Below are positions 1 through 64,000 of a stretch of DNA of 64,000 nucleotides, piece by piece. The position numbers and the translations under genes were made by a program. The DNA comes from Bacillota bacterium (lineage in GTDB: Bacteria > Bacillota > Sulfobacillia > Sulfobacillales > JAIMBI01). Within the stretch, counting starts at the first letter, position 1, and the number at the start of each line of letters is the position of its first letter. Below the pieces are notes generated by a model that did no database searches, had not been told where the DNA came from, and saw only the letters and a list, made by a program, of their open reading frames with translations. The stretch lies in the NCBI GenBank assembly GCA_021846505.1, contig JAJZWV010000009.1, positions 11,411 through 75,410 on the forward strand. The letters run 5' to 3'.

Positions 1-1641
1 CCCGCCGTCGCTCGTCACCCAATAGCCATTCGCGGACCACATCCAGCCCAGCCGCGGGCCCGAAAATCTCAGCATGGCCGGAGGGGCAATGCTCAGCACC
101 GGCGGCAGTCGGTATGGCACCCAGCTCCCTCCTCCGTCAGCCGTCCGCCATAGATATACCGTACCGCGCGATACATGGACAGCCTTGCCGTCGGCCAGAC
201 GCACCGTGCTGGACCGCGGATGGCCTAGGGCAAAGCCGACGCCTGGCGTCTGGCAGGCCACACCCGTGGCATCAAAGGGAAGACGATGGGCGCGGGACAG
301 ACTCTGGAGGCCGTTGGTCGTGACCCGAATCGTGGTGGGCCCCAACAGCACAAAGCCATACCGGCCGCATGCCGACGCATCTACCGCGGGAGGCGAGGGG
401 GGCAGGGGCGCCGGCGCCCATGTGCGGCCCCCATCTCGACTGACATACAGCCGCGGCTTTACGGCCCACAAAATCCGGGGCGACACCGACACCAAGGTGG
501 CGGCGGGTCCTGGCAGGTATCCGACCGTGGCCCAGTTCCGGGCCCCCGCCTGGCCAGCCACCACGGCGGTGGGCGCACCGCGGTCGCCCACGCCATAGCT
601 CACGCGCGCCGCCGGCCACACCACGGATCCCTGGGGCTCCGGCAGGGGATACAGCGATGTCCAGCCGCCGTCGCTGCTCACCTCCCAGGCACGGCCGTCC
701 GCCAGCAGGTAGGCATGCCGTCCAAATCGCCCCAGCGAAGTCACGCTCCGCCCGGCGGCAATCTGCGGCATTGCGGCGGCCGCCCATCGGCGGCCGCCAT
801 CATGGGTGACCCACAATCCGGCGGAGGTGGCCAGGTAGCCCTTGAATTTACTGAGGAACACCAGTCCCGTCAGTCGGCCCCGGATGGCCGCCGGCGCCCC
901 CACCGCCACCCACGAGCGGCCCCCGGAGCCGGTGGCCCAGAGAGAGACCGGCCCGGGATGGCTGGCAGGCGGCCCACATGCCGCATAGCCATCGGATCTC
1001 GTGACAAAACTTATGGCGGTGGCCAGCGACCTCGGCCCACAGGGGAAGTGTCGCGGGCTCCACGTGGCGCCGCCATCGACGCTAAACGCCAGCGCCCATG
1101 GCGTGTGGTCACCCCCGGTCACTCGGTACCCCCACGCGGGGCTGACAAACGAAATGGACTTCAGACGATGGCGATGGGTGGCGTACATAGTCGACCAGCG
1201 CAAGCCTCCGTCCCGGGTCGACAGCAGCGCGGAGGTTCGGCACTGCCCCACCGGGCAGCCGTTTTCCACGGCATACCCCTGCCGCGGGCTCACAAACTGC
1301 AAATCGGTCACCGGAAGCCCGGTCCGGTAGTGCATGCGCCAACTGGCGCCGCCGCTTACCGTTTGCAGCAGGCCGGATCCGTGTCCCGGCCCCGGCACCA
1401 CACTCCAAAACTTGTAGCGGTCCAGCACCACCACCTGCCGGACCGACAGCGGAGCTGGGGCGGGGCCGGGCCACAGCGTGGGAAGCTGCTCGCCTCGGAG
1501 CAGGCCGGGGGTGGTGGGAAACGAGGGGGCGGGGGACACCGGGTGGCCCGGGGAGCCGGCCCAGCTACAGGCCGCTGCGCCGCCAGCCGCCAAGGCTGCC
1601 AGCACCGCCAGAGCGGCCGTCCTCCGCCGCGAGCGTCTCAC
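1..1641 (-). CDS. BNR/Asp-box repeat beta-propeller protein with signal peptide (possible lipoprotein), 3' end outside window
   Basis: Hand translation of the minus strand gives 547 uninterrupted codons from GTG at 1641 to position 1. It is absent from the ORF track because it runs off the edge. SD-like GAGGGGGTGA lies at 1650-1659. N-terminus is RRSRRRTAALAVLAALAAGGAAAC. Repeated Asp-box-like motifs: STRDGGLRW, SVDGGATW, THDGGRRW, SRDGGRTW, TADGGGSW, TSDGG. Confidence 0.6.
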   Translation of the reverse strand, partial: MRRSRRRTAALAVLAALAAGGAAACSWAGSPGHPVSPAPSFPTTPGLLRGEQLPTLWPGPAPAPLSVRQVVVLDRYKFWSVVPGPGHGSGLLQTVSGGASWRMHYRTGLPVTDLQFVSPRQGYAVENGCPVGQCRTSALLSTRDGGLRWSTMYATHRHRLKSISFVSPAWGYRVTGGDHTPWALAFSVDGGATWSPRHFPCGPRSLATAISFVTRSDGYAACGPPASHPGPVSLWATGSGGRSWVAVGAPAAIRGRLTGLVFLSKFKGYLATSAGLWVTHDGGRRWAAAAMPQIAAGRSVTSLGRFGRHAYLLADGRAWEVSSDGGWTSLYPLPEPQGSVVWPAARVSYGVGDRGAPTAVVAGQAGARNWATVGYLPGPAATLVSVSPRILWAVKPRLYVSRDGGRTWAPAPLPPSPPAVDASACGRYGFVLLGPTTIRVTTNGLQSLSRAHRLPFDATGVACQTPGVGFALGHPRSSTVRLADGKAVHVSRGTVYLWRTADGGGSWVPYRLPPVLSIAPPAMLRFSGPRLGWMWSANGYWVTSDGG

Positions 1642-1664
1642 GGAGTCTCACCCCCTCTTGCTTC

Positions 1665-1720
1665 GTTGGATCGTTGGATCGTTGGATCGTTGGACCGCTG
1701 GACCGCTGGACCGCTGGATC
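1665..1720. repeat. 8-bp tandem repeat, 7 units (GTTGGATC x3, GTTGGACC, GCTGGACC x2, GCTGGATC)
   Basis: Read directly. Perfect 8-nt phasing across 56 bp, between the pxpA stop (1780) and the SD/GTG of the BNR-repeat gene (1641). A degenerate eighth unit follows at 1721-1728. Confidence 0.9.
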
Positions 1721-1779
1721 GCCGGCCGGATGCGTGCGCCCCCGCCATGTCCTTTAACGCTTCAGCAGGACCCAGGGAT

Positions 1780-2553
1780 TCACCGCGCCGCCAAAACCTC
1801 CGCCAGCGTGGCCCAGTGGATTCCCGCCGGCTCGAGGCCATCCTTCACGTGCTGCGCGAGCTGGGCGGCGCCCGGCGCATCCCCGTGGATCACCAAGGTG
1901 TGCGGCGCCACGGCAATCCAGCTGCCATCCGCCGACCGCACCCGGCCATCGCGGGCCAGGCTCAGCGCTTGCGCCAGCACCTCGGCCGGATCCTCCAGCA
2001 GGGCTCCCCGCTGCCCGCGAGGCACCAGCGTGCCGTCCGGCGCATAGCGCCGGTCGACATAGCCTTCCACCGCCACCGGCACCCCCGCGGCACGGGCTTC
2101 GGCCGCCAAGGCTCCTCCGGCCGCGACCAGCATGAGCCCGGGGCGAAAGGCGGCGACCGCCGCCGCAATCGCTCGAGCGGACGTCGGGTCCACCAGCGCG
2201 CGGTTGTATAGCTGCCCGTGAGGCTTCACATGCTCCAGGGTGATGCCCTCTGCTTGGCAAAACGCAGCCAGCGCGCCGACCTGATACAGCACCGCCGTTC
2301 GAATTTCGTCGAACGACCACTGCCAGTCCCGCCGCCCAAATCCTTCGAGATCGCGATAGCCTGGGTGGGCTCCCACGCCTACCCCCCGCTGCCGCGCCAT
2401 CCGCACGGTGCGCTCCATGGTGACGGGATCGCCGGCGTGAAACCCACATGCGACACTGGCGGAGGTGACCACCGCCAGCAGCGCCGCATCGTCTCCCATC
2501 CGCCACTGTCCGAAGCTTTCTCCCAAGTCGGCCGTCAAGCTCATCCAGTGCAC
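1780..2553 (-). CDS. pxpA: 5-oxoprolinase subunit A (LamB/YcsF family)
   Basis: 257-aa ORF with N-terminal LTADLGESFG...DD...SASVACGFHAGDP typical of the LamB/YcsF family. It follows pxpB and pxpC. Confidence 0.85.
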   Translation of the reverse strand: MHWMSLTADLGESFGQWRMGDDAALLAVVTSASVACGFHAGDPVTMERTVRMARQRGVGVGAHPGYRDLEGFGRRDWQWSFDEIRTAVLYQVGALAAFCQAEGITLEHVKPHGQLYNRALVDPTSARAIAAAVAAFRPGLMLVAAGGALAAEARAAGVPVAVEGYVDRRYAPDGTLVPRGQRGALLEDPAEVLAQALSLARDGRVRSADGSWIAVAPHTLVIHGDAPGAAQLAQHVKDGLEPAGIHWATLAEVLAAR

Positions 2554-2592
2554 TTCGGGCCCTCCTCTCGTCCGACAGCACCGGCCCCGCCT

Positions 2593-3510
2593 TTAAGCGG
2601 GCGGGACGGCGTGCCCCTCCTCATGCCAGGCGGCGATCGCCTCGTCGCGAGACACAATCGCCAGGCGAGCGGTCACCCCTGGAGCCCACTGCGCCACCAG
2701 GGGCCAATCGGCCGCGATCACGACCAGCGGCACGGGGTAGCCACCAGAGATGCCGCGGCCCGGCAGCAGCACCAGACACGTACCGTCCGGTGTCACCTGG
2801 ACGGCGCCTGTGACCATGGGGACCGACAAGCGCCGGCTCCAGGCCGCCGGGCCGACGCCCTCCCATGGGGACGGGCCGCCCTCGGGATCCAGCCGCACCC
2901 CTACACGGTCCGACCGCGCCGACACGCGGTAATTTTGGCGCGCGACGCGCGCCGCCAGCCCCCCGCTGGCGTCGGGCCCGGCCGTGGCGCGGACGGTGGC
3001 GCTCAGCCGGCACGTATTTTCGACAGGCCCACGCATCGCACCAGCGACGGGGGCGCCGAGCGGCAGAATGTCGCCCGTGGCAATCGGGCGCCCGAGGCCC
3101 GCAGCCAAGTCAACGGACCGGCTTCCCAGCCACTGCTCCGTGGCAAAGCCCCCATCGATGGCGATATAGGTTCGGGCGCCTCGCCGCGCAGAGCCGGATT
3201 CCAAGACAGACCCCGCCTCAGCGCGCACGGCATGCCCCGGGGGGACCGGGGCGCCGTTGACCCGGACTTGCATATCGGCGCCGGCCACACCCAACACTGC
3301 GGCGCCCGACAGCAAGAGCCGCGGGCCCACGAGCGTCGCCTCCAGCACCGCCGCGCCCAACGCATTCCCTACCAGATAGTTCGCCCAGCGCGCGGCCCAT
3401 GGGTCTGCCGCTCCGCCCGGCGCGACGCCCCGCGACGGGCCCTGCGGACGCCCGGAATCCTGCACCGTAGTCAGCAGGCCGGGATCCAGCACGTGCACCG
3501 ATCGCGTCAT
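2593..3510 (-). CDS. pxpC: 5-oxoprolinase subunit C (allophanate hydrolase subunit 2 / KipA-like)
   Basis: The ORF contains VLDPGLLTTVQDSGRPG, typical of AHS2. Start chosen at ATG 3510, which overlaps the pxpB stop as ATGA; the longer 3630 start is probably an upstream extension. Confidence 0.8.
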   Translation of the reverse strand: MTRSVHVLDPGLLTTVQDSGRPQGPSRGVAPGGAADPWAARWANYLVGNALGAAVLEATLVGPRLLLSGAAVLGVAGADMQVRVNGAPVPPGHAVRAEAGSVLESGSARRGARTYIAIDGGFATEQWLGSRSVDLAAGLGRPIATGDILPLGAPVAGAMRGPVENTCRLSATVRATAGPDASGGLAARVARQNYRVSARSDRVGVRLDPEGGPSPWEGVGPAAWSRRLSVPMVTGAVQVTPDGTCLVLLPGRGISGGYPVPLVVIAADWPLVAQWAPGVTARLAIVSRDEAIAAWHEEGHAVPPA

Positions 3511-4187
3511 GCAGGGGCTCCAGAGTCGGCCAACTCCTGAAAGCGATGGGCAGAAACGGGCCGAAACCAAAGCTCGTCGCCTGGCTGATACAGTGTGGGC
3601 CGCTCGCGGTGAGGCTGAAACAAGTTCCACGGGGTCGCTCCAATCACGTGCCAGCCCCCCGGCCCCGGCCGGGTGTAGACGCCGGTTTGCCGGCCCGCCA
3701 CCGCCACCGCGCCGCCGGCCACCCGCGGCGCGGGGTGGTCCCGCCGGGGAAGCACCAGTGCGTCGGGCAGGGGACCGGCGTAGGGAAATCCGGCCTGAAA
3801 TCCCAGGCAGTACACGTGATACGGCCGGTTCGCGTGCAGTCGCACCACGGTCTCTGGCGACAATCCGATCCGGCGGGCCACGGCGTTCAGATCAGGCCCC
3901 CACACCCCCCCATAGCACACCGGAATCTCAATGCGCTGGGGCGGCGCACCGCGCACCCCGGACCAGGCGGCCCAGCGCACGACCCCCAACACCTCTTCGG
4001 GCGCTGCCGCATCCGGGTCAAACTCGACCAAAAGCGTGTCAAAGCCCGGCACGACGGCCACTAGGCGAGAATCCTGCCGAGCCCGGTCCACCAGGGCCCG
4101 CGCCAAGCGCTGGATGCTTCGGTTCGCCGCGCGGTCCATCCCACTGTCCCATCGCAACAGCAGCGCCCGCTCCCCCATGGGGTCCAC
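3507..4187 (-). CDS. pxpB: 5-oxoprolinase subunit B (allophanate hydrolase subunit 1 / KipI-like)
   Basis: The P-x-G-E-R-A-L-L-L...VVPGFDTLLVEFD pattern is typical of AHS1. GTG 4187 has a GGGTGGG SD-like element upstream. Alternative starts are 4178, 4322 and 4400. Confidence 0.7.
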   Translation of the reverse strand: MDPMGERALLLRWDSGMDRAANRSIQRLARALVDRARQDSRLVAVVPGFDTLLVEFDPDAAAPEEVLGVVRWAAWSGVRGAPPQRIEIPVCYGGVWGPDLNAVARRIGLSPETVVRLHANRPYHVYCLGFQAGFPYAGPLPDALVLPRRDHPAPRVAGGAVAVAGRQTGVYTRPGPGGWHVIGATPWNLFQPHRERPTLYQPGDELWFRPVSAHRFQELADSGAPA

Positions 4188-4539
4188 CCGCGCCCACCCG
4201 CCAGGCGGCGCCGGCGGCCATGGCGCCGGCGCCCCGCCGCTTCCGGCACTGCCCCGACCTGAATCGCAAATACACAACTGCGAGAGCCCCTTCAATTCGC
4301 CGCCTACGGCTTGCCGCTCCATAAGTTCATGGTAACATGGCATTTGGTAGGACCACGTGCTGCTACTGCGCATGGTCAGTAGGCAGACTAGTGCACACAC
4401 CGCAATCCCCTAAAAGCTGTGATTTTTGCGAATCGGTGCAGGGGAAGCGCCCGGACGGCCACGCCGGCCGCTTGACGGCGGATGCGCCGGGGCTAGACCG
4501 GTGACAGACCCGTGATACACCTACGAGGAGGACAACAAG

Positions 4540-5184
4540 ATGCCTTTGCTGGACAGCTTCCGGCAGCTGACCGATGCCTTGTGGCGTGGGGCACCCGAAA
4601 CCTACGATCTGAAGCCTTTCATGGAGGAGCTGGCGGCTGCCTTGGGCTGTGCGGTGGAAGTCACCGCGCCGCTGGGCGAGGCACCGCTCAGCGCTGGCCC
4701 ACCGGCCGCCAACGGGCGCAGCGGATCCGTCACCCCTACCACCAAGATGGTGCTGCAGGGCCAGTCGGGCCCCACCGGCATCCTAACCCTCCACCGCGCC
4801 GAGACCGGGCTGTCCTCTGACGAATGGCTGCTGGCGGAGTATGGGGCGACCATTATTGCGCTGGTGATGGGGCGAGCCCGAGAGGTGCGCGCCGCCAACC
4901 GCGACCGCGAGCGTGCTCAAGTTTCGGCCGCTATCGAGGCCCTGTCCTATTCGGAGCTGATTGCCGCGCAGCGCCTATTTGCCGAGATTAACGACAACCA
5001 AGGGCTGGTGGTCACCTCGCACGTCGCCGATGAAATGGGGATCACCCGGTCGGTCATCGTGAATGCCCTGCGCAAGTTAGAAAGCGCCGGAGTGATTCAA
5101 ACGCGCTCCCTGGGCATGAAGGGTACCCACATCCGCGTGCTGAATGACCAGCTGCGGGCGGCATTTGAGCGCTTGACGCTCTAG
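4540..5184 (+). CDS. codY: CodY-family GTP/BCAA-sensing transcriptional repressor, shortened N-terminal domain
   Basis: The C-terminal block LSYSEL...GITRSVIVNALRKLESAGVIQTRSLGMKGTHIRVLN closely matches the CodY wHTH as I remember it. LAEYGATIIAL also matches. SD GAGGAGG lies upstream of the ATG. Confidence 0.8.
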   Translation: MPLLDSFRQLTDALWRGAPETYDLKPFMEELAAALGCAVEVTAPLGEAPLSAGPPAANGRSGSVTPTTKMVLQGQSGPTGILTLHRAETGLSSDEWLLAEYGATIIALVMGRAREVRAANRDRERAQVSAAIEALSYSELIAAQRLFAEINDNQGLVVTSHVADEMGITRSVIVNALRKLESAGVIQTRSLGMKGTHIRVLNDQLRAAFERLTL

Positions 5185-5198
5185 GCCGCACACCTTTG

Positions 5199-5229
5199 AG
5201 AGGGCGGGCGCCTCGGCAGCCCGCCCTCT
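5199..5229. terminator. 11-bp GC-rich hairpin between convergent codY and the decayed PLP-enzyme gene
   Basis: AGAGGGCGGGC (5199-5209) pairs with GCCCGCCCTCT (5219-5229) around a 9-nt loop. There is no clear U-tract on either strand. Confidence 0.3.
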
Positions 5230-5245
5230 GCGAGGCGGCGGCTCC

Positions 5246-6189
5246 TCAGTGCATTGCGCCCCTCAGGTCAACCGCCAGCGCCCCCACCAGGCGATCGCCA
5301 TACACCAGCTGCACAACATCGTGCAGATTGATCATAGTGCATACGTGGTTGGGCACCACCGAGAGGCGATCCCCGACCGCGAGGCTCATGGGGCCGCCAT
5401 CCGGCGCGCGAACAACCCCGTGCTCCTCCGACAGCGACGCGATGACGAGGTCGGGGGGCTCACGCAGGCGGCCGACTGAGCCCAGGACCGGCCCATCGCC
5501 CGCCAGCGTTTTGCTGCCCGCGTCCACCACGGCCCGATCCGGCGCCGGGGTGCTCACGACCGCGGTCCACACCAACGCGGCGCCGTCGGCCCACTCTGCG
5601 GCCTTCGCGGCCACCGTGGCGCAGTCGTTGCAAATATAGGTGCCGGGCCGAAGCTCCGTCGCCGCCGACAACAGGTCCAGGTGTCCCGTGGGGCCGCTGC
5701 CGCCCTCGGAAATCACAGCCGGTGCCCAGCCTCGCGCCGACAGGGCACGGGCCTACGCGGCCAGAACCGCATTTTCAGCCTGGAGGGCGGCCACACGCTC
5801 GCTGTCGGATAGGCGCCACGTGCGGTGGCCGCCAAAGCATGTCAGTGAGCGCCTCCTCCAAAGCCACGGCGTCCTCCACCTGCGCTACCCCGCATCGGTG
5901 AAGTCCGGTGTCTACCTCCACCAGCCACCGACAGGTCGGCAAACCCATGATGGGCCAGCCCTCGCGCCTCCTCCAACTTCGCCACCATAAGGGCACGGGC
6001 GCCCAAGTCCAGCTGCCGGCGCGCCCACATCACGCTTTTGTGCGTCTTGGCATGGGGCACGAGCACTTTGCCGCGGACACTCACTCGAGTCGCCATTCGG
6101 TCCAAATTGGCTTCCCCGATGCGCCGGTCCACCACCACCACGGGGGTGTCCAACTGCGCGACGCTGGGCTCCGTCTCAAGCTCCTCCAC
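5246..6189 (-). pseudogene. Decayed D-serine deaminase-like / D-threonine aldolase-like PLP enzyme (alanine racemase N-domain family)
   Basis: Homology is spread over three minus-strand frames. LDTPVVVVD...VPHAKTHK is in ORF 5842-6282. WLVEVDTGLHRCGV is in ORF 5775-5996. GGSGPTG...RPGTY...VVPNHVC is in ORF 5246-5716. An in-frame TAG sits at 5753-5755, and about 60 codons appear to be missing between GFADL and WLVEVDTG. Confidence 0.65.
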
Positions 6190-6232
6190 GCTTTCCGCTG
6201 CCGCTTCTCTGGTACGGTGGCGGGTGAGTCCA

Positions 6233-6946
6233 TCACAGAAGCTCTGTGCCCGCATCCCTCCATCCGCGGATGGCACGCGCATACAGCCACAGACCCGCCA
6301 GTCCCATGACGGCCTTCACCGCCACCCACCCCGGCAGCGGGGTCGGCCAGCGGTAGGCAAACACATTCAGCATCTCTAAGGGCGGCAGGCGGTAAAACAC
6401 CCCCAGCAGCTGAAGCACCAAGTCCATCACCGGCAGCCCAATGGCCACCAGATAGCCCAGCGCCACGCGCCCGGACGCGCTCGCCACCAGCGCGGCGCCT
6501 CCGCCCAACAGCAAGCCGGGCCCCAGGGCTGCCGCCAATCCTGTGGCAAACGGCACCGGTCCAAATGCCACGCGCAGCACGGTCAGCCACAGCAGCACCA
6601 AGAGCCACGCCCCGCCCACCAGCACCAGCATCCTCGCCCGCGCGACCCGCGGCATGGGAAGCGGGGCGGCCATCTCCAGCATGCCTTCGTCGTGCTCCAC
6701 CAGCAGCAGCGAGGCGGACCCGATGCCGAACCCCAGTGGAACAAATGCCTCGCAATTTTCTCCCCAGTGGCGGGCCCATTGACTGGAGCCGCCCCCGAGC
6801 CCGGTGTGCATGAGCGTAAGCACCACGAGCCCCAGTGGGACGAGGATCCACGGCGCGCCCCATCCCAGCTTCAGCTCCAGAGCCATGCGCCGCCGCGAAG
6901 CGCTGGCGGGGCGGGCCATCCCGGCTATGCGCCGCTTACGAGCCAT
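6233..6946 (-). CDS. Polytopic membrane protein, unknown function
   Basis: 237-aa ORF with several long hydrophobic stretches. It lies directly downstream of the 722-aa membrane protein gene, with an 18-nt gap. Confidence 0.5.
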   Translation of the reverse strand: MARKRRIAGMARPASASRRRMALELKLGWGAPWILVPLGLVVLTLMHTGLGGGSSQWARHWGENCEAFVPLGFGIGSASLLLVEHDEGMLEMAAPLPMPRVARARMLVLVGGAWLLVLLWLTVLRVAFGPVPFATGLAAALGPGLLLGGGAALVASASGRVALGYLVAIGLPVMDLVLQLLGVFYRLPPLEMLNVFAYRWPTPLPGWVAVKAVMGLAGLWLYARAIRGWRDAGTELL

Positions 6947-6964
6947 GCGTCACCTCCCGTTGAC

Positions 6965-9133
6965 TTACCCGGACTCTGCGGACAGCACGCTCGACCAGGT
7001 CAGGGGGCCACGCGCGGCCGTCTGCACGACGCGCGCGGTCATGGCGGCCCACGCGCTTGGGCTGGCCCCGGCGGCCCAACCCGCCAGCTGCTTCAATTCC
7101 CCCACCTGGGTGGGTGTCAGCCGCCCCAGAACCGGCAGCCCGCCCGGCCGCTGATACCCCGCCAGCGCCACCGCGCGAGCCACGGGCCCCCCCGCGTCCG
7201 CACGAATGACGGTGGCGGCCGCCAGCACGGGCACAATCGCGCGCCGCTCATCTCCAGCCGGAAATACCGACGGCCCAGGTGCCGCGGCGTTCGTGCTTCC
7301 CACCCCCAGCGCACTTTGCCACGAGGCGGCCGCCAAGCGCAGCCAAGGCGCCAGCGTGGTGGGCTGGCTGGTGGCGCATCCCCCGGCTACCAAGTCCACC
7401 GGCGCGCAGTAGGGAGAATGGCCCGGCAGGGCCACAAAAGCCGGCGTGACCGCGGGTGCCGTGAGCAGCGGGTCCACGACCAGCGGCGGCACCGAGCCGT
7501 CGTAGCCCGGCAGCCATCGCGCCAGGATTTGGTCCGCCGCCACGTAGGATGCCAGCGCCGCCGCTTGCAGCGCCGTCACTGGGCGGCGCGTGTACACGGA
7601 CCGCCCATCCACCCGCGTTGCGTGGTAGGGGCCCGACAGCCACAGCACTGCGGGCAGGATGCCCGGCGCGCCGGCTGCGGGCACGGCACTCCAATGGGGA
7701 AGGCTCTTCGGCGTGGCCGTCACCGCCCACGACAGCGAGGTCGCGAGGAAAAGGGGCCGCCCAGCCGCTCCCCCGGCCAGCAGGCGCGGATACCAAGCGC
7801 CTCCCCCCGACCAGTACACGCGGCCGCCCCCGGCATAAGCCTCCCCGCTGGTGCCCCCGACTGGAAACGGCGGCGTGGGCAGCCAGGTCGCCAGCGGCAG
7901 CAGGCGGCCGCGGTATGCAATCTCGAGCGTCCCGCGCCCTCCCGGCACGCGGACGGCCACCAGCCGCGCGGCACTGCCCGGCAGCACGCGCGCGCCCTGG
8001 TGAGCGACCGGCACCCCTTGCCCGTTCCAGGTCGCCCGCGTCACGGATAAGCCGCGGTTTAGCCAGAACCACAGCAGCGACGCCCCGCCGCCGCGAGCAG
8101 ACAGCCGCACCCGCGCGACCCCCGCCACCGCCCCGGTGGCTGCACTGACCGACACGTCAAGTGATAGGGGGCCCAGCGCCGCCACGCGGCCGCCCGCAGC
8201 CGCCGCCGAAGCCGCCGACGCGGGCAGCAGGCCCGGCGACAGAGACAGCCCGGTCACCTCGAGCCACACCACCGCCAGCGCCAGCGCACCCAGCATGCCT
8301 TGGTGCCAGCGGCGATCGCGGGCCGGGTGCGCCGAGGGCGTGGTGCGCCTCCGATCGCGCTCGCGGATCGCGGCGATCGCCAGCAGTCCGGCCGCCGCCA
8401 GCCACACCGCCCGGTTGGCCCAGAGCCATCCGGGCGTCGGCCCCAGCAGCTCGGGAGGCAGCGCCAGCCCCAGGGTCAGCAGCCCTGGGAACGGGCTCCA
8501 CAAAAACAGGCGGGGGTCCAGCGCCGCCGCCAGGGCAACCCACTTGTACTGCAGGAACGCCATCACCAGGCTGCCCAGGATTCCCATCAGGAAGTACCGG
8601 CTCCCGCCACCAGTGCGGCCCGCCAGCCACACGGCCGCTGCGGCCGTCAGCACGAGGCTCGGCCCGACGGCCAGCAGGCACCACGCGGTGTCCCAGCCCA
8701 GTGCGCTCACCAGCGGCAAGCGCGCGAGCCCAAACAGCGCGAGGGATCCCATCACGTCCACCGCCGCCAGCATGAACGACCCAACCGCGACCAACCCCGC
8801 CACCCGCCCCAGCACGTACCCGCTGGCGCTGACCGGGCGCGCAAACACGGCCACTTCGGCGTCGGCACTGCGCCAAATTTGCCCCGCGGCCAGCACGATG
8901 GCGAACGGCACCAGCATGAGACACAGCGCCAGCATCTGAATCGCCCCGTCACCCGCGGTCGGGGACCCGATAGCGGCGGCGCCGGCCACCAGCGACAGCA
9001 CCAGCAGGCTCGCCAGCTCGGTCCTCACGACCACCTCCCGCCAACTTTGGCGCCAGGTGTCGCCGGCCAGCACCCACACGGCCGTGAGGGCACGGGGCCG
9101 GGCCCAGCTACCGCCGGGGGGCGCGGCGCCCAT
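6965..9133 (-). CDS. Large membrane protein: N-terminal multi-pass (ABC-2 permease-like) region plus roughly 400-aa non-hydrophobic C-terminal domain
   Basis: 722-aa ORF. The N-terminal half is dominated by hydrophobic helices; the C-terminal half is soluble-looking. No HEXXH motif. It overlaps the upstream ATPase stop, and the start is uncertain (9133 or a downstream GTG). Confidence 0.6.
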   Translation of the reverse strand: MGAAPPGGSWARPRALTAVWVLAGDTWRQSWREVVVRTELASLLVLSLVAGAAAIGSPTAGDGAIQMLALCLMLVPFAIVLAAGQIWRSADAEVAVFARPVSASGYVLGRVAGLVAVGSFMLAAVDVMGSLALFGLARLPLVSALGWDTAWCLLAVGPSLVLTAAAAVWLAGRTGGGSRYFLMGILGSLVMAFLQYKWVALAAALDPRLFLWSPFPGLLTLGLALPPELLGPTPGWLWANRAVWLAAAGLLAIAAIRERDRRRTTPSAHPARDRRWHQGMLGALALAVVWLEVTGLSLSPGLLPASAASAAAAGGRVAALGPLSLDVSVSAATGAVAGVARVRLSARGGGASLLWFWLNRGLSVTRATWNGQGVPVAHQGARVLPGSAARLVAVRVPGGRGTLEIAYRGRLLPLATWLPTPPFPVGGTSGEAYAGGGRVYWSGGGAWYPRLLAGGAAGRPLFLATSLSWAVTATPKSLPHWSAVPAAGAPGILPAVLWLSGPYHATRVDGRSVYTRRPVTALQAAALASYVAADQILARWLPGYDGSVPPLVVDPLLTAPAVTPAFVALPGHSPYCAPVDLVAGGCATSQPTTLAPWLRLAAASWQSALGVGSTNAAAPGPSVFPAGDERRAIVPVLAAATVIRADAGGPVARAVALAGYQRPGGLPVLGRLTPTQVGELKQLAGWAAGASPSAWAAMTARVVQTAARGPLTWSSVLSAESG

Positions 9134-10016
9134 CGGCCCACCTCCCTTCCAGCCACTGCCGCTCGACCACCAAGTATCCGTCCAGCAGCCGCGGCGGCCG
9201 GGCTGCCAGCGGCCCAGCCGCCCCCATATCGCGCTCCCCCACCGACACCACCAGGCGGCAGTCCCGGTCCAGGTCCACGCCCACGTCCACCGCGTCCGCC
9301 ACCGCTACACCTCGGGGCGCATACCAGGTGCGCCCTTGGGCTCGCGCCGCCAAGCCCGTAACGGCTCCCTGGTAAACCATGCGGCCGTCCACCAGCATCA
9401 TGGCGTCCGTGCAAAACCGCGCCACTTCATCCAGCAGATGCGTCGTAATCAAAATCGCGCGCGGCCCATCCGGGTCATGCAGCAGCGTCGCGAGCAAGTC
9501 CCACAGTGCTAGACGCTCTTCCAAATCCAAGCCGGCCGTGGGCTCATCGAGCAGCATGACGGGGACCCGGCGCGCCCACAGCATGGCCATTGCCAGCCAG
9601 CGGCGCTCCGACGCGGACAGGCGGCCCGCCGCCCACTCGGCCCGATGCAGCAGGCCGAAGTGGCGCAGCGCGGTGCGCACATCCTCTTCCTCCGGGGCTC
9701 GACCCATCAGCCAGGCTTGCTGGCGCCACACGTGCTCTTGCACCGTCAGCCGCCGATACACGCCCGGAAATTGGGGCAGGTAGCCTACCCGGCGGCGAAT
9801 CGCGCCTGGCCGGTCCTGCATGGCCGCATCGCCCACTTCGATGTGGCCCTCCTCGGGCGGCAGCAGGCCCGCGAGCGTGCGCAGCAAAGTGGTTTTTCCC
9901 GCTCCATTGGGGCCAACCAGCGCCGTAAGGCCGGGGCGCAGATCCATAGTCACTTCATGCAAAATCTCAGGCGCCTCGGTCCCGCGGCCAACCTGAACTA
10001 AGCCCCGGACTTTCAT
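9108..10016 (-). CDS. ABC transporter ATP-binding protein
   Basis: Walker A GPNGAGKT, signature-like LSASERRW, Walker B MLLDEPTAGLD and H-loop ITTH. ATG 10016 was chosen because the longer ORF start would overlap the upstream ATPase gene. Confidence 0.85.
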   Translation of the reverse strand: MKVRGLVQVGRGTEAPEILHEVTMDLRPGLTALVGPNGAGKTTLLRTLAGLLPPEEGHIEVGDAAMQDRPGAIRRRVGYLPQFPGVYRRLTVQEHVWRQQAWLMGRAPEEEDVRTALRHFGLLHRAEWAAGRLSASERRWLAMAMLWARRVPVMLLDEPTAGLDLEERLALWDLLATLLHDPDGPRAILITTHLLDEVARFCTDAMMLVDGRMVYQGAVTGLAARAQGRTWYAPRGVAVADAVDVGVDLDRDCRLVVSVGERDMGAAGPLAARPPRLLDGYLVVERQWLEGRWADGRRAPRR

Positions 10017-10027
10017 CGCCAGGTCGC

Positions 10028-10891
10028 TCACGCGGTCTTGGACTCCCGCCGGCTGTTCCACAACAGCACCAGGTACCCGTACTCGGGTGTGGGGTCGACC
10101 GGGCGGGCCACTTGGTGCGGCGACGAATCGGCCAAGACGGCGATGGTGTCCGGGCGCGGCCCGGGGAACACCAAGCCGTCCAGCCGAGGGCGAAAACTCC
10201 AAGGCAGCTCCCACACCAATCCACGCGCCATCAGGGCCAGCTCCGGGGCCGGCAGGCGGCGGATGAGGCGGCCGCGGTCCAGCACCGCCACGTGTCCCCC
10301 CACCGCCAGCACCTCGTCCACCACGGTGGTGGATAGCAGGACCGGCCGATCTTCCGCTAGTGAGCGCAGCAGCTCCAGGGTCATCAGCTGCTCGTAGGGG
10401 TCCAGTCCGGCGGTAGGCGTTTCCACGGCCAGCACTGCGGGATCTTTCATGAGGGCCTGCGCCAGCAGTGCGCGCCGCTTCATACCCCCGGAGAAGGCGC
10501 CCAGCCGACGGTTGGCCGCGTCTCCTAGGTGCACTGCGGCCACCGCCGCCTCGGCGCGGTCGCGCGCCTCCCGCCCCAAGCCATCCAGCCGCGCCAGCTC
10601 CAGCAAGTACTCAGCGAGGGTGAGCTCCTCCGGAACCACCACGGCCTGCGGGACGTATCCCACGCGGGTGCGGACCGCCAGCGGATCCGCCGCCACATCG
10701 GACCCCGCCACCCAAGCCGTGCCGCGGGTCGGCATAACCCGGGATGCCACCACGCTCAGCAGCGTGGACTTGCCCGAGCCGTGCGGCCCCAGCACCGCGA
10801 GACACCCCGGACCCTGCTTCAAATGCACGCCGTCCAACGCCGGGCGCGGCAGTCCTGCAAACAGCACGCTGACGCCCTCCAACTGAATCAA
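10028..10891 (-). CDS. ABC transporter ATP-binding protein
   Basis: Walker A GPHGSGKST, signature FSGGMKRR and Walker B-like LAVETPTAGLD. Confidence 0.85.
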   Translation of the reverse strand: MIQLEGVSVLFAGLPRPALDGVHLKQGPGCLAVLGPHGSGKSTLLSVVASRVMPTRGTAWVAGSDVAADPLAVRTRVGYVPQAVVVPEELTLAEYLLELARLDGLGREARDRAEAAVAAVHLGDAANRRLGAFSGGMKRRALLAQALMKDPAVLAVETPTAGLDPYEQLMTLELLRSLAEDRPVLLSTTVVDEVLAVGGHVAVLDRGRLIRRLPAPELALMARGLVWELPWSFRPRLDGLVFPGPRPDTIAVLADSSPHQVARPVDPTPEYGYLVLLWNSRRESKTA

Positions 10892-10968
10892 TGCCGCAAC
10901 GCCTCGCCTTCGGCTACCGTTTCACGCGCTTTCCGTATAGGAGAATACGACAAATTCCGCCGGCCGGG

Positions 10969-12015
10969 CTATTCGCCCGCGCGGCGCTCCTCCCCGGCCC
11001 CCGTGGTACGCATGGCGCGCTTGGCCGCATACATATGCTCTTCGGCACGGCGCACCAGCGTGCGGGGGCTGTCCTCGGCGTCGCTCACGGCCACACCAAT
11101 GGCGGCGGCGGGGACGCCCGCTGGCCACTGCGACAGCATCGCCCGGCTGACATCTTCCGGCGCCACCGCCACCCGAGGCTGAAACAGCACACCAAATTCG
11201 TCGCCATACAGGCGGCACACCACCGGGTCGTCAAATACCGCCCCCGCCAGTGTGCGCACAAGCGAGCGCAAGCCGTCGGCGGTGGCTTGAATGGCGCGGT
11301 CGCCCGCTTCATGGCCCAGGCGGTCGTTCACCGCCTTCAGCCCATTCATGTCGACAAACGCCAAGCCCAGGCGGCGCCCAGAAACGCCCATGCGCCGATT
11401 CACTTCATCGCGGAAAAATTGGCCGTTGAAGCATTGCGTCATAAAGTCCCGCCGCCGGTTCAGCTCATGCTCCACGGTGGCCGCAGCCATGGCGACAAAC
11501 GGAGCCAGCAGAGCCGCCGTCTCGACGTCAGGCACCCGGTTGTCAAATGGAGCGTCGGCGGTGATATTGCCCAGCGCGCAGCCATCAGACGCCAACAGGG
11601 GCATGTACAACATGTCGTCGGGGTGCCACATGCCTTCCTGCCACCCCTCGGTCGGCGTGCGGCTGTCGGACAGCAGGACGTCTTCCAGGTTGGGCAGGAC
11701 AAACCTGAGGCGTTCATGCGGCACGTAGTACACTTCCTCAATGCGCACTCCGTGCTGCTGAACGCGGGCGTACTCTTCCTCGGGCAGGACATCATGGCTG
11801 CGTATCCATGCTTCTTCATCGGCGGTCAGTCCAGCCAGCCCAAACAGCTTCTCGCCATAGAGGGACGCATACACCTGGACGGCTGCGCGCCGAAACAGCC
11901 CGGCGCGCACCAGGGCGCCCGCGATGGCCGCCAGCTTATGCTCCAGCTGGTCTGCCCCGACGATGTCCCGATAGCTTGACAAAAATACCATGAGAACCGT
12001 GCGCGGATCGCGCAT
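10969..12015 (-). CDS. GAF-like sensor domain plus GGDEF-family domain with variant YGDEF motif
   Basis: The C-terminal region FVDMNGLKAVNDRLGHEAGDRAI...RLYGDEFGVL is typical of GGDEF diguanylate cyclases, but the first Gly of GGDEF is Tyr. Confidence 0.8.
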   Translation of the reverse strand: MRDPRTVLMVFLSSYRDIVGADQLEHKLAAIAGALVRAGLFRRAAVQVYASLYGEKLFGLAGLTADEEAWIRSHDVLPEEEYARVQQHGVRIEEVYYVPHERLRFVLPNLEDVLLSDSRTPTEGWQEGMWHPDDMLYMPLLASDGCALGNITADAPFDNRVPDVETAALLAPFVAMAAATVEHELNRRRDFMTQCFNGQFFRDEVNRRMGVSGRRLGLAFVDMNGLKAVNDRLGHEAGDRAIQATADGLRSLVRTLAGAVFDDPVVCRLYGDEFGVLFQPRVAVAPEDVSRAMLSQWPAGVPAAAIGVAVSDAEDSPRTLVRRAEEHMYAAKRAMRTTGAGEERRAGE

Positions 12016-12048
12016 GCCCGCACCTCCTGGTGGCTCGGCAGGCGCCCC

Positions 12049-12843
12049 TTAGCGGGGTGCCATGCGTATCGCGCCGTCGAGGCGAATGACGGTGCCATTC
12101 AGCATCGGGTTTAGGAAAATCTGCTGCACCAGCAACGCATATTCGGATGGGCGGCCCAGTCGCGGCGGAAACGGCACCTGCCGTCCCAGGGACTGCCGCG
12201 CTGCCTCCGGCAGGCCAGCCATCATCGGGGTTTCGAAGATGCCCGGGGCCACCCCCACCACCCGAATGCCGTCACGCGCCAGCTCGCGCGCCGCCGGCAG
12301 CACCAGGGCCGCCACCCCTCCCTTGGAAGAGGCGTAAGCCACCTGGCCCACCTGGCCCTCAAACGCCGCCACAGATGCAGTGACCACGATGACGCCCCGC
12401 TGGCCTTCGGCATCCGGCGCGTTGGCCGTCATGGCGCGGGCCGCCAGCCGCATCACATTGAAGGTGCCCACGAGGTTCACCGAGACCACCCGCCGAAACC
12501 GATCCAGGTCGTGCGGGCCTGATCGGCTCAGCAGCCGCTCGGCAATCGCAATCCCGGCGGTGTGCACTACGCCCCGCACCGCGCCCCATCGGTCCAGCAC
12601 CGCCGCGATCGCGGCCTGGACCGGCTCTTCCTCCGCCACGTCGGCCTGAAGTGCCAAACCGCGGTCGCCCAGCGGGCCCGCCACGGCTTCGGCGGCCGCT
12701 CGATTGACATCGACGATGGCCACCCGCGCGCCCAGTGCCGCTACGCTGTCGACACTGGCTGCCCCCAGCCCGGAGCCACCCCCAAACACCATGACCGCGG
12801 CATTCGTCCAATCCACCGCACGCTCTCCTGAATTACTCGCCAC
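12049..12843 (-). CDS. Short-chain dehydrogenase/reductase, 3-hydroxyacyl-CoA dehydrogenase type-2-like
   Basis: GGGSGLG nucleotide-binding motif and YASSKGG catalytic motif. GTG 12843 is preceded by GAGGGAGGGA. Confidence 0.8.
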   Translation of the reverse strand: MASNSGERAVDWTNAAVMVFGGGSGLGAASVDSVAALGARVAIVDVNRAAAEAVAGPLGDRGLALQADVAEEEPVQAAIAAVLDRWGAVRGVVHTAGIAIAERLLSRSGPHDLDRFRRVVSVNLVGTFNVMRLAARAMTANAPDAEGQRGVIVVTASVAAFEGQVGQVAYASSKGGVAALVLPAARELARDGIRVVGVAPGIFETPMMAGLPEAARQSLGRQVPFPPRLGRPSEYALLVQQIFLNPMLNGTVIRLDGAIRMAPR

Positions 12844-14494
12844 GTCGGTCCCTCCCTCGGTCCTCCAGCGCATCGTGAAACTGCTCGCGCAGCGCCGTCT
12901 TGAGAAATTTCCCGGTCGCCGTCCGCGGAATAGCGTCCACCCACCGATAGCCGTCCGGAAGCCACCAGTCAGGAAACTGCGGCGCCAGAAAACGGGCCAG
13001 CTCAAGATCGCTGGGGCGATCGGACCCGCGCCCCACCAGCACGGCCAGCGGCCGCTCCTGCCACCGCGGATGGGCCACCGCAATCACCGCGGCCTCCGCG
13101 ACCGACGGGTGGCCCATCAGGGCATTTTCCAGCGCCACCGAGCTGATCCACTCCCCTCCGGACTTCACCAGATCCTTGGCGCGGTCCCGGATGACCAGGT
13201 AGCCTCGGGCATCAATGGTCACCACGTCGCCGGTCCTGAACCAGCCATCGTCAGTAAACTTGCCGTCGTCGTCGCCGCCGTAGTAATGTGCCGCGACCCA
13301 GGGCCCCCGCACCTCCAGCTCCCCCGGCGTGCTGCCATCCCAGGGAACCAAGCCACCGGCGCCGCGGGCCCGAATTTCCACCAGAGCCGCGGGCCGCCCC
13401 TGGGACAGGCGGTATGCGTCGCCCTCGGGACCGGGGCGGGGATCCACTCCCGCTGGCACGTGCGCCACCGACCCCAGGGGCGTCGTCTCCGTCATTCCCC
13501 AGGCATGCAGCACGGTCAGCCCATGCCGATCGCGCAGCCCTGCGAGCACCGAAGGGGGGACGGCGGCGCCGCCCACCAACATCGTGTGTAGCCGCGACAC
13601 ATCATACCGGCCCGGGTGCGCATCCAGCTCCGCCAGGATGCCCAACCAAATGGTGGGCACGCCCGCCGTGAGCGTGGTGCGGGTCTCCTCCAGCAGGGTC
13701 AACAGCCCCACCGGCGTCAGGTCATGCCCGGGCAGCACCAGCCCGGCGCCGTGCAGGGCCGCGCCATAAGGCAGGCCCCAGGCCATGACGTGAAACATCG
13801 GCACCACCGGGAGCACCGTGTCCCGCTCTGACAGGCCAATGGAATCCACGGCCGCCTCCGCCAGCGCGTGCAGCACCAGGCTCCGGTGGGAGTAGACCAC
13901 CCCTTTAGGGCGGCCCGTGGTGCCAGAGGTGTAGCACATGGCGGCGGCCTGCCGATCGTCAGCCACCCCGTCCGCCAGTGGGACGGGCTCGCCGCGGGCC
14001 AGGACGGCTTCGTAACCCAGGGATCCGGCCGGCACCGGCCCGGTGCCATCCTCCACCACGACGGCTGCCAGCGCGGGCAGGCGCTCGCGAATTTTTTCCC
14101 ACACGGGCCACAGCCGCTGGTCCACCACCACCACCCGATCGCCGGCCTCGCGCATGATGTGCACCAAGTCATCCGGGTGCAGGCGCGGATTCACGGTGTG
14201 CAGCACGGCGCCCATTCCCGGCACCGCAAAATACATCTCCAAGTGCTGGTAGTGGTTCATGGCCAGGGTGGCCACTCGGTCCCCCGGCCCCACCCCCAGC
14301 GCGGCCAAGCCGCCGGCCAATCGCCCAGCGCGCTCCGCCAGCGCCCGATAGGTGTAGCGGTGCCGGCCCCCATCCGGCGTGCGGGTCACCACCGGCCTGT
14401 CAGCAAAGATGGTGGCGGCGCGGCGCATGACCCAATTGATGGTCAGCGGCACGTCGTCCATCATGAGACCTCGAAAGGGGCTTGGCCGCCCCAT
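12833..14494 (-). CDS. AMP-dependent acyl-CoA synthetase (medium/long-chain fatty acid-CoA ligase)
   Basis: YTSGTTGRPKGV AMP-binding motif, GWFRTGD and a TGKFLK-type C-terminus. Start at 14494 or 14464. Confidence 0.8.
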   Translation of the reverse strand: MGRPSPFRGLMMDDVPLTINWVMRRAATIFADRPVVTRTPDGGRHRYTYRALAERAGRLAGGLAALGVGPGDRVATLAMNHYQHLEMYFAVPGMGAVLHTVNPRLHPDDLVHIMREAGDRVVVVDQRLWPVWEKIRERLPALAAVVVEDGTGPVPAGSLGYEAVLARGEPVPLADGVADDRQAAAMCYTSGTTGRPKGVVYSHRSLVLHALAEAAVDSIGLSERDTVLPVVPMFHVMAWGLPYGAALHGAGLVLPGHDLTPVGLLTLLEETRTTLTAGVPTIWLGILAELDAHPGRYDVSRLHTMLVGGAAVPPSVLAGLRDRHGLTVLHAWGMTETTPLGSVAHVPAGVDPRPGPEGDAYRLSQGRPAALVEIRARGAGGLVPWDGSTPGELEVRGPWVAAHYYGGDDDGKFTDDGWFRTGDVVTIDARGYLVIRDRAKDLVKSGGEWISSVALENALMGHPSVAEAAVIAVAHPRWQERPLAVLVGRGSDRPSDLELARFLAPQFPDWWLPDGYRWVDAIPRTATGKFLKTALREQFHDALEDRGRDRRGE

Positions 14495-14640
14495 AGCCTC
14501 GACTGTCACGGAACTGTCCCCCTTGAGCTGCCTGCCCGCGGGGGGCGGCCGCGCAATTTTCGGAAGACTTCTCCAAGCCCACGGACAATTCCTGTCGGAC
14601 GTGTCAGCAATCTGGTGGGATTCTCGCGGGAGTCCCGCTG

Positions 14641-15273
14641 CTACAGCCAGCCGCACTCCTCGGCCCGGCGGGCAGCGTCCCAGCGCGTGGAGGCGGAAAG
14701 TTTCTGCATGGCGGCGGACAGGTAGTTGCGCACCGTTCCGACGGACAGATGCAAAGCCGCCGCCATGGCGGCGACGCCCTCCCCCTGCCCCACTCGCCTC
14801 AAAATATCCCGCTCCCGCGCACTCAGTGGGTTTCCGCCCGAGACGAGGGCCGCGACGGCCAGCTCCTGGTCCACCACTACCGCCCCCGCCTGGAGCCGGC
14901 GGATATCGTCCGCCAAGTGGGCCACCGGGTGCTCCTTCAGCAAGAAACCTTTCGCTCCGGCCGCCAGCGCGCGCTCCACATAGCCTGGCCGGCCAAACGT
15001 CGTCAGCATCGCCACCACCGTCTGGGGACTGTCCCGGCGCACCGCCTCCGCCAGGCGCAGCCCATCCATGACCGGCAGTTCCACGTCCAGGAGGGCAATG
15101 TGGGGCTTCGCCGCGTGAATGAGGGCCTGGCCGGCGACGCCGTCGGCAGCTGCCCCCACGACCCGAATATCAGGCTCAAAGTTCAGCAGCCGGCTAATCG
15201 CATCGCGCACCAGCGCCTGGTCCTCCACCACCACCACGGTGATGAGACTCCTCGGAGCTACTTCAGACGCCAT
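14641..15273 (-). CDS. NarL/LuxR-family response regulator
   Basis: Receiver with VVVVEDQ...ALLDVELPVMDG, plus a C-terminal LuxR-type HTH (LSARERDILRRV...LHLSVGTVRNYLS). Confidence 0.85.
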   Translation of the reverse strand: MASEVAPRSLITVVVVEDQALVRDAISRLLNFEPDIRVVGAAADGVAGQALIHAAKPHIALLDVELPVMDGLRLAEAVRRDSPQTVVAMLTTFGRPGYVERALAAGAKGFLLKEHPVAHLADDIRRLQAGAVVVDQELAVAALVSGGNPLSARERDILRRVGQGEGVAAMAAALHLSVGTVRNYLSAAMQKLSASTRWDAARRAEECGWL

Positions 15274-16402
15274 GCCAGCTCACCTCCGCCGCCAGACAAA
15301 ATCCCGTGGGGGTCGACTCGGCCGAGAGGTGGCCCCCCAGCTGCAGAAGGCGCTCGCGCAGACCCGAAAGGCCACTGCCGTCGGCTCGGGCCTGGCCAGG
15401 GGGCGCGGATCCGTTGTCCTGCAGCACGACGCACAGGCGGTCCCCGACTGCCGCCAGCGTCAGGCAACACTCGGTCGCGGCACTGTGGCGCAAGATGTTG
15501 GTCACCCCTTCGCGAACAAAAAAGGCGAGTGCCCGGTCAACTTCGGGCGGCAGCGGCAGGGGCTCCACGCGGCTCTCCACCTGCAGCCCAGCCGCCTCCA
15601 GGATCCCGCGGGCCTGCTCCCACTCACCTTCGAGCGAGACCGCACGCCAACTGGAGACCAGGCGCCGCACATCCGCCAGCGCGTCCCGCGCCAGCTGCGC
15701 CACCCGGCCCATCTCGGCGGCACTCGCCGGGGCGGTCTCCAATGCCTCCCGCGCCGCTAAGTCGGCCCGCACCGCCAGCGCGGACAGCGTGTGGCCAACC
15801 ACGTCATGCAGGTCTCGCGCCAGTGCCAGCCGCTCGTTGGCCACCGCCAAGTCGGCCACCTGCCGCTCTGCGGCCCGCAGACGCACCCCCATGCGCCAAA
15901 ACCTCGACCAAGCCTGCATCGCCACGGCCGCGGCGACAAATGGGACCAAGAGGCTCCACAGCAGCGCGGCCGGCGCGCCAGGACCCTCGAGCAGCCGCCA
16001 GGCACCCCCCAGCGCCGCCCCGCCGCCTGCAATCCCGGCCGCGGCCCAGCGCCGGTCCACGGCCAGCCCCAGCACTGGACCCGCATACACCCACCCGTCC
16101 AGGGCATCGGGCAGGTGGAGGACCCAAGCAGCTAGCACAGAGAGCCCCGCCAGCGCGCTGGCCCACGCCAGGCGGCCGGCATCCGTCATCTGAACAGGCC
16201 GCCGCCACGCCATCGCGTAGGCAGCCAGAAACAGGCCGAGCAGCAATATCGCCCAGACGGTCGAACCGGCGGCTTCGCGCCGGCCCACAAACTGCCCGAT
16301 GGGGTACAGGAGGTATAGCAGCCACACCCCCGCGATGCCCATCCACAGCCAGGCCCGCGCAGCCAATCCACCCGGCTGATCTAGGGACTGCGGTGCAAGC
16401 AT
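15263..16402 (-). CDS. Membrane sensor histidine kinase (HisKA_3, DesK/LiaS-like)
   Basis: N-terminal TM helices, an H-box RDLHDVVGHTLS and a C-terminal HATPase region. It overlaps the downstream regulator gene. Confidence 0.8.
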   Translation of the reverse strand: MLAPQSLDQPGGLAARAWLWMGIAGVWLLYLLYPIGQFVGRREAAGSTVWAILLLGLFLAAYAMAWRRPVQMTDAGRLAWASALAGLSVLAAWVLHLPDALDGWVYAGPVLGLAVDRRWAAAGIAGGGAALGGAWRLLEGPGAPAALLWSLLVPFVAAAVAMQAWSRFWRMGVRLRAAERQVADLAVANERLALARDLHDVVGHTLSALAVRADLAAREALETAPASAAEMGRVAQLARDALADVRRLVSSWRAVSLEGEWEQARGILEAAGLQVESRVEPLPLPPEVDRALAFFVREGVTNILRHSAATECCLTLAAVGDRLCVVLQDNGSAPPGQARADGSGLSGLRERLLQLGGHLSAESTPTGFCLAAEVSWHGV

Positions 16403-16546
16403 CGGCGCCCCCCCTCAAAGCTTACTACATCGCCCGCGCCATGCACGCTCGGCATAAGCCCGCGCCACGGACCCGGTGGATCCTTATAATGGACGAAGCC
16501 GGGCTTGGCGGGCTGGCCCGCTGCACGGCGCGGAAGGAGTGTGACC

Positions 16547-17209
16547 ATGGAGCATCTGGAGGAGACGGCGGTACGCCTGCCTCGCATTGGCGAGCCCGCC
16601 CCGGATTTCGACGCCAAAAGCAGCCACGGCCCCGTGAGCCTGTCCCAGTACCGCGGCCACTGGCTGATGCTGTTTTCCCACCCCAACGACTTTACACCGG
16701 TGTGCTCCACGGAAATCATGGAATTTGCCCGCCGGTACGATGAGTTTCAGCAGCGCGGCATCGACCTCTTGGGATTGTCCGTAGACGGCGTCCCCGCGCA
16801 CATCGCGTGGATGAAAAGCATGGGAGAGATGCTGGGGCGCCCCATTCCTTTCCCCATCATCGCGGACGTGGACATGGCGGTGTCCAAAAAGTACGGGATG
16901 ATCCACCCGGGCGACGCGCTCACGGAAACCGTCCGCGCGGTGTTTTTCATTGATGATGCCAGCGTCGTGCGGGCGCTGCTGTACTATCCCCTGTCCACCG
17001 GCCGCTCCGTGGATGAGCTGCTGCGCGTGTTTGACAGCCTGCAGGTCAAAGCACGGACCAACTTCGCCACCCCTGTCGACTGGAGGCGCGGCGAGCCGGT
17101 GGTGGTGCCCGCCCCCGTCTCGCTGGACAAAATCGAGACCCCGGAAGAAGCCCAGTCCCAGGGATTGGACTACCGGGAGTGGTACCTGCGCCTCACCAAC
17201 CCCAAATAG
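16547..17209 (+). CDS. Peroxiredoxin (Prx6/1-Cys-like)
   Basis: The active-site context FSHPNDFTPVCSTE is present. SD GGAAGGAG precedes ATG 16547. A TATAAT hexamer at 16485-16490 is a possible -10. Confidence 0.85.
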   Translation: MEHLEETAVRLPRIGEPAPDFDAKSSHGPVSLSQYRGHWLMLFSHPNDFTPVCSTEIMEFARRYDEFQQRGIDLLGLSVDGVPAHIAWMKSMGEMLGRPIPFPIIADVDMAVSKKYGMIHPGDALTETVRAVFFIDDASVVRALLYYPLSTGRSVDELLRVFDSLQVKARTNFATPVDWRRGEPVVVPAPVSLDKIETPEEAQSQGLDYREWYLRLTNPK

Positions 17210-17281
17210 CGCACCCATCGGCCGCCCGGCCCGCGGCACCTAGCGGCCGAGCCGGGCGTTGCCCGATGCGGCTCCGGCGAT

Positions 17282-17674
17282 TTACCCCAGCGTCACAAGC
17301 GGGTCCCCCGCCGCGACACTGGCGCCCGGCACCACATGCACGGTCTCGACCGTTCCCGCTGCCGCGGCAGTGATTTCGTTTTCCATCTTCATCGCTTCCA
17401 AAATCACCAGCACGTCACCCGCAGCCACAGAGTCGCCCACGGCCACCCGCACCTCCAGCGCCACCCCCGGCAGGGGTGCTGCGATAGTTCCCGCGGAGGC
17501 TTGGCGCGGCCCAGCGGCCAGCCCCTCCCGCGCGTGGGCGGCGCCCCACACGGCGGGAGCGGGAGCCGGGGCCCGCAGGGCAGGCTCCGCCAGGGCGGGC
17601 GCGGTGTCGGGCAGCTCCGACACCTCCACCTCGTATCTGTGTCCGTCCACCGTCACCTGAAAGCGCCTCGCCAT
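17282..17674 (-). CDS. Biotin carboxyl carrier / biotin-requiring subunit
   Basis: C-terminal biotinyl-domain motif EAMKMENEI. ATG 17674 shares one base with the stop of the upstream small ORF. Confidence 0.8.
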   Translation of the reverse strand: MARRFQVTVDGHRYEVEVSELPDTAPALAEPALRAPAPAPAVWGAAHAREGLAAGPRQASAGTIAAPLPGVALEVRVAVGDSVAAGDVLVILEAMKMENEITAAAAGTVETVHVVPGASVAAGDPLVTLG

Positions 17675-17862
17675 CACCAACGCCCCCCTCCTTGCATTGC
17701 TTCCCGGCGCCCCAGCCAAATCCACGGGCCGGGCTCCGGCCACACGGGCCGGACCCGCACCGAGGCGCTGGCGCTCGCAACCTCGGCCGCCACCAGGGCG
17801 GCCACTATCGCGGCCACGCGCGCCCGATGCTGTTCGGCCTGCCGCTCCTCTGGGCGGCTCAC
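17674..17862 (-). CDS. Small ORF (62 aa), acyl-CoA carboxylase epsilon-subunit-like
   Basis: GTG 17862 overlaps the carboxyltransferase stop as GTGA, and its TGA shares a base with the BCCP ATG. The peptide is VSRPEERQAEQHRARVAAIVAALVAAEVASASASVRVRPVWPEPGPWIWLGRREAMQGGGRW. It shows an A/V/L-rich core followed by spaced Trp and Pro, as I remember for ACC epsilon peptides. Confidence 0.4.
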   Translation of the reverse strand: MSRPEERQAEQHRARVAAIVAALVAAEVASASASVRVRPVWPEPGPWIWLGRREAMQGGGRW

Positions 17863-19382
17863 AGCGGCACGTTCCCGTGCTTCTTGCTTGGGCGGCTCTC
17901 GCGCTTGGACATCAGCGCCGACAGCATCCGGATCAGTGCCGCGCGCGTCTCCGCTGGCTCCACCACGGCATCTACATAGCCGCGGGCCGCCGCCACGTAC
18001 GGGTTGGCAAAGCGCTCGCGGTACTCGGCCACCTTCTCGCGGCGCGCCGCCGCCGGATCCGGCGCCGCCTCCAACTCCCGCCGATAGATGATGTTGGCCG
18101 CCGGCTCCGGCCCCATGACCGCAATTTCCGCCGAGGGCCACGCCACGGCCAAGTCCGCCCCCAGCGAGCGGCTGCACATGGCGAGATAAGCGCCTCCATA
18201 AGCTTTCCGCAGGATCACGGTAACTTTGGGCACGGTGGCCTCCGCGTAGGCATACAGCACCTTGGCGCCGTGCCGAATGATGCCGCCATACTCCTGCGCC
18301 GTCCCGGGCAGATAGCCGGGCGTGTCCACGAGCGTCAGCAGCGGAAAATTAAACGCATCGCACAGGCGCACGAACCGGGCCAACTTGTCGGAGGCGTCGA
18401 TGTCCAGCGTGCCCGCCAGCACGCGCGGCTGGTTGGCAATCACACCCACCGGCTGCCCATCTAAGTGTGCCCAGCCCACCACCACGTTGTCGGCGTAACC
18501 CGCCTGGCACTCCAAAAAGCTGCCGCGGTCCACCACCCCCGCAATAATGCGCCGCACGTCATAGGGCTTATTGGGATCGTCCGGCACCAGCCCATTCAGA
18601 TCAACCGGTTCCGGCGGGCGCGGCGGCTGCCGCGGAGGGTCCTCCAAGTTGTTGGCCGGAAAGCGCGCCAACAGCTCTCGCGTCAGCGCCAGCGCCTCGG
18701 CGTCGGTGTCGGCGGCGAAGTGCGCGACGCCGGAGCGCGTGAGCTGCGCATCTGCACCACCGAGCTCCTCGGCCGTCACTTGCTCGCCCGTCACGGCCCG
18801 AATGACTTGGGGGCCGGTAATGAACATCTGCGCCGTGCCCCGCACCATTATCACCAAGTCCGTCAGGGCCGGGGAATACACGGCGCCGCCCGCACTCGGG
18901 CCCATAATCACCGTGATTTGCGGAATCACGCCCGAGGCATGGGTGTTGCGCCGAAAAATCTCGCCGTACCCGGACAGTGCATCCACGCCCTCCTGAATGC
19001 GGGCGCCGCCCGAGTCGTTCAGCCCCACCATGGGGCACCCGGCTTTCAGCGCCAAGTCCTGCATGGCCTGAATCTTCTTCGCGTGCATTTCACCCAGCGA
19101 GCCGCCTACCACCGTAAAGTCCTGGGCGTAAACATATACCGGCCGGCCGCCAGCGCGCCCCACCCCCGTCACCACGCCATCAGCGGGCGCGGGCTCGCCC
19201 ACCCGCGCCTCGACGTGGGCGCCCAGCTCCTGGAAGGTGTCGGGATCCAGTAGCGCGGCCAGCCGCTCGCGGGCGCTCCACTTACCCATCTGGTGCTGGC
19301 GCTCGACGCGCTCGGCTCCCCCCATCGCGAAGAGCTGCTCTCGGCGGCGCGCCAGCTCCGCCAGCTTTTTGCTATTCGCCAT
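17859..19382 (-). CDS. Acyl-CoA carboxylase carboxyltransferase subunit (propionyl-CoA carboxylase beta / methylmalonyl-CoA carboxyltransferase 12S-like)
   Basis: 507-aa ORF with typical carboxyl_trans blocks (DFTVVGGSLGEMHAKK, PQITVIMGPSAGGAVYSPALTD, RKAYGGAY). Confidence 0.9.
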   Translation of the reverse strand: MANSKKLAELARRREQLFAMGGAERVERQHQMGKWSARERLAALLDPDTFQELGAHVEARVGEPAPADGVVTGVGRAGGRPVYVYAQDFTVVGGSLGEMHAKKIQAMQDLALKAGCPMVGLNDSGGARIQEGVDALSGYGEIFRRNTHASGVIPQITVIMGPSAGGAVYSPALTDLVIMVRGTAQMFITGPQVIRAVTGEQVTAEELGGADAQLTRSGVAHFAADTDAEALALTRELLARFPANNLEDPPRQPPRPPEPVDLNGLVPDDPNKPYDVRRIIAGVVDRGSFLECQAGYADNVVVGWAHLDGQPVGVIANQPRVLAGTLDIDASDKLARFVRLCDAFNFPLLTLVDTPGYLPGTAQEYGGIIRHGAKVLYAYAEATVPKVTVILRKAYGGAYLAMCSRSLGADLAVAWPSAEIAVMGPEPAANIIYRRELEAAPDPAAARREKVAEYRERFANPYVAAARGYVDAVVEPAETRAALIRMLSALMSKRESRPSKKHGNVPL

Positions 19383-19797
19383 CCGACGCCTCCACCAACT
19401 CTGTCAAAACTCCGCCCAGGCTCTTAGGGTGCAAAAACGCTACCAAGGTTCCCCGCGAGCCCGGACGCGGCACGGCGTCCACCAGCCGCACGCCGGCTTC
19501 GGCCAACTGGGCAAGGGTTTCAGCCAAGTGGCCAACCCGGAACGCCACATGGTGGAGCCCAGGCCCGCGCTTCGCCAAAAAGCGTGCCACGGCCCCCTCC
19601 GGCTCGGTGGGCGCCATCAGCTCCAGCTCACCGCCCGCCCACGGCAAGAACGCCACCCGTATGCCGTCGGCCGTCACGTCTTCCACGTGCGTGGGCCGCA
19701 ATCCCAGCTGCCCCCACTGCGCCAGCGCGGCGTCCAAGTCTGCCACAGCCACGCCCATGTGGTCCAGCGCCCATCCCGATGCCGGCTCCGCCATCAC
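19372..19797 (-). CDS. mce: Methylmalonyl-CoA epimerase (VOC/glyoxalase fold)
   Basis: LDHMGVAV...ELMAP...PGLHHVAF pattern, positioned between the mutase and carboxyltransferase genes. Confidence 0.8.
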
Positions 19798-21395
19798 AGC
19801 ACGACCGGCGGGCGGTACTGCCCAAAAGGCTTCTTCAGTGTGCCCACCATCTCCCCCAGGGTGGCGTACGCGCGCACTGCCTCCAGCAAGGGGGGAAGCA
19901 AGTTCCCGTCACCCATGGCCACCCGGGCCAGCTCCTCCAGCGCCGCGGCCACGCGGCCCGGGTCCCGCCGCGCGCGCGCGGCCTCGAGACTGGCGCGCTG
20001 CACCTCCTCGGCCGCGGAATCCACCACCGCCACCGGCACCGGCTCCTGATGATCCGCCTGGAAGCGATTGACACCCACTTGCACTTTTTCCCCGCGCTCC
20101 ACCTGCTGCTGATACCGCCAGGCGGCCTCCTGAATTTCCTTCTGGACATAGCCCGCTTCGATGGCGGCGACGGCCCCGCCGCGGCGGTCTAATTCATCCA
20201 AATATCGCTGGGCTTCTGATTCCACGCGATCCGTCAGCGCCTCAACAAAATAGGATCCCCCCAGTGGGTCGACCGTGTTGACCACCCCCGTCTCGTACGC
20301 GAGCACCTGCTGGGTGCGGAGCGCCAGCCGGGCCGATCCCTCCGTTGGCAGGCCCAGCGCCTCGTCGCGCGCGTTGGTGTGCAGGGACTGGGTCCCGCCC
20401 AGCACCGCTGCCAGTGCCTCAATGGCGACGCGCACCACATTGTTCTCCACCTGCTGGGCCGTCAGCGAACTGCCCGCCGTTTGGGTGTGAAACCGCAGCA
20501 TCTGCGAGCGGGGATCCTGCGCCCCGAAGCGGTCCCGCATGATGCGCGCCCACATGCGGCGCGCCGCTCTAAACTTCGCCACTTCTTCAAACAGGTCAAT
20601 TTGGGCATTGAAGAAAAACGACAGCCGCGGGCTCACTTGGTCCACCGCCAAGCCCGCCGCCAGCGCGGCTTCCACGTAAGCGATGCCGTTTCCCAGCGTA
20701 AACGCCACCTCCTGGGCGGCCGTGGATCCGGCCTCGCGGATGTGATACCCCGAGATGGAAATCGTATTCCAGCCCGGCACGTGCTCCGCACACCATCCAA
20801 AGGTGTCGGTGATGAGGCGCATCGACGGCCGCGGCGGGAAAATATAGGTGCCACGCGCCGCATACTCTTTCAGGATGTCATTTTGAATGGTGCCGGACAC
20901 CTTATCCCATGGCACCCCCTGCTGCTCCGCCACCACCAGCACCATCAGCAGCAAAATCGCCGCCGGGGCATTGATGGTCATCGACACGGTCACTTGGTCC
21001 AGCGGGATATCCGCCAGCAAAATCTCCATGTCGGCCAGCGAGTCAATCGCCACGCCCACTTTGCCCACTTCGCCCGCCGCCGCCGGGTCATCGGAGTCAA
21101 AGCCCATTTGCGTCGGCAGGTCAAACGCCACCGACAGCCCGGTCTGCCCCTGGTCCAAGAGGTACCGATAGCGCCGGTTGGACTCCGCCGGGGTGCCAAA
21201 TCCCGCATACTGCCGCATCGTCCACAAGCGCCCGCGATACATCGTAGGATAAATGCCGCGCGTAAACGGGTAGCGTCCGGGCTCCCCCAGCTCCCCCAGC
21301 GGGGCATCCCGGTACACCAGGTCCACCGGGATGCCCGACAGCGTCTCCGGCGGGATGGCGCTGGACGCGCCGGGCGGTGGCCCCGCGCCCGTCAC
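19794..21395 (-). CDS. Methylmalonyl-CoA mutase, catalytic (large) domain only, no B12-binding domain
   Basis: [22 protein letters not shown] and [14 protein letters not shown] are typical MCM blocks. The ORF ends before a cobalamin-binding domain. GTG 21395 overlaps the gdh stop as GTGA. Confidence 0.9.
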
Positions 21396-22645
21396 TTCAG
21401 CCAGCCGCGCACACGCATCGCCGACGCGATCCGATCCACGGCCACCAGATACGCCGCACGCCGGTGGCTCACGCCGTATCGCTCGTGCATCTCGTGCATC
21501 GCTTCGATGGCCGCCCCCATCATCTGGTGCAGCCGCTCATCCACCTCCTGCTCTGTCCAGTACCACCGACCTTGGTTCTGGACCCACTCGAAGTAAGACA
21601 CCGTCACGCCGCCGGCGTTGGCCAGGATGTCGGGCACCACCAGGACGCCCTTCTCGAACAAAATCTGGTCCGCCTCCGGGGTTGTCGGCCCGTTGGCGCC
21701 CTCACCCACGATCCTCGCCTGAATGCGCTCCGCGTTGTCGGCCGTGATGACGTTTTCCAGCGCCGCCGGCAGCAGAATGTCGCATGGCAGCTCCAGCAGG
21801 TCGTGGTTGGATACCGGCTCCGCCCCCGGGAAGCCCACCACGTTGCGGTGGACCTGCTTATATGCCAGCACCCCCGGCACATCCAAGCCCTCAGGATTGT
21901 AAATGCCGCCCTCCTTGTCCGACACCGCCACCACCCGAGCGCCCATGTCGTGGGCGGTGGCGGCGGCCACCGACCCCACGTTGCCGAACCCCTGAATCGC
22001 CACCCGGCTTTGAGCAAAGTCCAGGTTGACTTGGCGCGCCATCTCGCGCACGGAAGCCACCAGCCCGCGGCCGGTGGCTTGCAGGCGGCCCTTCGATCCG
22101 CCAATGACCAGCGGCTTGCCGGTGATCATGCCAAAGCTGTTTTCCCCACGAATGCGGCTGTACTCGTCCACCATCCACGCCATGATCTGCGGATTGGTGG
22201 AGACGTCCGGGGCCGGAATGTCCTTGTCGGGGCCAATGACCAGCGCGATGCCGCGGATGTACTCGCGCGACAGCCGCTCGAGCTCTCGGTCCGACAGCTG
22301 CTCGGGATCGCAGGCGATGCCGCCCTTGCCGCCGCCGTACGGCAGTCCCAGGAGCGCGCACTTGACGGTCATCCACATAGAAAGCGCCTTCACCTCGTCC
22401 GCGTTAACGTCCGGATGAAAGCGCAGCCCGCCTTTTGTGGGACCCAGTGCGTCGTTGTGGTGAGAGCGATACCCCGGAAACACCTGCAGCGTGCCATCAT
22501 CGCGAATAAACGGCACCGCCACTTCATAAAATCGGAGCGGCTGTTTCAAAAGCTCGTAGACCCCCGGCTCGAGCCCGAGGGTATCCACCGCTTCCTTAAA
22601 CGCCTGCTGCGCACGCAAGTAGGGATTGAGACTGGCATCCGCCAC
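21392..22645 (-). CDS. gdhA: Glutamate dehydrogenase (Glu/Leu/Phe/Val dehydrogenase family)
   Basis: [17 protein letters not shown] and the GFGNVG nucleotide-binding motif. SD GAAGGAGGAC upstream. Confidence 0.9.
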
Positions 22646-22715
22646 GCACTGAGTCCTCCTTCACCTTAAGGCCCGGAAAGTGGCGCCATTATAACACAGC
22701 CACCCCGGGCCGCGG

Positions 22716-22994
22716 CTATCCGTCGAGCCGCTGCCCAATGCCCCAGCGCACCAGCTCCAGCTCCACGCCGTCGGCCACGACCACCCGCACGCGGTCTCCC
22801 TCCACGGAGGCCACGCGCCCGACAATCCCCCCCAGGGTCACCACGCGATCGCCTGGCTGGAGGCTTGATTGGAGTGCCGCCCGCTGGCGCTGCGCCTGCC
22901 GACGCTGCAGCAAGGTGAATGCCATCATACCGCCCACGATGAGAATCAGCAGCACATACAGCAGTTGGCCGCTTGATGTAGCTCCCGTCGCCAT
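22716..22994 (-). CDS. yajC: Preprotein translocase subunit YajC
   Basis: 92 aa with a single N-terminal TM helix, then RRQ...LQPGDRVVTLGGIVGRV. Confidence 0.85.
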   Translation of the reverse strand: MATGATSSGQLLYVLLILIVGGMMAFTLLQRRQAQRQRAALQSSLQPGDRVVTLGGIVGRVASVEGDRVRVVVADGVELELVRWGIGQRLDG

Positions 22995-23102
22995 TCCCTC
23001 CCTCGGCTATGACTTGACTCCGGCCGTCTCCCGGCGGCCGACTGTGAGGAGTGTAGGCGGGATGGCCCGAGAAGTCCAAGCTTCGGCACCAATTCGCCGC
23101 GC

Positions 23103-24239
23103 TTAGGGCAGTCCGGCCACCGGGGCCCCGTGTCTAGCCCCTGGCACGGCCAGCGTGACCACCTCGCCCGCGCGATTGAGCGTGAGCACGACGGATGCCC
23201 CAATACTTTGCAGCACCCGGCCCAGGGCAAAGTGAGCGGCCGCGCCCCCGATGGTGAAGTCAACGGCGGGCGCCAACGGATAAGCCTTCCCCCCCACCAC
23301 CACACTGTCGGGCCCCAGGCCGGTCAACCGACCGTGCACGGTCTGCATCCGCACCGCCGGCACCGACTTCGAAGACAGGCCGGAATGCGTCTTGGGGCTG
23401 CCCCCGCCCGAAGGCACGCCTTGGCCACGGCTCGGCGACGCGGGCGCGGTGGACGACCTCTGGGACGGGACTGTCCCGCTGGCATGTGAGGCGGCCTGAT
23501 GCGAGGGCGTCCGCAGCGAGACGGCTTTGGGCGGCCACGCCTGGAACAGCTCCGCCAGCGGCACATGCGCGACCGCGCGGGGCGCCTTGCCGAGCATCTG
23601 AGCCAGAAGATACCGGCCGAGCGACACCCCGTCGCGCTCCGAGGTGCGCAGTACCCCCCCCGTGGCCAAGGGCAGCGCCAGCACCGACCCAGGCACCTCC
23701 TGGCGGCGTAGCGCCGCCGCCGCATCGCGCAGATCGCTGGCCACCCGCGCGGAACCGCGCGTGCCCGCCGCCCAGCCCGCCAGCATCAGCACGGCATGGG
23801 AGCGGGTCAAGTAGCCGTGCCGCGCCGACCACGCCGCCGCCGACTCTACCGCCGCCACCACCGACTCTCCCCGCATCCCCGGGTTGGCCCGCAGCAGGGC
23901 TGTGCCGGCGGTGTCGTATGCACGCACGCCCACCACCTGACCCGCTTGGCCGATCAGCAGCTCCACGCTGGGGTTAATGTCCACGCTGACGGCGCCCACC
24001 ACCGCCGACGCTGGCGGCGGCGGGCGGAGCGCGTGCGATGCCCCGCCGGCCACCAGCAGCATCATGGCCGCCGCGGCGGCCCAGGTGGACCAAGCGCCCG
24101 CCCGGGAGCTGCCGACCAGCACCTCCTGGCCCACGCTGGGCAGACGGCCAGCCCACGGCACCGTTTTCACGGCGCCGCCGGGGCACAGCACCGTCACGCC
24201 GCGACGTTCTACCGACAGCACTACGGCCCGCTCGGTCAT
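23103..24239 (-). CDS. rsgI: Anti-sigma-I factor RsgI-like (N-terminal anti-sigma domain, one TM helix, extracytoplasmic region of unknown type)
   Basis: The N-terminus MTERAVVLSVERRGVTVLCPGGAVKTVPW followed by a TM helix fits the RsgI_N architecture. ATG 24239 overlaps the sigI stop as ATGA. Confidence 0.65.
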   Translation of the reverse strand: MTERAVVLSVERRGVTVLCPGGAVKTVPWAGRLPSVGQEVLVGSSRAGAWSTWAAAAAMMLLVAGGASHALRPPPPASAVVGAVSVDINPSVELLIGQAGQVVGVRAYDTAGTALLRANPGMRGESVVAAVESAAAWSARHGYLTRSHAVLMLAGWAAGTRGSARVASDLRDAAAALRRQEVPGSVLALPLATGGVLRTSERDGVSLGRYLLAQMLGKAPRAVAHVPLAELFQAWPPKAVSLRTPSHQAASHASGTVPSQRSSTAPASPSRGQGVPSGGGSPKTHSGLSSKSVPAVRMQTVHGRLTGLGPDSVVVGGKAYPLAPAVDFTIGGAAAHFALGRVLQSIGASVVLTLNRAGEVVTLAVPGARHGAPVAGLP

Positions 24240-24955
24240 GGCCGACTCCCCCGTTCTCCTCCGCCTGCCGGCCGCAAATAGCTTTGAAGCTCCGGCCACT
24301 CCCGCTCGTGAATGAAAATCAGCGCCACGGCAATGATGTATCGACGATGCCGCTCCAGGGTCTTTTTGGCGGCACCCGTGCGCGCCGCCAGCGCGGCTAG
24401 CGGGAGCACCCCGGTGGCTTGAAGCTGGCGAGCCATCTCGCGGTCCGCCGCCAGTGCCGCTGCCATCCGGATGGCTCGCTCCCGAGCGTCCCGATGCCGA
24501 GGGCAGTGCTTCGGCAGGTCATTAAAGCGAATCCCGAACGCCGCCAGCGCCGCTGCCAGCTCGGAAATTTCTTCCCGCCGGGCTTCGTCCTGCTCCCGAG
24601 CGCTCCACACCGCCGCAGCGGCCAAGTCCAGGACCGTCGGCCCGGCGCGGTCTGAGCCTTCCTCCCGCTCCAACTCCGAAAGCGGCACGGCGGGATCCTT
24701 CTTGCGCCGGCGGTGGTGGTCAATCAGGCGGCGGGTGATGACGCTTTGGGCGAAGCTCAAAAACGCACCGCGGTCAGGCACGTAGGCATCGATCGCCTCA
24801 TTAAACGCCAAGAGGCCCACACTGACCTCCTCGTCCTCGCCCGTGCGGATGTAGCGGCCCCTCACCTGGCTGGCGACACGCAGGATAAAGGGCATGAAAT
24901 CCCGCAGCAGCGCATCACGCGCCTCGCGATCTCCCTGACGAGCTCGCCTCAGCAT
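24236..24955 (-). CDS. sigI: RNA polymerase sigma factor SigI-like
   Basis: Sigma-70 region 2-like N-terminus (REARDALLRDFMPFILRVASQV...EDEEVSVGLLAFNEAIDAY) and translational coupling to an RsgI-like gene. Confidence 0.75.
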   Translation of the reverse strand: MLRRARQGDREARDALLRDFMPFILRVASQVRGRYIRTGEDEEVSVGLLAFNEAIDAYVPDRGAFLSFAQSVITRRLIDHHRRRKKDPAVPLSELEREEGSDRAGPTVLDLAAAAVWSAREQDEARREEISELAAALAAFGIRFNDLPKHCPRHRDARERAIRMAAALAADREMARQLQATGVLPLAALAARTGAAKKTLERHRRYIIAVALIFIHEREWPELQSYLRPAGGGERGSRP

Positions 24956-25019
24956 CTCGTCGCCCCGCGACTGGCCGCCGAAGTGAACGCCCAAGCTGGC
25001 TCACCTCACCGTCTGCTGC

Positions 25020-25052
25020 ATTGTTCGCACCATCGCAGCCATTTCGGGGGGC
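25020..25052 (-). promoter_or_regulatory. Candidate SigI-type promoter upstream of sigI
   Basis: The minus strand reads CCCCCC-N18-CGAA (C-run 25046-25051, CGAA 25024-25027). SigI promoters are described, from memory, as having a C-rich -35 and a CGWA -10. The spacing rule was not verified. Confidence 0.25.
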
Positions 25053-25057
25053 CACAC

Positions 25058-26119
25058 TCACCGGGGATCCGGATCCGGATCCGGCAGTGCCAGCTGCGCG
25101 CGCCCGCGCGGCTCCCGGCCCAGATACTCCAAGCCCCGCGCCGTCAGCTGGCGGCCGCGGGCGGTCCGCTCCAGCAGCCCCACCTGCAGCAAGTAGGGCT
25201 CCACTAAGTCTTCGAGCGTCGAGGGCTCCTCTCCCACGGCCGCCGCCAGCGTTTCCAGCCCCACGGGCCCGCCGCCATAGCGGTCGGCCACTGCCCACAG
25301 CACCCGGCGGTCCACCAGGTCCAACCCATATTGGTCCACTTCCAGCAGTGCCAGGCCCTCGTCCAGCACCGGAGCGCTCAGCACCCCTCCCCCCCGCACT
25401 TCGGCGTAGTCGCGCAGCCGGCGCAGCAGTCGGTTGGCAACGCGGGGGGTGCCGCGGCTGCGGCGGGCCACTTCCGTGGCCAGGCCTGCATCCAAGTCCA
25501 TCCCCAACAGTCGGCCGGTGCGAGCGACAATCGCCGCCAGTTCGTCCACGGGATAGAAGTCCAGGTGCAAAATCACACCAAAGCGATCTCGCAGGGGCGA
25601 GGTGAGCATGCCGGCGCGGGTGGTGGCCCCCACCAGCGTAAAGCGCGGCAGGTCGAGCCGCACCGACCGCGCACTGGGCCCCTTGCCCAGCACCAAGTCC
25701 AGCGCGTAATCCTCCATGGCCGGGTACAGCACTTCCTCCACCGCTCGATTCAGGCGGTGAATCTCGTCGATAAACAGCACATCGCGCTCATCCAAGTTGG
25801 TGAGAATGGCCGCCAAATCGCCCGCGCGCTCGATGGCGGGCCCGCTGGTGATTCTAATGTTGGAGCCCATTTCATTGGCGACAATGTGGGCCAGCGTGGT
25901 TTTTCCCAACCCCGGCGGGCCGTACAGCAACACGTGGTCCAGCGCTTCGCTGCGCGCCAGGGCCGCCTCTACAAACACCGACAGGCGCTCCGTCACTCGG
26001 CGCTGCCCGACATATTCCCTGAGCCGGGCGGGCCTTAGCGTCGGATCCAGCGGCGCCTCGGCCGCGAGGACGTCTGCGGACACCATCCGCTCAGGGCCCC
26101 CCGTCGCGTCGGTCGGCAT
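25058..26119 (-). CDS. ruvB: Holliday junction branch migration ATPase RuvB
   Basis: [14 protein letters not shown] Walker A, FIDEIHRL and typical RuvB blocks throughout. Confidence 0.95.
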
Positions 26120-26717
26120 CCGCGCCCCCCATTCCTTTTCGCGAGTCCAGCCGCCGGAGCGCCTCCCGGAGCCTCACCGCCACAGGCTCTGGCGGCACCC
26201 CCTCGACGGCCCAGGCCGCTTCGGCCCCAGTATAGCCGAGCGCCAGCAGACCATCGACCACCTCATCCGGCGGCGGAGGCGGGCTGGCCGCGCGCGGCAC
26301 CTCGGCGGGCCCCTCCGCCAGCACGCCCCGCAGCTCCACCACCAGCCGCTGGGCCAACTTGGGCCCCACGCCGGACACCCGGGTCAAGCCTTTCCAATCG
26401 CCGCCCGCCACCGCAGCCCGCACGCCGTCGGGCTTAATTTGGCCCAGCACTGCCAGGGACACTTTGAGCCCGACGCCATTGACCCCCAGCAGCGCCAGAA
26501 AAACATCCCGCTCATCCATGGTGAGAAAGCCAGCGAGCTGCCAGCTGTCCTCCCGGATGGCCAGATGGGTGTACAGCTTCACGGGGCGGCCCGGCTCCGG
26601 CAGGCGCGCGCTCGTGGACGCCGGCACCCACACTTCGAGCCCCAGGCCGCCCGCAGTTTCCACCACCACCCGGCTGGCGTCGCGGGCCGCCACTGTGCCG
26701 CGCACGTAGTGAATCAC
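26091..26717 (-). CDS. ruvA: Holliday junction DNA helicase subunit RuvA
   Basis: VIHYVRGTV... N-terminus, and [14 protein letters not shown] helix-hairpin-helix. GTG 26717 overlaps the ruvC stop as GTGA. Confidence 0.9.
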
Positions 26718-27196
26718 CGCCGGCGCCCGTCCGCGCCCAGCGCGCTCCATGCCACGGCCAGCGCATCGGCGGCGTCATCCGGCTCCGGCACCCGGTCGAG
26801 GTTTAAGAGCCGCGCCACCATCAGCTGCACCTGCCGCTTGTCGGCCCGTCCCCAGCCAGCCACCGCCTGCTTGACCTGCGACGGGGTCACTTCGCACACG
26901 GGCACGCCCGCGCGGGCCAGCGCCAGCAGCGCCACGCCGCGCGCCTGGCTCACCGCCAGCGCGGTGGTGGTGTTTTGGCCGAAAAACAGCTGCTCGACGG
27001 CGGCTCGATCGGGCTTCGTCTCGGCCAACAGCGCCTCCAAGCCTAAAAACACCTGGTGGAGGCGCAGTCCCACGTCCCCCGGCTCCGTGCTGATCACGCC
27101 AAAAGCCACCACGCTCACTTGCCCGCCGCGCCCTTCATCCAGCACGCCATAGCCGAGCCGGGCCGTGCCCGGGTCAATGCCAACAACGCGGCTCAC
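26714..27196 (-). CDS. ruvC: Crossover junction endodeoxyribonuclease RuvC
   Basis: VVGIDPGTARLGYGVL N-terminus and a PEPDDAADALAVA C-terminal motif. Confidence 0.9.
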   Translation of the reverse strand: MSRVVGIDPGTARLGYGVLDEGRGGQVSVVAFGVISTEPGDVGLRLHQVFLGLEALLAETKPDRAAVEQLFFGQNTTTALAVSQARGVALLALARAGVPVCEVTPSQVKQAVAGWGRADKRQVQLMVARLLNLDRVPEPDDAADALAVAWSALGADGRRR

Positions 27197-27936
27197 GCGC
27201 CCCCCGCGTCGTCGGGAAACAGCGCGTTGGTGTACACCCGCTGGACATCATCGTGCTCCTCCAGCAAGTCCATGAGCCTGAGAAGCCGGTCGGCCGCAGG
27301 TCCTTCCACCTCGACGGTCGTCGTGGGAATGCGCACCAAACTGGCCGCGTCAATCGGCACGCCCGCCTCCTCCAGTGCCCGGTGCACCGCGTCCAGCTGG
27401 TCGGCCGCGGTGACAACCTCCCACTCGTCCTCATCGGCCGTGAGATCTTCGCCGCCGGCTTCCAGCACCGCCTCCAGCAGCGATTCCTCGCCGGGCCCGG
27501 ATGCGCGCGGAACCACCAGGCGCCCCTTCTGCTCAAACATCCACAGGACCGAGCCACTTTCCGACAGCGCCCCGCCGTGCCGAGCGAAAAGATGCCGCAC
27601 CTCACCGGCCGTCCGGTTGCGGTTGTCAGTCAAAATTTCCAGAAGCAGCGCCGTGCCGGCGGGTCCGTAGCCCTCATAGATGCCCTCTTCATAGGTGACC
27701 CCTTGCAGCTGCCCCGTGGCCCGCTGAATGGCCCGCTCAATGTTCGCGGTGGGAACGTTTTGCTCCTTGGCTTTTGCCACCGCCAGCCGCAGCTTGAAAT
27801 TGGTGTCGGGGTTGCCGCCGCCCTGCCGGGCTGCCGAGGCAATGTCCTTGGTCAGGCGGGAAAACGTGGCGCCCTTGGCTTCGTCCACCTTGGCCTTCTT
27901 GCGCTTGATGTTGGCCCACTTGGAATGACCTGACAT
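27193..27936 (-). CDS. yebC: YebC/PmpR-family transcriptional regulator
   Basis: MSGHSKWANIKRKKA N-terminus is diagnostic of this family. Confidence 0.9.
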   Translation of the reverse strand: MSGHSKWANIKRKKAKVDEAKGATFSRLTKDIASAARQGGGNPDTNFKLRLAVAKAKEQNVPTANIERAIQRATGQLQGVTYEEGIYEGYGPAGTALLLEILTDNRNRTAGEVRHLFARHGGALSESGSVLWMFEQKGRLVVPRASGPGEESLLEAVLEAGGEDLTADEDEWEVVTAADQLDAVHRALEEAGVPIDAASLVRIPTTTVEVEGPAADRLLRLMDLLEEHDDVQRVYTNALFPDDAGGA

Positions 27937-28070
27937 GGGTGCCTCCTCTCGCTACTTGTCCCTCATCGCATGAAAGGCCCTGGCCAGCCGGCCCGCTGAG
28001 CGCGGTGCCGGGTCCTTCCCCTTCCAGTATAGGCCGACCGGGCTGCTGGCGCCGTCTCTGGTGCTGGCGC

Positions 28071-29825
28071 TCAGCGGTGCGGAAAGTGACCCGTCACCGG
28101 CATGCGCCGGTCGCGCCCAAACGCCCGGCCGGTCACGCGGATGCCTACGGGCGCCTGCCGGCGCTTGTACTCGGACCGATTTACCAGCCGGACCGCCAGC
28201 GCCACCGCGTCGGCATTCATGCCGCGAGCGACCAGCGCCTCGGGCGGCAAGTCCTCTTCCACGTAGGCGGCCAAGATAGGGTCCAGGACCGCGTACGGCG
28301 GCAGGCTGTCGGCATCCTGCTGACCCGGCGACAGCTCGGCCGATGGCGGCTTGTCCAGCACCCGCGGGGGAATCACCACGCGGTCGCGGTTCAAAAGCCG
28401 GGCCAGGGCATACACGTCCTGCTTGTACACGTCCTTCAGCACCCCGAGACCCCCAGCCATATCGCCGTACAGGGTAGCGTATCCGGTGGCCATCTCGCTT
28501 TTGTTGCCCGTCACCAGCACCAGCCACCCAAACTTGTTGGACAAGCCCATCCACAAAAGGCCCCGGAGCCGCGCCTGCAAATTTTCCTCCGCCACATCCC
28601 AGGCTCGCCCCCCGAACGACGGGGCCAGTGCCGCCTGCACCGCCAAAAACGCGTCGGCAATCGGGATCTCTCGATAGTCGATGCCCAGTGCCAGAGCCAA
28701 AGCAGAGGCATCCTCTTGGCTAGCGGACGACGTAATAGTCGCCGACGACGGCAAAAACACCCCGTGAACCGCAGCCGGCCCGAGCGCCCGTGCGGCCAGC
28801 GCCGCCACCACCGAGGAGTCGATCCCACCCGACAGCCCCACCACGACCCCCTGAAACTGGTTTTTGGCGACGTAGTCTCGAATGCCCAGCACCAGCGCCT
28901 CGCACAGCTCGGACACCGGGTCCTGCCAGGTGGCCACCGCCGGGGCCGGCACCGCTGGGTGGACGGGCGGGGCCCCGGGAATCTCCACCAGAGGAATCTC
29001 AGACGACGTCCGCCAGCGGCGATCCAGCCGTCGGCGGTGCCCCACCCGGCTCGGGTCCAGGTCGGCCACCACCAACGCCGTGGCAAAGCTGGCGGCGCGC
29101 GCCATGACAGCCCCATCGGGCCCATACACCCCGGACGTGCCGTCAAACACCAGCTCGTCTTGCCCCCCCACCAGGTTGCAGGAGGCCACATAGGCCTCGG
29201 CGTCCAAGGCCCGCACGCCAAGCATCTGATCCCTCAGGGCGGGGCGCCCCCGCTCAAAGGGGGACGCCGACAAGTTCACCAACAGCTCCGCCCCCGCCCG
29301 CGCTTCAGCCAGCCAGGGCCCGTCGGGCAGCCAGATATCCTCGCAGACGGTGACGCCCACGCGCCAGCCGTGCCACTGCAGCAGCAGCGGCGCACGGCCG
29401 GGTGAAAAATAGCGCTGCTCGTCAAAGACCCCGTAGTTGGGCAGGTGCTGCTTAGCATAGAAGGCGGCCACGCGGCCCGCCGCCAGCGCGGCGGCCGCAT
29501 TGTGAAGCCCCGCCGCGCCTTGGCGCGGCAGCCCCACCAGCACCAGCGGAATGCCTTGGCACACGGCCGCCAGGCGCAAGAGCTCCCGCTCGCACGCCTC
29601 CACGAAGTCTGCTCGCAGCAGCAAGTCTTCCGGCGGATATCCCGAGAGGGTCAGCTCTGGAAACACCAGCAGGTCCACACCGCGCTGCGCTGCTTCCTGG
29701 ACCGTGGCCGCCACCTGCTCCGCGTTGGCTCCAGGGTCCCCCACGATCGTGTCAATTTGCCCGAGCCCAATCCGGAGCGGCTGGGTGGGGCCCGCAGCTT
29801 CAAGAAACCCTGACGGCGGCTCCAT
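28071..29825 (-). CDS. nadE: Glutamine-dependent NAD+ synthetase (CN-hydrolase domain plus NAD synthase domain)
   Basis: N-terminal nitrilase-like domain, and a C-terminal SGGIDSS PP-loop motif. Confidence 0.9.
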   Translation of the reverse strand: MEPPSGFLEAAGPTQPLRIGLGQIDTIVGDPGANAEQVAATVQEAAQRGVDLLVFPELTLSGYPPEDLLLRADFVEACERELLRLAAVCQGIPLVLVGLPRQGAAGLHNAAAALAAGRVAAFYAKQHLPNYGVFDEQRYFSPGRAPLLLQWHGWRVGVTVCEDIWLPDGPWLAEARAGAELLVNLSASPFERGRPALRDQMLGVRALDAEAYVASCNLVGGQDELVFDGTSGVYGPDGAVMARAASFATALVVADLDPSRVGHRRRLDRRWRTSSEIPLVEIPGAPPVHPAVPAPAVATWQDPVSELCEALVLGIRDYVAKNQFQGVVVGLSGGIDSSVVAALAARALGPAAVHGVFLPSSATITSSASQEDASALALALGIDYREIPIADAFLAVQAALAPSFGGRAWDVAEENLQARLRGLLWMGLSNKFGWLVLVTGNKSEMATGYATLYGDMAGGLGVLKDVYKQDVYALARLLNRDRVVIPPRVLDKPPSAELSPGQQDADSLPPYAVLDPILAAYVEEDLPPEALVARGMNADAVALAVRLVNRSEYKRRQAPVGIRVTGRAFGRDRRMPVTGHFPHR

Positions 29826-29879
29826 GCTGCCTCCCCCTTCACCTGCTTCCCACGCGGCCGCGCCCCCCGGGGCGCGCAG

Positions 29880-30632
29880 TCACTGCCCGCTGGCCACCTC
29901 ACCGGTCACCAAGGCGCGGATCAGGTCGCGGCTGTCCCGGGTAAATAAATCCACGGTCGTGCTGACAAACTGGACCGCCTGCCGATGGCGCGGCGCTCCC
30001 TCGCCGCCAATGCCGCGCACGCGCGGGTAAAAGGCCAAAAGCGGCGCTACTTCGGGCACCACGTCGACGGCGGACTTGAAGCAGTGCGCGGCCTCACTGC
30101 TATGCCCCAGCAGCAGCCGCGTCAGCCCGTAAAGATACCAGGCATGCGGGCGCCGGAGCCGTGCCTTCTCATAGCATTCGTCCGCTCTCTCGATGTCCCC
30201 CAGCCGCTGACGGCACTGCCCCAGCAGCAAATATGCTTCGCCATCCACACCGGTCGCGTCCCAGGCAAACATGGCTTCCAGCGGCTCAGTGGCCGCCGCA
30301 TAGGCACCCCGCCGAATCCGCGTCATCGCCAAAAGGTGCAGCGCCCGCAGATAGGGGCGCACGTGGGGGTCGTGCCAGCCCGTGCGGCGCTTGCCCCGGG
30401 GGAGCCGGGGCTCCGCAATCGCCAGCGCCATCTGAAACAGCTCGGCGGCCTCGTCCAGCTCATCCCAAGCCATGTAAACCTGCCCCAGGCCATTCAGCGC
30501 TTCCACCCGCTCCGGATCCATCTCCAAGGACCGCCGAAAGTGGCCCTCCGCGCGCTCCAGCTGCCCCTGCTCCAGACGCTTCCACCCCAGCATCTCTTCA
30601 TCCCGTGCCGCCAACCTGCCGTCACCTCGCAA
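29880..30632 (-). CDS. TPR-repeat protein
   Basis: Repeated A/L/Y-rich 34-residue-like helical units (for example AEGHFRRSLEMDPERVEALNGLGQVY). Function unknown. Confidence 0.5.
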   Translation of the reverse strand: MRGDGRLAARDEEMLGWKRLEQGQLERAEGHFRRSLEMDPERVEALNGLGQVYMAWDELDEAAELFQMALAIAEPRLPRGKRRTGWHDPHVRPYLRALHLLAMTRIRRGAYAAATEPLEAMFAWDATGVDGEAYLLLGQCRQRLGDIERADECYEKARLRRPHAWYLYGLTRLLLGHSSEAAHCFKSAVDVVPEVAPLLAFYPRVRGIGGEGAPRHRQAVQFVSTTVDLFTRDSRDLIRALVTGEVASGQ

Positions 30633-31889
30633 TTACTGATACCGAAAAAATCGCCGCCGGCCGATGCGAACCCAGCTGCCCGGTCCCACCTGAACGCGGT
30701 CCTCCACGCCCAGGCGTCGGCCATCCGCCGTGACGCCGCCCTGCTGCAGCAGGCGGCGCGCCTCGGCCCGCGACCCGACCCCCGGCAGCGCCGCCACCAA
30801 ATCCACCGCCGGGGTCCCAGGCGGCTCTCGCCCGCCGGCGGGGATCGGCACCACCGGCGCGTCGTCCGGCACCCCTCCCTGCCGAAAGGTGTGAGTGAAA
30901 GCGGCCGCCGCCTGCGGCCCGGCGGCCGCTCCATGAAAGCGCGCCACGATGCCCTCGGCCAGCGCTGCTTTGATGTCGCGGGGATGCTCTCCGGCCGCCC
31001 GCCGCGCCTCCACGCTGCCCGCCGGCCAGCCCAGCACCCGCTCGCCCCATGACGGCACCATCTCATCCGGAACCGACATGGTTTTGCCGTACATCTCCGG
31101 GGGCGCCTCTGCGATGCCGATGTAGTTGCCGAGGCTCTTGCTCATCTTCCGCACCCCGTCCAACCCCACCAGCATGGGCATCAACAGCGCAACTTCCGGC
31201 AGCTGGCCGGAGGCTTCCTGCAGTTGGCGGGCAGTCATGAGGTTAAATTTTTGGTCGGTCCCGCCCAGCTCAACGTCGGCCTGAATGGCCACCGAGTCAT
31301 ACGCCTGCATAATGGGATAAAGCAGTTCGTGCAGGTGCAGCGGCTGGTGGGCGGCCATGCGTGTGTGAAAGTCCTCTCGCTCCAGCAGGCGGGCCAGCGT
31401 CATGCGGGACATCAAGCTCATGAGGTCCGCCAAGCCCAAGGGGGCCAGCCACTCGTGGTTGCGGCGCAGCTCCAGCCCCTCCGGCTTCAGAATTTTCGTC
31501 GCCTGGTCGAGATAGGTTTGGCCAAACGCGTCGATGGCGGCGGCCGACAAAGCCGGGCGCGTCTGACTGCGCCCGCTCGGGTCCCCGATGCGGGCCGTAA
31601 AGTCTCCAATAATCAGCACCACACGATGGCCAAAATCCTGAAATTGCCGGAGCTTGTCCAGCACCAGCACATGCCCCAGGTGAATGTCGGGCGCCGTCGG
31701 GTCCAAACCCAGCTTGACTGTCAGCGGGCGGCCGGTGCTGAGGGCGCCCGCAAGGCGGGCCATCAGGTCCTCGCGCTGCAGCACTTCGACAGCGCCGTCC
31801 GCCAGCAGATCCACCTGGCGGGCGGCTTCCTGCCGCACACCAGGCGGGAGCGACTCAAGTGCGGGCACTATGGCGGGCACGTCGTTCAC
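30633..31889 (-). CDS. tyrS: Tyrosine-tRNA ligase
   Basis: HIGH-type motif DIHLGH, KMSKS present, and a C-terminal S4-like region. GTG 31889 is preceded by GGGGGTAGGGA. ATG 31955 is an alternative with no SD. A possible extended -10 (TGCTATGAT) is at 32012-32020. Confidence 0.9.
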   Translation of the reverse strand: MNDVPAIVPALESLPPGVRQEAARQVDLLADGAVEVLQREDLMARLAGALSTGRPLTVKLGLDPTAPDIHLGHVLVLDKLRQFQDFGHRVVLIIGDFTARIGDPSGRSQTRPALSAAAIDAFGQTYLDQATKILKPEGLELRRNHEWLAPLGLADLMSLMSRMTLARLLEREDFHTRMAAHQPLHLHELLYPIMQAYDSVAIQADVELGGTDQKFNLMTARQLQEASGQLPEVALLMPMLVGLDGVRKMSKSLGNYIGIAEAPPEMYGKTMSVPDEMVPSWGERVLGWPAGSVEARRAAGEHPRDIKAALAEGIVARFHGAAAGPQAAAAFTHTFRQGGVPDDAPVVPIPAGGREPPGTPAVDLVAALPGVGSRAEARRLLQQGGVTADGRRLGVEDRVQVGPGSWVRIGRRRFFRYQ

Positions 31890-32067
31890 GGGCGATTCCC
31901 TACCCCCTGGAGCAGCCCGGCTCTCCACCAGCCTCTGCCCCCTAAGCAATTTCATATCGGCAGCGGATCAAATCCGGGCCATCGAATCATCCACCTGAAG
32001 CAATTGCCGCCATCATAGCATAGGCCGCTGCGAGCGGGATGCCGCACTCGGCTCGACGGGTTGGAAC

Positions 32068-32541
32068 TCATTCCGCCGGCGTCCGCCTTCGACGCACCGC
32101 CTCATCCAATCGAGCGCGGATGTCTTCCGGCAGCGGGCGAGCCCGCCGGCGCTCCAAGTCCAGGCAGACGGCGGTCAGCTGGCTAGTGGCCACCACTTGG
32201 CTGCTCTCTCCAGAGCCCCGGCGAAACAGATCATGCCGATACGTGACGGTTTTCGGCGATGTGGCCAGCACGTGGGTCCAGGCTTCCAAGCTGGCACCGG
32301 GGAAAAGCTCCGACAAAAAGCGATTCTCCTGCACGAGGGCGGCCATCCCCACCTGCTCCGCCGCGATGCGCGCCGCGTCCAAGCCCATCCAGGCAAAGAA
32401 GCCCCACGATGCTTGGTCAAACAGCCCCGCGTAAAATTGGATGTTGACATGGCCCATGTGATCCAGCTGAAAAGGATACACCGTGCCCACAAACGTGGGC
32501 CCCACCCGACCCACTTCGTCAAATCCCGCGCCGATCGCCAT
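32068..32541 (-). CDS. Acyl-CoA thioesterase (4HBT/hotdog fold)
   Basis: 157 aa; V.P..LD.MGHVN.. is typical of YbgC/4HBT-type thioesterases. Confidence 0.65.
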   Translation of the reverse strand: MAIGAGFDEVGRVGPTFVGTVYPFQLDHMGHVNIQFYAGLFDQASWGFFAWMGLDAARIAAEQVGMAALVQENRFLSELFPGASLEAWTHVLATSPKTVTYRHDLFRRGSGESSQVVATSQLTAVCLDLERRRARPLPEDIRARLDEAVRRRRTPAE

Positions 32542-32564
32542 CGACTGCCCATCCCCCTGCTGGT

Positions 32565-34892
32565 TCAGTCCCGAAGCTGCACCACCGTCACACCATCCCC
32601 GCCCTCGCCCGCCTGGCCCAGCCGAAATCCGGCCACATGCGGATGGCCCACCAAATGCTCCTGCACGGCGCGCCGGAGCGAGCCAGTACCCTTGCCGTGG
32701 ATGAGCCGCGCGAACGGCAGGCCTGCCATCGCTGCGCGGTCCAGATACATCTCCACTTCATCGACCGCCTCCAGCACCGTCATCCCCCTGAGGTCGCACT
32801 CCAGCCCCACGCCGCCGGCGCTCGGCGTGCTGACTCCGCCACAGGAGCCGCCCCGCCGAGGATCCGGGCGTGCGGGTGCCGGCTGCAAGCTGCCAATGGG
32901 CAGCACGATGCGCCGCCCCCCGGACTCCACGGTCGCCTGTTCGCGGTCCATCGACAAAATGCGGCCCGGCTCCACCATCGGCGGCGCCACCACCCACTGG
33001 CCCACCGCCCAGGATCCGGGGGCCGCGGGGCCGCTGCCCGCCGCCCCCGCAAGGTCCGCGGCGACCGCTCCCCAGCTGCGCACTTCCTCGCGAAGTGTGG
33101 TCAGCGCCCGCTCGCGCTCGGCGCGCGTCTCGGCGTTCGCCGCCGCGATAGCGGCTTGCGCTCGCCCTTCTAACTCGGCCAGTCGGCGGCGCACCTCCTG
33201 GCGCAGGTGATCGCGGTCTTGGGCTTGCTCGGTGCGGAGCCGATCCTCGGCAGCCGCCAGGGCCGCTTCGCGCGCCGCCAAGTTGCGCTCAGCGGCCACC
33301 ACCCGGTCACGGGCGTCGGCCAGCTCCCGCTCCACGCGCTCCAGCTCGCCGATCGCGTGGTCCACTCGCACACCATCCTGGCCCAAGTATGCTTCCGCCC
33401 GATCCAGCAGTGCGGGCGCCAAGCCCAGACGGCGGGCAATGTAAAGCGCCTGGGAGGATCCCGGTTGCCCCATGACCAGCCGATAGGTTGGGGCCAATTG
33501 CTCGCGGTCGAAATCCATGCGCGCATTTTCCACCCGCCGATCCCGGTAAGCCAACAGCTTCACCCGCGCATAGTGGGTCGTCACCACCGCCGTGGCGCCG
33601 GACGCGAGCAAGTGGTCCACCAGCGCCAGCGCGAGCGCCGCCCCTTCCTCGGGATCCGTGCCCGCCCCGATTTCGTCCAGCAGGACCAGCACCCCGGGCG
33701 CGGCGCCGTCCACAATCGGGACCAGCTGGCGCACGTGGCCCGAGAACGTCGACAGGTTTTGCTCCAAGCTTTGCTCGTCACCAATGTCGGCAAACGTTTC
33801 CTGGAAGATCGGCACCGTGCTTTGGGGGTGCGCGGTAATGGGCCACCCCGACAGCGCCAGCGCCACCAGCAGGCCCGTCGTCTTGAGCGCCACCGTCTTG
33901 CCGCCCGTATTGGGCCCCGTAATCACCAGAGCGCGCCGCTCCCCGCCCACCGCCAGCGTGAGCGGCACGGGTTCGTCCAAAAGGGGGTGCCGCGCCTCGA
34001 CCAGCGACAGCGCTTCGCCGCCCAGCGTGGGCAAGGCGGCGCCGACGCGGTGCGCCCAGCGCACTTTGGCCAGCATGACGTCAGCCGCCAAGAGGCACCG
34101 GTTCATCGCGGTCAGCGCGCTTTGATGCGCCGCCACTTCCGCCGTCAGCTGGCGGAGAATGCGCTCCACTTCTTCCGCCTCGGCCGCCGCGAGCTCGGCA
34201 ATGCGATTCTGGCGCTCCACCACCGGGGCCGGCTCGACAAAGACCGTTTGGCCACTGCCCGACTGGTCATGCACCAAGCCCCCCACCTGATGGCTGAATG
34301 ACCGCTTCACGGGCACCACCCGGCGCCCGCGCCGCACGGTCACCAGCGGCTCCTGAAGATAGTCGGCCCAGGCCGGGGATCGCAACAGCCGCTCCAGCAC
34401 CTCCTGAATTTCCGACTCCAGGCGGCCCATGTCCTGGCGGATGCGCTGCAAAGCCGCGCTGGCGCTGTCCTTCACCGCCCCGGACTCCAGGATGGCCGCG
34501 GCAATATGCGCGCGGACGCTCGCCGGAACCTCGAAGTGCCCGAGGTGCCGCGCGAGCTCGCCTCCCTCCAGGCCGGCCAGCGCCGCCTTTAGTGCTTGGC
34601 CCCGCTCCACCGTGACCATGACCGCCCACAGGCTGGCGGGCACCAGCACGCCGCCCTTGGCGGCCCGGTCCACCAGCGGCGCCAAATCCACCGCGCCCAC
34701 CAGCGACAGCTCCGTGAACGGCGCGTGCGCACTCGCGCCGGCAAACAGCCGGTGCTGTTCCTCCAGCCAATCCGGGTGGGGATCGGGCATCAGGCCGGCC
34801 ACCAGCGCCTTGCCCGCCAAGGTGTCGGCATGCTGCGCCAGGCGCGAGGTGAGGCGCCCCCACTCCAGGCGGTCCAGCCCGTGGGTGTTCAC
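32565..34892 (-). CDS. mutS2: Endonuclease MutS2 (MutS domain V ATPase plus C-terminal Smr domain)
   Basis: Walker A ITGPNTGGKT, DEIGAGTDPEEGAAL, and a C-terminal Smr segment (LDLRGMTVLEAV...HGKGTG.LR). GTG 34892 overlaps the upstream ORF stop as GTGA. Confidence 0.9.
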   Translation of the reverse strand: MNTHGLDRLEWGRLTSRLAQHADTLAGKALVAGLMPDPHPDWLEEQHRLFAGASAHAPFTELSLVGAVDLAPLVDRAAKGGVLVPASLWAVMVTVERGQALKAALAGLEGGELARHLGHFEVPASVRAHIAAAILESGAVKDSASAALQRIRQDMGRLESEIQEVLERLLRSPAWADYLQEPLVTVRRGRRVVPVKRSFSHQVGGLVHDQSGSGQTVFVEPAPVVERQNRIAELAAAEAEEVERILRQLTAEVAAHQSALTAMNRCLLAADVMLAKVRWAHRVGAALPTLGGEALSLVEARHPLLDEPVPLTLAVGGERRALVITGPNTGGKTVALKTTGLLVALALSGWPITAHPQSTVPIFQETFADIGDEQSLEQNLSTFSGHVRQLVPIVDGAAPGVLVLLDEIGAGTDPEEGAALALALVDHLLASGATAVVTTHYARVKLLAYRDRRVENARMDFDREQLAPTYRLVMGQPGSSQALYIARRLGLAPALLDRAEAYLGQDGVRVDHAIGELERVERELADARDRVVAAERNLAAREAALAAAEDRLRTEQAQDRDHLRQEVRRRLAELEGRAQAAIAAANAETRAERERALTTLREEVRSWGAVAADLAGAAGSGPAAPGSWAVGQWVVAPPMVEPGRILSMDREQATVESGGRRIVLPIGSLQPAPARPDPRRGGSCGGVSTPSAGGVGLECDLRGMTVLEAVDEVEMYLDRAAMAGLPFARLIHGKGTGSLRRAVQEHLVGHPHVAGFRLGQAGEGGDGVTVVQLRD

Positions 34893-35779
34893 GCTGTGGC
34901 CTCCCACCACGCCGGCAGCACCTCTGCCACCGAGGACGGCAGCGGCCACCGCCGGCTGCTCCACACGGGCAGGTTGTCCGGCCACCGGGCAGCCCCAGCC
35001 CCAGGCAGCACCAGCGCGGCCCACGGTACGCCTCGCGCCGCCAGCATGCCCAGCACCTCCCTTAATGCCCGGCCGTCCGTCTGCGGATCCAGCTCCCACC
35101 ACACCCGCTGGCCCGCCGCCGACCAGGCTTCCAGCCGATCCGCCACCCTGGCGGGTGGGTCCAGCGCAATCTCGCCGTGGCCCCGCCGGATCAAGAGCGC
35201 CCCGGTCACGTCGCCGGCGACGGCTTCGCCGCGCCGCAGGTGGCCCAGCGTGCGCACGGTCACCCCGGACGCCTCTGCGGCCACCATCGGCACGGAGGGG
35301 GCGCCCCGAAAGTCATCCGGCCGGTGCGCATTGGCCCACACATCCCGTGGGCCATCCCACAGGGCGTGCGCACGCACAAACTCCGCCAGCTCATCACTGG
35401 GGCGGCCCCGCTGGTGCTCGCCGCCGGTCGCCGGCAAGGGATTCTTCCCCGTCAGCAGGGCCGCCCGCACGGTCGTGCCCCGCGGCGGCGAGGGCGCCCC
35501 AAGGCGCGCGTCCACCACGCCCAGCCGCGTGCCGCCCGCGAACTGCTCTTCGCCTCCACTGGACAGCACCCACACCGAACCCGCCATGATTGGCTGCCTC
35601 CTCGCCCGCACCCGAGCGAAGCCGCTCATCGGGTTGATCATGGAATCGCGCACCGCGGCCGCCGCTCTGGGGCCCGCTCTTTCGCTTATGATAACCAATG
35701 CCGCGCGCCGCCCGCCAGCCCCGGTCTCCGGCAGGGCGGAAGCGGATACCGTGCCCGCCAGCCTCGATAAGCGTGTCAT
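34889..35779 (-). CDS. Hypothetical protein, translationally coupled to mutS2
   Basis: 296-aa ORF with a GTGA overlap onto the mutS2 start. The C-terminal DGRALREVLGMLAARGVPWAALVLPGAGA faintly resembles the G.TL.EL..LL..LG...A.NLDGGGS end of phosphodiester glycosidase (DUF2233) proteins, but the DGGGS is not conserved. Confidence 0.4.
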   Translation of the reverse strand: MTRLSRLAGTVSASALPETGAGGRRAALVIISERAGPRAAAAVRDSMINPMSGFARVRARRQPIMAGSVWVLSSGGEEQFAGGTRLGVVDARLGAPSPPRGTTVRAALLTGKNPLPATGGEHQRGRPSDELAEFVRAHALWDGPRDVWANAHRPDDFRGAPSVPMVAAEASGVTVRTLGHLRRGEAVAGDVTGALLIRRGHGEIALDPPARVADRLEAWSAAGQRVWWELDPQTDGRALREVLGMLAARGVPWAALVLPGAGAARWPDNLPVWSSRRWPLPSSVAEVLPAWWEATA

Positions 35780-35788
35780 CTTCGCCGT

Positions 35789-36271
35789 TCAGTCCAGGGT
35801 CATTCCATACGTCACCGTGTGCCATATATCACGAAAACCCATCCCTTCATACAGCCGACGCGCCGCGTCATGATTCGCGTCGAGCCCGGTAAATACCTTG
35901 ATCGCACGCATCCCCTCAGACTGCAAGGCGGCGATGGCGTGCTGCATGAGCCTCCGCGCAATGCCCGCGCCCTGATAATCCGGATGCACTGCTAGATTCT
36001 CGACTGCTCCGACCATGTCTTCGCGATTTGGAGCCCACATCACGAAGCCCGCGAGGCGTCCATCTGCGGCCACCCGGCATCGCTCGGGAGACTCTTCCAC
36101 GAACCGGGACAAGCCGCGGCGCTTCTTGGAGGCCCAATCTTGTGCCGGCGCGAAGCCCATCGCCCGATCCCAAGCGGACGTCCCGTCAACCGGCCAAAAC
36201 GCCGCCAGCGCACAGTCCACGATCCCGTCGGCATCGCTGGACCTGGCTGGCCGATACACTATTTCCCCCAT
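35789..36271 (-). CDS. GNAT-family N-acetyltransferase
   Basis: NLAVHPDYQGAGIARRLM acetyl-CoA binding motif. ATG 36271 is preceded by GAGGGAGAGGA. Confidence 0.8.
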   Translation of the reverse strand: MGEIVYRPARSSDADGIVDCALAAFWPVDGTSAWDRAMGFAPAQDWASKKRRGLSRFVEESPERCRVAADGRLAGFVMWAPNREDMVGAVENLAVHPDYQGAGIARRLMQHAIAALQSEGMRAIKVFTGLDANHDAARRLYEGMGFRDIWHTVTYGMTLD

Positions 36272-36297
36272 CGCCGATCCTCTCCCTCTATCCCCAC

Positions 36298-36438
36298 TTA
36301 TGTATGATTCTCCTTGCGAATGTCGTGCCGTCGCTTTGATCTTTCGGCCGCCGGCAGCAGCCGCCGCGCCCCGAACGAGCTCAGCAGCCAGGCCCCCAGA
36401 GCGGTCAGCGCCAGGCCGCGCCGTGGCACCCCCGACAC
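36298..36438 (-). CDS. Candidate small membrane protein (46 aa)
   Basis: Hand translation gives VSGVPRRGLALTALGAWLLSSFGARRLLPAAERSKRRHDIRKENHT, one hydrophobic helix and a basic tail. The GTG is preceded by GGGGTGA. The first ~31 codons are almost all G/C at the third position. It stops just before the GNAT SD. Confidence 0.25.
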   Translation of the reverse strand: MSGVPRRGLALTALGAWLLSSFGARRLLPAAERSKRRHDIRKENHT

Positions 36439-36545
36439 CTATGTCACCCCGACCCGCCCTTCGTGGCTCGAGCCAGCCGCTGGCTCGGCGCGGGCCGCGA
36501 AGGGCCGCCCGGCGAGGAGCTGGCTCCAGGTGGGTTGTGTCGGCG

Positions 36546-37470
36546 TCAAGGCTTATCGCGGCCCACATCGCACTGGAGATGTTCCAGCGCCCATTGGTGC
36601 TCTTCGGAGGTGCCGGGCGCCGTGAGGATGCGCTCGGCCGCCACCTGGCTGTCGACCAGTCCTCTCAGCACCACCGCTTTGCAAAAGGACAAGTCTTTGG
36701 GCCGATGGGCTGCGTATTTGCTGATCAGCAAGGCTGCCGGGTCGAGGCAGCGGCCCGTGACACCCCGGGTGTTCTCACTGCTCAGGGGAGTCAGGCGCTG
36801 CTGCCGCGCCGCCAGCAGCCGGGCGGCATGGAGCGACACGCCATCGGCCTACACGGAAAACGCTTCGTGAAATGGGGACAGCTCCTCGATCGTGCCGTCG
36901 ATGAGGCCAGCGAGCCCATCTTCACCATCGAGGAGGACGATGTCGGCTTCCTGTGACAGAGCGGCCTCGGCCGGCAGTCGGTCTTCGGCAAACGTCCCCA
37001 AAATAGACTGGCCCCCAGAGATAGCCAGATGTGAGCAGCCGATCGACCCGCAGGATGCTTCCGGCCGCCCGTATGAGGGGCTCCAGCTCGTCACGGCGCA
37101 CCGGAGTTCCCGCCCTCCCTCGCGAATCGCTGATAGATGGCGGCCGCTCTCCCACCGATAAAATCCCCACAAAGGGCGACATCCGCCGCAGTGCGTCGGC
37201 GCACTCGCTATCGGTCTCGGCCAGCAGGTGATAAATATCGGCAGGCGCCGCCTCCAGCCACCGCCCCCCCTCCTCCACATCGCAGCGGGCATGCACGTCG
37301 CCCGCCCAGAGCGCGAGGCGCCGCCGCGCCATGCCTGTCCCCTGCGCAGGATCCGCCAGCACCTTCTGGGCGACGGCCCTATGTATAGCGCGGGCGAGCA
37401 GTGCGGCGATCGATCGGCATTCGGGGCCACCTCCTTCGGCCGGCTGCTGGGCTTGGCTCCCAGTATACAC
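36546..37470 (-). pseudogene. Disrupted gene (nucleotidyltransferase-like, family assignment tentative)
   Basis: ORFs 36849-37547 and 36546-36839 are in the same frame, separated only by TAG 36849-36851 (...FHEAFSV*ADGVSLHAA...). The N-terminal part continues in another frame (ORF 36922-37470). The C-terminal LDPAALLISKYAAHRPKDLSFCKAVVLRGLVD resembles nucleotidyltransferase-associated helical domains. Confidence 0.45.
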
Positions 37471-37607
37471 CGAGGAGCGAGCGCCGCCGCCGACCAGGCG
37501 GGATGGGCACCAATCGGCGGGCGCCCTGAAGAATGAGCGCCCGGCACGGAGTCCCCGCCGACCGTACAGGGCCGGCTCTCCAGAGATGGCTCGCTGTCAG
37601 CCGCGCG

Positions 37608-37922
37608 TCAGCTGCTTTGCCCGCCTTGGCCCGCGCGGCGCGCCGTGGATTCGCGGCGCCACTGCGCCTGCAGGGCGGCGACCGCCTCGGCATGCTCCGA
37701 CTTGGCGCGCGCCAACTCTTCGGCCAGCGTGAGCGCCGCCAAAATCGACAGGCGGGTGGAGGGCACACGCGGATGCTTGGCGGCCAGGGTCCTGAGCCGC
37801 GTGTCCACCATGCGGCCCAGCGCATGCACGGCTTCAGGGGGCAGGTCGCTCACCAAGGGGTATTCCTCCCCATAGATGGTCACCACCGTGCGGGTGACGG
37901 ATTCGCCCTCGGAACGCGCCAT
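37608..37922 (-). CDS. zapA: Cell division protein ZapA
   Basis: 104 aa; V.I.G..Y.L......E....L...VD..L pattern, and it sits downstream of pheT as in Bacillus. Confidence 0.75.
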   Translation of the reverse strand: MARSEGESVTRTVVTIYGEEYPLVSDLPPEAVHALGRMVDTRLRTLAAKHPRVPSTRLSILAALTLAEELARAKSEHAEAVAALQAQWRRESTARRAGQGGQSS

Positions 37923-38018
37923 AGCAATCCCTCCCGGTGTTCTTTCGCCACAGATTCTCGACCCACCGCCGATTTCCCTGCCGCGCGCCGACTTTTTTTG
38001 ACACCAGTCTTAAGAAGC

Positions 38019-40352
38019 TTACCGGCGCGATATGCCGTTTTGCTCCATCTGCGCCACTAAGCCGTCGAGCTGGGCATCCACTTCACTGTCCGTGAGGGTC
38101 CGGTCGGGCGCCCGGTAGTAAATAGCGACGGTCACCGACGGCCCCGACGCATCCTGATACTGGTCAAAGGGCCGGATGGACTCGACGTGCGCTCCGGCGG
38201 ACCGGTGGAGCAGTTCTTCGATCACGGCCCAGGACGTTCCCTCGGGGATGCGGAGCGACACATCGCGACGGACGGCCGGGTAGGGAGGCGGCGGGCTCAT
38301 CCGGCTGCTCCGCCCGTGCTCCGCCACCGCAGCGGAGGGAATCCGCCAGCGGGCCACAGCGGTGCGCGGCAAGCGCCAGGCTTCCTGCACCGAGGGGTGG
38401 AGCTCCCCGAGCTCTCCCCAAAGCTCGCCAGCCCGCATGATGGCCAGCGATCGCCCAGGATGGAGCGCCGCCGACCGTGGCGCTCCACCCCAGCGGAACC
38501 CCCAGCCCAAGCGGTGCGACAATTCTTCCACCCAGCCTTTGACGTCGTACACCGTGCGCTGGACCGGTCCGAACAAGTCCGCCCACTCGCCCAGCGTCAC
38601 CAGGATCCCGGCCTCCAGCCATTCCACCGGCGCCGTGGCGCGGCCGCCGTAAGCTGGCCCGACTTCAAACAGGCCCACGCGCCCGATGCCGCGGTCCCTA
38701 TTATATCGGGCCGCCTCCAAAAGCCCGGGCCAGACACTGGTGCGCAGGACCGACTCCTCGGCGCGGAGTGGGTTTCTGACGACGTGGACCGCCGGCGGGA
38801 GTCCCAGCGGATCCGACGAGCCCGGGGGAATCAGGCTGCGCGTGACCACTTCGGTCAGGCCGGCGGCTACCAGCCAGTCGCGCACCCGGTCCGCCTGCCG
38901 CATTTCAGGATCGGGCGTCCCGGTGCCGGCCCGCGCGGGCAGTCGCGCGGGAATGGCCTCCATGCCTACCATTCTCGAAATTTCCTCCGCCAAATCCTGC
39001 GCCCCCTCAATGTCGGGGCGCCAGCTGGGCACCCGCACACGCCCCGCCTCCAGCGAGAATCCGGACCGATCCAACTCCTGCGCGAGCTCCGCGTCCCCCA
39101 GTGTCAGCCCGGTCCAAATGCGCAGGCGGTCGGGGCGGAAGGGCACGTGGCGGGGTGCGGGCACTTGGCCCTCCAGCTGCACCGCTGCCAGCGTGGCGGA
39201 AGCGCCGAACTGAGTTAAGACTTGGTGGAACCGCACCACGGCGGGCAGCGCGGCCTCCGGGTCCGTGCCGCGCCCGAAGCGGGCCGCAGCATCGCTGGCA
39301 ATCTGGTGGCGGCGCGCCGTCCGGTAGACGCTCGCCCGGTCGAAGTGCGCCGACTCCAGCAGAACCCGCCGGGTCTTGGCGCTGACTGCGGTGCGCTGGC
39401 CGCCCATGACGCCTGCCAGGGCCACCGGGCCCTCCGCGTCGGCAATGACCAAGTCCTCCGGGGTGAGCGCGAGGGCGCGCCCGTCCAGCAGCACCAGGGC
39501 CTCGTGCCACTCCGCCCGGCGCACCACTAGCGGCAGGTGCACGCAGTCCAAGTCAAACGCATGCAGCGGCTGGCCCATGTCGATACGCACCGCATTGGTT
39601 GCATCTACCACCGGGTGAACCAGCCGGGCGCCGGCTAAAGCCAGGCGCCGCTGCCAGATCCAGGGCAGAGGCCCGCTGGGATCCCCACACTCCAACTGGG
39701 CGACGGCGTACACGGGGCACAGGTCGCGCGCCTCGATGCGGGCCAGCCGGGCGCCGCCCGACAGGTCGGGCGCGGGCGGCACCACGGGCAGGGGGCGGTC
39801 GGCCGCCGCCGCCAAGTCCCGGGCCACGCCCAGGATGGAGTGGCCATACTGCGCCAGATTAGGGGTGAGACTCAGCTGCAGCACCGTGTCGGATCCCATC
39901 ACCTGGGGCCACGGGTCGCCGGGCCGACCCTCACCCCTCCAGATCCACAGTCCCTCCCCCGCCCCCAAATAGCCGGCCTCCGCACCAGACAGCAGCATGC
40001 CCATCGACCGCACGCCGCGCAGGTGCTCGGTCCCCACCAGCCGGCCATCCGGCAGGACAGTGCCCGCCGGTGCATGCCACACCCGATCCCCTGGATAGCC
40101 GTTGGGCGCGGCGGTCACCACCTGCACCCTATCGCCGGCCCCCAGCGACAGCTGTAGCACCGAAAGCCGGTCCGCCGCCGGGTGTGGCTCTCTCTCCAGC
40201 ACCTCCGCCAGCTTGACCGACTGCAGGCCCGCTTCGGCCGCAGTCATGCCATCCACCTCGTAGCCGAGGCGCTCCAGCGTGCGGGCAATCTCTGTCGGCC
40301 CCTCGGCCCAACCACCTAGCCAATCGGCCAACCAGCTTATCGGCAGGTCCAT
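38019..40352 (-). CDS. pheT: Phenylalanine-tRNA ligase beta subunit
   Basis: 777 aa; tRNA-binding N-domain, B3/4 and B5 domains and a C-terminal FDX-ACB-like region, directly downstream of pheS. Confidence 0.95.
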   Translation of the reverse strand: MDLPISWLADWLGGWAEGPTEIARTLERLGYEVDGMTAAEAGLQSVKLAEVLEREPHPAADRLSVLQLSLGAGDRVQVVTAAPNGYPGDRVWHAPAGTVLPDGRLVGTEHLRGVRSMGMLLSGAEAGYLGAGEGLWIWRGEGRPGDPWPQVMGSDTVLQLSLTPNLAQYGHSILGVARDLAAAADRPLPVVPPAPDLSGGARLARIEARDLCPVYAVAQLECGDPSGPLPWIWQRRLALAGARLVHPVVDATNAVRIDMGQPLHAFDLDCVHLPLVVRRAEWHEALVLLDGRALALTPEDLVIADAEGPVALAGVMGGQRTAVSAKTRRVLLESAHFDRASVYRTARRHQIASDAAARFGRGTDPEAALPAVVRFHQVLTQFGASATLAAVQLEGQVPAPRHVPFRPDRLRIWTGLTLGDAELAQELDRSGFSLEAGRVRVPSWRPDIEGAQDLAEEISRMVGMEAIPARLPARAGTGTPDPEMRQADRVRDWLVAAGLTEVVTRSLIPPGSSDPLGLPPAVHVVRNPLRAEESVLRTSVWPGLLEAARYNRDRGIGRVGLFEVGPAYGGRATAPVEWLEAGILVTLGEWADLFGPVQRTVYDVKGWVEELSHRLGWGFRWGGAPRSAALHPGRSLAIMRAGELWGELGELHPSVQEAWRLPRTAVARWRIPSAAVAEHGRSSRMSPPPPYPAVRRDVSLRIPEGTSWAVIEELLHRSAGAHVESIRPFDQYQDASGPSVTVAIYYRAPDRTLTDSEVDAQLDGLVAQMEQNGISRR

Positions 40353-40415
40353 GCCATCCCCCTCTTACCTGGCCCGACAGGCCCTGTTGGTCACTTGCGA
40401 GCCCCGGGCGGCTCA

Positions 40416-41444
40416 TTACACATCCCAGCTGTCGAAGGCCCGGAGAAACCGGACGTCACTCTGATACAGAGGGCGCAGCTCCTTGAGGCCGTACAGCAGC
40501 ATGGCGACCCGCTCGACGCCCCAGCCGAAGGCGAAGCCCGACACGTCGTTCGGGTCGTACCCGCCCGCCTCCAGCACCCGTGGATGCACCAGGCCGGACC
40601 CCAGCACCTCAATCCATCCGGTATGGCACACACGGCAGCCAGCCCCCAGGCACAGGGGGCAACTCATATCCACCTCGGCCGACGGCTCCGTGAACGGGAA
40701 AAAGCTGGGGCGCAGCCGAATCCGCTCCGCCGGTCCAAATACATCGCGCACGACCGCCAGCACCACGCCTTTTAAGTCCGGCAGCCCGATGCCGCGGTCC
40801 ACCACCAGCCCCTCCATCTGCATGAACTGGGGCACATGGGTGGCGTCGTCGTCCCGCCGATACGTAAACCCGAGGGTGGCAACGCGCAGTGGCAGCTCGC
40901 CGCCCGCCTCGCGCATCGCCCGAATCTGAAACGGCGAGGTGTGGGTCCGTAGCACGTACGGCGGGTCCACGTAAAAGGTGTCGTGCATCTCGCGGGCCGG
41001 GTGGTCCGCCGGCATGTTGAGCGCGTCAAAGTTGTACCATTCGGTTTCCACCTCGGGCGCGCTGCGAAGCGTAAAGCCTAGCCGCAGCATGACGTCTGCC
41101 AGCCGCCGGCGCACCTGGGTGATGGGATGAAGCGTCCCCCATTGGGGCTCCACCCCCGGCAGCGTCATGTCCAGCCGCTCGGCCGCCAGGCGCCGCTCGT
41201 GCTCGCCACGCGCGAGTTCCTCCCGGCGGTGGGCCAGGGCCGCTTCCAACTGCGCCTTGACACCATTGAGCACGAAGCCGCGCGCGCGGCGCTCATCCGC
41301 AGGAAGCCGCGCCAGCCCGCGCAGCTCGGCCGTCATGCGCCCCTGCTTGCCCAGATACTGAACCCGCAGGGATTCGCAGGCTGCCAGTGTGGCCGCCGCC
41401 TCAATGTCGCGCAGTGCCGCTCGCGCCCAGTCGTCTGCCTCCAC
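40416..41444 (-). CDS. pheS: Phenylalanine-tRNA ligase alpha subunit
   Basis: Class II motifs (HPARE.HDTFY, FTYRRDDDATH, FPFTEPSAEVD, LGSGLVHP, GFAFGWGVERV). GTG start at 41444. Confidence 0.95.
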   Translation of the reverse strand: MEADDWARAALRDIEAAATLAACESLRVQYLGKQGRMTAELRGLARLPADERRARGFVLNGVKAQLEAALAHRREELARGEHERRLAAERLDMTLPGVEPQWGTLHPITQVRRRLADVMLRLGFTLRSAPEVETEWYNFDALNMPADHPAREMHDTFYVDPPYVLRTHTSPFQIRAMREAGGELPLRVATLGFTYRRDDDATHVPQFMQMEGLVVDRGIGLPDLKGVVLAVVRDVFGPAERIRLRPSFFPFTEPSAEVDMSCPLCLGAGCRVCHTGWIEVLGSGLVHPRVLEAGGYDPNDVSGFAFGWGVERVAMLLYGLKELRPLYQSDVRFLRAFDSWDV

Positions 41445-41727
41445 CGGTCCACCCCTCTCTCAATAAATGCAAAAATCGCCCTCCACAGGGCGATTGCTCG
41501 CGGTACCACCTGATTTCCGGCCAGCCGGCTTTCCGCGCGCTATCGGGCGCACCCGTCCTCCCCTAGTAGAGCCACCGCTGGCGGCATCGTTCAGGGCGCC
41601 TCTCCCAAGTGAATTTCATCGGCCCGCCGTGCGCTTCTTGCAATCAGGGGATCCTGGGACATCCCGCGGAAGCGCTTCCTGACCCGCCGGGGAATCGACT
41701 ACTTGTCTTGGTCATGGAGTTAAGTTT
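41445..41727 (-). promoter_or_regulatory. T-box leader (riboswitch) controlling pheST
   Basis: The minus strand contains AAAUCAGGUGGUACCGCGAG (41497-41516), matching the conserved T-box sequence. A Stem-III-like hairpin CCGGCUGGCCGG precedes it and a terminator hairpin follows it. GAAAUUCAC, about 150 nt upstream, contains the Phe codon UUC and is a candidate specifier. Confidence 0.75.
41468..41495 (-). terminator. Intrinsic terminator of the pheS T-box leader
   Basis: Minus strand reads AUCGCCCU-GUGG-AGGGCGAU followed by UUUUUGC. Confidence 0.7.
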
Positions 41728-41732
41728 CCCGC

Positions 41733-41761
41733 ACACTAGCGAGACCGCGGCGCAAAGTCAA
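41733..41761 (-). promoter_or_regulatory. Candidate sigma-A promoter for the pheS leader
   Basis: Minus strand reads TTGACT (41756-41761), N17, TAGTGT (41733-41738). Confidence 0.35.
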
Positions 41762-41853
41762 GCGCTGCCGCCGGAGATCGAGCGAATATCCAGCGCCAGC
41801 TTCTCCGCTCGTATCCCCTGGCCACCCGCCACTGCCTGGAGGCCCGCCGAGGT

Positions 41854-43797
41854 TCACGGCGCGGCGGCAGTGGACGCGTGCAGCGATGCGGCCAGCGCGG
41901 CCAGTGCGTCGCGCACGGCTACCGACGGCCCCCTGTGCGGCAAGTGGAGCGGCGCCGGCGGGCGGCCCTCCCGAGCCGCGGCGGCCAGCGCGGCAAACGC
42001 GCCCCCCCAAGGAGCGATCTTGGAGTCCGTGCCATGGCAAGCCGCGGACCACACAACCCACCCCAGGCGCTGTGCGCCTACAATGGCGGGCCATAAGTTC
42101 TCAAGCCTTGGCGAGCGGCGCCACTCGGCGGCGGCGGCGGTGCTGAGTGCGTGCAGCGTAGCCACGGCGGCCTCCAACTCGCCCGCCACACGGGCATCCG
42201 GCTGGGCACCGCGGATTCGCGCAGCCCACAGCGCGCCCGCTCGCTCCACCACGTCCGCCACGGCGGATGGGAGCCGATCGGAGGCATCGCGCGGCCACAG
42301 CCACATGAGCGCCAGCACCGCCAGCGCCACCCCGCCTAAGGTGTCGGCGAATCGAGCCCACACCAGGGGCCAGACAGAGACGTGCACCTCCGTCACGATA
42401 ATGACCAGCGCCAGCGCGGTGATAAACACGACCGACAAGCCATAGTTCGTCAGGATCAGCAGCAGCAGGAGAAACTGCAGCGCCAGCATGGTGCCCACCG
42501 TCGCCCAGGGCACGGGGGGCCACACCATCAAGACGCCCGCCAGAGCCAATCCCACCGCCGTGCCCACCACCCGCTGAATGCCGCGCTGCACCATGCCCAT
42601 TTGGCTCTGCCCCTGCAGCACGGCCGCAATGGTCAGCGGCACCCAGTAGGGATGGGCCTCACCCAGGATCCCGGCCAGAGCCGTGCCAGCTCCCACCGCA
42701 ATGGCGATCCGGAGGGCGTCCACTCGCACCAAGGACGTCCGGCGCGCTGCCACGCGCAATCGATCCCACGTCGTCGGCTCGGACCAGCCGCGTGTGGGAA
42801 CCAGCGCCGGCCAGCTGCCGCGAAAGGCCAGAATCCGCTCGGCCGCGGCCAGCGCTCGGTCAGCCCTGCTGCGCCGCGGCGCGCGGGCCGGTGGGGCTCG
42901 GCGCGCCGGCTCCGGATGGCTCAGCCGCTCCGCCATCTGCGCTAACCGCTCCGCGACCGGCTCGTCCAGCGGCGATGCGCTGATGGCCACGGCCTCAAAC
43001 AGCCGCCGCGCCTGATGCGCCAGCAGCAGGAGCCGCGTCGCGTCGGGGCCGCGATGAGGCACGGGCACCAGCGGCGCCAGCGCCGCTTCGGCGGCTGCCA
43101 CGGCCTGCCCGGCCTGGGCTTGCGCCGCCAAGCCGCCCCGGCTGCCGGCGCGCCCGGCCCATCGCGCCAGCGAGCGCCACGCGGCACCGACCGCCTGACG
43201 CTCGGGCTGGCGCGGGTGCCAGCCCCAGCCGGCCATGCCGACGATCCACGCCAGCGCGGCCCCGGCGAGCGCAAAGCTCACGCGGATCGGGGTCAGCGCC
43301 GGATGCACAGGAAGCGCGGCGGCGATGCACGCGATCAGAACAAACATGAAGCCAGCTGGCAGGGGCACCTGAAAGGCCCCGGTGAGAAATGTGCTGGCCC
43401 CGGCCACTACGGCAAGGCCCAGCGCCATCGCCACCCAGCTGACGGCCGCCAGTGATCCCACCGCCATGGCAGCAGCTAAGCCCAAGCCGACCAGAAGCAG
43501 TCGGCGCCCGCGAGGGCCGTAGGGGATCGGCACCACGTACATGGAGGTGAAGGCGCCCATAAACGCCCACGTGCCCCACGAAAAGTGCCCCAGCGACAGC
43601 CCGAGCGCCATCGCCAGCCCTGTCGCGATGGGCGCTCCGATTGCCTTGCGCCACGGCCACGATCCGAGGTGGAGCGCAAAAGCGGCCGCCAGCGGCGGCG
43701 GATAGCCGCTCGGCGGCTTTAAGCCGCTGGCGGACCTAGAGCCGTGTGCGGTTTGCTGCGGCGCAGACGGCGCTCTCGACTTGTGCTTCGATGCCAC
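41854..43797 (-). CDS. FUSC-family (fusaric acid resistance / aromatic acid exporter-like) membrane protein
   Basis: 647 aa with two hydrophobic blocks separated by a soluble region. HPYWVPLTIAAVLQ...RGIQRVVGTAVG is typical of FUSC domains. Confidence 0.6.
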   Translation of the reverse strand: MASKHKSRAPSAPQQTAHGSRSASGLKPPSGYPPPLAAAFALHLGSWPWRKAIGAPIATGLAMALGLSLGHFSWGTWAFMGAFTSMYVVPIPYGPRGRRLLLVGLGLAAAMAVGSLAAVSWVAMALGLAVVAGASTFLTGAFQVPLPAGFMFVLIACIAAALPVHPALTPIRVSFALAGAALAWIVGMAGWGWHPRQPERQAVGAAWRSLARWAGRAGSRGGLAAQAQAGQAVAAAEAALAPLVPVPHRGPDATRLLLLAHQARRLFEAVAISASPLDEPVAERLAQMAERLSHPEPARRAPPARAPRRSRADRALAAAERILAFRGSWPALVPTRGWSEPTTWDRLRVAARRTSLVRVDALRIAIAVGAGTALAGILGEAHPYWVPLTIAAVLQGQSQMGMVQRGIQRVVGTAVGLALAGVLMVWPPVPWATVGTMLALQFLLLLLILTNYGLSVVFITALALVIIVTEVHVSVWPLVWARFADTLGGVALAVLALMWLWPRDASDRLPSAVADVVERAGALWAARIRGAQPDARVAGELEAAVATLHALSTAAAAEWRRSPRLENLWPAIVGAQRLGWVVWSAACHGTDSKIAPWGGAFAALAAAAREGRPPAPLHLPHRGPSVAVRDALAALAASLHASTAAAP

Positions 43798-43872
43798 CGC
43801 GATCCCCCTTGCCGCCTGAAGCGCGATTGCGCCTACTGTGCAACCCGGGGGGCCAGATCATGCGGGAGGCGG

Positions 43873-44688
43873 CTACTCAGCCGGGCGGCGGGGCACCTTG
43901 GGGGCATTCAGGCGGTGAAACGCGTCGGCCATAATGATGGCGCCGGCGGCAGCGACGTTCAGCGACTCGGTTCCAGGCATCATAGGGATTCGAAGGTGCG
44001 CGTCCGCCTGCCGGGCCAAGTCCAGAGACACGCCCGCTCCTTCGTTGCCCACGACCAGCGCGGTCGGGCGCGACCAATCCCAGTCCGTGTAGGCCATCTC
44101 TCCGTGGGCATCGGTCACCACCAAGCTCGTGCCGGCCGGCACCGACCACGCGTAGTCCAGGCGCACCAATCCCGCGCGAAACATCGCTGCTGCGGAGGCA
44201 CGAAATGCCTTGGGATTGAACGGGTCCACCGACCCGCGCGTCACGGCGACCCGAAACCCGAACGCCACCGCAGACCGCACCAGCGCGCCCAGATTGGCCG
44301 GGTCCTGGACCGCCTCCAGCACCAGCACCGGAGCTGCCGGCACGACCGCAGCGAACGGCAAGTCATACGCCACCACCGCAGCAATGCCTTGGTGCGCCTC
44401 CACCTGGGTCACCGCATCCAGGACCGAGTCGGTGACGTACAGCATGCGAGCGCGGGTCCAGGTGGTCCGGTCCAGCAACTCCCGGCCGCCCGGGCGGTCC
44501 AGCAGCCGCGCGCTGTACAGCACCGTGCGCAGCGAAATGCTGTGCGTCAAGGCTTCTTCCACGGCATGCGGCCCTTCCACCAGCGCCTGCCCGGCGCGCT
44601 CGCGCGCCTCCCGGTTGACTCCCAGACGCGCGGCCGCCTTCACCACTTTGTTGTGGGGATCATCCAGGGGGCGCAGTACGAGTCCCAC
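43873..44688 (-). CDS. TrmH/SpoU-family RNA 2'-O-methyltransferase (YsgA-like)
   Basis: Motifs DPANLGALVRSA, VVGNEGAGVS and IPMMPGTESLNVAAAGAI. Position between rplT and pheS as in Bacillus. Confidence 0.85.
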   Translation of the reverse strand: MGLVLRPLDDPHNKVVKAAARLGVNREARERAGQALVEGPHAVEEALTHSISLRTVLYSARLLDRPGGRELLDRTTWTRARMLYVTDSVLDAVTQVEAHQGIAAVVAYDLPFAAVVPAAPVLVLEAVQDPANLGALVRSAVAFGFRVAVTRGSVDPFNPKAFRASAAAMFRAGLVRLDYAWSVPAGTSLVVTDAHGEMAYTDWDWSRPTALVVGNEGAGVSLDLARQADAHLRIPMMPGTESLNVAAAGAIIMADAFHRLNAPKVPRRPAE

Positions 44689-44689
44689 G

Positions 44690-45043
44690 CTAAAGCTGAC
44701 CCTTCGCCATCCCCGCCAAGCGGCCGAAGCTCTCTTGGTCGCGCACCGCGAGATCCGCCAGCATCTTGCGGTTCAGCGTCACCCCCGCCCGCTTCAGGCC
44801 ATACATCAACGTGCTGTAAGACAAACCATGCATGCGCGCCGCCGCGTTGATCCGGATAATCCAGAGGCGCCGAAAATCGCTCTTGCGCTTTTTCCGATGC
44901 TGATACGCGTACCACAGCGCGTGCAGCACCGCTTCGTTGGCGGGGCGAAACAGCCGATGGCGGGACCCGCGGTATCCGCGCGCCATCTTGAGAATTTTTT
45001 TGTGGCGGCGGTGCCGCACCATCCCGTTCTTTACCCGAGCCAT
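44690..45043 (-). CDS. rplT: 50S ribosomal protein L20
   Basis: [19 protein letters not shown]... is diagnostic. Confidence 0.95.
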
Positions 45044-45091
45044 TTGTCTCCTCCTCGATTGCACGGTTCTCCAGCGTGACCAGCCTGAGCG

Positions 45092-45292
45092 CTACTGATC
45101 GTAAGGCATTAAAGCTTTGGTGCGCGCGGCATCGCCTTTGGCCAGCCCAGCCTTCCCGCGCAGCCGGCGGCGTCGGCTGGCATTCTTGCCGTACAGCAAG
45201 TGGTTGCGGCCGGTGCGCTTGTGCACGATTTTGCCGGTGCCGGTCACTCGCAGGCGCTTCTTGGCCCCGCGGTGCGATTTCATCTTGGGCAC
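45092..45292 (-). CDS. rpmI: 50S ribosomal protein L35
   Basis: MPKMKSHRGAKKRLRVTGTGK... is diagnostic. Confidence 0.95.
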   Translation of the reverse strand: MPKMKSHRGAKKRLRVTGTGKIVHKRTGRNHLLYGKNASRRRRLRGKAGLAKGDAARTKALMPYDQ

Positions 45293-45349
45293 GTCTCCAC
45301 ATCCTCACCGCCACCGCCAAGCGGCGCTGGCGCAACTTCTTCGGCCCGC

Positions 45350-45868
45350 TTACGCGTTGGCTGTCTTCTTGGGCGCCAGAATCATAATCATCGCGCGCCC
45401 TTCCACTCGGGCCGCCCGCTCCACCTGGCCCTGGGCCGCCACCTCTTGGGCCATTTTGTCCAACAAAACCCGTGCGTGTTCGGAGTGGACAATCTCCCGG
45501 CCGCGAAAGGTAACCGTCACTTTGACCTTGTCGCCTTCCTCCAAAAACCGGGCGGCATTGCGCTTCTTGAACTCATAGTCATGGTCGTCGATGGTGGGCC
45601 GCATCTTGATTTCCTTGATGGACACCACGTGCTGCTTCTTTCGCGACTCCCGCTCGCGCTTCTGCTGCTCGTATTTGAAGCGCCCGTAGTCCATCAGCCG
45701 ACACACCGGCGGCCGAGACGTTGGAGACACTTCCACCAAGTCCACGCGGCGCTCCACGGCCATCCTCAGCGCATCCCTCAGCGCCACAATGCCGAGCTGC
45801 TCGCCGCCATCGCCCACCAGCCGCACTTCCCGCGCACGAATCTCGTCGTTGACCCTGAGGTCCTTTAT
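45350..45868 (-). CDS. infC: Translation initiation factor IF-3, non-canonical ATA start
   Basis: The listed ORF starts inside the conserved N-terminus. Extending in frame gives I-K-D-L-R-V-N-D-E-I-R-A-R-E-V-R-L-V-G-D, the canonical IF-3 N-terminus. It begins at ATA (45866-45868), 5 nt after GGGGAGGGA. Confidence 0.85.
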   Translation of the reverse strand: MKDLRVNDEIRAREVRLVGDGGEQLGIVALRDALRMAVERRVDLVEVSPTSRPPVCRLMDYGRFKYEQQKRERESRKKQHVVSIKEIKMRPTIDDHDYEFKKRNAARFLEEGDKVKVTVTFRGREIVHSEHARVLLDKMAQEVAAQGQVERAARVEGRAMIMILAPKKTANA

Positions 45869-45900
45869 GGCGATCCCTCCCCAGATGAATTGCTAGCCAC

Positions 45901-45933
45901 CCAAACAAAAGCAGGACGGGTCACTCCCCGTCC
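45901..45933 (-). terminator. Intrinsic terminator/attenuator inside the infC leader (L20-leader-like position)
   Basis: Minus strand reads GGACGGG-GAGUGA-CCCGUCC followed by UGCUUUUGUUUGG, about 30 nt upstream of the infC SD. More stem-loops lie upstream (for example CGGAGCG-CGAG-CGCUCCG). Confidence 0.55.
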
Positions 45934-46020
45934 CAACCGGAGCGCTCGCGCTCCGCCGGATAACCTGAGCGACGATGCCGTCAGGTGAGAAGCGAACTTC
46001 TGCTTCACTATCACGTCCGC

Positions 46021-46049
46021 ATCGTAGCACAAGGACTGCGGCCGCGCAA
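46021..46049 (-). promoter_or_regulatory. Candidate sigma-A promoter for infC-rpmI-rplT
   Basis: Minus strand reads TTGCGC (46044-46049), N17, TACGAT (46021-46026). Confidence 0.35.
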
Positions 46050-46333
46050 TCGCGGCGGCGGAAAATGCCCGGACTCAGCGTGCGCGGGCCCTGAAGCCAA
46101 GGACCCGGTGTCAAAGACCCGCTCGGGGGGACCTTCGCCTGCGCGAGACGGGTGCCCCTCCTCCGTCAAACGCCGCAAAAGTCTTGTGTCGGGTGCGTTT
46201 CTGTCTGTTATGCTCGTTGCATTCGCAGCGATTCGGATCCCTCCGTGCCACCCGCCGCAGAAGGCGCAGGGGGCGAGCCTGCGGGCTCCGGACCTGCTGC
46301 GTCTGCCTTCCAATGCTGGAGGAGGTGTGTCTG

Positions 46334-48268
46334 GTGAAGAAGCCATCGGTGCGCATCACGGAGCCTTGGGTGCGGGACAATGGCGCGCTGCGCCCCGCCA
46401 GGTGGGACGAGGCGCTGGAGCGTGCGGCCTCAGGGATGGAGCAATCGCTGGCGGCCGGGGGCCCCAGCGCGGTGGGGATGTTCAGCTGTTCGAAAGCTAC
46501 CAACGAAGTGAACTTTTTGGCGCAGAAATTTGCGCGAGCTGTGCTGGGCACCAACAACATCGACAGCTGCAACCGCACATGACACGCGCCCAGCGTCGTC
46601 GGTCTGGCGACGGTGTTTGGAGCAGGCGGCGGGACCAGCTCGTACGAAGAAATCGAAAATACCGACCTCATCATCTTATGGGGTTCGAACGCGCGGGAGT
46701 CTCACCCGATTTTCTTCCACCATGTGCTGAAGGGCATTCGGAGCGGCGCGCGCCTCATGGTCGTGGATCCGCGCCGCAGTACATCGGCCCAATTTGCCCA
46801 CCTGTGGCTCGGCCTGGACGTGGGCACAGACATCGCGCTCGCCAACGCCGTGGGGCGGGAAATTATCGCGGCTGGGCTTGTGAATCACGAATTCGTGCAG
46901 AAGGCCACTGAGCACTTTGACGCCTACCGCGAGTCCGTCGAGCCGTTCACGTTGGCGGTAGGGGAAGAACTCACCGGCGTGCCCCAAGACGCCATCCAGC
47001 AGCTGGCCCATGAGTATGCCCGGGCGCCTCGGGCCCAGCTGTGCTGGACGTTGGGCATCACCGAGCACCACAACGCCGTCGACAACGTGTTTGCCCTCAT
47101 TAACCTGGCGCTGCTGACCGGGCACGTGGGGCGCTACGGCTCGGGTCTAAACCCGGTCCGCGGCCAAAACAACGTGCAGGGCGGCGGCGACATGGGCGCG
47201 CTGCCGAACAAGTTCCCGGGGTTTCAGAACGTGGCGGACGCGGCCGTGCGCGCCCGCTTCGAGGCGCGGTGGGGCCGCGCCCTGCCGCCGAAGCCCGGCT
47301 GGCACCTGTCACAGATGTTCGAGGCCATGGAGCGCGGCGACCTCACCGCCCTGTACGTCATCGGCGAGAACCCCGCGCAGTCCGAGGCCGACGCGCACCG
47401 CACAGAAAAGCTATTGACCGGCCTTGGTCACTTGGTGGTGCAGGACATGTTTATGACCCGCACCGCGGAGCTGGCCGACGTGGTGCTGCCGTCGACAGCA
47501 TCGTGGTGCGAGGCCGAGGGCACGGTGACCTCGAGTGAGCGCCGCGTCCAGCGCGTCCGCCAGGCACTGGAGCCGCCCCTGGGCACGAAAGGCGATCTGG
47601 AGATCTTGTCGCTGCTGGCGGCGCGCCTCGGCTTCCCATGGGGCATGCCCACCGCCGAGGAGGTGTGGGACGAGTGCCGGAGCCTGTCGCCGATGCACAG
47701 CGGCATGTCCTACGGCCGGCTCGAGGCGCTGAAGGGCATTCAGTGGCCCTGCCCCGACGAATCGCACCCGGGATCTCAGTTTCTGCATGGCCGCCTGTGG
47801 GACGATCCGGTGGGCGGCCCGAAAGCGGGCTTCCACCCGGTGCAGCATGAGCCGCCGGTGGATCAGCTGTCGGACGACTATCCCATCCGCCTCACCACCG
47901 GCCGGCGGCTGGACTCGTTTAACACGGGGGTTCAGTCGGGGCGCTTCTCATCGCCGCTGCGCCGCCCAGAGACCCTCAACCTGTGCCCCGAGGACATGGC
48001 GGCGCTTGGAGTGGGCGAGGGCGAGGCAGTGGCAATCCGGTCGCGGCGCGGGCGCATCGAGGCGCCGGTGCACAGCGACACGACACTGCGGCCCGGCCTA
48101 GCGTTTATGACGTTTCACTTTCCCGACCAGGTTAACACCAACCTGCTGACCGTGGATGCGTGGGATCCGCAATCGGGCACGTCGGAGTTCAAGGCCACGG
48201 CCATCGCGGTTGAGCGGCTGGCCAGCGCCGAATCCTCCGAGCCACATGCCATAAAGGTGGGTGTCTGA
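46334..48268 (+). CDS. fdhA: Formate dehydrogenase catalytic (molybdopterin) subunit lacking the N-terminal Fe-S modules; in-frame TGA (46580-46582) read as selenocysteine
   Basis: ORFs 46184-46582 and 46613-48268 share a frame and are split only by the TGA. The context is NNIDSCNRT-U-HAPSVVGL. Downstream blocks are typical of FdhA/FdsA (LILWGSNARESHPIFF, VVDPRR, RGQNNVQGGGDMGALPN). GTG 46334 is preceded by GGAGGAGG. Confidence 0.8.
46594..46612 (+). promoter_or_regulatory. SECIS-like hairpin
   Basis: CGUCGUC-GGUCU-GGCGACG: 7 bp including one G-U pair, starting 11 nt after the UGA. The GGU CUG (Gly-Leu) codons form the apex at the same codon offset as I remember for E. coli fdhF. Confidence 0.6.
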
Positions 48269-50133
48269 TGGAGCGGCATCTCTCGGCCGATGCCGCGACG
48301 GCGGACGAGCGAGCGGCCGTGGACGCCATCCTGTCGCGGCCGCCCTCGCCGTGGGTGGGCGGCGAGCGCTCGCCGCACGCCCTCCACGCGGCGCGCCGCG
48401 ACGAGAGCGCCGTTCCGCCCCGCGACCTCCTGCTCCCGGCGCTGCGGGCCCTGCAGGCTGAAGCAGGCGGCGTCAGCCGAGGCGCGATAAGCTACTTGGC
48501 AGCCCGGATGGACCTGCCCCCCTCAGACATTTACGGGGTGGCGGCATTCTACGCGCTGCTGGACGTGGACGCTCCGCCCGAGGCGGGCGCTTCCGTGAAG
48601 GTGCACCTCTGCGACGACGTAGTTTGCCAGCTGGCCGGTGCCGAAAGCCTCATCGCCAAGCTGCGGGATCGCTACGGCGCTGAGGGCGAGCCCGCTGGCG
48701 GCGTCTCGTGGCACCGAAGCCCCTGCCTCGGCCAGTGTGATCGGGGCCCTGCGGTGCTAGTGCAGCGCGCAGGCACTTATGCGGCCGATATCGCCATCGC
48801 CTCTGCCACCGCAGAGGATGTCGCCCGCGCCATCGCGGATCCCACCCCGGCACCCACGCCGCCCGCGACCGTGCCGCAGGCCGGCGACGCGAGCTTGGTG
48901 GTGCTTCGCCGCATCGGCCGCGTGGATCCGGCCGACTTAGACAGCTACCGCCACGCGGGCGGCTACGAGAGCCTTCGCCGTGCCTTGGCGCTGGGTCCGG
49001 AGTCGGTCATCCAGTGGGTGACGGACTCGGGACTGCAGGGGCGCGGCGGCGCCGCTTTTCCGACCGGCGTGAAGTGGCGGGCCGTGGCCAGCCAAGCCGC
49101 CCGCACCCACTATGTGGTCGCCAACGCCGATGAGTCAGAGCCCGGCACCTTCAAAGACCGCGTCGTGATGGAGGAAGACCCTTTCGCCGTCGTCGAAGCC
49201 CTCACCATCGCCGGATACGCCACCGGAGCGGAGCAGGGCTTTATCTATGTGCGCGGGGAATACCCGCTCGCGGCGGCGCGACTCCGGCACGCGATTGCCC
49301 GGGCGCGCCAGCGCGGGTTTCTGGGGTCCAATGTGATGGGGCGCGGCCTTTCGTTTGACATCGACGTGCGCCAGGGCGCCGGGGCCTACATCTGCGGCGA
49401 GGAGACGGCGCTCTTCAACTCGCTGGAGGGTCGCCGCGGCGAGCCCCGCAACAAGCCTCCGTTTCCCACCGTGCATGGGCTGTTTGGCAAGCCGACCGCC
49501 GTCAACAACATCGAGACGCTCCTGAATGTCCTGGCCATCCTGGCTGTCGGACCCGAGCGCTTCCGCGCCGTCGGGGCCGAGGACGCCAAGGGCACTCGGC
49601 TATTTTCGCTCTCCGGCGCCGTCATGCGCCCGGGTCTGTACGAGGCGCCTTTCGGGACGCGGCTGGGCGCCGTCATTGACATGGCGGGGGGGCTCCGCCC
49701 CGGCCGGACCCTGCAGGCAGTGCTCCTCGGCGGCGCTGCGGGATCCTTTGTGGGGCCCGAGGCCCTCGACACGCCGCTGGCCCCGGCGGCCCTGCGCCCT
49801 ATCGGCGCCACGCTGGGCTCTGGCGTGGTGGTGGTGTTTGACGACACGGCCAACTTGAGGCACACCGTGCTGCGCATCGCTCGCTTCTTCCGCGACGAGT
49901 CCTGCGGGCAGTGTGTGCCGTGCCGCGTGGGCACCGTACGCCAGGAGGAGCTGGTGGCCCGCTTGGCTGCGGGCACGCCCCGCGGCTCGGCGGCCGACGA
50001 GATCCGGCTTTTTCACGATATCGCCCAGGCTATGCGGGATGCGTCGATCTGCGGGCTCGGCCAAACAGCCGCCAGCGCTGTAGACTCCGCCATCCGGCTC
50101 GGCATCTTGGGCCGCGAAGGGGGGCCCGCCTAA
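48268..50133 (+). CDS. NuoE-like (2Fe-2S) plus NuoF-like (FMN/NAD/4Fe-4S) fusion, diaphorase subunit of NAD-dependent formate dehydrogenase
   Basis: N-terminal CDDVVC...CLGQC thioredoxin-like 2Fe-2S pattern. Then GLQGRGGAAFPTGVKW, ANADESEPGTFKDR and ESCGQCVPCR. The ATG overlaps the upstream TGA. Confidence 0.85.
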   Translation: MERHLSADAATADERAAVDAILSRPPSPWVGGERSPHALHAARRDESAVPPRDLLLPALRALQAEAGGVSRGAISYLAARMDLPPSDIYGVAAFYALLDVDAPPEAGASVKVHLCDDVVCQLAGAESLIAKLRDRYGAEGEPAGGVSWHRSPCLGQCDRGPAVLVQRAGTYAADIAIASATAEDVARAIADPTPAPTPPATVPQAGDASLVVLRRIGRVDPADLDSYRHAGGYESLRRALALGPESVIQWVTDSGLQGRGGAAFPTGVKWRAVASQAARTHYVVANADESEPGTFKDRVVMEEDPFAVVEALTIAGYATGAEQGFIYVRGEYPLAAARLRHAIARARQRGFLGSNVMGRGLSFDIDVRQGAGAYICGEETALFNSLEGRRGEPRNKPPFPTVHGLFGKPTAVNNIETLLNVLAILAVGPERFRAVGAEDAKGTRLFSLSGAVMRPGLYEAPFGTRLGAVIDMAGGLRPGRTLQAVLLGGAAGSFVGPEALDTPLAPAALRPIGATLGSGVVVVFDDTANLRHTVLRIARFFRDESCGQCVPCRVGTVRQEELVARLAAGTPRGSAADEIRLFHDIAQAMRDASICGLGQTAASAVDSAIRLGILGREGGPA

Positions 50134-50134
50134 G

Positions 50135-51085
50135 ATGGCGCCGCCGTTGCAAGTGAAACAGCTTCCCGAGCGCATCGTTCACGCCACCATCGACGGGCAG
50201 CGGGTGGCGGTGCCCGAGGGCACGACCATTCTGGCGGCCTGCCGATCCCAGGCCGCCGAGGTGCCCACGCTCTGCTTTCTCGAAACGCTCGCCCCGGTTA
50301 ACGTGTGCCGGGCTTGTGTGGTGGAGGTGGAGGGCTCGCGCGCTTTAGTGCCCGCATGCTCGCGGCCGCTCGAAACGGACATGGTGGTGTCGACCCGCTC
50401 AAAGCGGGTCGACAAAAGTCGCCGCATGGTGCTGGAGTTCCTGGCGTCGTCAGTGGACATGAGCCTGGCCGGGCCGGATGTCGAGCGGTGGATGGAAGAG
50501 TACGGGGTGGACCCGGACCGCTACGGGCCTAAAGCCGCGGCTGGCGCCGACCTCGACGCGCGGGCTGGGCGCCATGGTCCGACCGTGGGCGCCGAGCGCG
50601 CCACCGCGGCCCAGCCAGTCAAAGTCGACAACGATCTGTACGTGCGGGACTACTCTCGCTGCATTCTGTGCTACAAGTGCGTGGAGGCGTGCGGAGACCA
50701 GGCACAGCACACGTTCGCGCTGGCCGTTGCGGGCCGAGGCTTTGACGCCCACATCGCCACCGAGTTTGAGGTGCCGCTGCCCGAGTCCGCCTGCGTGTAC
50801 TGCGGCAACTGCGTGGGGGTGTGCCCCACCGGGGCGCTCATGTTCAAGAGCGAGTACGACTTGCGCCAGGCGAATCAGTGGGACGAGTCGCGCCAAACCG
50901 TCACCGACACCATCTGCCCTTACTGTGGGGTGGGCTGCACCCTCGAACTCCACGTCCAGGACAACGCCATTGTGAAGGTGACGTCGCCGATGGATCACGA
51001 GGTCACCAGCGGCCACCTCTGCATCAAGGGGCGATTTGGGTTTGAGTTTGTGCAGCAGCGCCCCCCGGCCGCGGAGCCGCGCTAG
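50135..51085 (+). CDS. NuoG/FdsA N-terminal-like Fe-S protein (2Fe-2S, two ferredoxin-type 4Fe-4S motifs, MopB-type 4Fe-4S motif), no catalytic domain
   Basis: IDGQRVAVPEGTTILAA...CRACVVEV, CILCYKCVEAC, CVYCGNCVGVCP, and CPYCGVGC...GHLCIKGRFGFEF. The protein then stops after about 12 more residues. Confidence 0.85.
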   Translation: MAPPLQVKQLPERIVHATIDGQRVAVPEGTTILAACRSQAAEVPTLCFLETLAPVNVCRACVVEVEGSRALVPACSRPLETDMVVSTRSKRVDKSRRMVLEFLASSVDMSLAGPDVERWMEEYGVDPDRYGPKAAAGADLDARAGRHGPTVGAERATAAQPVKVDNDLYVRDYSRCILCYKCVEACGDQAQHTFALAVAGRGFDAHIATEFEVPLPESACVYCGNCVGVCPTGALMFKSEYDLRQANQWDESRQTVTDTICPYCGVGCTLELHVQDNAIVKVTSPMDHEVTSGHLCIKGRFGFEFVQQRPPAAEPR

Positions 51086-51250
51086 GTCAAAGTGTTCAGG
51101 CCAAGAGGCTCCCGGTGGTGGCTCGGAGTCTGTTGGGGCACGTCCTGAGGTCATCCCGCGGTCAGGCCTAAACCCATCCTTTGGCCCCAAGTGCGGCGTT
51201 GAACCCCGCACCGCAGGTCAGGTACGTGCTCCAGGCCAGCAGGTCGGCGC

Positions 51251-52102
51251 CTAGAAGGGACTTGCGGGATGCGGCACCCATTGCCGCCACCGATCGTCAT
51301 CGGTCGTGTTGGGGGTGGTCAGCATCTCCAGCGGGACGCTGCTGATGGACAGAGTCGGCCATCGGCTGCCGGCAGCGGCCAGCAGGCTCAGAAGCGGCAG
51401 AGGCACGCACCACTTGGGCACCGGGATGCGCCGGCCCCGGGCGGCGGCCGCCCAATCCACCATCTCAGCCAGCGTTACGCGGCGGGGGCCGCCCACCTCC
51501 AGCGAGAGCGGCACCGCGTCCGACCCGTCGGCCACGATGCTCGCCAACAGCACCGCCAAGTCATCCCGGTGCACGGGGTCAAACAGGGTGTGAGGCAGGC
51601 CGGGAACCGGAGCAACAGGCAGTGCCGCCAGCCTGTCCAACCCCTTCTGCAGCGGGGACCCCGGCCCAAAGACCAGCGACGCCCGCACCACGGTTGCCCC
51701 GGGCAGGGTCTGGGCCACGGCCTTCTCCGCCGCGCGCTTGCTGTCGAAGTAGCGGCCGCGAGCTCCTCGACTGGCCGCCAGTGACGACAGGTGCACAAAC
51801 CGACGCACACCAACAGCGGCGGCCGACTCCGTCAGCCGGCGCGCGACGCCCAGGTGAGTCCGCTCAAAGGTTGTCCCTGCGAAGGGGCGCTCCCGCAAAA
51901 CGCCCACCAAATTCACCACGCCGTCCACTCCCAGGAGCAGCGGCTTTAGATCGGTGGCCAGCAGGTCTTGTGCGATTGGCTCCGCGCCAGGGCAGGCATC
52001 GCCCCGGCGCGACACCGCCACCACGCGGTGCCCGGCGTGTAGCAGTGCGGCCTGCACCGCCTGCCCCACATAGCCGCTGGCGCCTGCCACCAGATATCGC
52101 AC
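51251..52102 (-). CDS. NAD(P)H-binding atypical SDR (NmrA/NDUFA9-like)
   Basis: LVAGASGYVGQAV Rossmann motif. GTG 52102 is preceded by GAGGAAGAGGTGAGG; ATG 52156 is the alternative. Confidence 0.65.
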   Translation of the reverse strand: MRYLVAGASGYVGQAVQAALLHAGHRVVAVSRRGDACPGAEPIAQDLLATDLKPLLLGVDGVVNLVGVLRERPFAGTTFERTHLGVARRLTESAAAVGVRRFVHLSSLAASRGARGRYFDSKRAAEKAVAQTLPGATVVRASLVFGPGSPLQKGLDRLAALPVAPVPGLPHTLFDPVHRDDLAVLLASIVADGSDAVPLSLEVGGPRRVTLAEMVDWAAAARGRRIPVPKWCVPLPLLSLLAAAGSRWPTLSISSVPLEMLTTPNTTDDDRWRQWVPHPASPF

Positions 52103-52164
52103 AGCCTCACCTCTTCCTCGCTCTTCGCCTGCGTCTCTGCCCCCGGCCACTGCCATGCCTCTTC

Positions 52165-52221
52165 TTGACAGAACCTTTACGGGGCCGTAACCAGCAGATC
52201 GCCATCATCTCGCCATCATCT
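52165..52221 (+). promoter_or_regulatory. Candidate promoter and tandem 11-bp direct repeat upstream of the sugar ABC operon
   Basis: TTGACA (52165-52170), N17, TAACCA. Then CGCCATCATCT twice in tandem (52200-52221), followed by TATAAA. Confidence 0.3.
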
Positions 52222-52311
52222 TATAAAGCGGCGGTGTACTGGAGCCCGAAGGCCGGGCAGAGAACCAGCCGGCCCGTCGATCAATCAGATGGATGGGGAG
52301 GCACCCAAAGC

Positions 52312-53631
52312 ATGTCAACGGTTTGGACGAAGGCACTTTATGGCGCCGTGGGATGCACACTGCTGGCGGCGGCCGTGGGCTGTGGGGGTCCGGCACCTGC
52401 GGCCGGCGGCAAATCCTCCAGCCACACCACCATCGTCACCTTCTGGGAATCACACAGCGCCTCTAATCAGCAGGGGAAGGCCTTGGCCCGCATTGTCGCC
52501 GCATTCAACCGCGCCAACCCCCACATCAAGGTGCAGGTCACGGTGACACCCGCCTCCGCCAAGGCGCTGGCGGCCGTGCAGGCCGGCGATCCCCCGGTGA
52601 TGGCCATGATCGGCCACGGCCCGCAGTACGGCTACGAAAGCGCAGGGGCGCTGGTCAACTTGCACTCGCTGATTTACGGGCCCAGCGGATTCCCACCCGC
52701 CCAGCTTCGCGGCATCTGGCCTGTGGTCGCTGCGGCTGAGCAAACTCCGTCACACCAGCAGTATCTGTTTCCGGTCGACATCAAAGTCGCAGAGTTTTTC
52801 TACAACGCAAACCTCTGGAAAAGGGCCGGACTGCACAGCACCCCCACCACGTGGGCGCAGCTGGCGCATGATGCCAGTGTCCTGCAGGCCAAAACCGGAG
52901 CCATTGGGCTCGGGGCGCGGTTGGACCACAACGACTGGGTCCCACTGTTTGTGTCCAATGGCGGCCAGCTGCTGAAAGGCGGAAAGCCCGCGCTCAATAC
53001 CCCCGCCATGACGGCCACCATTCAGCAGCTCCGCGCGCGCGACACTGCGCCGTACACGAAAATACTGTCCTACAACACGAGCTTCGAAGACTTTGGCGCC
53101 GGCAAGCTGGGCATCCTGGAAAACACTGCGGACGGCTATGAGATGGTGCGGGAAGACGTAGGGGGCAAGTTCCCTGTCGGAGTGTTTGCGGTTCCCCCAG
53201 GTACGACCGGCAAAACCGGGGTGGAGTATCAGGGCTTGTCGTTCGTGATTTTCAAGCAGGCCACCGCCGCGCAGCAGCAGGCCGCCTGGAGCTTCATCAA
53301 GTACTTTGACGCCCCACCTCAGCAAGCCATCTGGTCCATCGTGGGCGGAGAGCCCCCCATCAGCCAGGCGGACGTCCCGGCCGTCATCAAAATGGCCGGC
53401 AGCCAGTGGAGCGCCAACCCCGGACCCTACGCGGGCACGGCGGTCGCGTTAAAAGAGCTGCAAACCGGCATCGTGGTGCACAAGGTAATCGGACCCGCGC
53501 AGTCCGAGGTGGACACCGTGATTCAAAACCAGGTCCAGTCCGCCATCGCTGGCAAAGAGTCCATCGCGGCGGCTGAGCAAAACATGCAGACCCAAGTGGC
53601 CGCCTATTTGTCCGGAAACGCCGCCCAGTAG
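52312..53631 (+). CDS. ABC transporter extracellular solute-binding protein (carbohydrate type), probable lipoprotein
   Basis: Signal peptide with ...LLAAAVGCGG. Family-1 SBP-like sequence. SD GGGGAGG upstream of ATG 52312; the long upstream part of ORF 51622-53631 is Pro/Arg-rich shadow. Confidence 0.85.
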   Translation: MSTVWTKALYGAVGCTLLAAAVGCGGPAPAAGGKSSSHTTIVTFWESHSASNQQGKALARIVAAFNRANPHIKVQVTVTPASAKALAAVQAGDPPVMAMIGHGPQYGYESAGALVNLHSLIYGPSGFPPAQLRGIWPVVAAAEQTPSHQQYLFPVDIKVAEFFYNANLWKRAGLHSTPTTWAQLAHDASVLQAKTGAIGLGARLDHNDWVPLFVSNGGQLLKGGKPALNTPAMTATIQQLRARDTAPYTKILSYNTSFEDFGAGKLGILENTADGYEMVREDVGGKFPVGVFAVPPGTTGKTGVEYQGLSFVIFKQATAAQQQAAWSFIKYFDAPPQQAIWSIVGGEPPISQADVPAVIKMAGSQWSANPGPYAGTAVALKELQTGIVVHKVIGPAQSEVDTVIQNQVQSAIAGKESIAAAEQNMQTQVAAYLSGNAAQ

Positions 53632-53655
53632 AGGCATCAGGGAGGAGATGAGTCG

Positions 53656-54630
53656 ATGGTCCAACCGCTGCCGACCCAAAGCCCGCCGCCGCCCCGGCCG
53701 GCGGGCGCGGCGGCCGGCGCTGCCCGGCGCCGATCCGCCAACTGGGGCTGGGCCCTGGTGCTGCCGGCGCTTGCCTTCATGACGCTGTTCACGTATCTTC
53801 CGGCCCTGCTGGTGGCCGCCATGAGCTTGTTCCAGTGGAATCTGGCGGGCTTCGGCGCCTCCCCGTGGGTGGGATTGCACCACTACGCCGAGCTGTTGAA
53901 CCCTATCTCCGGGTTTCTCCAGTCACTCACCGTCACGGCCTACTATGCAGGGGTGACGGTTCCCCTCTCCATTGCCTTGGGGCTCGGACTGGCGTGGCTC
54001 CTGAAAAGCCGCGGGCCAAAGGTCACCTGGTGGGAGACGTTCACCCGGGCTGCGGTGTTTCTGCCCTACATCACACCGGCCATCGCGACGTCCATCATCT
54101 GGGTGTTTATCTTCAACCCGCAGTTCGGGCTGGCCAACACGGTGCTGGCGGCGCTCCATCTGCCCGCGCTGGGCTGGCTGACCAGCACCACCTGGGCCCT
54201 GCCGGCGGTGATCATCAACAATCTGTGGCACAACGTCGGCTTCATGGTGATTTTGTTCCTGGCGGCCCTCAGCAACGTGCCCCGCGACGTGGTGGAAGCC
54301 GCTTGGATGGACGGGGCCAACGGCGCGCAGACGTTCTGGCACATCATCCGACCCCACCTCTCGCCGGTGATGCTGCTCGCCGTGATTTTGGGCACCATCC
54401 AGGCGATGCAAACGTTCGCGTCTATCTATCAAATGACCGGCGGGCAGTTTGGCGGCGGCGGCGGGCCGCTCCAGTCCACCACGACCACCGCCATCTACCT
54501 GTACAAGTCGGCGTTTGTCTACTTCCACTACGGCTATGGCGCCGCGGTAGGGGTGGTGCTGTTCGTGATTATGCTGGCGGTCACCCTGCTCCAGAAGCAA
54601 ATCGGAGAGCGGCGCACGTTCTACCGCTGA
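53656..54630 (+). CDS. Carbohydrate ABC transporter permease (MalF/UgpA-like)
   Basis: Multi-TM protein with an EAAWMDGA-type EAA loop. Confidence 0.85.
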   Translation: MVQPLPTQSPPPPRPAGAAAGAARRRSANWGWALVLPALAFMTLFTYLPALLVAAMSLFQWNLAGFGASPWVGLHHYAELLNPISGFLQSLTVTAYYAGVTVPLSIALGLGLAWLLKSRGPKVTWWETFTRAAVFLPYITPAIATSIIWVFIFNPQFGLANTVLAALHLPALGWLTSTTWALPAVIINNLWHNVGFMVILFLAALSNVPRDVVEAAWMDGANGAQTFWHIIRPHLSPVMLLAVILGTIQAMQTFASIYQMTGGQFGGGGGPLQSTTTTAIYLYKSAFVYFHYGYGAAVGVVLFVIMLAVTLLQKQIGERRTFYR

Positions 54631-54651
54631 GGCCGCTCGCATCAGAAGGGA

Positions 54652-55521
54652 GTGAATGGCATCATGCTGCTTCGCACGCCGCGCTTGGCGGCCCGCCCCG
54701 GCTCCACGGCCCGCGCCGCGCGCCACTGGGGGCGTCTGGCCCTCATGGCCGCCGTCGCCGTCCTGTTCCTGGGCCCCTTTTACTGGGCCCTGGTGCTGTC
54801 GGTCGCGACGCGCGCCACGGTGTTTACCGTCCCGCCCTCCCTAATTCCGCAGTGGGACTTTGCCAGCTGGGTCCGGGTGTTTGGCATTGCGCCCTGGGGC
54901 CTGTACTTCCTTCACTCGGTGATTATCACGGGCGGGACTATTCTGGTGGTGCTGGCCACGGGAGCACTGGCGGGCTATGCGCTGGCGGAAGTTCCTTTTC
55001 GAGGCCGGGAAGCGGTGTTGGCTCTCCTGCTGGCTGGGCTGATGGTGCCGCCGGAGGCCATCCTGATTCCCAACTATGTGATTGCATATCATCTTCACCT
55101 GCTGAACACGCTGGCAGGCCAAGTCATTCCGTTTGGGGCCAACGTGCTGGCGGTGTTTCTGTTTCGGCAGTTTTTCAAGACGCTGCCGGTGTCGCTGTGG
55201 GAGGCGTGCCGCATGGACGGCGCGCGCTGGTGGCAGTATCTCGCGCATGTGGCCATTCCGCTCGCGCGGCCCGTCGTCATGACCGTGACCCTCTTGACCT
55301 TCGTGGCGCAGTGGAGCCAGTTCCAGTGGCCGCTCATCATCACCCAGGGCAACGCCGCCCGGCCGGTGGAGGTGGCGCTCTCGTACCTCCAAGGCTTTGA
55401 CGGCAGCCACTGGCGCCAGCTGGCAGCCGCGTCGCTCCTGACCCTCGCGCCTATCTTCCTGGTGTTTCTCTTCACCCAGCGCCACCTCATCGCTTCGGTG
55501 GCCGGGCATGCCCATGACTGA
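54652..55521 (+). CDS. Carbohydrate ABC transporter permease (MalG/UgpE-like)
   Basis: Multi-TM protein with an EACRMDGA EAA loop. Confidence 0.85.
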   Translation: MNGIMLLRTPRLAARPGSTARAARHWGRLALMAAVAVLFLGPFYWALVLSVATRATVFTVPPSLIPQWDFASWVRVFGIAPWGLYFLHSVIITGGTILVVLATGALAGYALAEVPFRGREAVLALLLAGLMVPPEAILIPNYVIAYHLHLLNTLAGQVIPFGANVLAVFLFRQFFKTLPVSLWEACRMDGARWWQYLAHVAIPLARPVVMTVTLLTFVAQWSQFQWPLIITQGNAARPVEVALSYLQGFDGSHWRQLAAASLLTLAPIFLVFLFTQRHLIASVAGHAHD

Positions 55522-55600
55522 GCGCGGAGCTGGCCGCCGCCATCACGTTGACCTAGCGGCTGCCACGGCATTTACCACGGCATTTAAGAGGAGGGCTCCT

Positions 55601-56341
55601 ATGCACATCCTGCTGACCAACGACGATGGCATCGCATCACCGGGCCTGCGCCTCTTGTCGGAGATTGCGGTCGGGATGGGCCATGTGGTGCATGTGGTCG
55701 CGCCAAAGCGTGACTGGTCCGGCCAAAGTCAAAGCATCAGCCTGTCGGGGGTGATCCACGCGGAGCCAGCGTGGGGATGGGAGCCCGCCACCGCCTGGGC
55801 GGTGGACGGTTCACCGGCCGACTGTGTCCGCATTGCCCGCGCGCTCATAGGAGTGCGGCCCGATGTGGTCATCTCGGGCATCAACCTGGGATCGAATCTC
55901 GGAAACTCGGTTTATCGCTCCGCCACCATCGGCGCGGCGCGAGAGGCGGCGCTCGTGGGCTGGCCGGCGCTGGCACTGTCGGGCACCTTGCCGCTGCCGA
56001 CCCGCTCCGCAGTGGAGCGCCACCTGCCGGACGTGCTGTCCTTGGCCCTTGAGGAAGTTGGCGCGGTGGTAAACGTCAACTGGCCCGACGGGCCATCCCT
56101 CACGTGGGTGATGGCCGAGCCCGCGTGGGGTGCCCTGACCGAAGCCGCCGTGGCGCATGCGCCCAACGGCACGGGGCGCGTCACCGTCACCATGGAGCGC
56201 ACCATGAGCCGACCCCCTCCCCACGACGCCACCGACATTGCTGCTGTGGCGGCCGGCCTCGTGTCCGTGAGCATCCTGCCCGTAGCGCCGCCTGCCTGCC
56301 TTCCCTCCCGCCGGCCCGCCGACATCCGGGCTGAGGGATAG
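55601..56341 (+). CDS. surE: 5'/3'-nucleotidase SurE
   Basis: MHILLTNDDGI.SPGL N-terminus is diagnostic. SD AAGAGGAGGG upstream of ATG 55601. Confidence 0.85.
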   Translation: MHILLTNDDGIASPGLRLLSEIAVGMGHVVHVVAPKRDWSGQSQSISLSGVIHAEPAWGWEPATAWAVDGSPADCVRIARALIGVRPDVVISGINLGSNLGNSVYRSATIGAAREAALVGWPALALSGTLPLPTRSAVERHLPDVLSLALEEVGAVVNVNWPDGPSLTWVMAEPAWGALTEAAVAHAPNGTGRVTVTMERTMSRPPPHDATDIAAVAAGLVSVSILPVAPPACLPSRRPADIRAEG

Positions 56342-56409
56342 CGGAGGCAGACCCCTGGGTCAGTCCCCCATGATTCACCATCATATTTCACAGGGAGGTA
56401 ACACCGGCG

Positions 56410-57519
56410 ATGGCTGAGATTTACTGGGACAACGTCAGCAAACGGTTCGGGTCCGTGACCGCCGTCGACCATCTGACCCTCACCGCCCACGACCAAGAAT
56501 TCTTGGTCTTGCTGGGTCCATCCGGCTGCGGGAAAACCACCACCCTGCGGATGGCCGCCGGGCTGGAAGACGCGACCGAGGGCCGCATCAGCGTGGGCGG
56601 CCGGGACGCCACCCACCTGGAGCCAAAGGACCGCGACCTCGCGATGGTTTTTCAAAACTATGCCTTGTACCCTCATATGACGGTGTTCGAAAACCTGGCG
56701 TTTGGGCTCCGCCTGAGAAAGACGCCTGCAGCGGACATTCAGCGCCTGGTCCACAGTGCCGCCGCCCAGCTCGGCCTGGAGCCGCTGCTGCAGCGCCGGC
56801 CGAGCGCGCTGTCGGGCGGCCAGCGCCAGCGGGTCGCTCTGGGCCGCGCACTGGTGCGGCAGCCGAAAGCCTTCTTGATGGATGAGCCGCTGTCAAACCT
56901 AGACGCGACGCTCCGGGCCCAAACTCGCCTGCAGCTGAAAGTGCTCCACCGCCAACTGGCCGCCACGATTGTCTACGTCACCCATGACCAAACCGAAGCG
57001 ATGACGCTGGCATCGCGCATCGTGGTCATGCGCGACGGCGTCGTCCAGCAGGTGGACACCCCGGAAGCCATTTACGACCGGCCGGCCAATCAGTTCGTGG
57101 CCAGCTTCTTGGGCACTCCGGGCATGAACTTGGTGCCCGCGCAGCTGACTCGCACCAGCGGCACGTTGTCGGCCGCCATTGGCACGCAGCGGCTGGAGCT
57201 GCCGGCCGACAGCGCCCGGCGGCTCGAGCGCGCCGCCGGCCGGTCGGTGGTGCTGGGAATCCGCCCGGAGCACCTCCATGTGGGCGCCCCGGAGGGCCAG
57301 GGCACCAACCCCATGAGCCTGCGCGCACGTGTGCGCTTGGTAGAACCCATGGGCCACGAAACGATGGTGCACGTGGACCTGGACCACGATGTGCAGCTGA
57401 CCGCCCGGTCCATCCACCACTGGTCGGCCAGCCCGGGGTCGCTGGTGTCCCTATCCTTGGACACTCGCCACCTGCATGCCTTCGACCCCGAAACCGAGGT
57501 GGCTTGTGAAGCCCGCTGA
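56410..57519 (+). CDS. Sugar ABC transporter ATP-binding protein (MalK/UgpC/MsmX-like)
   Basis: GPSGCGKTT, LSGGQRQRVALGRAL, FLMDEPLSNLD and a C-terminal TOBE-like domain. Confidence 0.9.
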   Translation: MAEIYWDNVSKRFGSVTAVDHLTLTAHDQEFLVLLGPSGCGKTTTLRMAAGLEDATEGRISVGGRDATHLEPKDRDLAMVFQNYALYPHMTVFENLAFGLRLRKTPAADIQRLVHSAAAQLGLEPLLQRRPSALSGGQRQRVALGRALVRQPKAFLMDEPLSNLDATLRAQTRLQLKVLHRQLAATIVYVTHDQTEAMTLASRIVVMRDGVVQQVDTPEAIYDRPANQFVASFLGTPGMNLVPAQLTRTSGTLSAAIGTQRLELPADSARRLERAAGRSVVLGIRPEHLHVGAPEGQGTNPMSLRARVRLVEPMGHETMVHVDLDHDVQLTARSIHHWSASPGSLVSLSLDTRHLHAFDPETEVACEAR

Positions 57520-57559
57520 CGGCCGCTCCGCCGGCTGCCGCACTGCGGCACGGGCGGAA

Positions 57560-58297
57560 GTGAGTGGGACGGAGGAGCGCTCCCCCGAGGCGCCGCGCAC
57601 CGTGATGCTGGTCGCCGCGGCGCTGCGGCCGGCTCGGCCAGTGATGGAGCGACTCACGAGCTTGGGCTGGACCGTGGCGCGCTACCGCACGGTGCGCGAC
57701 GGCGTGCGAGCCATGGGCTCGGCGGCCTTCGACGCGCTTCTGCTGGACCAGTCCACGGACTCGCCGGCCCAGACGAGCGGCCAGTGCCGGGCTCTGCGCC
57801 ACGCCTCGCATCTGCCGCTTCTGGTGCTGGCGGGGCAGCACAGCGTGGAGGACCGGGTTCAGGCACTGGATGCGGGCGCAGACGCAGTGGTGCCCACGCC
57901 GGTCGACCTGGACGAGCTGATCGCTGAGCTGCGCGCGCTGACGCGTCGGCACGTCCGCCCGCCGGCACCGACCGACGACTGGATGCAGGTGGGAGCGCTC
58001 AGGATTTCCAGCGACCGGCGGGAGGTGCGGATCGGAGAGACCACGGCCGCCATGACGCTTCGAGAATTTGACCTGCTTCACTTCCTCGTCGCCAACCAGG
58101 GCCGAACCATTACCCGTACCATGGCTCTAGATGCCGTTTGGGGCTGGGAGTCAAACGTGTCCCCGACCGTGGTAGATGTGTACATCGGCTATCTGCGCCG
58201 CAAGCTCGCCCACCACGCCAGCGGCGTGGTCATCCGCACCATGCGCGGGGTGGGCTACCAGCTGCAAGCCTCCAGCGCGGGCCCAGCGGCCCCATAG
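57560..58297 (+). CDS. OmpR/PhoB-family winged-helix regulator with degenerate (pseudo-)receiver domain
   Basis: C-terminal LTLREFDLLHFLVANQGRTITR...VDVYIGYLRRKL...IRTMRGVGYQL is typical of the OmpR family. The receiver lacks the N-terminal acidic pair (VMLVAAAL), the conserved T/S (LVLAGQ) and the conserved K (VVPTPV). Start uncertain (57476, 57560 or 57605). Confidence 0.7.
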   Translation: MSGTEERSPEAPRTVMLVAAALRPARPVMERLTSLGWTVARYRTVRDGVRAMGSAAFDALLLDQSTDSPAQTSGQCRALRHASHLPLLVLAGQHSVEDRVQALDAGADAVVPTPVDLDELIAELRALTRRHVRPPAPTDDWMQVGALRISSDRREVRIGETTAAMTLREFDLLHFLVANQGRTITRTMALDAVWGWESNVSPTVVDVYIGYLRRKLAHHASGVVIRTMRGVGYQLQASSAGPAAP

Positions 58298-58358
58298 CCG
58301 GGTGCTGAAAGCCCCGCGCTGGACCGCAGTCAGGCGGGCCGACGCCGACACCGGCCGT

Positions 58359-58383
58359 GAGCCGCTCCAGCAGCGAGCGGCTC
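58359..58383. terminator. 9-bp hairpin between the convergent regulator gene and thrS
   Basis: GAGCCGCTC-CAGCAGC-GAGCGGCTC. No U-tract on either side. Confidence 0.3.
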
Positions 58384-58406
58384 TCCACCCGAGGCTTGGC
58401 CGAATC

Positions 58407-60323
58407 TTATCCCCGGGCCAGCGGCAGGGCCGCCTGCTGCACCAGCTCCTCCACATAGCGCGCCCAGTCGTACACCCCGCTGTCGCCCGCGCGGCTGCGG
58501 ACGGAGACCGTGCCGACTTCGCGCTCGCGCGCCCCCACCACCAGCAGCACCGGCACCTTATCCAGCTGGCCGTCGCGAATCTTTTTGCCCAGCTTCTCGG
58601 ATCGATCGTCCACCTCTGCACGGATGCCCGCCGCGCGCAAATCGCGCACCATCTCGCGCCCGCGGTCGGCCTCGTCGTCCGTGATCGGAATGACCCGCGC
58701 CTGCAGCGGGGCCAGCCACAGCGGGAAGTCGCCCGCGTAGTGCTCGATCAGGATGCCGACAAACCGCTCCACCGAGCCCAGAATGGCGCGGTGAATCATA
58801 ACCGGCCGCACCCGGCTGCCATCCGACTCGGTATACGATAGGTCGAACCGCAGCGGCATCTGATAGTCCAGCTGCACCGTGGAAGTTTGCCACCGGCGCC
58901 CGAGGGAGTCAATCGCGTTGAAGTCCAGCTTCGGGCCGTAAAAGGCGCCGTCGCCAGGGTTCAGCTGATACGGCCGCCCCCAGTCGGCCAGCGCGGCCGA
59001 CAGCTGACGCTCGGCATCCTCCCAGGTTTCTAGGTCCCCCAAGTAGTCCTGCGGGCGGGTGGAAAACACCACTTCCACTTGCATGCCAAACAGGCCGTAC
59101 AGGCGGTCGATGAGCTCCAGCACTTCGCGGATTTGCTCCTGAATCTGCTGGGGGCGCACAAACAGGTGCGCATCGTCCTGGTGAAAGCCCCGCACGCGCA
59201 GCAGGCCGTGCAGAGCGCCGCTGCGCTCAAAGCGCGACAGCGGGCTGTACTCGGCCCACTTGACCGGCAGCTCGCGGTAGGATCGCACGGTGGACCCAAA
59301 CAGCACCGCATGGCCAGGGCAGTTCATGGGCTTCACACCCAGATGCTCCTCGCGCTGGTCGATGAGAAACATGTCGTCCTGATAATGGTCCCAGTGTCCG
59401 GACCGCTTCCACAGCGTGTCCTTGTAAATCCAGGGCGTCATCACCTCTTCGTAGCCCAGCTGCTCCTGCAGCCACCGCGACAGCGCTTCCACCCGGCGAA
59501 ACAGCTTCAGCCCCTTGGGCAGCCAAAACACGAAACCTGGGCTCTCGTCGCGAAACTGGAACAGCCCCAGCTGCTGCCCCAGCTGGCGGTGGTCTCGCCG
59601 CTTGGCCTCTTCCACGCGGTCGAGATGGGCCTTCAGCGCCTCCGCCGTGGGAAACGACGTGCCGTAGACGCGGGTCATCATGGGCTGCTGCTCGTCGCCG
59701 CGCCAGTAGGCCCCAGACACGCTGGTCAGCTTGATGGCCGCCAGCACCCCCGTGTTGGGGACGTGCGGCCCCGCGCACAAGTCCACAAATTCCCCCTGCC
59801 GGTAGACGGAAATCGCTGTGCCCTCCGGAATGCGCTCGATAATTTGCTGCTTAAACGATTCGCCTCGCGCCTGAAACAGCTGCAGCGCCGCCTCGCGCGT
59901 CAGCTCCTCGCGGCGGATGGGCAGCGACTCCACCACGATGTCCCGCATGGCTTGCTCCAAGCGGGCCAAGTCCGCCTCAGTGAGCGGCTCCGGCAGGTGC
60001 AGATCGTAGTAGTAGCCGTCGTCCAGTGCAGGCCCAGTGCCCAGCTGGGCGTCGGGCCACAGGCGCTTGACCGCCTGGGCCAGCAGGTGGGCGCTGGAAT
60101 GCCGAAACACGCGGCGCCCCTCGGCATCCTCAAAGCGCAGCAGCCGCACGGTGGCGGCTGGGCCTACGGGCCGGGTGAGATCCACCACCTGATCGCCTAT
60201 CTGGGCGGCCAGCACCGCCGGGTCCTCCCCTGGCACCACGCTGGCCAGCGGCGCGCTGGACTCCACCAGCACCTCTTCGGCCGCATCGCCGCTCTGCACC
60301 AGCACTTTGACCGCTTCCGCCAT
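58407..60323 (-). CDS. thrS: Threonine-tRNA ligase
   Basis: TGS N-domain, second additional domain, class II core (RVRGFHQDDAH, FYGPKLDF, HRA.LGS.ERF) and anticodon-binding domain. ATG 60323 is preceded by GGGGGAGGGGAAG. Confidence 0.95.
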   Translation of the reverse strand: MAEAVKVLVQSGDAAEEVLVESSAPLASVVPGEDPAVLAAQIGDQVVDLTRPVGPAATVRLLRFEDAEGRRVFRHSSAHLLAQAVKRLWPDAQLGTGPALDDGYYYDLHLPEPLTEADLARLEQAMRDIVVESLPIRREELTREAALQLFQARGESFKQQIIERIPEGTAISVYRQGEFVDLCAGPHVPNTGVLAAIKLTSVSGAYWRGDEQQPMMTRVYGTSFPTAEALKAHLDRVEEAKRRDHRQLGQQLGLFQFRDESPGFVFWLPKGLKLFRRVEALSRWLQEQLGYEEVMTPWIYKDTLWKRSGHWDHYQDDMFLIDQREEHLGVKPMNCPGHAVLFGSTVRSYRELPVKWAEYSPLSRFERSGALHGLLRVRGFHQDDAHLFVRPQQIQEQIREVLELIDRLYGLFGMQVEVVFSTRPQDYLGDLETWEDAERQLSAALADWGRPYQLNPGDGAFYGPKLDFNAIDSLGRRWQTSTVQLDYQMPLRFDLSYTESDGSRVRPVMIHRAILGSVERFVGILIEHYAGDFPLWLAPLQARVIPITDDEADRGREMVRDLRAAGIRAEVDDRSEKLGKKIRDGQLDKVPVLLVVGAREREVGTVSVRSRAGDSGVYDWARYVEELVQQAALPLARG

Positions 60324-60585
60324 GCTTCCCCTCCCCCTCTGCCCTTTCGCCACCGCCATCCGGACACAAAAAAACCCGCCCACAAGGGCGGGCAGCGCCC
60401 GCGGTCCCACCTTGCTTGGTTGCCCCACTCGCTCGATCGTAACGGCTCGCGCCGGCTGCCTTATCCAGGTTTGGCCTCGACAGCAACTCCCAGGGGGTCG
60501 GCGGCGGCGATACCTGGCAAGCTTCCAGCCGATGGCCCGCCTTGCTGTTGGACTTCTGCACGCCGCGCATCCTGTTCATCGCCTG
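60324..60585 (-). promoter_or_regulatory. T-box leader (riboswitch) controlling thrS
   Basis: The minus strand contains AAGGUGGGACCGCGGGCG (60397-60416), a T-box sequence variant. Terminator CCCGCCC-UUGU-GGGCGGG plus UUUUUUU follows at 60368-60392. A long Stem-I-like helix is GGCGAU...AUCGCC. I could not assign the specifier codon. Confidence 0.7.
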
Positions 60586-60591
60586 AAGGCC

Positions 60592-60620
60592 AGTCTACCA
60601 GCGCTAGGCCCGGGAGGCAA
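60592..60620 (-). promoter_or_regulatory. Candidate sigma-A promoter for the thrS leader
   Basis: Minus strand reads TTGCCT (60615-60620), N17, TAGACT (60592-60597). Confidence 0.35.
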
Positions 60621-60693
60621 GCGCTGCGGCCCTGGGAGATTGGACAGGCAGCCAGAGGCTGCTGCTCCCCTCCAGGCAGAATCCGCGGCCCCG

Positions 60694-61209
60694 TCAGCGG
60701 CAGCGGCCAGCACGGCGCGACAGCCAATCGTGAACTTCCCGCTCGCGCTCTGCACTCCTCTCCGTGGCTGGGCCTTCGCACCACTCCGCCCACAGCACGC
60801 GCTCATCGACCGCTCCCGCGGCAGCCGGCAGCCACACCTGCACCAAACTGGGCACCACCACCCGCGAGTGGCGGCTCAGATATGCGTACAGGCCTTCCAG
60901 CAGCCGCGCGCTGTGTGACAGTGCAGCGGATTGGTCGCGAAGCTCGCCCGGATCCAGGCGAAGCGCCCCCCCCGCGCCGGCCAGCACACGGGGCCAATAG
61001 TCTCGGCACAGATAGAGAGCCAATGCCTGCGCGATGCGGGCGGCTTCGATGGAGCGCCGCGTGTCACAGCGCTTGCGGTATCCGGGCCATCGGCCGAGAT
61101 GGTGCTCATACCACTCTCCGGGCACGCCTTGAGCGAGCCGGACCCCTAGGTCCCCTTGGCTATCGCCGTCCGTGACCACCAGCCAGCTGGCATCGTTCGT
61201 GGGGTGCAC
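60694..61209 (-). CDS. Hypothetical protein, possibly an N-terminally truncated remnant
   Basis: 171-aa ORF with non-shadow-like composition (W/Y/E/L-rich). No motif I can assign. It begins abruptly next to another gene remnant. Confidence 0.35.
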   Translation of the reverse strand: MHPTNDASWLVVTDGDSQGDLGVRLAQGVPGEWYEHHLGRWPGYRKRCDTRRSIEAARIAQALALYLCRDYWPRVLAGAGGALRLDPGELRDQSAALSHSARLLEGLYAYLSRHSRVVVPSLVQVWLPAAAGAVDERVLWAEWCEGPATERSAEREREVHDWLSRRAGRCR

Positions 61210-61316
61210 CTCCGCTCCGCCTCACTAGTGTGGCGGCCGGCCCGCGCGATATGTGTGGGGCGGCGCACCGCTGGTCCCGCGCCCGTCCTTCACCACCGGC
61301 GGCGCGCCATAGCGTG

Positions 61317-61956
61317 AGTGTCCGCCGAGGCGAGGATGCGCCCGCGGTCCTGCGCGCCTGCCGGGCGTTTCTCGCCGCCCATGCCCAGGTGACCCTCAAC
61401 CTCGCGCTGATGCAGGTGCCGGGTCGGGCCGGCACGCCGCCACCGCTGGTCGGGCGCCGACTGGTATATGTGCACCGGATGCTGGCGGATCTGGATTGGG
61501 AGGCGGCGGCGGAAGCGATTCGCCCGCTGCGCCATCTGGCCAGGCCGGTCGTGGACCTCTCCGGCCCCACCGGCTACTTTACCCAGCACACGGCACTGGA
61601 CGCCCTGATTCCTCCGTTTCACACCGGGTATGCGGACTCGATTTATGTGCGCGACTTGTCTGATGGGCCGTTGAACACCGTAGCCGCGCACGCGGCCGCC
61701 GCGCCGGTGCGCTGGTGATGATGCAGTCCACCTGGGAAGACGCCTCCGAGCGCACCGCCGGCGTGGAGTGGGTGCGGGCGGTGCGCCGGGACCTCGCCCC
61801 CACCGTGACCACGGCGGCACGTATCTCAATCTGACGGCTGGAGACCATCCCGACTGTGACCCAATTGCGGCCACGTACAGCAACAATTGGAGGCGGCTCC
61901 AGGCCATCAAGCGGCAGCATGACCCGGGCAACCGCCTTCGCCTCAACGCCAACATC
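61317..61956 (+). pseudogene. 3' remnant of an FAD-linked oxidase with BBE (berberine-bridge) C-terminal domain
   Basis: Homology runs through three plus frames: frame of ORF 61230-61718, then MQSTWEDASERTAGVEWVRAV..., then YLNLTAGD...YSNNWRRLQAIKRQHDPGNRLRLNANI (the classic BBE tail). The N-terminal FAD-binding domain is absent. Confidence 0.55.
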
Positions 61957-62035
61957 CTTGCGGGGGAGCCAGCCCACCGAGCCCGCCATCCGCGAGCAGC
62001 CGGGGCAACAGCGCGGAGGGCTCGCTGGCTCGGCC

Positions 62036-63064
62036 TCACGCTCCGACAGCGGAAGAGCACCCGGGATCTTCGGCGGCCCAGTCTCCCGCCACCGCATAGG
62101 CGCGAGCCCGGGACCCACCGCAGGTGCGCGCGTAGGCACAGGTTCCGCACCGTCCTGCCAGGCGATCCGAATTGCGCAGCGCCTGAAACAGTGGAGATTC
62201 CTGATACAGCTCCACCGCCGAGGATGCTGGGACCGTGCCGGCCGATACCGGCAAATAGCCACTGGGAAACACCTCGCCGGTGTGGCTGATAAACATAAAG
62301 CCTTGGGCTTCCCGCACTGTGGGCCCCTCTGGCACACTGTACCCCATCTCGTGAAGGACGCGCCGGAACTGGGGCGCCCCCACAGTGGTTACTCGAAAAG
62401 GCGCCCGGGAGCGGTAGGCGGCCAGCCAGCACAGCGCGTCCTCGATGCTCTTCGCGGACAGCTGCTCGGACCGCCGCGCCCGTCCGGTCGGTATGACAAA
62501 AAACACCTCCCAGCTCGAGACCCCGAGACGCTTCACCAAGTTTCCCATCGCTTCCAGCTCGCCCGCCGTGTGTGGCCCGACGCTGGAGTTGATTTGCAGC
62601 TTCATGCCAGCCTCGCGGATCGCCAGGGCGGCGAGCAAGGTCGCGTCAAATGTGCCGGGCTGGCCCCGAAACGCGTCGTGCACGGCCGCTGACGCTCCAT
62701 CCAAGCTGAGCGACACCGACCCAATCCCCCGCTCGGCCCACTCGCGAATCGCTTCGGGCGTCAGCCGGGGCGTCACGCTGGGCGCCATCGCCGTGTGAAA
62801 GCCGCGGTCCACGGCGGCGCGCTGAATTGCCGGCAGATCGGGTCGCTCCAGCGGGTCCCCGCCCGTGAAAACCATGATCGGGCGGTGCGCGAAGCGCCGC
62901 AGGTCTTCCAGCACTTGCTGGATCGCGTCCAGCGACAGCTCGCGCGGATCGCGGTGGCGAAGAGCCTCGGCACGGCAGTGCCGGCAGTGGAGGGCGCACG
63001 CGCGCGTCAGTTCCCACGTGACCACATGCGGGCTCGGATGCCGCCGATCCGTCATAAACGTCAT
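62036..63064 (-). CDS. Radical SAM protein with Cys-rich C-terminal (SPASM/twitch-like) region, AhbD/NirJ/TIGR04053-like
   Basis: VVTWELTRACALHCRHC (CxxxCxxC), FTGGDPLERPDL, and a C-terminal CGTCAYARTC. ATG 63064 is preceded by GGAGGTGAG. Confidence 0.8.
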   Translation of the reverse strand: MTFMTDRRHPSPHVVTWELTRACALHCRHCRAEALRHRDPRELSLDAIQQVLEDLRRFAHRPIMVFTGGDPLERPDLPAIQRAAVDRGFHTAMAPSVTPRLTPEAIREWAERGIGSVSLSLDGASAAVHDAFRGQPGTFDATLLAALAIREAGMKLQINSSVGPHTAGELEAMGNLVKRLGVSSWEVFFVIPTGRARRSEQLSAKSIEDALCWLAAYRSRAPFRVTTVGAPQFRRVLHEMGYSVPEGPTVREAQGFMFISHTGEVFPSGYLPVSAGTVPASSAVELYQESPLFQALRNSDRLAGRCGTCAYARTCGGSRARAYAVAGDWAAEDPGCSSAVGA

Positions 63065-63362
63065 GAGCTCACCTCCAAAGAACCTAATCCCAGTATCCTC
63101 TGCGATTGGGCCGTCTGCGACGGGGAAAGCGTCGTGTGCGCTAGGGCCACTTGGCGCGGTCCCCACGCTCCAATGGGCCGCCATCAGGGACGGACGGGCG
63201 GCGTTCCGCGCTCGCCGAGCCCTGGTGCGCGGGCGCCGAGCATACTTTGGGCGAGCGGGCATGCGCCCCCCTTTTCCTGTGGGATTCGCCTCACACGGTT
63301 TTCCCATAAAGCCCGCACGCGCTTGACGGCGGCGGCGCCACCTGCTATGCTCAGCGCACGAC

Positions 63363-63437
63363 GCGGAAGTAGCTCAGTGGTAGAGCATCGCCTTGCCAAG
63401 GCGAGGGTCGCGGGTTCAAATCCCGTCTTCCGCTCCA
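63363..63437 (+). tRNA. tRNA-Gly (GCC)
   Basis: Cloverleaf folded by hand: acceptor GCGGAAG/CTTCCGC, anticodon loop TTGCCAA, T-loop TTCAAAT, encoded CCA. Confidence 0.9.
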
Positions 63438-63449
63438 ATTTTTGTTGTC

Positions 63450-63524
<75 letters not shown>

Positions 63525-63537
63525 ATCCAGCACAACC

Positions 63538-63614
63538 GGGCGGTTAGCTCAGTCGGTAGAGCGCTCGCTTGACATGCGAGAGGTTCAGAGGTTCGAGTCC
63601 TCTACCGCCCACCA
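63538..63614 (+). tRNA. tRNA-Val (GAC)
   Basis: Acceptor GGGCGGT/ACCGCCC, anticodon stem CTCGC/GCGAG with loop TTGACAT, T-arm AGAGG-TTCGAGT-CCTCT, encoded CCA. The variable region appears one nt longer than usual. Confidence 0.85.
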
Positions 63615-63675
63615 TTCTTTCGCCGCACCTGAATAGCATGGCTGCCCTTTACATCGATACACGATATAAACAGCC

Positions 63676-64000
63676 GTGAGGAGAGAGGGCGATGGCGGAC
63701 GCACTGCCCCGCCACCCATCACGAAAAGCCCGTACGAAGTGCTGGCCGCCTTTCGCCGCGAGTTGCGCACTTTTCTGCGGTTCAGCGAGCAGGCAGCGGC
63801 CCAGGTCGGCCTCACCCCGCAGCAGCATCAGCTGCTGCGGGCCATCAAAGGATACCCCGGACGTGAGTGGGCCACCATTTCTGAGTTGAGCGAGGTGCTC
63901 GCGCTGCGCCATCACAGCGTCGTAGGCATTATCGACGGATCCTGCCGCGCGGGCATTGTCCAGCGGCGCGCGCACGCAGACGATCACCGCTACATCGAGG
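63676..64000 (+). CDS. MarR-family transcriptional regulator, partial (3' end outside window), start uncertain
   Basis: Hand translation in the frame of 63676 gives ...SPYEVLAAFRRELRTFLRFSEQAAAQVGLTPQQHQLLRAIKGYPGREWATISELSEVLALRHHSVVGIID..., typical of MarR-type wHTH proteins. It is not in the ORF track because it runs off the edge. Confidence 0.6.
   Translation, partial: MRREGDGGRTAPPPITKSPYEVLAAFRRELRTFLRFSEQAAAQVGLTPQQHQLLRAIKGYPGREWATISELSEVLALRHHSVVGIIDGSCRAGIVQRRAHADDHRYIE

Follow-up and report, generated by a model that had tools for sequence, protein, structure and literature searches.

An in-frame UGA followed by a SECIS-type hairpin points to selenocysteine in a split, NuoEF-linked formate dehydrogenase of a Bacillota bacterium

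A formate dehydrogenase gene of a Bacillota bacterium is interrupted by a single in-frame TGA, and the question is whether this codon ends the protein or is read as selenocysteine (Sec). The gene lies in a stretch of 64,000 nucleotides (64 kb), the whole of which was analysed and is called the window below. A first-pass annotation had proposed that the enzyme is probably a selenoprotein. Conservation of the TGA, homology to Cys-containing enzymes, constraint on a hairpin just behind the codon and the agreement of this hairpin with bacterial SECIS elements all support that proposal. We consider it very probable, judging from comparative sequence data, that UGA 46580-46582 is decoded as Sec, with the hairpin at 46594-46612 as a bacterial SECIS, in a NAD-type formate dehydrogenase.

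Reading frame and gene cluster

The features of the locus, with the evidence for each, are the following.

46318..46325, + strand: Shine-Dalgarno-like GGAGGAGG, 8 nt 5' of the likely GTG start (read from the sequence)
46334..48268, + strand: gene 1, catalytic Mo/W-bisPGD formate dehydrogenase subunit (Pfam, NCBIfam, PDB relatives)
46580..46582, + strand: UGA probably read as selenocysteine, in a U-H-A-P motif (homologue alignment; TGA in 81/81 sequences)
46594..46612, + strand: putative SECIS hairpin (fold, pairing across relatives, synonymous constraint, covariance model)
48268..50133, + strand: gene 2, NuoE-like and NuoF-like fused diaphorase subunit (Pfam, NCBIfam)
50135..51085, + strand: gene 3, NuoG-N-terminal-like Fe-S subunit with a C-terminal Molybdop_Fe4S4 domain (Pfam, NCBIfam)

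The open frame covers 46184-46582 and resumes from 46583 to 48268. Translation of 46184-48268 in one frame contains a single internal stop, which is also the only interruption of gene 1, so that the two ORFs noticed at first sight are indeed in the same frame and parted only by the TGA at 46580-46582 (+). The start listed for the second ORF, 46613, is merely the first GTG past the TGA. The codon stands in the context AAC CGC ACA TGA CAC GCG CCC AGC GTC GTC GGT CTG GCG ACG GTG, and the peptide around it is NNIDSCNRT-*-HAPSVVGLATVFG. The likely start of gene 1 is GTG 46334, which gives 644 codons including the one for Sec; an alternative is ATG 46313. In the closest relative (L003) the equivalent GTG is the sole candidate start. 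TGA terminates 19 of the 33 genes of the window and is thus the usual stop, which rules out a global reassignment of UGA. The window, which matches contigs of the ENA metagenome assembly ERZ27237466, also encodes CodY and an RsgI-type anti-sigma factor; together with an L20 leader and the best relative, both described below, these indicate a Bacillota member of high GC content.

The peptide flanking the TGA had been assigned to the active-site block of molybdopterin formate dehydrogenases, and homologues bear this out, reading CNRT-C-HAPSVAGL in full-length actinomycete proteins and CARV-U-HGPSVAGL in E. coli. The E. coli block, quoted in the first-pass annotation as U-H-G-P-S-V-A-G-L, is found as such in MG1655 fdhF (VDCCARV*HGPSVAGL). 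The UGA sits at the metal-ligand position, in T-U-H-A-P, which conforms to the UHxP motif listed for Sec-containing FdhA in Table 1 of PMC13188914. Its column aligns with the active-site Cys of the actinomycete homologues and with Sec140 of E. coli FdhF.

Gene 1 matches the Pfam families Molybdopterin (E 3e-67) and Molydop_binding (E 9e-25). An Fe4S4 domain is missing from it; Pfam places Molybdop_Fe4S4 at residues 255-307 of gene 3, and a search of the other frames 5' of gene 1 for a frameshifted N-terminus found no Fe-S domain. The best NCBIfam match of gene 1 is to positions 52-672 of TIGR01591 (Fdh-alpha) at 632.3 bits, a little below the whole-protein equivalog cut-off of 666.25 bits, which presumes the N-terminal Fe4S4 domain and the catalytic domains in one chain, and residues 259-310 of gene 3 match positions 1-52 of the same model at 57.7 bits. 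Gene 1 would seem to work like Fdh-alpha, but as a split and permuted version. Gene 2, the start of which overlaps the stop of gene 1, has the Pfam domains 2Fe-2S_thioredx, Complex1_51K, SLBB and NADH_4Fe-4S and matches the NCBIfam models nuoF_fam and nuoE_fam; the domain matches include 2Fe-2S, FMN/NAD and 4Fe-4S sites. Gene 3 has Fer2_4, Fer4_Nqo3/Fer4_7 and Molybdop_Fe4S4.

The nearest solved structures of gene 1 are all formate dehydrogenases: 7qv7_S (T. kivui HDCR FdhF), 7bkb_D (M. hungatei), 1aa6 (E. coli FDH-H), 6tg9 (R. capsulatus FdsA) and 7e5z (M. extorquens). The matches always begin just past the Fe-S part of these proteins, and the C-H-x-P and RGQNNVQG blocks are conserved. The order Mo subunit, NuoEF and Fe-S subunit on one strand recurs in every one of the 74 related loci whose sequence is long enough, with the genes directly adjacent in 60 and separated by inserted DNA in 14. 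Domain content, the division of TIGR01591 between genes 1 and 3 and the structure matches together suggest a soluble, complex-I-module-linked formate dehydrogenase with a split and permuted alpha chain, presumably NAD(P)-dependent. No Moco riboswitch or other leader was found 5' of gene 1. A sub-threshold match to an L20 leader was seen on the opposite strand.

Conservation of the codon and of the hairpin

A protein search returned two groups of homologues. The closest are unnamed metagenomic proteins with 72-87% identity and about 510-580 residues (mostly 530-560). They begin just past the TGA, gene callers having cut at the same place. The second group consists of full-length proteins of 633-660 residues with 62-66% identity, which carry CNRT-C-HAPSVAGL and come from Saccharopolyspora, Nonomuraea, Nocardiopsis, Thermopolyspora and Streptomyces. 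Those of Saccharopolyspora, Thermopolyspora, Nocardiopsis and Streptomyces are annotated as 'molybdopterin oxidoreductase family protein' or 'NAD-dependent formate dehydrogenase catalytic subunit'.

The comparison at the DNA level used 80 loci from one-genome-per-species contigs, with 66-83% protein identity; with the window they form an alignment of 81 sequences, 77 of them distinct. The best relative, with 83% identity, is titled 'Bacillota bacterium'. TGA occupies the column in all 80 related loci as well as in the window, under phylum labels that include Bacillota, Actinomycetota, Chloroflexota, Acidobacteriota and Dormiibacterota, among others, and further Gemmatimonadota, Rokuibacteriota, Methylomirabilota and Verrucomicrobiia. 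TGC or TGT without a hairpin, which in close relatives would speak against Sec, was found only in the actinomycetes at 62-66% identity. Two such genes read TGC CAC GCG CCG AGC GTG GCT GGG CTG GCC CAG (L088) and TGT ... GTG GCC GGC CTC TCG GCG (L089); they have GGG CTG and GGC CTC at the site, and no GGUCU or equivalent hairpin was found in them.

One competing explanation is a nonsense mutation in a pseudogene, with the hairpin as a chance product of GC-rich codons. The public gene calls, which split gene 1 into products of 89 and 551 aa, agree with it in showing two ORFs. However, all 81 sequences, under many phylum labels, share a TGA in this column, which is difficult to reconcile with such a mutation, and it is implausible that 80 assemblies made independently should contain one common artefact. 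To either side of the codon, moreover, residues are conserved while synonymous sites vary across the 81 sequences; codon 46574, for example, is Arg in 100% of them with every one of the four third bases in use. This pattern indicates that both halves are translated in one frame, under purifying selection.

The hairpin shows the opposite behaviour at its synonymous sites. Among the 192 four-fold codon columns of the gene, third-position entropy falls below 0.25 bit in only four, and all four are in the hairpin. The five codons at 46595-46609 form the gene-wide minimum, at 0.07 bits against a mean of 1.35 bits. They are Val 46595 (GTC in 80/81), Val 46598 (GTC in 54/54), Gly 46601 (GGT in 79/81), Leu 46604 (CTG in 81/81) and Ala 46607 (GCG in 70/71). 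Adjacent Ala, Pro, Thr, Val and Gly codons have third-position entropies of 1.5-1.9 bits. The hairpin Gly is GGT in 79 of 81 sequences, yet the conserved Gly codon at 46547 is mostly GGC (C in 60/74).

The structure itself is as first described, a 7-bp stem with a GGUCU loop beginning 11 nt 3' of the UGA. The stem pairs 46594-46600 (CGUCGUC) with 46606-46612 (GGCGACG), including one G.U pair, and the loop occupies 46601-46605. The conserved core, 46595-46611, contains six pairs (46595-46600 with 46606-46611) that form in all 77 distinct sequences, whereas only 42 of the 77 have the outermost pair, 46594/46612. The pair types in the core include UA 57 / UG 20, CG 76 / GC 1 and UG 43 / CG 24 / UA 10, with no C-A. 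The change from CG to GC, in L065, is a synonymous double change and compensatory. Where the stem varies, an amino-acid change (V/A, T/A, A/T) mostly goes with it, so that with one clean compensatory sequence the covariation gives modest support on its own.

From the 80 relatives, with the window left out, a covariance model was made and run on both strands of the 64 kb. It matched 46580-46617 with 64.9 bits (E 1.9e-16), the second-best score being 10.4 bits, and the window equals the model consensus at nearly all positions. The same model gives 18-24 bits for the Cys-type genes and about 6 bits for E. coli fdhF. Rfam returned no family match at the hairpin site even at E up to 10.

Folding of the single sequence is less informative. 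Free energies are -9.2 kcal/mol for the 19-nt hairpin, -13.7 for 46590-46616 and -18.0 for 46580-46625. For 46580-46625, ViennaRNA prefers a 10-bp register shifted by one base from the stem described above. This shifted register was dropped, two of its pairs being broken in 42 and 14 of the 77 sequences. A lower helix, 46591-92 with 46614-15, is weakly kept (45/77 and 69/77) and is not claimed. The fold of 46580-46640 (61 nt) against shuffled sequences has z = 0.39, and its minimum-energy structure pairs differently. With a GC content of 68.5%, the hairpin by itself is thus not above chance, which is the second point on the side of a chance product, and single-sequence folding was discarded as evidence. 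It is the comparative data that show the feature to be no product of chance. With its synonymous sites frozen in the 81 sequences, and the hairpin absent from the Cys-type homologues, we give the pseudogene reading almost no credence and retain that of a Sec codon with its SECIS.

The hairpin also agrees on all points with the published consensus for bacterial SECIS elements. The model, as quoted in a 2026 review (PMC13188914), has a loop of 3-9 nt, an upper stem of 4-16 bp, 16-37 nt between UGA and loop, a minimum free energy of at most -7.5 kcal/mol, and G at loop position 1 or 2, usually followed by G or U. Here the hairpin lies within the same ORF, 11 nt past the in-frame UGA; the loop has 5 nt; the stem has 7 bp in the window, 6 bp of them conserved; the distance from UGA to loop is 18 nt (46583-46600); and the energy is -9.2 to -18 kcal/mol. 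The loop opens with GGU, of which GG is invariant and U is present in 79 of 81 sequences. In PMC4605307 the SECIS is described as having a stem of 6-8 bp and, at about 20 nt from the UGA, a conserved G in the loop; the loop G residues of the window, 19-20 nt past the codon, agree with this figure.

Selenocysteine machinery and proposed decoding

The tRNAs of the window are three (Gly, Cys and Val), and no tRNA-Sec was found in its 64 kb. SelA, SelB and SelD are absent from its called genes, and tblastn with the SelA/B/D proteins of the relatives found nothing in the window. Within 10 kb of the gene, the relatives have tRNA-Sec at 9 of 80 loci (L019, L045, L054, L062, L063, L068, L069, L070 and L079), and genes for SelD, SelA and/or SelB at 12 of 80, confirmed by Pfam for four. 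These neighbours link the clade to the Sec trait. At the remaining 68 of 80 loci the sel genes are likewise not within 10 kb, and their absence from the window is therefore uninformative.

The lack of sel genes and tRNA-Sec in the window would also be expected if the hairpin were a true SECIS by descent in an organism that had lost the Sec machinery, leaving a recent relic or a truncated product only. In the relative L087 the codon is CGA (Arg) and the hairpin is intact, so that the one can evidently be altered and the other kept. In the window, however, the TGA, the hairpin and both halves of the frame are intact, with 64.9 bits on the model of the relatives, and so are the two partner genes. 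As the missing sel genes are equally missing around most relatives, we regard a relic as improbable.

The residue inserted could also be other than Sec, namely Cys carried on tRNA-Sec at scarce selenium or Trp through near-cognate reading, in which case the protein would in practice be no selenoprotein. In the homologues from actinomycetes, Cys does work at this position. Nevertheless, an intended Cys would predict TGC or TGT without a hairpin, as in L088 and L089, and the conserved SelB-type hairpin together with linked selA/selD in relatives points to Sec. Insertion of another residue is accordingly rated as very improbable, more so than a relic.

Under the favoured reading, Sec insertion at the UGA, we infer the following course of events. 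The UGA at 46580-46582 would be decoded as selenocysteine, with the C-terminal winged-helix domains of SelB binding the GGUCU loop and the upper stem while the UGA is held in the ribosomal A site. SelB would then deliver Sec-tRNA(Sec), giving a full-length product of about 644 residues. In this protein, Sec would be a ligand of a Mo or W centre, beside the catalytic His (U-H-A-P). The catalytic subunit, the NuoE-NuoF fusion and the NuoG-like Fe-S subunit, which carries the proximal Fe4S4, may assemble into one soluble, NAD(P)-linked complex that acts as formate dehydrogenase / CO2 reductase.

Relation to known formate dehydrogenases

The case is of a known kind, the commonest bacterial selenoprotein, and leaves the knowledge of Sec decoding unchanged; FdhA is the most widely distributed bacterial selenoprotein (PMC13188914). 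Its chief value is a correction of annotation. The public collections searched hold gene 1 and its closest relatives only as truncated, unnamed products, and as a result, both a functional formate dehydrogenase and the use of selenium would be missed in metabolic reconstructions. The 81 aligned TGA-SECIS sites also illustrate cleanly how an RNA element can be recognised from frozen synonymous sites, and the set could serve to flag the clade automatically.

In E. coli fdhF, as in the window, the UGA directly precedes the catalytic His in a block U-H-x-P-S-V-x-G-L, and the two proteins share the Molybdopterin / Molydop_binding fold family. The MG1655 gene (...CARV-U-HGPSVAGL) reads TGA CAC GGC CCA TCG GTT GCA GGT CTG, which confirms the earlier observation that GGU CUG (Gly-Leu) lies at the same codon offset, +7/+8; the loop is formed from these codons in both, and the hairpin starts 11 nt past the UGA in both. 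In E. coli the hairpin contains a bulged U, and its GGUC loop is closed by A-U. The element in the window has no bulge, and its GGUCU pentaloop is closed by C-G. The description 'fdhF-like' thus holds for codon offset and loop codons, but in structure the hairpin does not reproduce the E. coli element. E. coli FdhF further includes an N-terminal Fe4S4 domain and supplies hydrogenase 3, whereas the protein of the window has no such domain and its gene stands beside those of NuoEF-type partners. To judge from this gene content, the enzyme would not be of the FdhF/FDH-H type; it would be a formate dehydrogenase of the NAD type, split and NuoEF-linked.

Moorella thermoacetica is a Bacillota-type organism with a differently built, NADP-dependent formate dehydrogenase. 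Its fdhA hairpin has a regular stem closed by C-G, a GGUCU loop and the codons Val-Ala-Gly-Leu-Ala-Thr. The window hairpin may be nearly the same in sequence as this SECIS, and the element appears to be more like that of Moorella fdhA than that of E. coli fdhF, a likeness that serves as a lead only. Crystal structures of SelB with a SECIS (PDB 1WSU and 2UWM, cited in PMC4605307) were obtained with the Moorella FdhA element.

The Cys-type systems of actinomycetes are alike in having no Fe4S4 domain in the Mo subunit and in the order Mo subunit, NuoEF fusion and Fe-S subunit; they differ in having TGC or TGT in place of the TGA and in the lack of a SECIS hairpin. The split, permuted architecture is the sole mildly unusual aspect of the locus and lies outside the Sec finding. 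A limited literature search found no description of this arrangement, and the split of the alpha chain occurs in no solved structure among the PDB relatives compared. We suggest tentatively, as a possibility with the odds against it, that the Sec-type three-gene enzymes are a structurally uncharacterised NAD-linked subclass with the alpha chain split after Fe4S4 and permuted. This subclass would be spread across many phyla of mostly soil, aerobic bacteria, sometimes together with selABCD and tRNA-Sec, and would always keep Sec and a near-invariant SECIS.

The active-site residue of Rhodobacter capsulatus FdsABGD and Methylorubrum extorquens FoDH1 is Cys, and the beta subunit of FoDH1 is a fused NuoE-NuoF. 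These systems (6tg9/6tga for FdsABGD; 7e5z and 7vw6 for FoDH1) have a homologous catalytic domain (E 1e-117 to 1e-123) and the same kinds of partner modules, NuoE/NuoF-like and NuoG-N-terminal-like Fe-S. Their alpha subunit is one chain of about 960-990 residues that joins an Fe-S N-terminus to the Mo/W part, and the match to gene 1 starts at residue 308-368. In the window, by contrast, the break in the chain follows the Fe4S4 domain, the gene for the catalytic part comes first, and Sec would be the ligand.

Domain order of the formate dehydrogenase chain

The Fdh-alpha chain encoded at 46334-51085 of the window is both split and permuted, as judged from its Pfam and NCBIfam domain matches. 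Its parts are distributed over three genes as follows.

46334-48268, plus strand: gene 1, the catalytic part, matching TIGR01591 positions 52-672
48268-50133, plus strand: gene 2, a NuoE-NuoF fusion lying between the catalytic gene and the Fe4S4-bearing gene
50135-51085, plus strand: gene 3, whose C-terminus carries the Fe4S4 domain, matching TIGR01591 positions 1-52

The same split order is kept in all 74 relatives in which it could be tested. It is also kept in the actinomycete loci of the Cys type, L088 (8001-12899) and L089 (8001-12655).

The selenocysteine column and machinery in relatives

At the selenocysteine column, one relative that is 71% identical (protein P0005) has CGA (Arg) in place of TGA. 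This locus, L087 (413-450), comes from a 2183-bp contig of a farmland metagenome (ENA ERZ1761205). Its SECIS hairpin is intact (GTC GTC GGT CTG ACG ACG) and scores 49 bits on the covariance model of the TGA-SECIS site. The CGA codon is either a recent T-to-C change, which would probably be inactivating, or a sequencing error. In L062, one of the TGA-bearing relatives, a single stop-free frame of 1218 codons (3837-7490, minus strand) spans the SelA and SelB domains and adjoins tRNA-Sec. This frame could represent a SelA-SelB fusion or two adjacent genes that happen to be in frame.

Surroundings of the operon

A gap of about 490 nt precedes gene 1, and a sub-threshold match to the L20 leader (45902-46011, minus strand; 33.7 bits at E = 1.5e-4, against a gathering score of 58.7) occupies some of it. 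The match lies upstream of the minus-strand infC-rpmI-rplT genes and fits a Bacillota origin. On the other side of the operon, two contigs of one ENA assembly, k141_39219 and k141_17966, both end at 50975-51115. They overlap by exactly 141 nt, the k-mer size of the assembler, and the window therefore spans an assembly-graph break just 3' of gene 3. This break does not affect the selenocysteine codon finding. One further feature lies at the window end.

63363-63614, plus strand: cluster of three tRNAs, Gly(GCC)-Cys(GCA)-Val(GAC)

The genes called in the window (1-64000) include none of the FdhD type (PF02634). Such a gene lies directly 3' of the operon in L089 and near it in L088. Beside the Cys-type operon of L088 (Saccharopolyspora antimicrobica), the region 2279-7518 carries genes for a TPP enzyme, for a protein of CoA-transferase family III and for an acyl-CoA synthetase-like product, a set that looks like a pathway of oxalate breakdown supplying formate to the dehydrogenase.

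Follow-up and report, generated by a model that had tools for sequence, protein, structure and literature searches.

Formate dehydrogenase FDH3 (FdhA3/FdhB3/FdhC3) of Actinomycetospora chiangmaiensis DSM 45062, a member of the Pseudonocardiaceae, is the closest described system to the operon analyzed here and has the same architecture (Rohwerder et al., 2020; PMC7176365). Its subunits (WP_084681743.1, WP_018332443.1 and WP_018332444.1) measure 640, 614 and 316 aa: the alpha subunit consists of the metallopterin domain only and carries selenocysteine at position 80 (U80), the beta subunit is a NuoE-NuoF fusion, and the third, a "separate but homologous" Fe-S protein, corresponds to the N-terminal Fe-S domain that fused alpha subunits contain (Table 1 and Supplementary Fig. 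S4 of PMC7176365). All three were found by proteomics and were co-induced, and A. chiangmaiensis removes formate in a selenium-dependent manner (PMC7176365). The paper leaves three points without comment: that FS0, the MopB-type [4Fe-4S] cluster, sits on the gamma subunit, that the His-ligated cluster is missing, and how widely the layout is spread.

The FdsGBA(D) enzymes of R. capsulatus and Cupriavidus necator (PDB 6tg9/6tga; PMC7171172) have a redox chain that runs through Mo-bisPGD, FS0, two [4Fe-4S] clusters, a [2Fe-2S] cluster, the NuoF [4Fe-4S] cluster and FMN. The same set of sites is found in the operon described here, and both systems also have an off-path NuoE-type [2Fe-2S] site. 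In the electron path of R. capsulatus FdsA, the His-ligated cluster A4 lies off-pathway, at the dimer interface (PMC7171172). FdsABG(D) differs from our operon in having a single alpha chain, which is here cut between the equivalents of FdsA residues 306 and 308, in using Cys where Sec is found here, and in possessing the His-Cys3 cluster A4 (PF10588), which is absent here. Its NuoE- and NuoF-like parts both recur in our operon but are fused in one 621-aa protein, and the operon comprises three genes in a permuted order, none of which is fdsD or fdsC. The tungsten enzyme Fdh1AB (FDH1) of Methylorubrum extorquens AM1 (PDB 7vw6/7e5z) has a NuoE-NuoF beta subunit, as here, and the NAD linkage and cytoplasmic location that we propose here; unlike the split Sec alpha subunit of our operon, however, its alpha subunit is a Cys-type protein of 989-995 aa in which the N-terminal Fe-S module is part of the one chain. 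HylABC-FdhF2 of Gottschalkia (Clostridium) acidurici and HoxFU of the NAD-reducing [NiFe] hydrogenases likewise place a NuoG/HoxU-like Fe-S polypeptide beside a NuoF-like flavoprotein, but there the catalytic subunit retains its own proximal cluster, whereas here FS0 has moved to the Fe-S subunit. A further difference is that the Hyl enzymes bifurcate electrons and carry extra ferredoxin domains, which the fused diaphorase here does not have.

Operon layout and subunit composition

We analyzed a 64-kb window (the whole stretch of DNA under study) that derives from a metagenome and belongs to a mine-drainage bacterium. This host is a high-GC member of the Bacillota near Thermaerobacter, in contrast to the Pseudonocardiaceae host of FDH3. 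Three coupled genes lie on the + strand of the window, encoding a catalytic subunit (CAT, 46334-48268), a diaphorase (EF, 48268-50133) and an Fe-S subunit (FS, 50135-51085), with a divergent infC on one side and a convergent epimerase gene on the other. The C-terminal half of the alpha subunit is thereby followed by the diaphorase and then by the N-terminal Fe-S half. A sequence-only reading had arrived at these open reading frames and this order, with a 1-nt overlap, a 1-nt gap and a break in the alpha subunit just past the MopB [4Fe-4S] motif, and on all of these points our analysis agrees: the order follows from the open reading frames and their Pfam content, and the packing can be read directly as TGATG at the CAT stop/EF start and TAA-G-ATG at the EF/FS junction. 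What that reading had missed is that the CAT frame, although correctly placed, is open only when the TGA at codon 83 is read as selenocysteine. The overlap of stop and start codons at one junction and their proximity at the other suggest that the genes are translationally coupled and that the three subunits are made in equal amounts. By subunit lengths, Sec position, domain descriptions and the same cytoplasmic three-subunit layout, the operon resembles FDH3 closely (CAT, 644 aa with U83, against 640 aa with U80; EF, 621 against 614 aa; FS, 316 aa in both).

CAT is an FdhA3-like protein comprising the Mo/W-bisPGD domains, matched by Pfam Molybdopterin at residues 7-430 (PF00384, 3e-67) and Molydop_binding (PF01568, 9e-25), with U83-H84 and with R276 in RGQNNVQG. 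It therefore has the Sec-His ligand pair, the Arg in RGQ and both pterin domains of a Mo/W-bisPGD formate dehydrogenase alpha subunit, the class being defined by the class I C/U-H ... RGQ pattern (PMC8808070) and by NCBIfam TIGR01591. Its PDB matches are FdhF, FdhH and FdsA (E 1e-139 to 1e-123). Pfam found no Molybdop_Fe4S4 (PF04879), the FS0 [4Fe-4S] domain, in CAT. The GTG start of CAT is preceded, 7 nt upstream, by a Shine-Dalgarno-like GGAGGAGG read from the sequence (46319..46326, + strand); ATG 46313, where public gene calls begin CAT, lacks a site of this kind.

FS is FdhC3-like and contains, by Pfam, Fer2_4, Fer4_Nqo3/2x[4Fe-4S] and a Molybdop_Fe4S4 domain that ends at residue 307 of 316. 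Its ligands form a [2Fe-2S] site (C47/58/61/75), two ferredoxin-type [4Fe-4S] sites (C176/179/182/186 and C220/223/226/230) and, at the C-terminus, the MopB FS0 [4Fe-4S] site (C261/264/268/296) with Lys298. All 16 of these cysteines and K298 were invariant among 44 relatives. The His-Cys3 cluster A4 has no counterpart in FS by Pfam or by alignment to FdsA: PF10588 is missing, SSVDMSL stands in place of HPLDCLTC of FdsA, and the alignment with the 44 relatives contained no conserved Cys/His motif in residues 95-170. A fused formate dehydrogenase alpha subunit that lacks A4 also exists, at 35% identity. The best NCBIfam matches of FS, all under cutoff, were [FeFe]-hydrogenase A6, HoxU and NuoG. 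An AlphaFold2 model of FS from the 44-sequence alignment was too poor for an interface check (mean pLDDT 59, pTM 0.47).

EF is FdhB3-like and is, as the earlier reading had it, a NuoE-NuoF fusion, with Pfam 2Fe-2S_thioredx, Complex1_51K, SLBB and NADH_4Fe-4S domains, NCBIfam matches to nuoF_fam and nuoE_fam, and PDB matches to NuoF/HydB/FdsB/Fdh1B. Its nine cysteines are at positions 115, 120, 153, 157, 376, 546, 549, 552 and 595, of which the first four suit a [2Fe-2S] site and the last four a [4Fe-4S] site, while GRGGA (258) and ADESEPG (287) suit an FMN/NAD site. Neither Pfam nor the cysteine list revealed a C-terminal ferredoxin-type 2x[4Fe-4S] domain in EF, the chain ending 11 residues past NADH_4Fe-4S.

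Placed together, FS and CAT reconstitute one alpha subunit without a seam. FS residues 14-309 align with R. capsulatus FdsA 24-306, the best PDB match of FS, and CAT residues 7-627 align with FdsA 308-932; identity over the Fe-S module is only about 34%. The TIGR01591 profile is divided in the same way, with positions 1-52 covered by FS (57.7 bits) and 52-672 by CAT (632.2 bits). The summed 689.9 bits exceed the curated cutoff of 666.25, which neither protein reaches alone, and FS0 is on another polypeptide than the catalytic domains. The simplest account of the split is that an FdsA-like alpha gene, once fused, underwent fission secondarily; as one possible route to the gene order, we hypothesize that a nuoEF-fdhA unit was duplicated in tandem and then trimmed.

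Selenocysteine codon and SECIS hairpin

The in-frame TGA at 46580..46582 (+ strand) falls at the canonical selenocysteine site, residue 83 in the motif CNRT-U-HAPSV. It was present in 62/62 scorable related loci, and four DNA runs contained no variants at this codon. Decoding would proceed via an fdhF-type SECIS hairpin lying immediately 3', defined here as a hairpin with a GGUC-type apical loop within ~15-35 nt of an in-frame UGA. At 46595..46611 (+ strand) we found such an upper hairpin, GUCGUC-GGUCU-GGCGAC, with its stem at +16..+21 and +27..+32 and the loop GGUCU between. Counting from the U of UGA, G23 and U24 lie in the loop, as in E. coli fdhF.

The support for this hairpin comes from covariation, since folding of the single sequence did not pick it: the minimum free energy fold of 46580-46640 left it unformed and was no better than shuffles (z = 0.39). 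In the alignment, all six pairs were formed in 59 distinct sequences, and pair 18-30, unpaired in none, had made a compensatory switch from CG to GC in eight of them. An Rfam E-value scan of 45000-52000 returned no SECIS family, only a sub-threshold L20 leader and chance miRNA/snoRNA matches. The 64-kb window contains no selA, selB, selD or tRNA-Sec, and a search of it for SelB and SelD motifs gave nothing credible.

Distribution and prior description

A comparison of 80 related loci from about ten phyla gave the order CAT, EF, FS in 65 of them, and 13 of the remaining 15 were cut by a contig end, so that the three genes were linked in 65/67 loci with enough flank. The two departures from strict linkage are L042, with an orphan FS gene, and L043, with EF and FS and no CAT nearby. 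Unrelated genes were inserted between CAT and EF in 11 loci, and fdhD adjoined the operon in 43; no FdhD homologue occurs within the 64-kb window. Among cultured bacteria, Streptomyces and Thermopolyspora have annotated Cys-type operons with this order and with fdhD next in line, and family members from the Pseudonocardiaceae are 72% identical to FS.

The sequence-only reading had not known the permuted arrangement as an established one and had proposed a survey of related genomes. That view fails, because the same split is common (65/80 loci), annotated in cultured actinomycetes and already described (PMC7176365); being both published and widespread, the architecture is not new in kind. The split goes without mention in the reviews and phylogenies consulted (PMC13397495, PMC10100899, PMC8808070), and in the literature we found no description of an FS0 cluster working across a subunit interface or of the loss of the His-ligated cluster. 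A tblastn search of plasmids returned only classical fused FdsA/NuoG (32-35% identity). Metatranscriptomes from the same study as the metagenome gave no coverage of this organism or its operon; all they contained was a conserved NuoF word of 30 nt that belongs to other organisms.

Proposed enzyme, alternatives and annotation

We consider it probable (about 0.85) from sequence comparison that the product of the operon is a cytoplasmic, selenocysteine-containing Mo/W-bisPGD formate dehydrogenase, linked to NAD(P)+ and of the three-subunit FDH3 type. In such a complex, formate would be oxidized at the Mo/W centre of CAT (Sec83, His84, Arg276), and electrons would cross the subunit interface to the FS0 [4Fe-4S] cluster and Lys298 at the C-terminus of FS. 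They would then pass through the two ferredoxin-type [4Fe-4S] clusters and the [2Fe-2S] cluster of FS and enter the NuoF part of EF, where a [4Fe-4S] cluster and FMN would relay them to NAD+. Complex formation, this path, NAD+ as acceptor and the catalytic direction are what we infer from the subunit contents. The main chain would be complete despite the missing His-ligated cluster, A4 being off-pathway in R. capsulatus.

That the split might be an artefact, either a misassembled or rearranged contig or a decaying pseudogene in which the TGA is a true stop, was raised by the metagenomic origin of the window and by gene callers breaking CAT into pieces of 89 and 551 aa. Three independent assemblies (ENA, NCBI and Logan contigs) nevertheless agree on the three genes, and in four runs both junctions were crossed by unitigs, strain variants included; a single X1 unitig spanned them over 47669-51115 with 0 differences, and a single X3 unitig also spanned them, over 47047-50313. 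These results exclude the misassembly that the sequence-only reading had asked to have checked. Recurrence of the order in 65 loci, spread over many phyla and with proteins 63-83% identical, the TGA with its covarying hairpin in 62/62 loci and the invariance of all cofactor ligands likewise argue against decay, and the artefact reading is refuted. A genuine formate dehydrogenase could instead belong with HylABC-FdhF2 / HydABC and bifurcate or confurcate electrons, using ferredoxin together with NAD. HylA is a NuoG-like Fe-S protein that stands as a subunit of its own beside a formate dehydrogenase (PMC5736913), and the NuoF part finds its best PDB matches in 9bov_B, NfnB and HydB (E 1e-114 to 1e-111), which belong to bifurcating enzymes, but these matches cover only the NuoF core, residues 209-610. 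HydB and HylB carry a C-terminal ferredoxin-type 2x[4Fe-4S] domain, whereas EF stops at residue 621 straight past NADH_4Fe-4S, a layout that fits the non-bifurcating Fdh1B/HoxF type of NuoE-NuoF fusion, and we regard bifurcation as improbable.

Slightly less probable still is that FS and EF form a general HoxFU-like diaphorase module serving other partners, with which the Mo subunit associates loosely or alternatively. The JGI name for the Fe-S protein (HndD), the sub-cutoff [FeFe]-hydrogenase A6, HoxU and NuoG matches of FS, the orphan FS gene of L042 and the 11 loci with genes between CAT and EF would all suit such a module. FS, however, ends in the MopB-specific FS0 domain and the Lys of the CxKG motif, which fits only beside a pterin subunit without them, and CAT misses exactly the 52 profile positions that FS supplies. 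The linkage in 65/67 loci and the co-induction of the three A. chiangmaiensis subunits also point to a dedicated partnership, and we retain the three-subunit formate dehydrogenase as our reading of the operon.

A wider and distinctly tentative proposal, which we think has less than an even chance of being right, is that FDH3-type enzymes form a structurally distinct clade in which the MopB fold has been cut, FS0 and its Lys act in trans and the inter-protomer A4 is gone. With FS0 in trans across the subunit interface, the Sec/Mo subunit could mature (Moco insertion, FdhD sulfuration) and dock on a HoxFU-like diaphorase as a separate module. The clade might have a single origin by nuoEF-fdhA duplication and permutation, and could be a major overlooked formate oxidizer of aerobic soil and mine-drainage bacteria in about ten phyla. 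We know of no structure, enzymology or curated family for it. The family amounts to a natural experiment, in which a MopB enzyme has its proximal cluster on a different chain, and it comes in matched Sec and Cys versions; its hosts are presumed to be mostly aerobic. These properties would make it a convenient system for the modular assembly of NAD-linked CO2/formate catalysts and for the Sec-versus-Cys question.

For the window itself, the meaning is mainly one of annotation correction. In public gene calls CAT is broken at the Sec codon and the three proteins bear generic names ("molybdopterin oxidoreductase family protein", "2Fe-2S iron-sulfur cluster-binding protein", "HndD", "YjgC"), so that formate oxidation capacity is under-called in many metagenome-assembled genomes. 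Matches of 362-441 aa from a search of 50% representatives, considered as further splits, were rejected, as they are N-terminal pieces of fused Sec enzymes cut at UGA; their tails end in ...NNIDHCARL.

The split alpha subunit and its operon

The sequence-only reading held that a formate dehydrogenase (FDH) alpha subunit is split here, and Pfam domains together with tiling on Rhodobacter capsulatus FdsA and on a curated Fdh-alpha model bear out this structural interpretation. The Mo/W-pterin catalytic protein (CAT; 46334-48268, forward strand) contains Molybdopterin, from residue 7, and Molydop_binding, and Pfam found no Molybdop_Fe4S4 in it. It is followed on the same strand by a NuoE-NuoF fusion (EF; 48268-50133) with 2Fe-2S_thioredx, Complex1_51K, SLBB and NADH_4Fe-4S domains, and by an Fe-S protein (FS; 50135-51085) with Fer2_4, a ferredoxin-type dicluster (Fer4_Nqo3) and Molybdop_Fe4S4, the last ending at residue 307 of 316. 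The stop of CAT overlaps the start of EF in TGATG, and one base separates the EF stop from the FS start. The operon is flanked by a divergent infC-rpmI-rplT on one side and a convergent NAD-dependent epimerase gene on the other.

In alignments to solved structures, FS residues 14-309 correspond to R. capsulatus FdsA 24-306 and CAT residues 7-627 to FdsA 308-932. The NCBIfam model TIGR01591 (672 positions, cutoff 666.25) was divided in the same way, with FS residues 259-310 covering positions 1-52 (57.7 bits) and CAT residues 6-626 covering positions 52-672 (632.2 bits); each protein alone falls below the cutoff, while their sum exceeds it. Thus, by two independent tests the junction is seamless: the two proteins tile exactly, with no segment lost or doubled, and tail and head sequence adds about 13 residues at the break. 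This break falls directly past the last cysteine of the MopB [4Fe-4S] cluster (FS0) and the C-x-K-G Lys (HLCIKGRFGFEF), so that the cluster proximal to the pterin and this Lys reside on FS and the pterin site on CAT.

The layout is not an assembly artefact. We found the identical three-gene arrangement in three independent assemblies (an ENA assembly, NCBI GCA_027336015.1 and a Logan assembly), and four DNA runs from mine drainage contain single unitigs that extend across both gene junctions, including a unitig of run X1 (47669-51115) with 0 differences and one of run X3 (47047-50313) that represents a strain variant with 23 differences. Metatranscriptomes from the same study had no coverage of this organism. 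The strain variant co-occurs in runs X3 and X4 (45800-51400; about 23 differences in 3.3 kb) and lacks one base at intergenic position 46060. Upstream of infC-rpmI-rplT is an L20-leader-like stretch, with a sub-threshold Rfam match to RF00558 (45902-46011, reverse strand; 33.7 bits against a gathering threshold of 58.7, E 9e-4) and a terminator-like hairpin at 45935-45912.

A widespread and previously published enzyme type

The permuted order of C-terminal half, diaphorase and N-terminal half had not been recognised as a described standard, but the view that it is non-standard did not survive a survey of relatives. Searching 5.8 billion proteins with FS returned at least 8000 candidates, the best 120 of which are all 302-392 aa long (117 of them 302-341 aa) and 69-99% identical; the closest named relative among the matches listed is a Thermaerobacter sp. 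MAG, whose cluster representative is 83% identical. At least 537 stretches of GTDB species representatives encode a relative, and the best 80 of these loci come from Bacillota, Actinomycetota, Acidobacteriota, Dormibacterota, Gemmatimonadota, Chloroflexota, Verrucomicrobiota, Planctomycetota, Binatia and Armatimonadota. Using tblastn with the three window proteins, we observed that 65 of the 80 carry CAT, EF and FS in this order and on a single strand; of the other 15, 13 are cut by a contig end, and only L042 and L043 depart from this order. Locus L042, from a Chthonomonadaceae MAG, has an orphan FS-type gene (6974-7984, 336 aa), and the 7 kb to each side of it contain no homologue of CAT or EF.

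An insert of 0.6-3.1 kb separates CAT and EF in 11 loci, mostly from Chloroflexota. Six Chloroflexota loci (L068 at 1900-4900, L029, L050, L065, L072 and L080) have 1.7-3.1 kb of unrelated genes there and keep the FDH gene order; judging ORFs by eye, the L068 insert encodes a putative PIN-like toxin with an opposite-strand antitoxin, plus a membrane protein. The fdhD gene adjoins the operon in 43 related loci, and no fdhD homologue was found anywhere in the window (1-64000).

Searching with CAT also revealed a cysteine branch of 69 full-length proteins (633-684 aa, CNRT-C-HAPS), found in cultured members of Streptomyces, Nonomuraea, Saccharopolyspora, Actinomadura, Marinactinospora and Thermopolyspora, and some of which are annotated as "NAD-dependent formate dehydrogenase catalytic subunit" or "formate dehydrogenase subunit alpha." In both Thermopolyspora flexuosa and an assembly of Streptomyces reads, CAT, EF and FS again stand in this order and are followed by fdhD; the FS of T. 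flexuosa shares 62% identity with the window FS.

The same architecture has been described as the three-subunit FDH3 of Actinomycetospora chiangmaiensis, comprising FdhA3 (640 aa, U80), FdhB3 (614 aa; NuoE-like N-terminal and NuoF-like C-terminal domains) and FdhC3 (316 aa), "a separate but homologous" protein that stands in for the Fe-S domain at the N-terminus; proteomics detected all three, up 2-3-fold on 2-hydroxyisobutyrate, and formate removal was selenium-dependent (Rohwerder et al., 2020; PMC7176365 and supplement). Sec-containing catalytic subunits in Sulfobacillus have also been noted to show synteny with homologues of NuoEFG (Justice et al., 2014; PMC4378227). The arrangement therefore belongs to a three-subunit Sec/Cys formate dehydrogenase type that is widespread, annotated and already in the literature, and of which the window provides a further example, from a mine-drainage member of the Bacillota. 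The sequence-only reading had itself named such a common, annotated occurrence as a finding that would refute it. Since the FDH reviews and MopB phylogenies consulted (PMC13397495, PMC10100899, PMC8808070) do not mention the split, and no NCBIfam model matches CAT, EF or FS at its cutoff, the kind is known but hardly studied.

A predicted selenocysteine codon and its hairpin

The CAT frame is open only with readthrough of TGA 46580-46582, whose context, CNRT-U-HAPSV, marks the position that supplies the metal ligand in formate dehydrogenases. TGA occupies this position in 62 of 62 scorable related loci, and none of the four DNA runs contains a variant of it. A hairpin (GUCGUC-GGUCU-GGCGAC) starts 16 nt downstream of the U of UGA, with loop bases G23 and U24 that fit the E. 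coli fdhF SECIS numbering. All six pairs form in every one of 59 distinct sequences; pair 18-30 changes from CG to GC in 8 and is unpaired in none, and pairs 17-31 and 20-28 vary via G-U. These base changes are synonymous in Val and Ala codons, which argues for selection on the RNA. Single-sequence folding did not select the hairpin, Rfam gave no match for it, and we found no tRNA-Sec or credible selB or selD motif within the 64-kb window. Public gene calls interrupt CAT at the Sec codon, giving fragments of 89 and 551 aa (46313-46582 and 46613-48268), and start it at ATG 46313, which has no ribosome-binding site, as opposed to GTG 46334, which on the forward strand lies 7 nt behind GGAGGAGG (read from the sequence).

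Proposed electron path and origin of the split

In R. capsulatus FDH, the chain runs from bis-MGD through A1 (FS0), A2, A3, A5 ([2Fe-2S]) and B6 to FMN; off this path lie the NuoE-type G7 and, at the dimer interface, the His-ligated A4 (PMC7171172). Ligands of all on-path clusters are present in the window proteins and invariant in 44 relatives, as seen for FS0 (FS C261/264/268/296 and K298), two [4Fe-4S] clusters (FS C176/179/182/186 and C220/223/226/230) and the [2Fe-2S] cluster (FS C47/58/61/75); EF has a further [4Fe-4S] site (C546/549/552/595) plus FMN/NAD motifs. By comparison with R. capsulatus, electrons would pass from the CAT pterin to FS0, the two [4Fe-4S] clusters and the [2Fe-2S] cluster on FS, and then to the EF [4Fe-4S] cluster and FMN. 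We infer the three-protein complex, as we do its electron acceptor and catalytic direction.

The His-Cys3 [4Fe-4S] cluster A4 is absent from FS, in which Pfam found no PF10588 domain; FdsA reads HPLDCLTC in this region, whereas the window FS reads SSVDMSL. By analogy, this loss would leave the main electron path intact, and A4 is likewise missing from a fused FDH alpha (P0286, 35% identity). The A4 region is replaced by a low-confidence linker, in which FS relatives have a His-rich patch (consensus PGHHH, around FS residues 140-150); the window FS shows just RHGP at this place, and H147 is almost invariant. An AlphaFold model of FS was too poor in quality for use.

We also considered an electron-bifurcating enzyme, as the NuoF core of EF scores best against HydB and NfnB. 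However, EF has no extra ferredoxin domain, which makes bifurcation the less likely function and a simple NAD(P)-linked enzyme the more likely one.

Throughout the superfamily, FS0 forms an integral portion of the MopB fold at its N-terminus, which makes secondary fission the best reading of the split. Purely as a hypothesis, the order C-terminal half, nuoEF, N-terminal half could have come from a tandem nuoEF-fdhA duplication followed by loss of the outer parts.

Other combinations of these modules were also seen. In the metagenomic protein P0147 (511 aa), a C-terminal NuoF part (SLBB, NADH_4Fe-4S) is joined directly to a complete FS module in one ORF, representing either a natural EF-FS fusion or a contig frameshift. 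Three NuoG-like proteins (P0249, P0255 and P0231; 838-976 aa), in which the FDH active-site motif is absent, combine Fer2_4, ferredoxin clusters, Molybdop_Fe4S4 and Molybdopterin without Molydop_binding, and are fused at their C-termini to a NuoE-type 2Fe-2S_thioredx domain.
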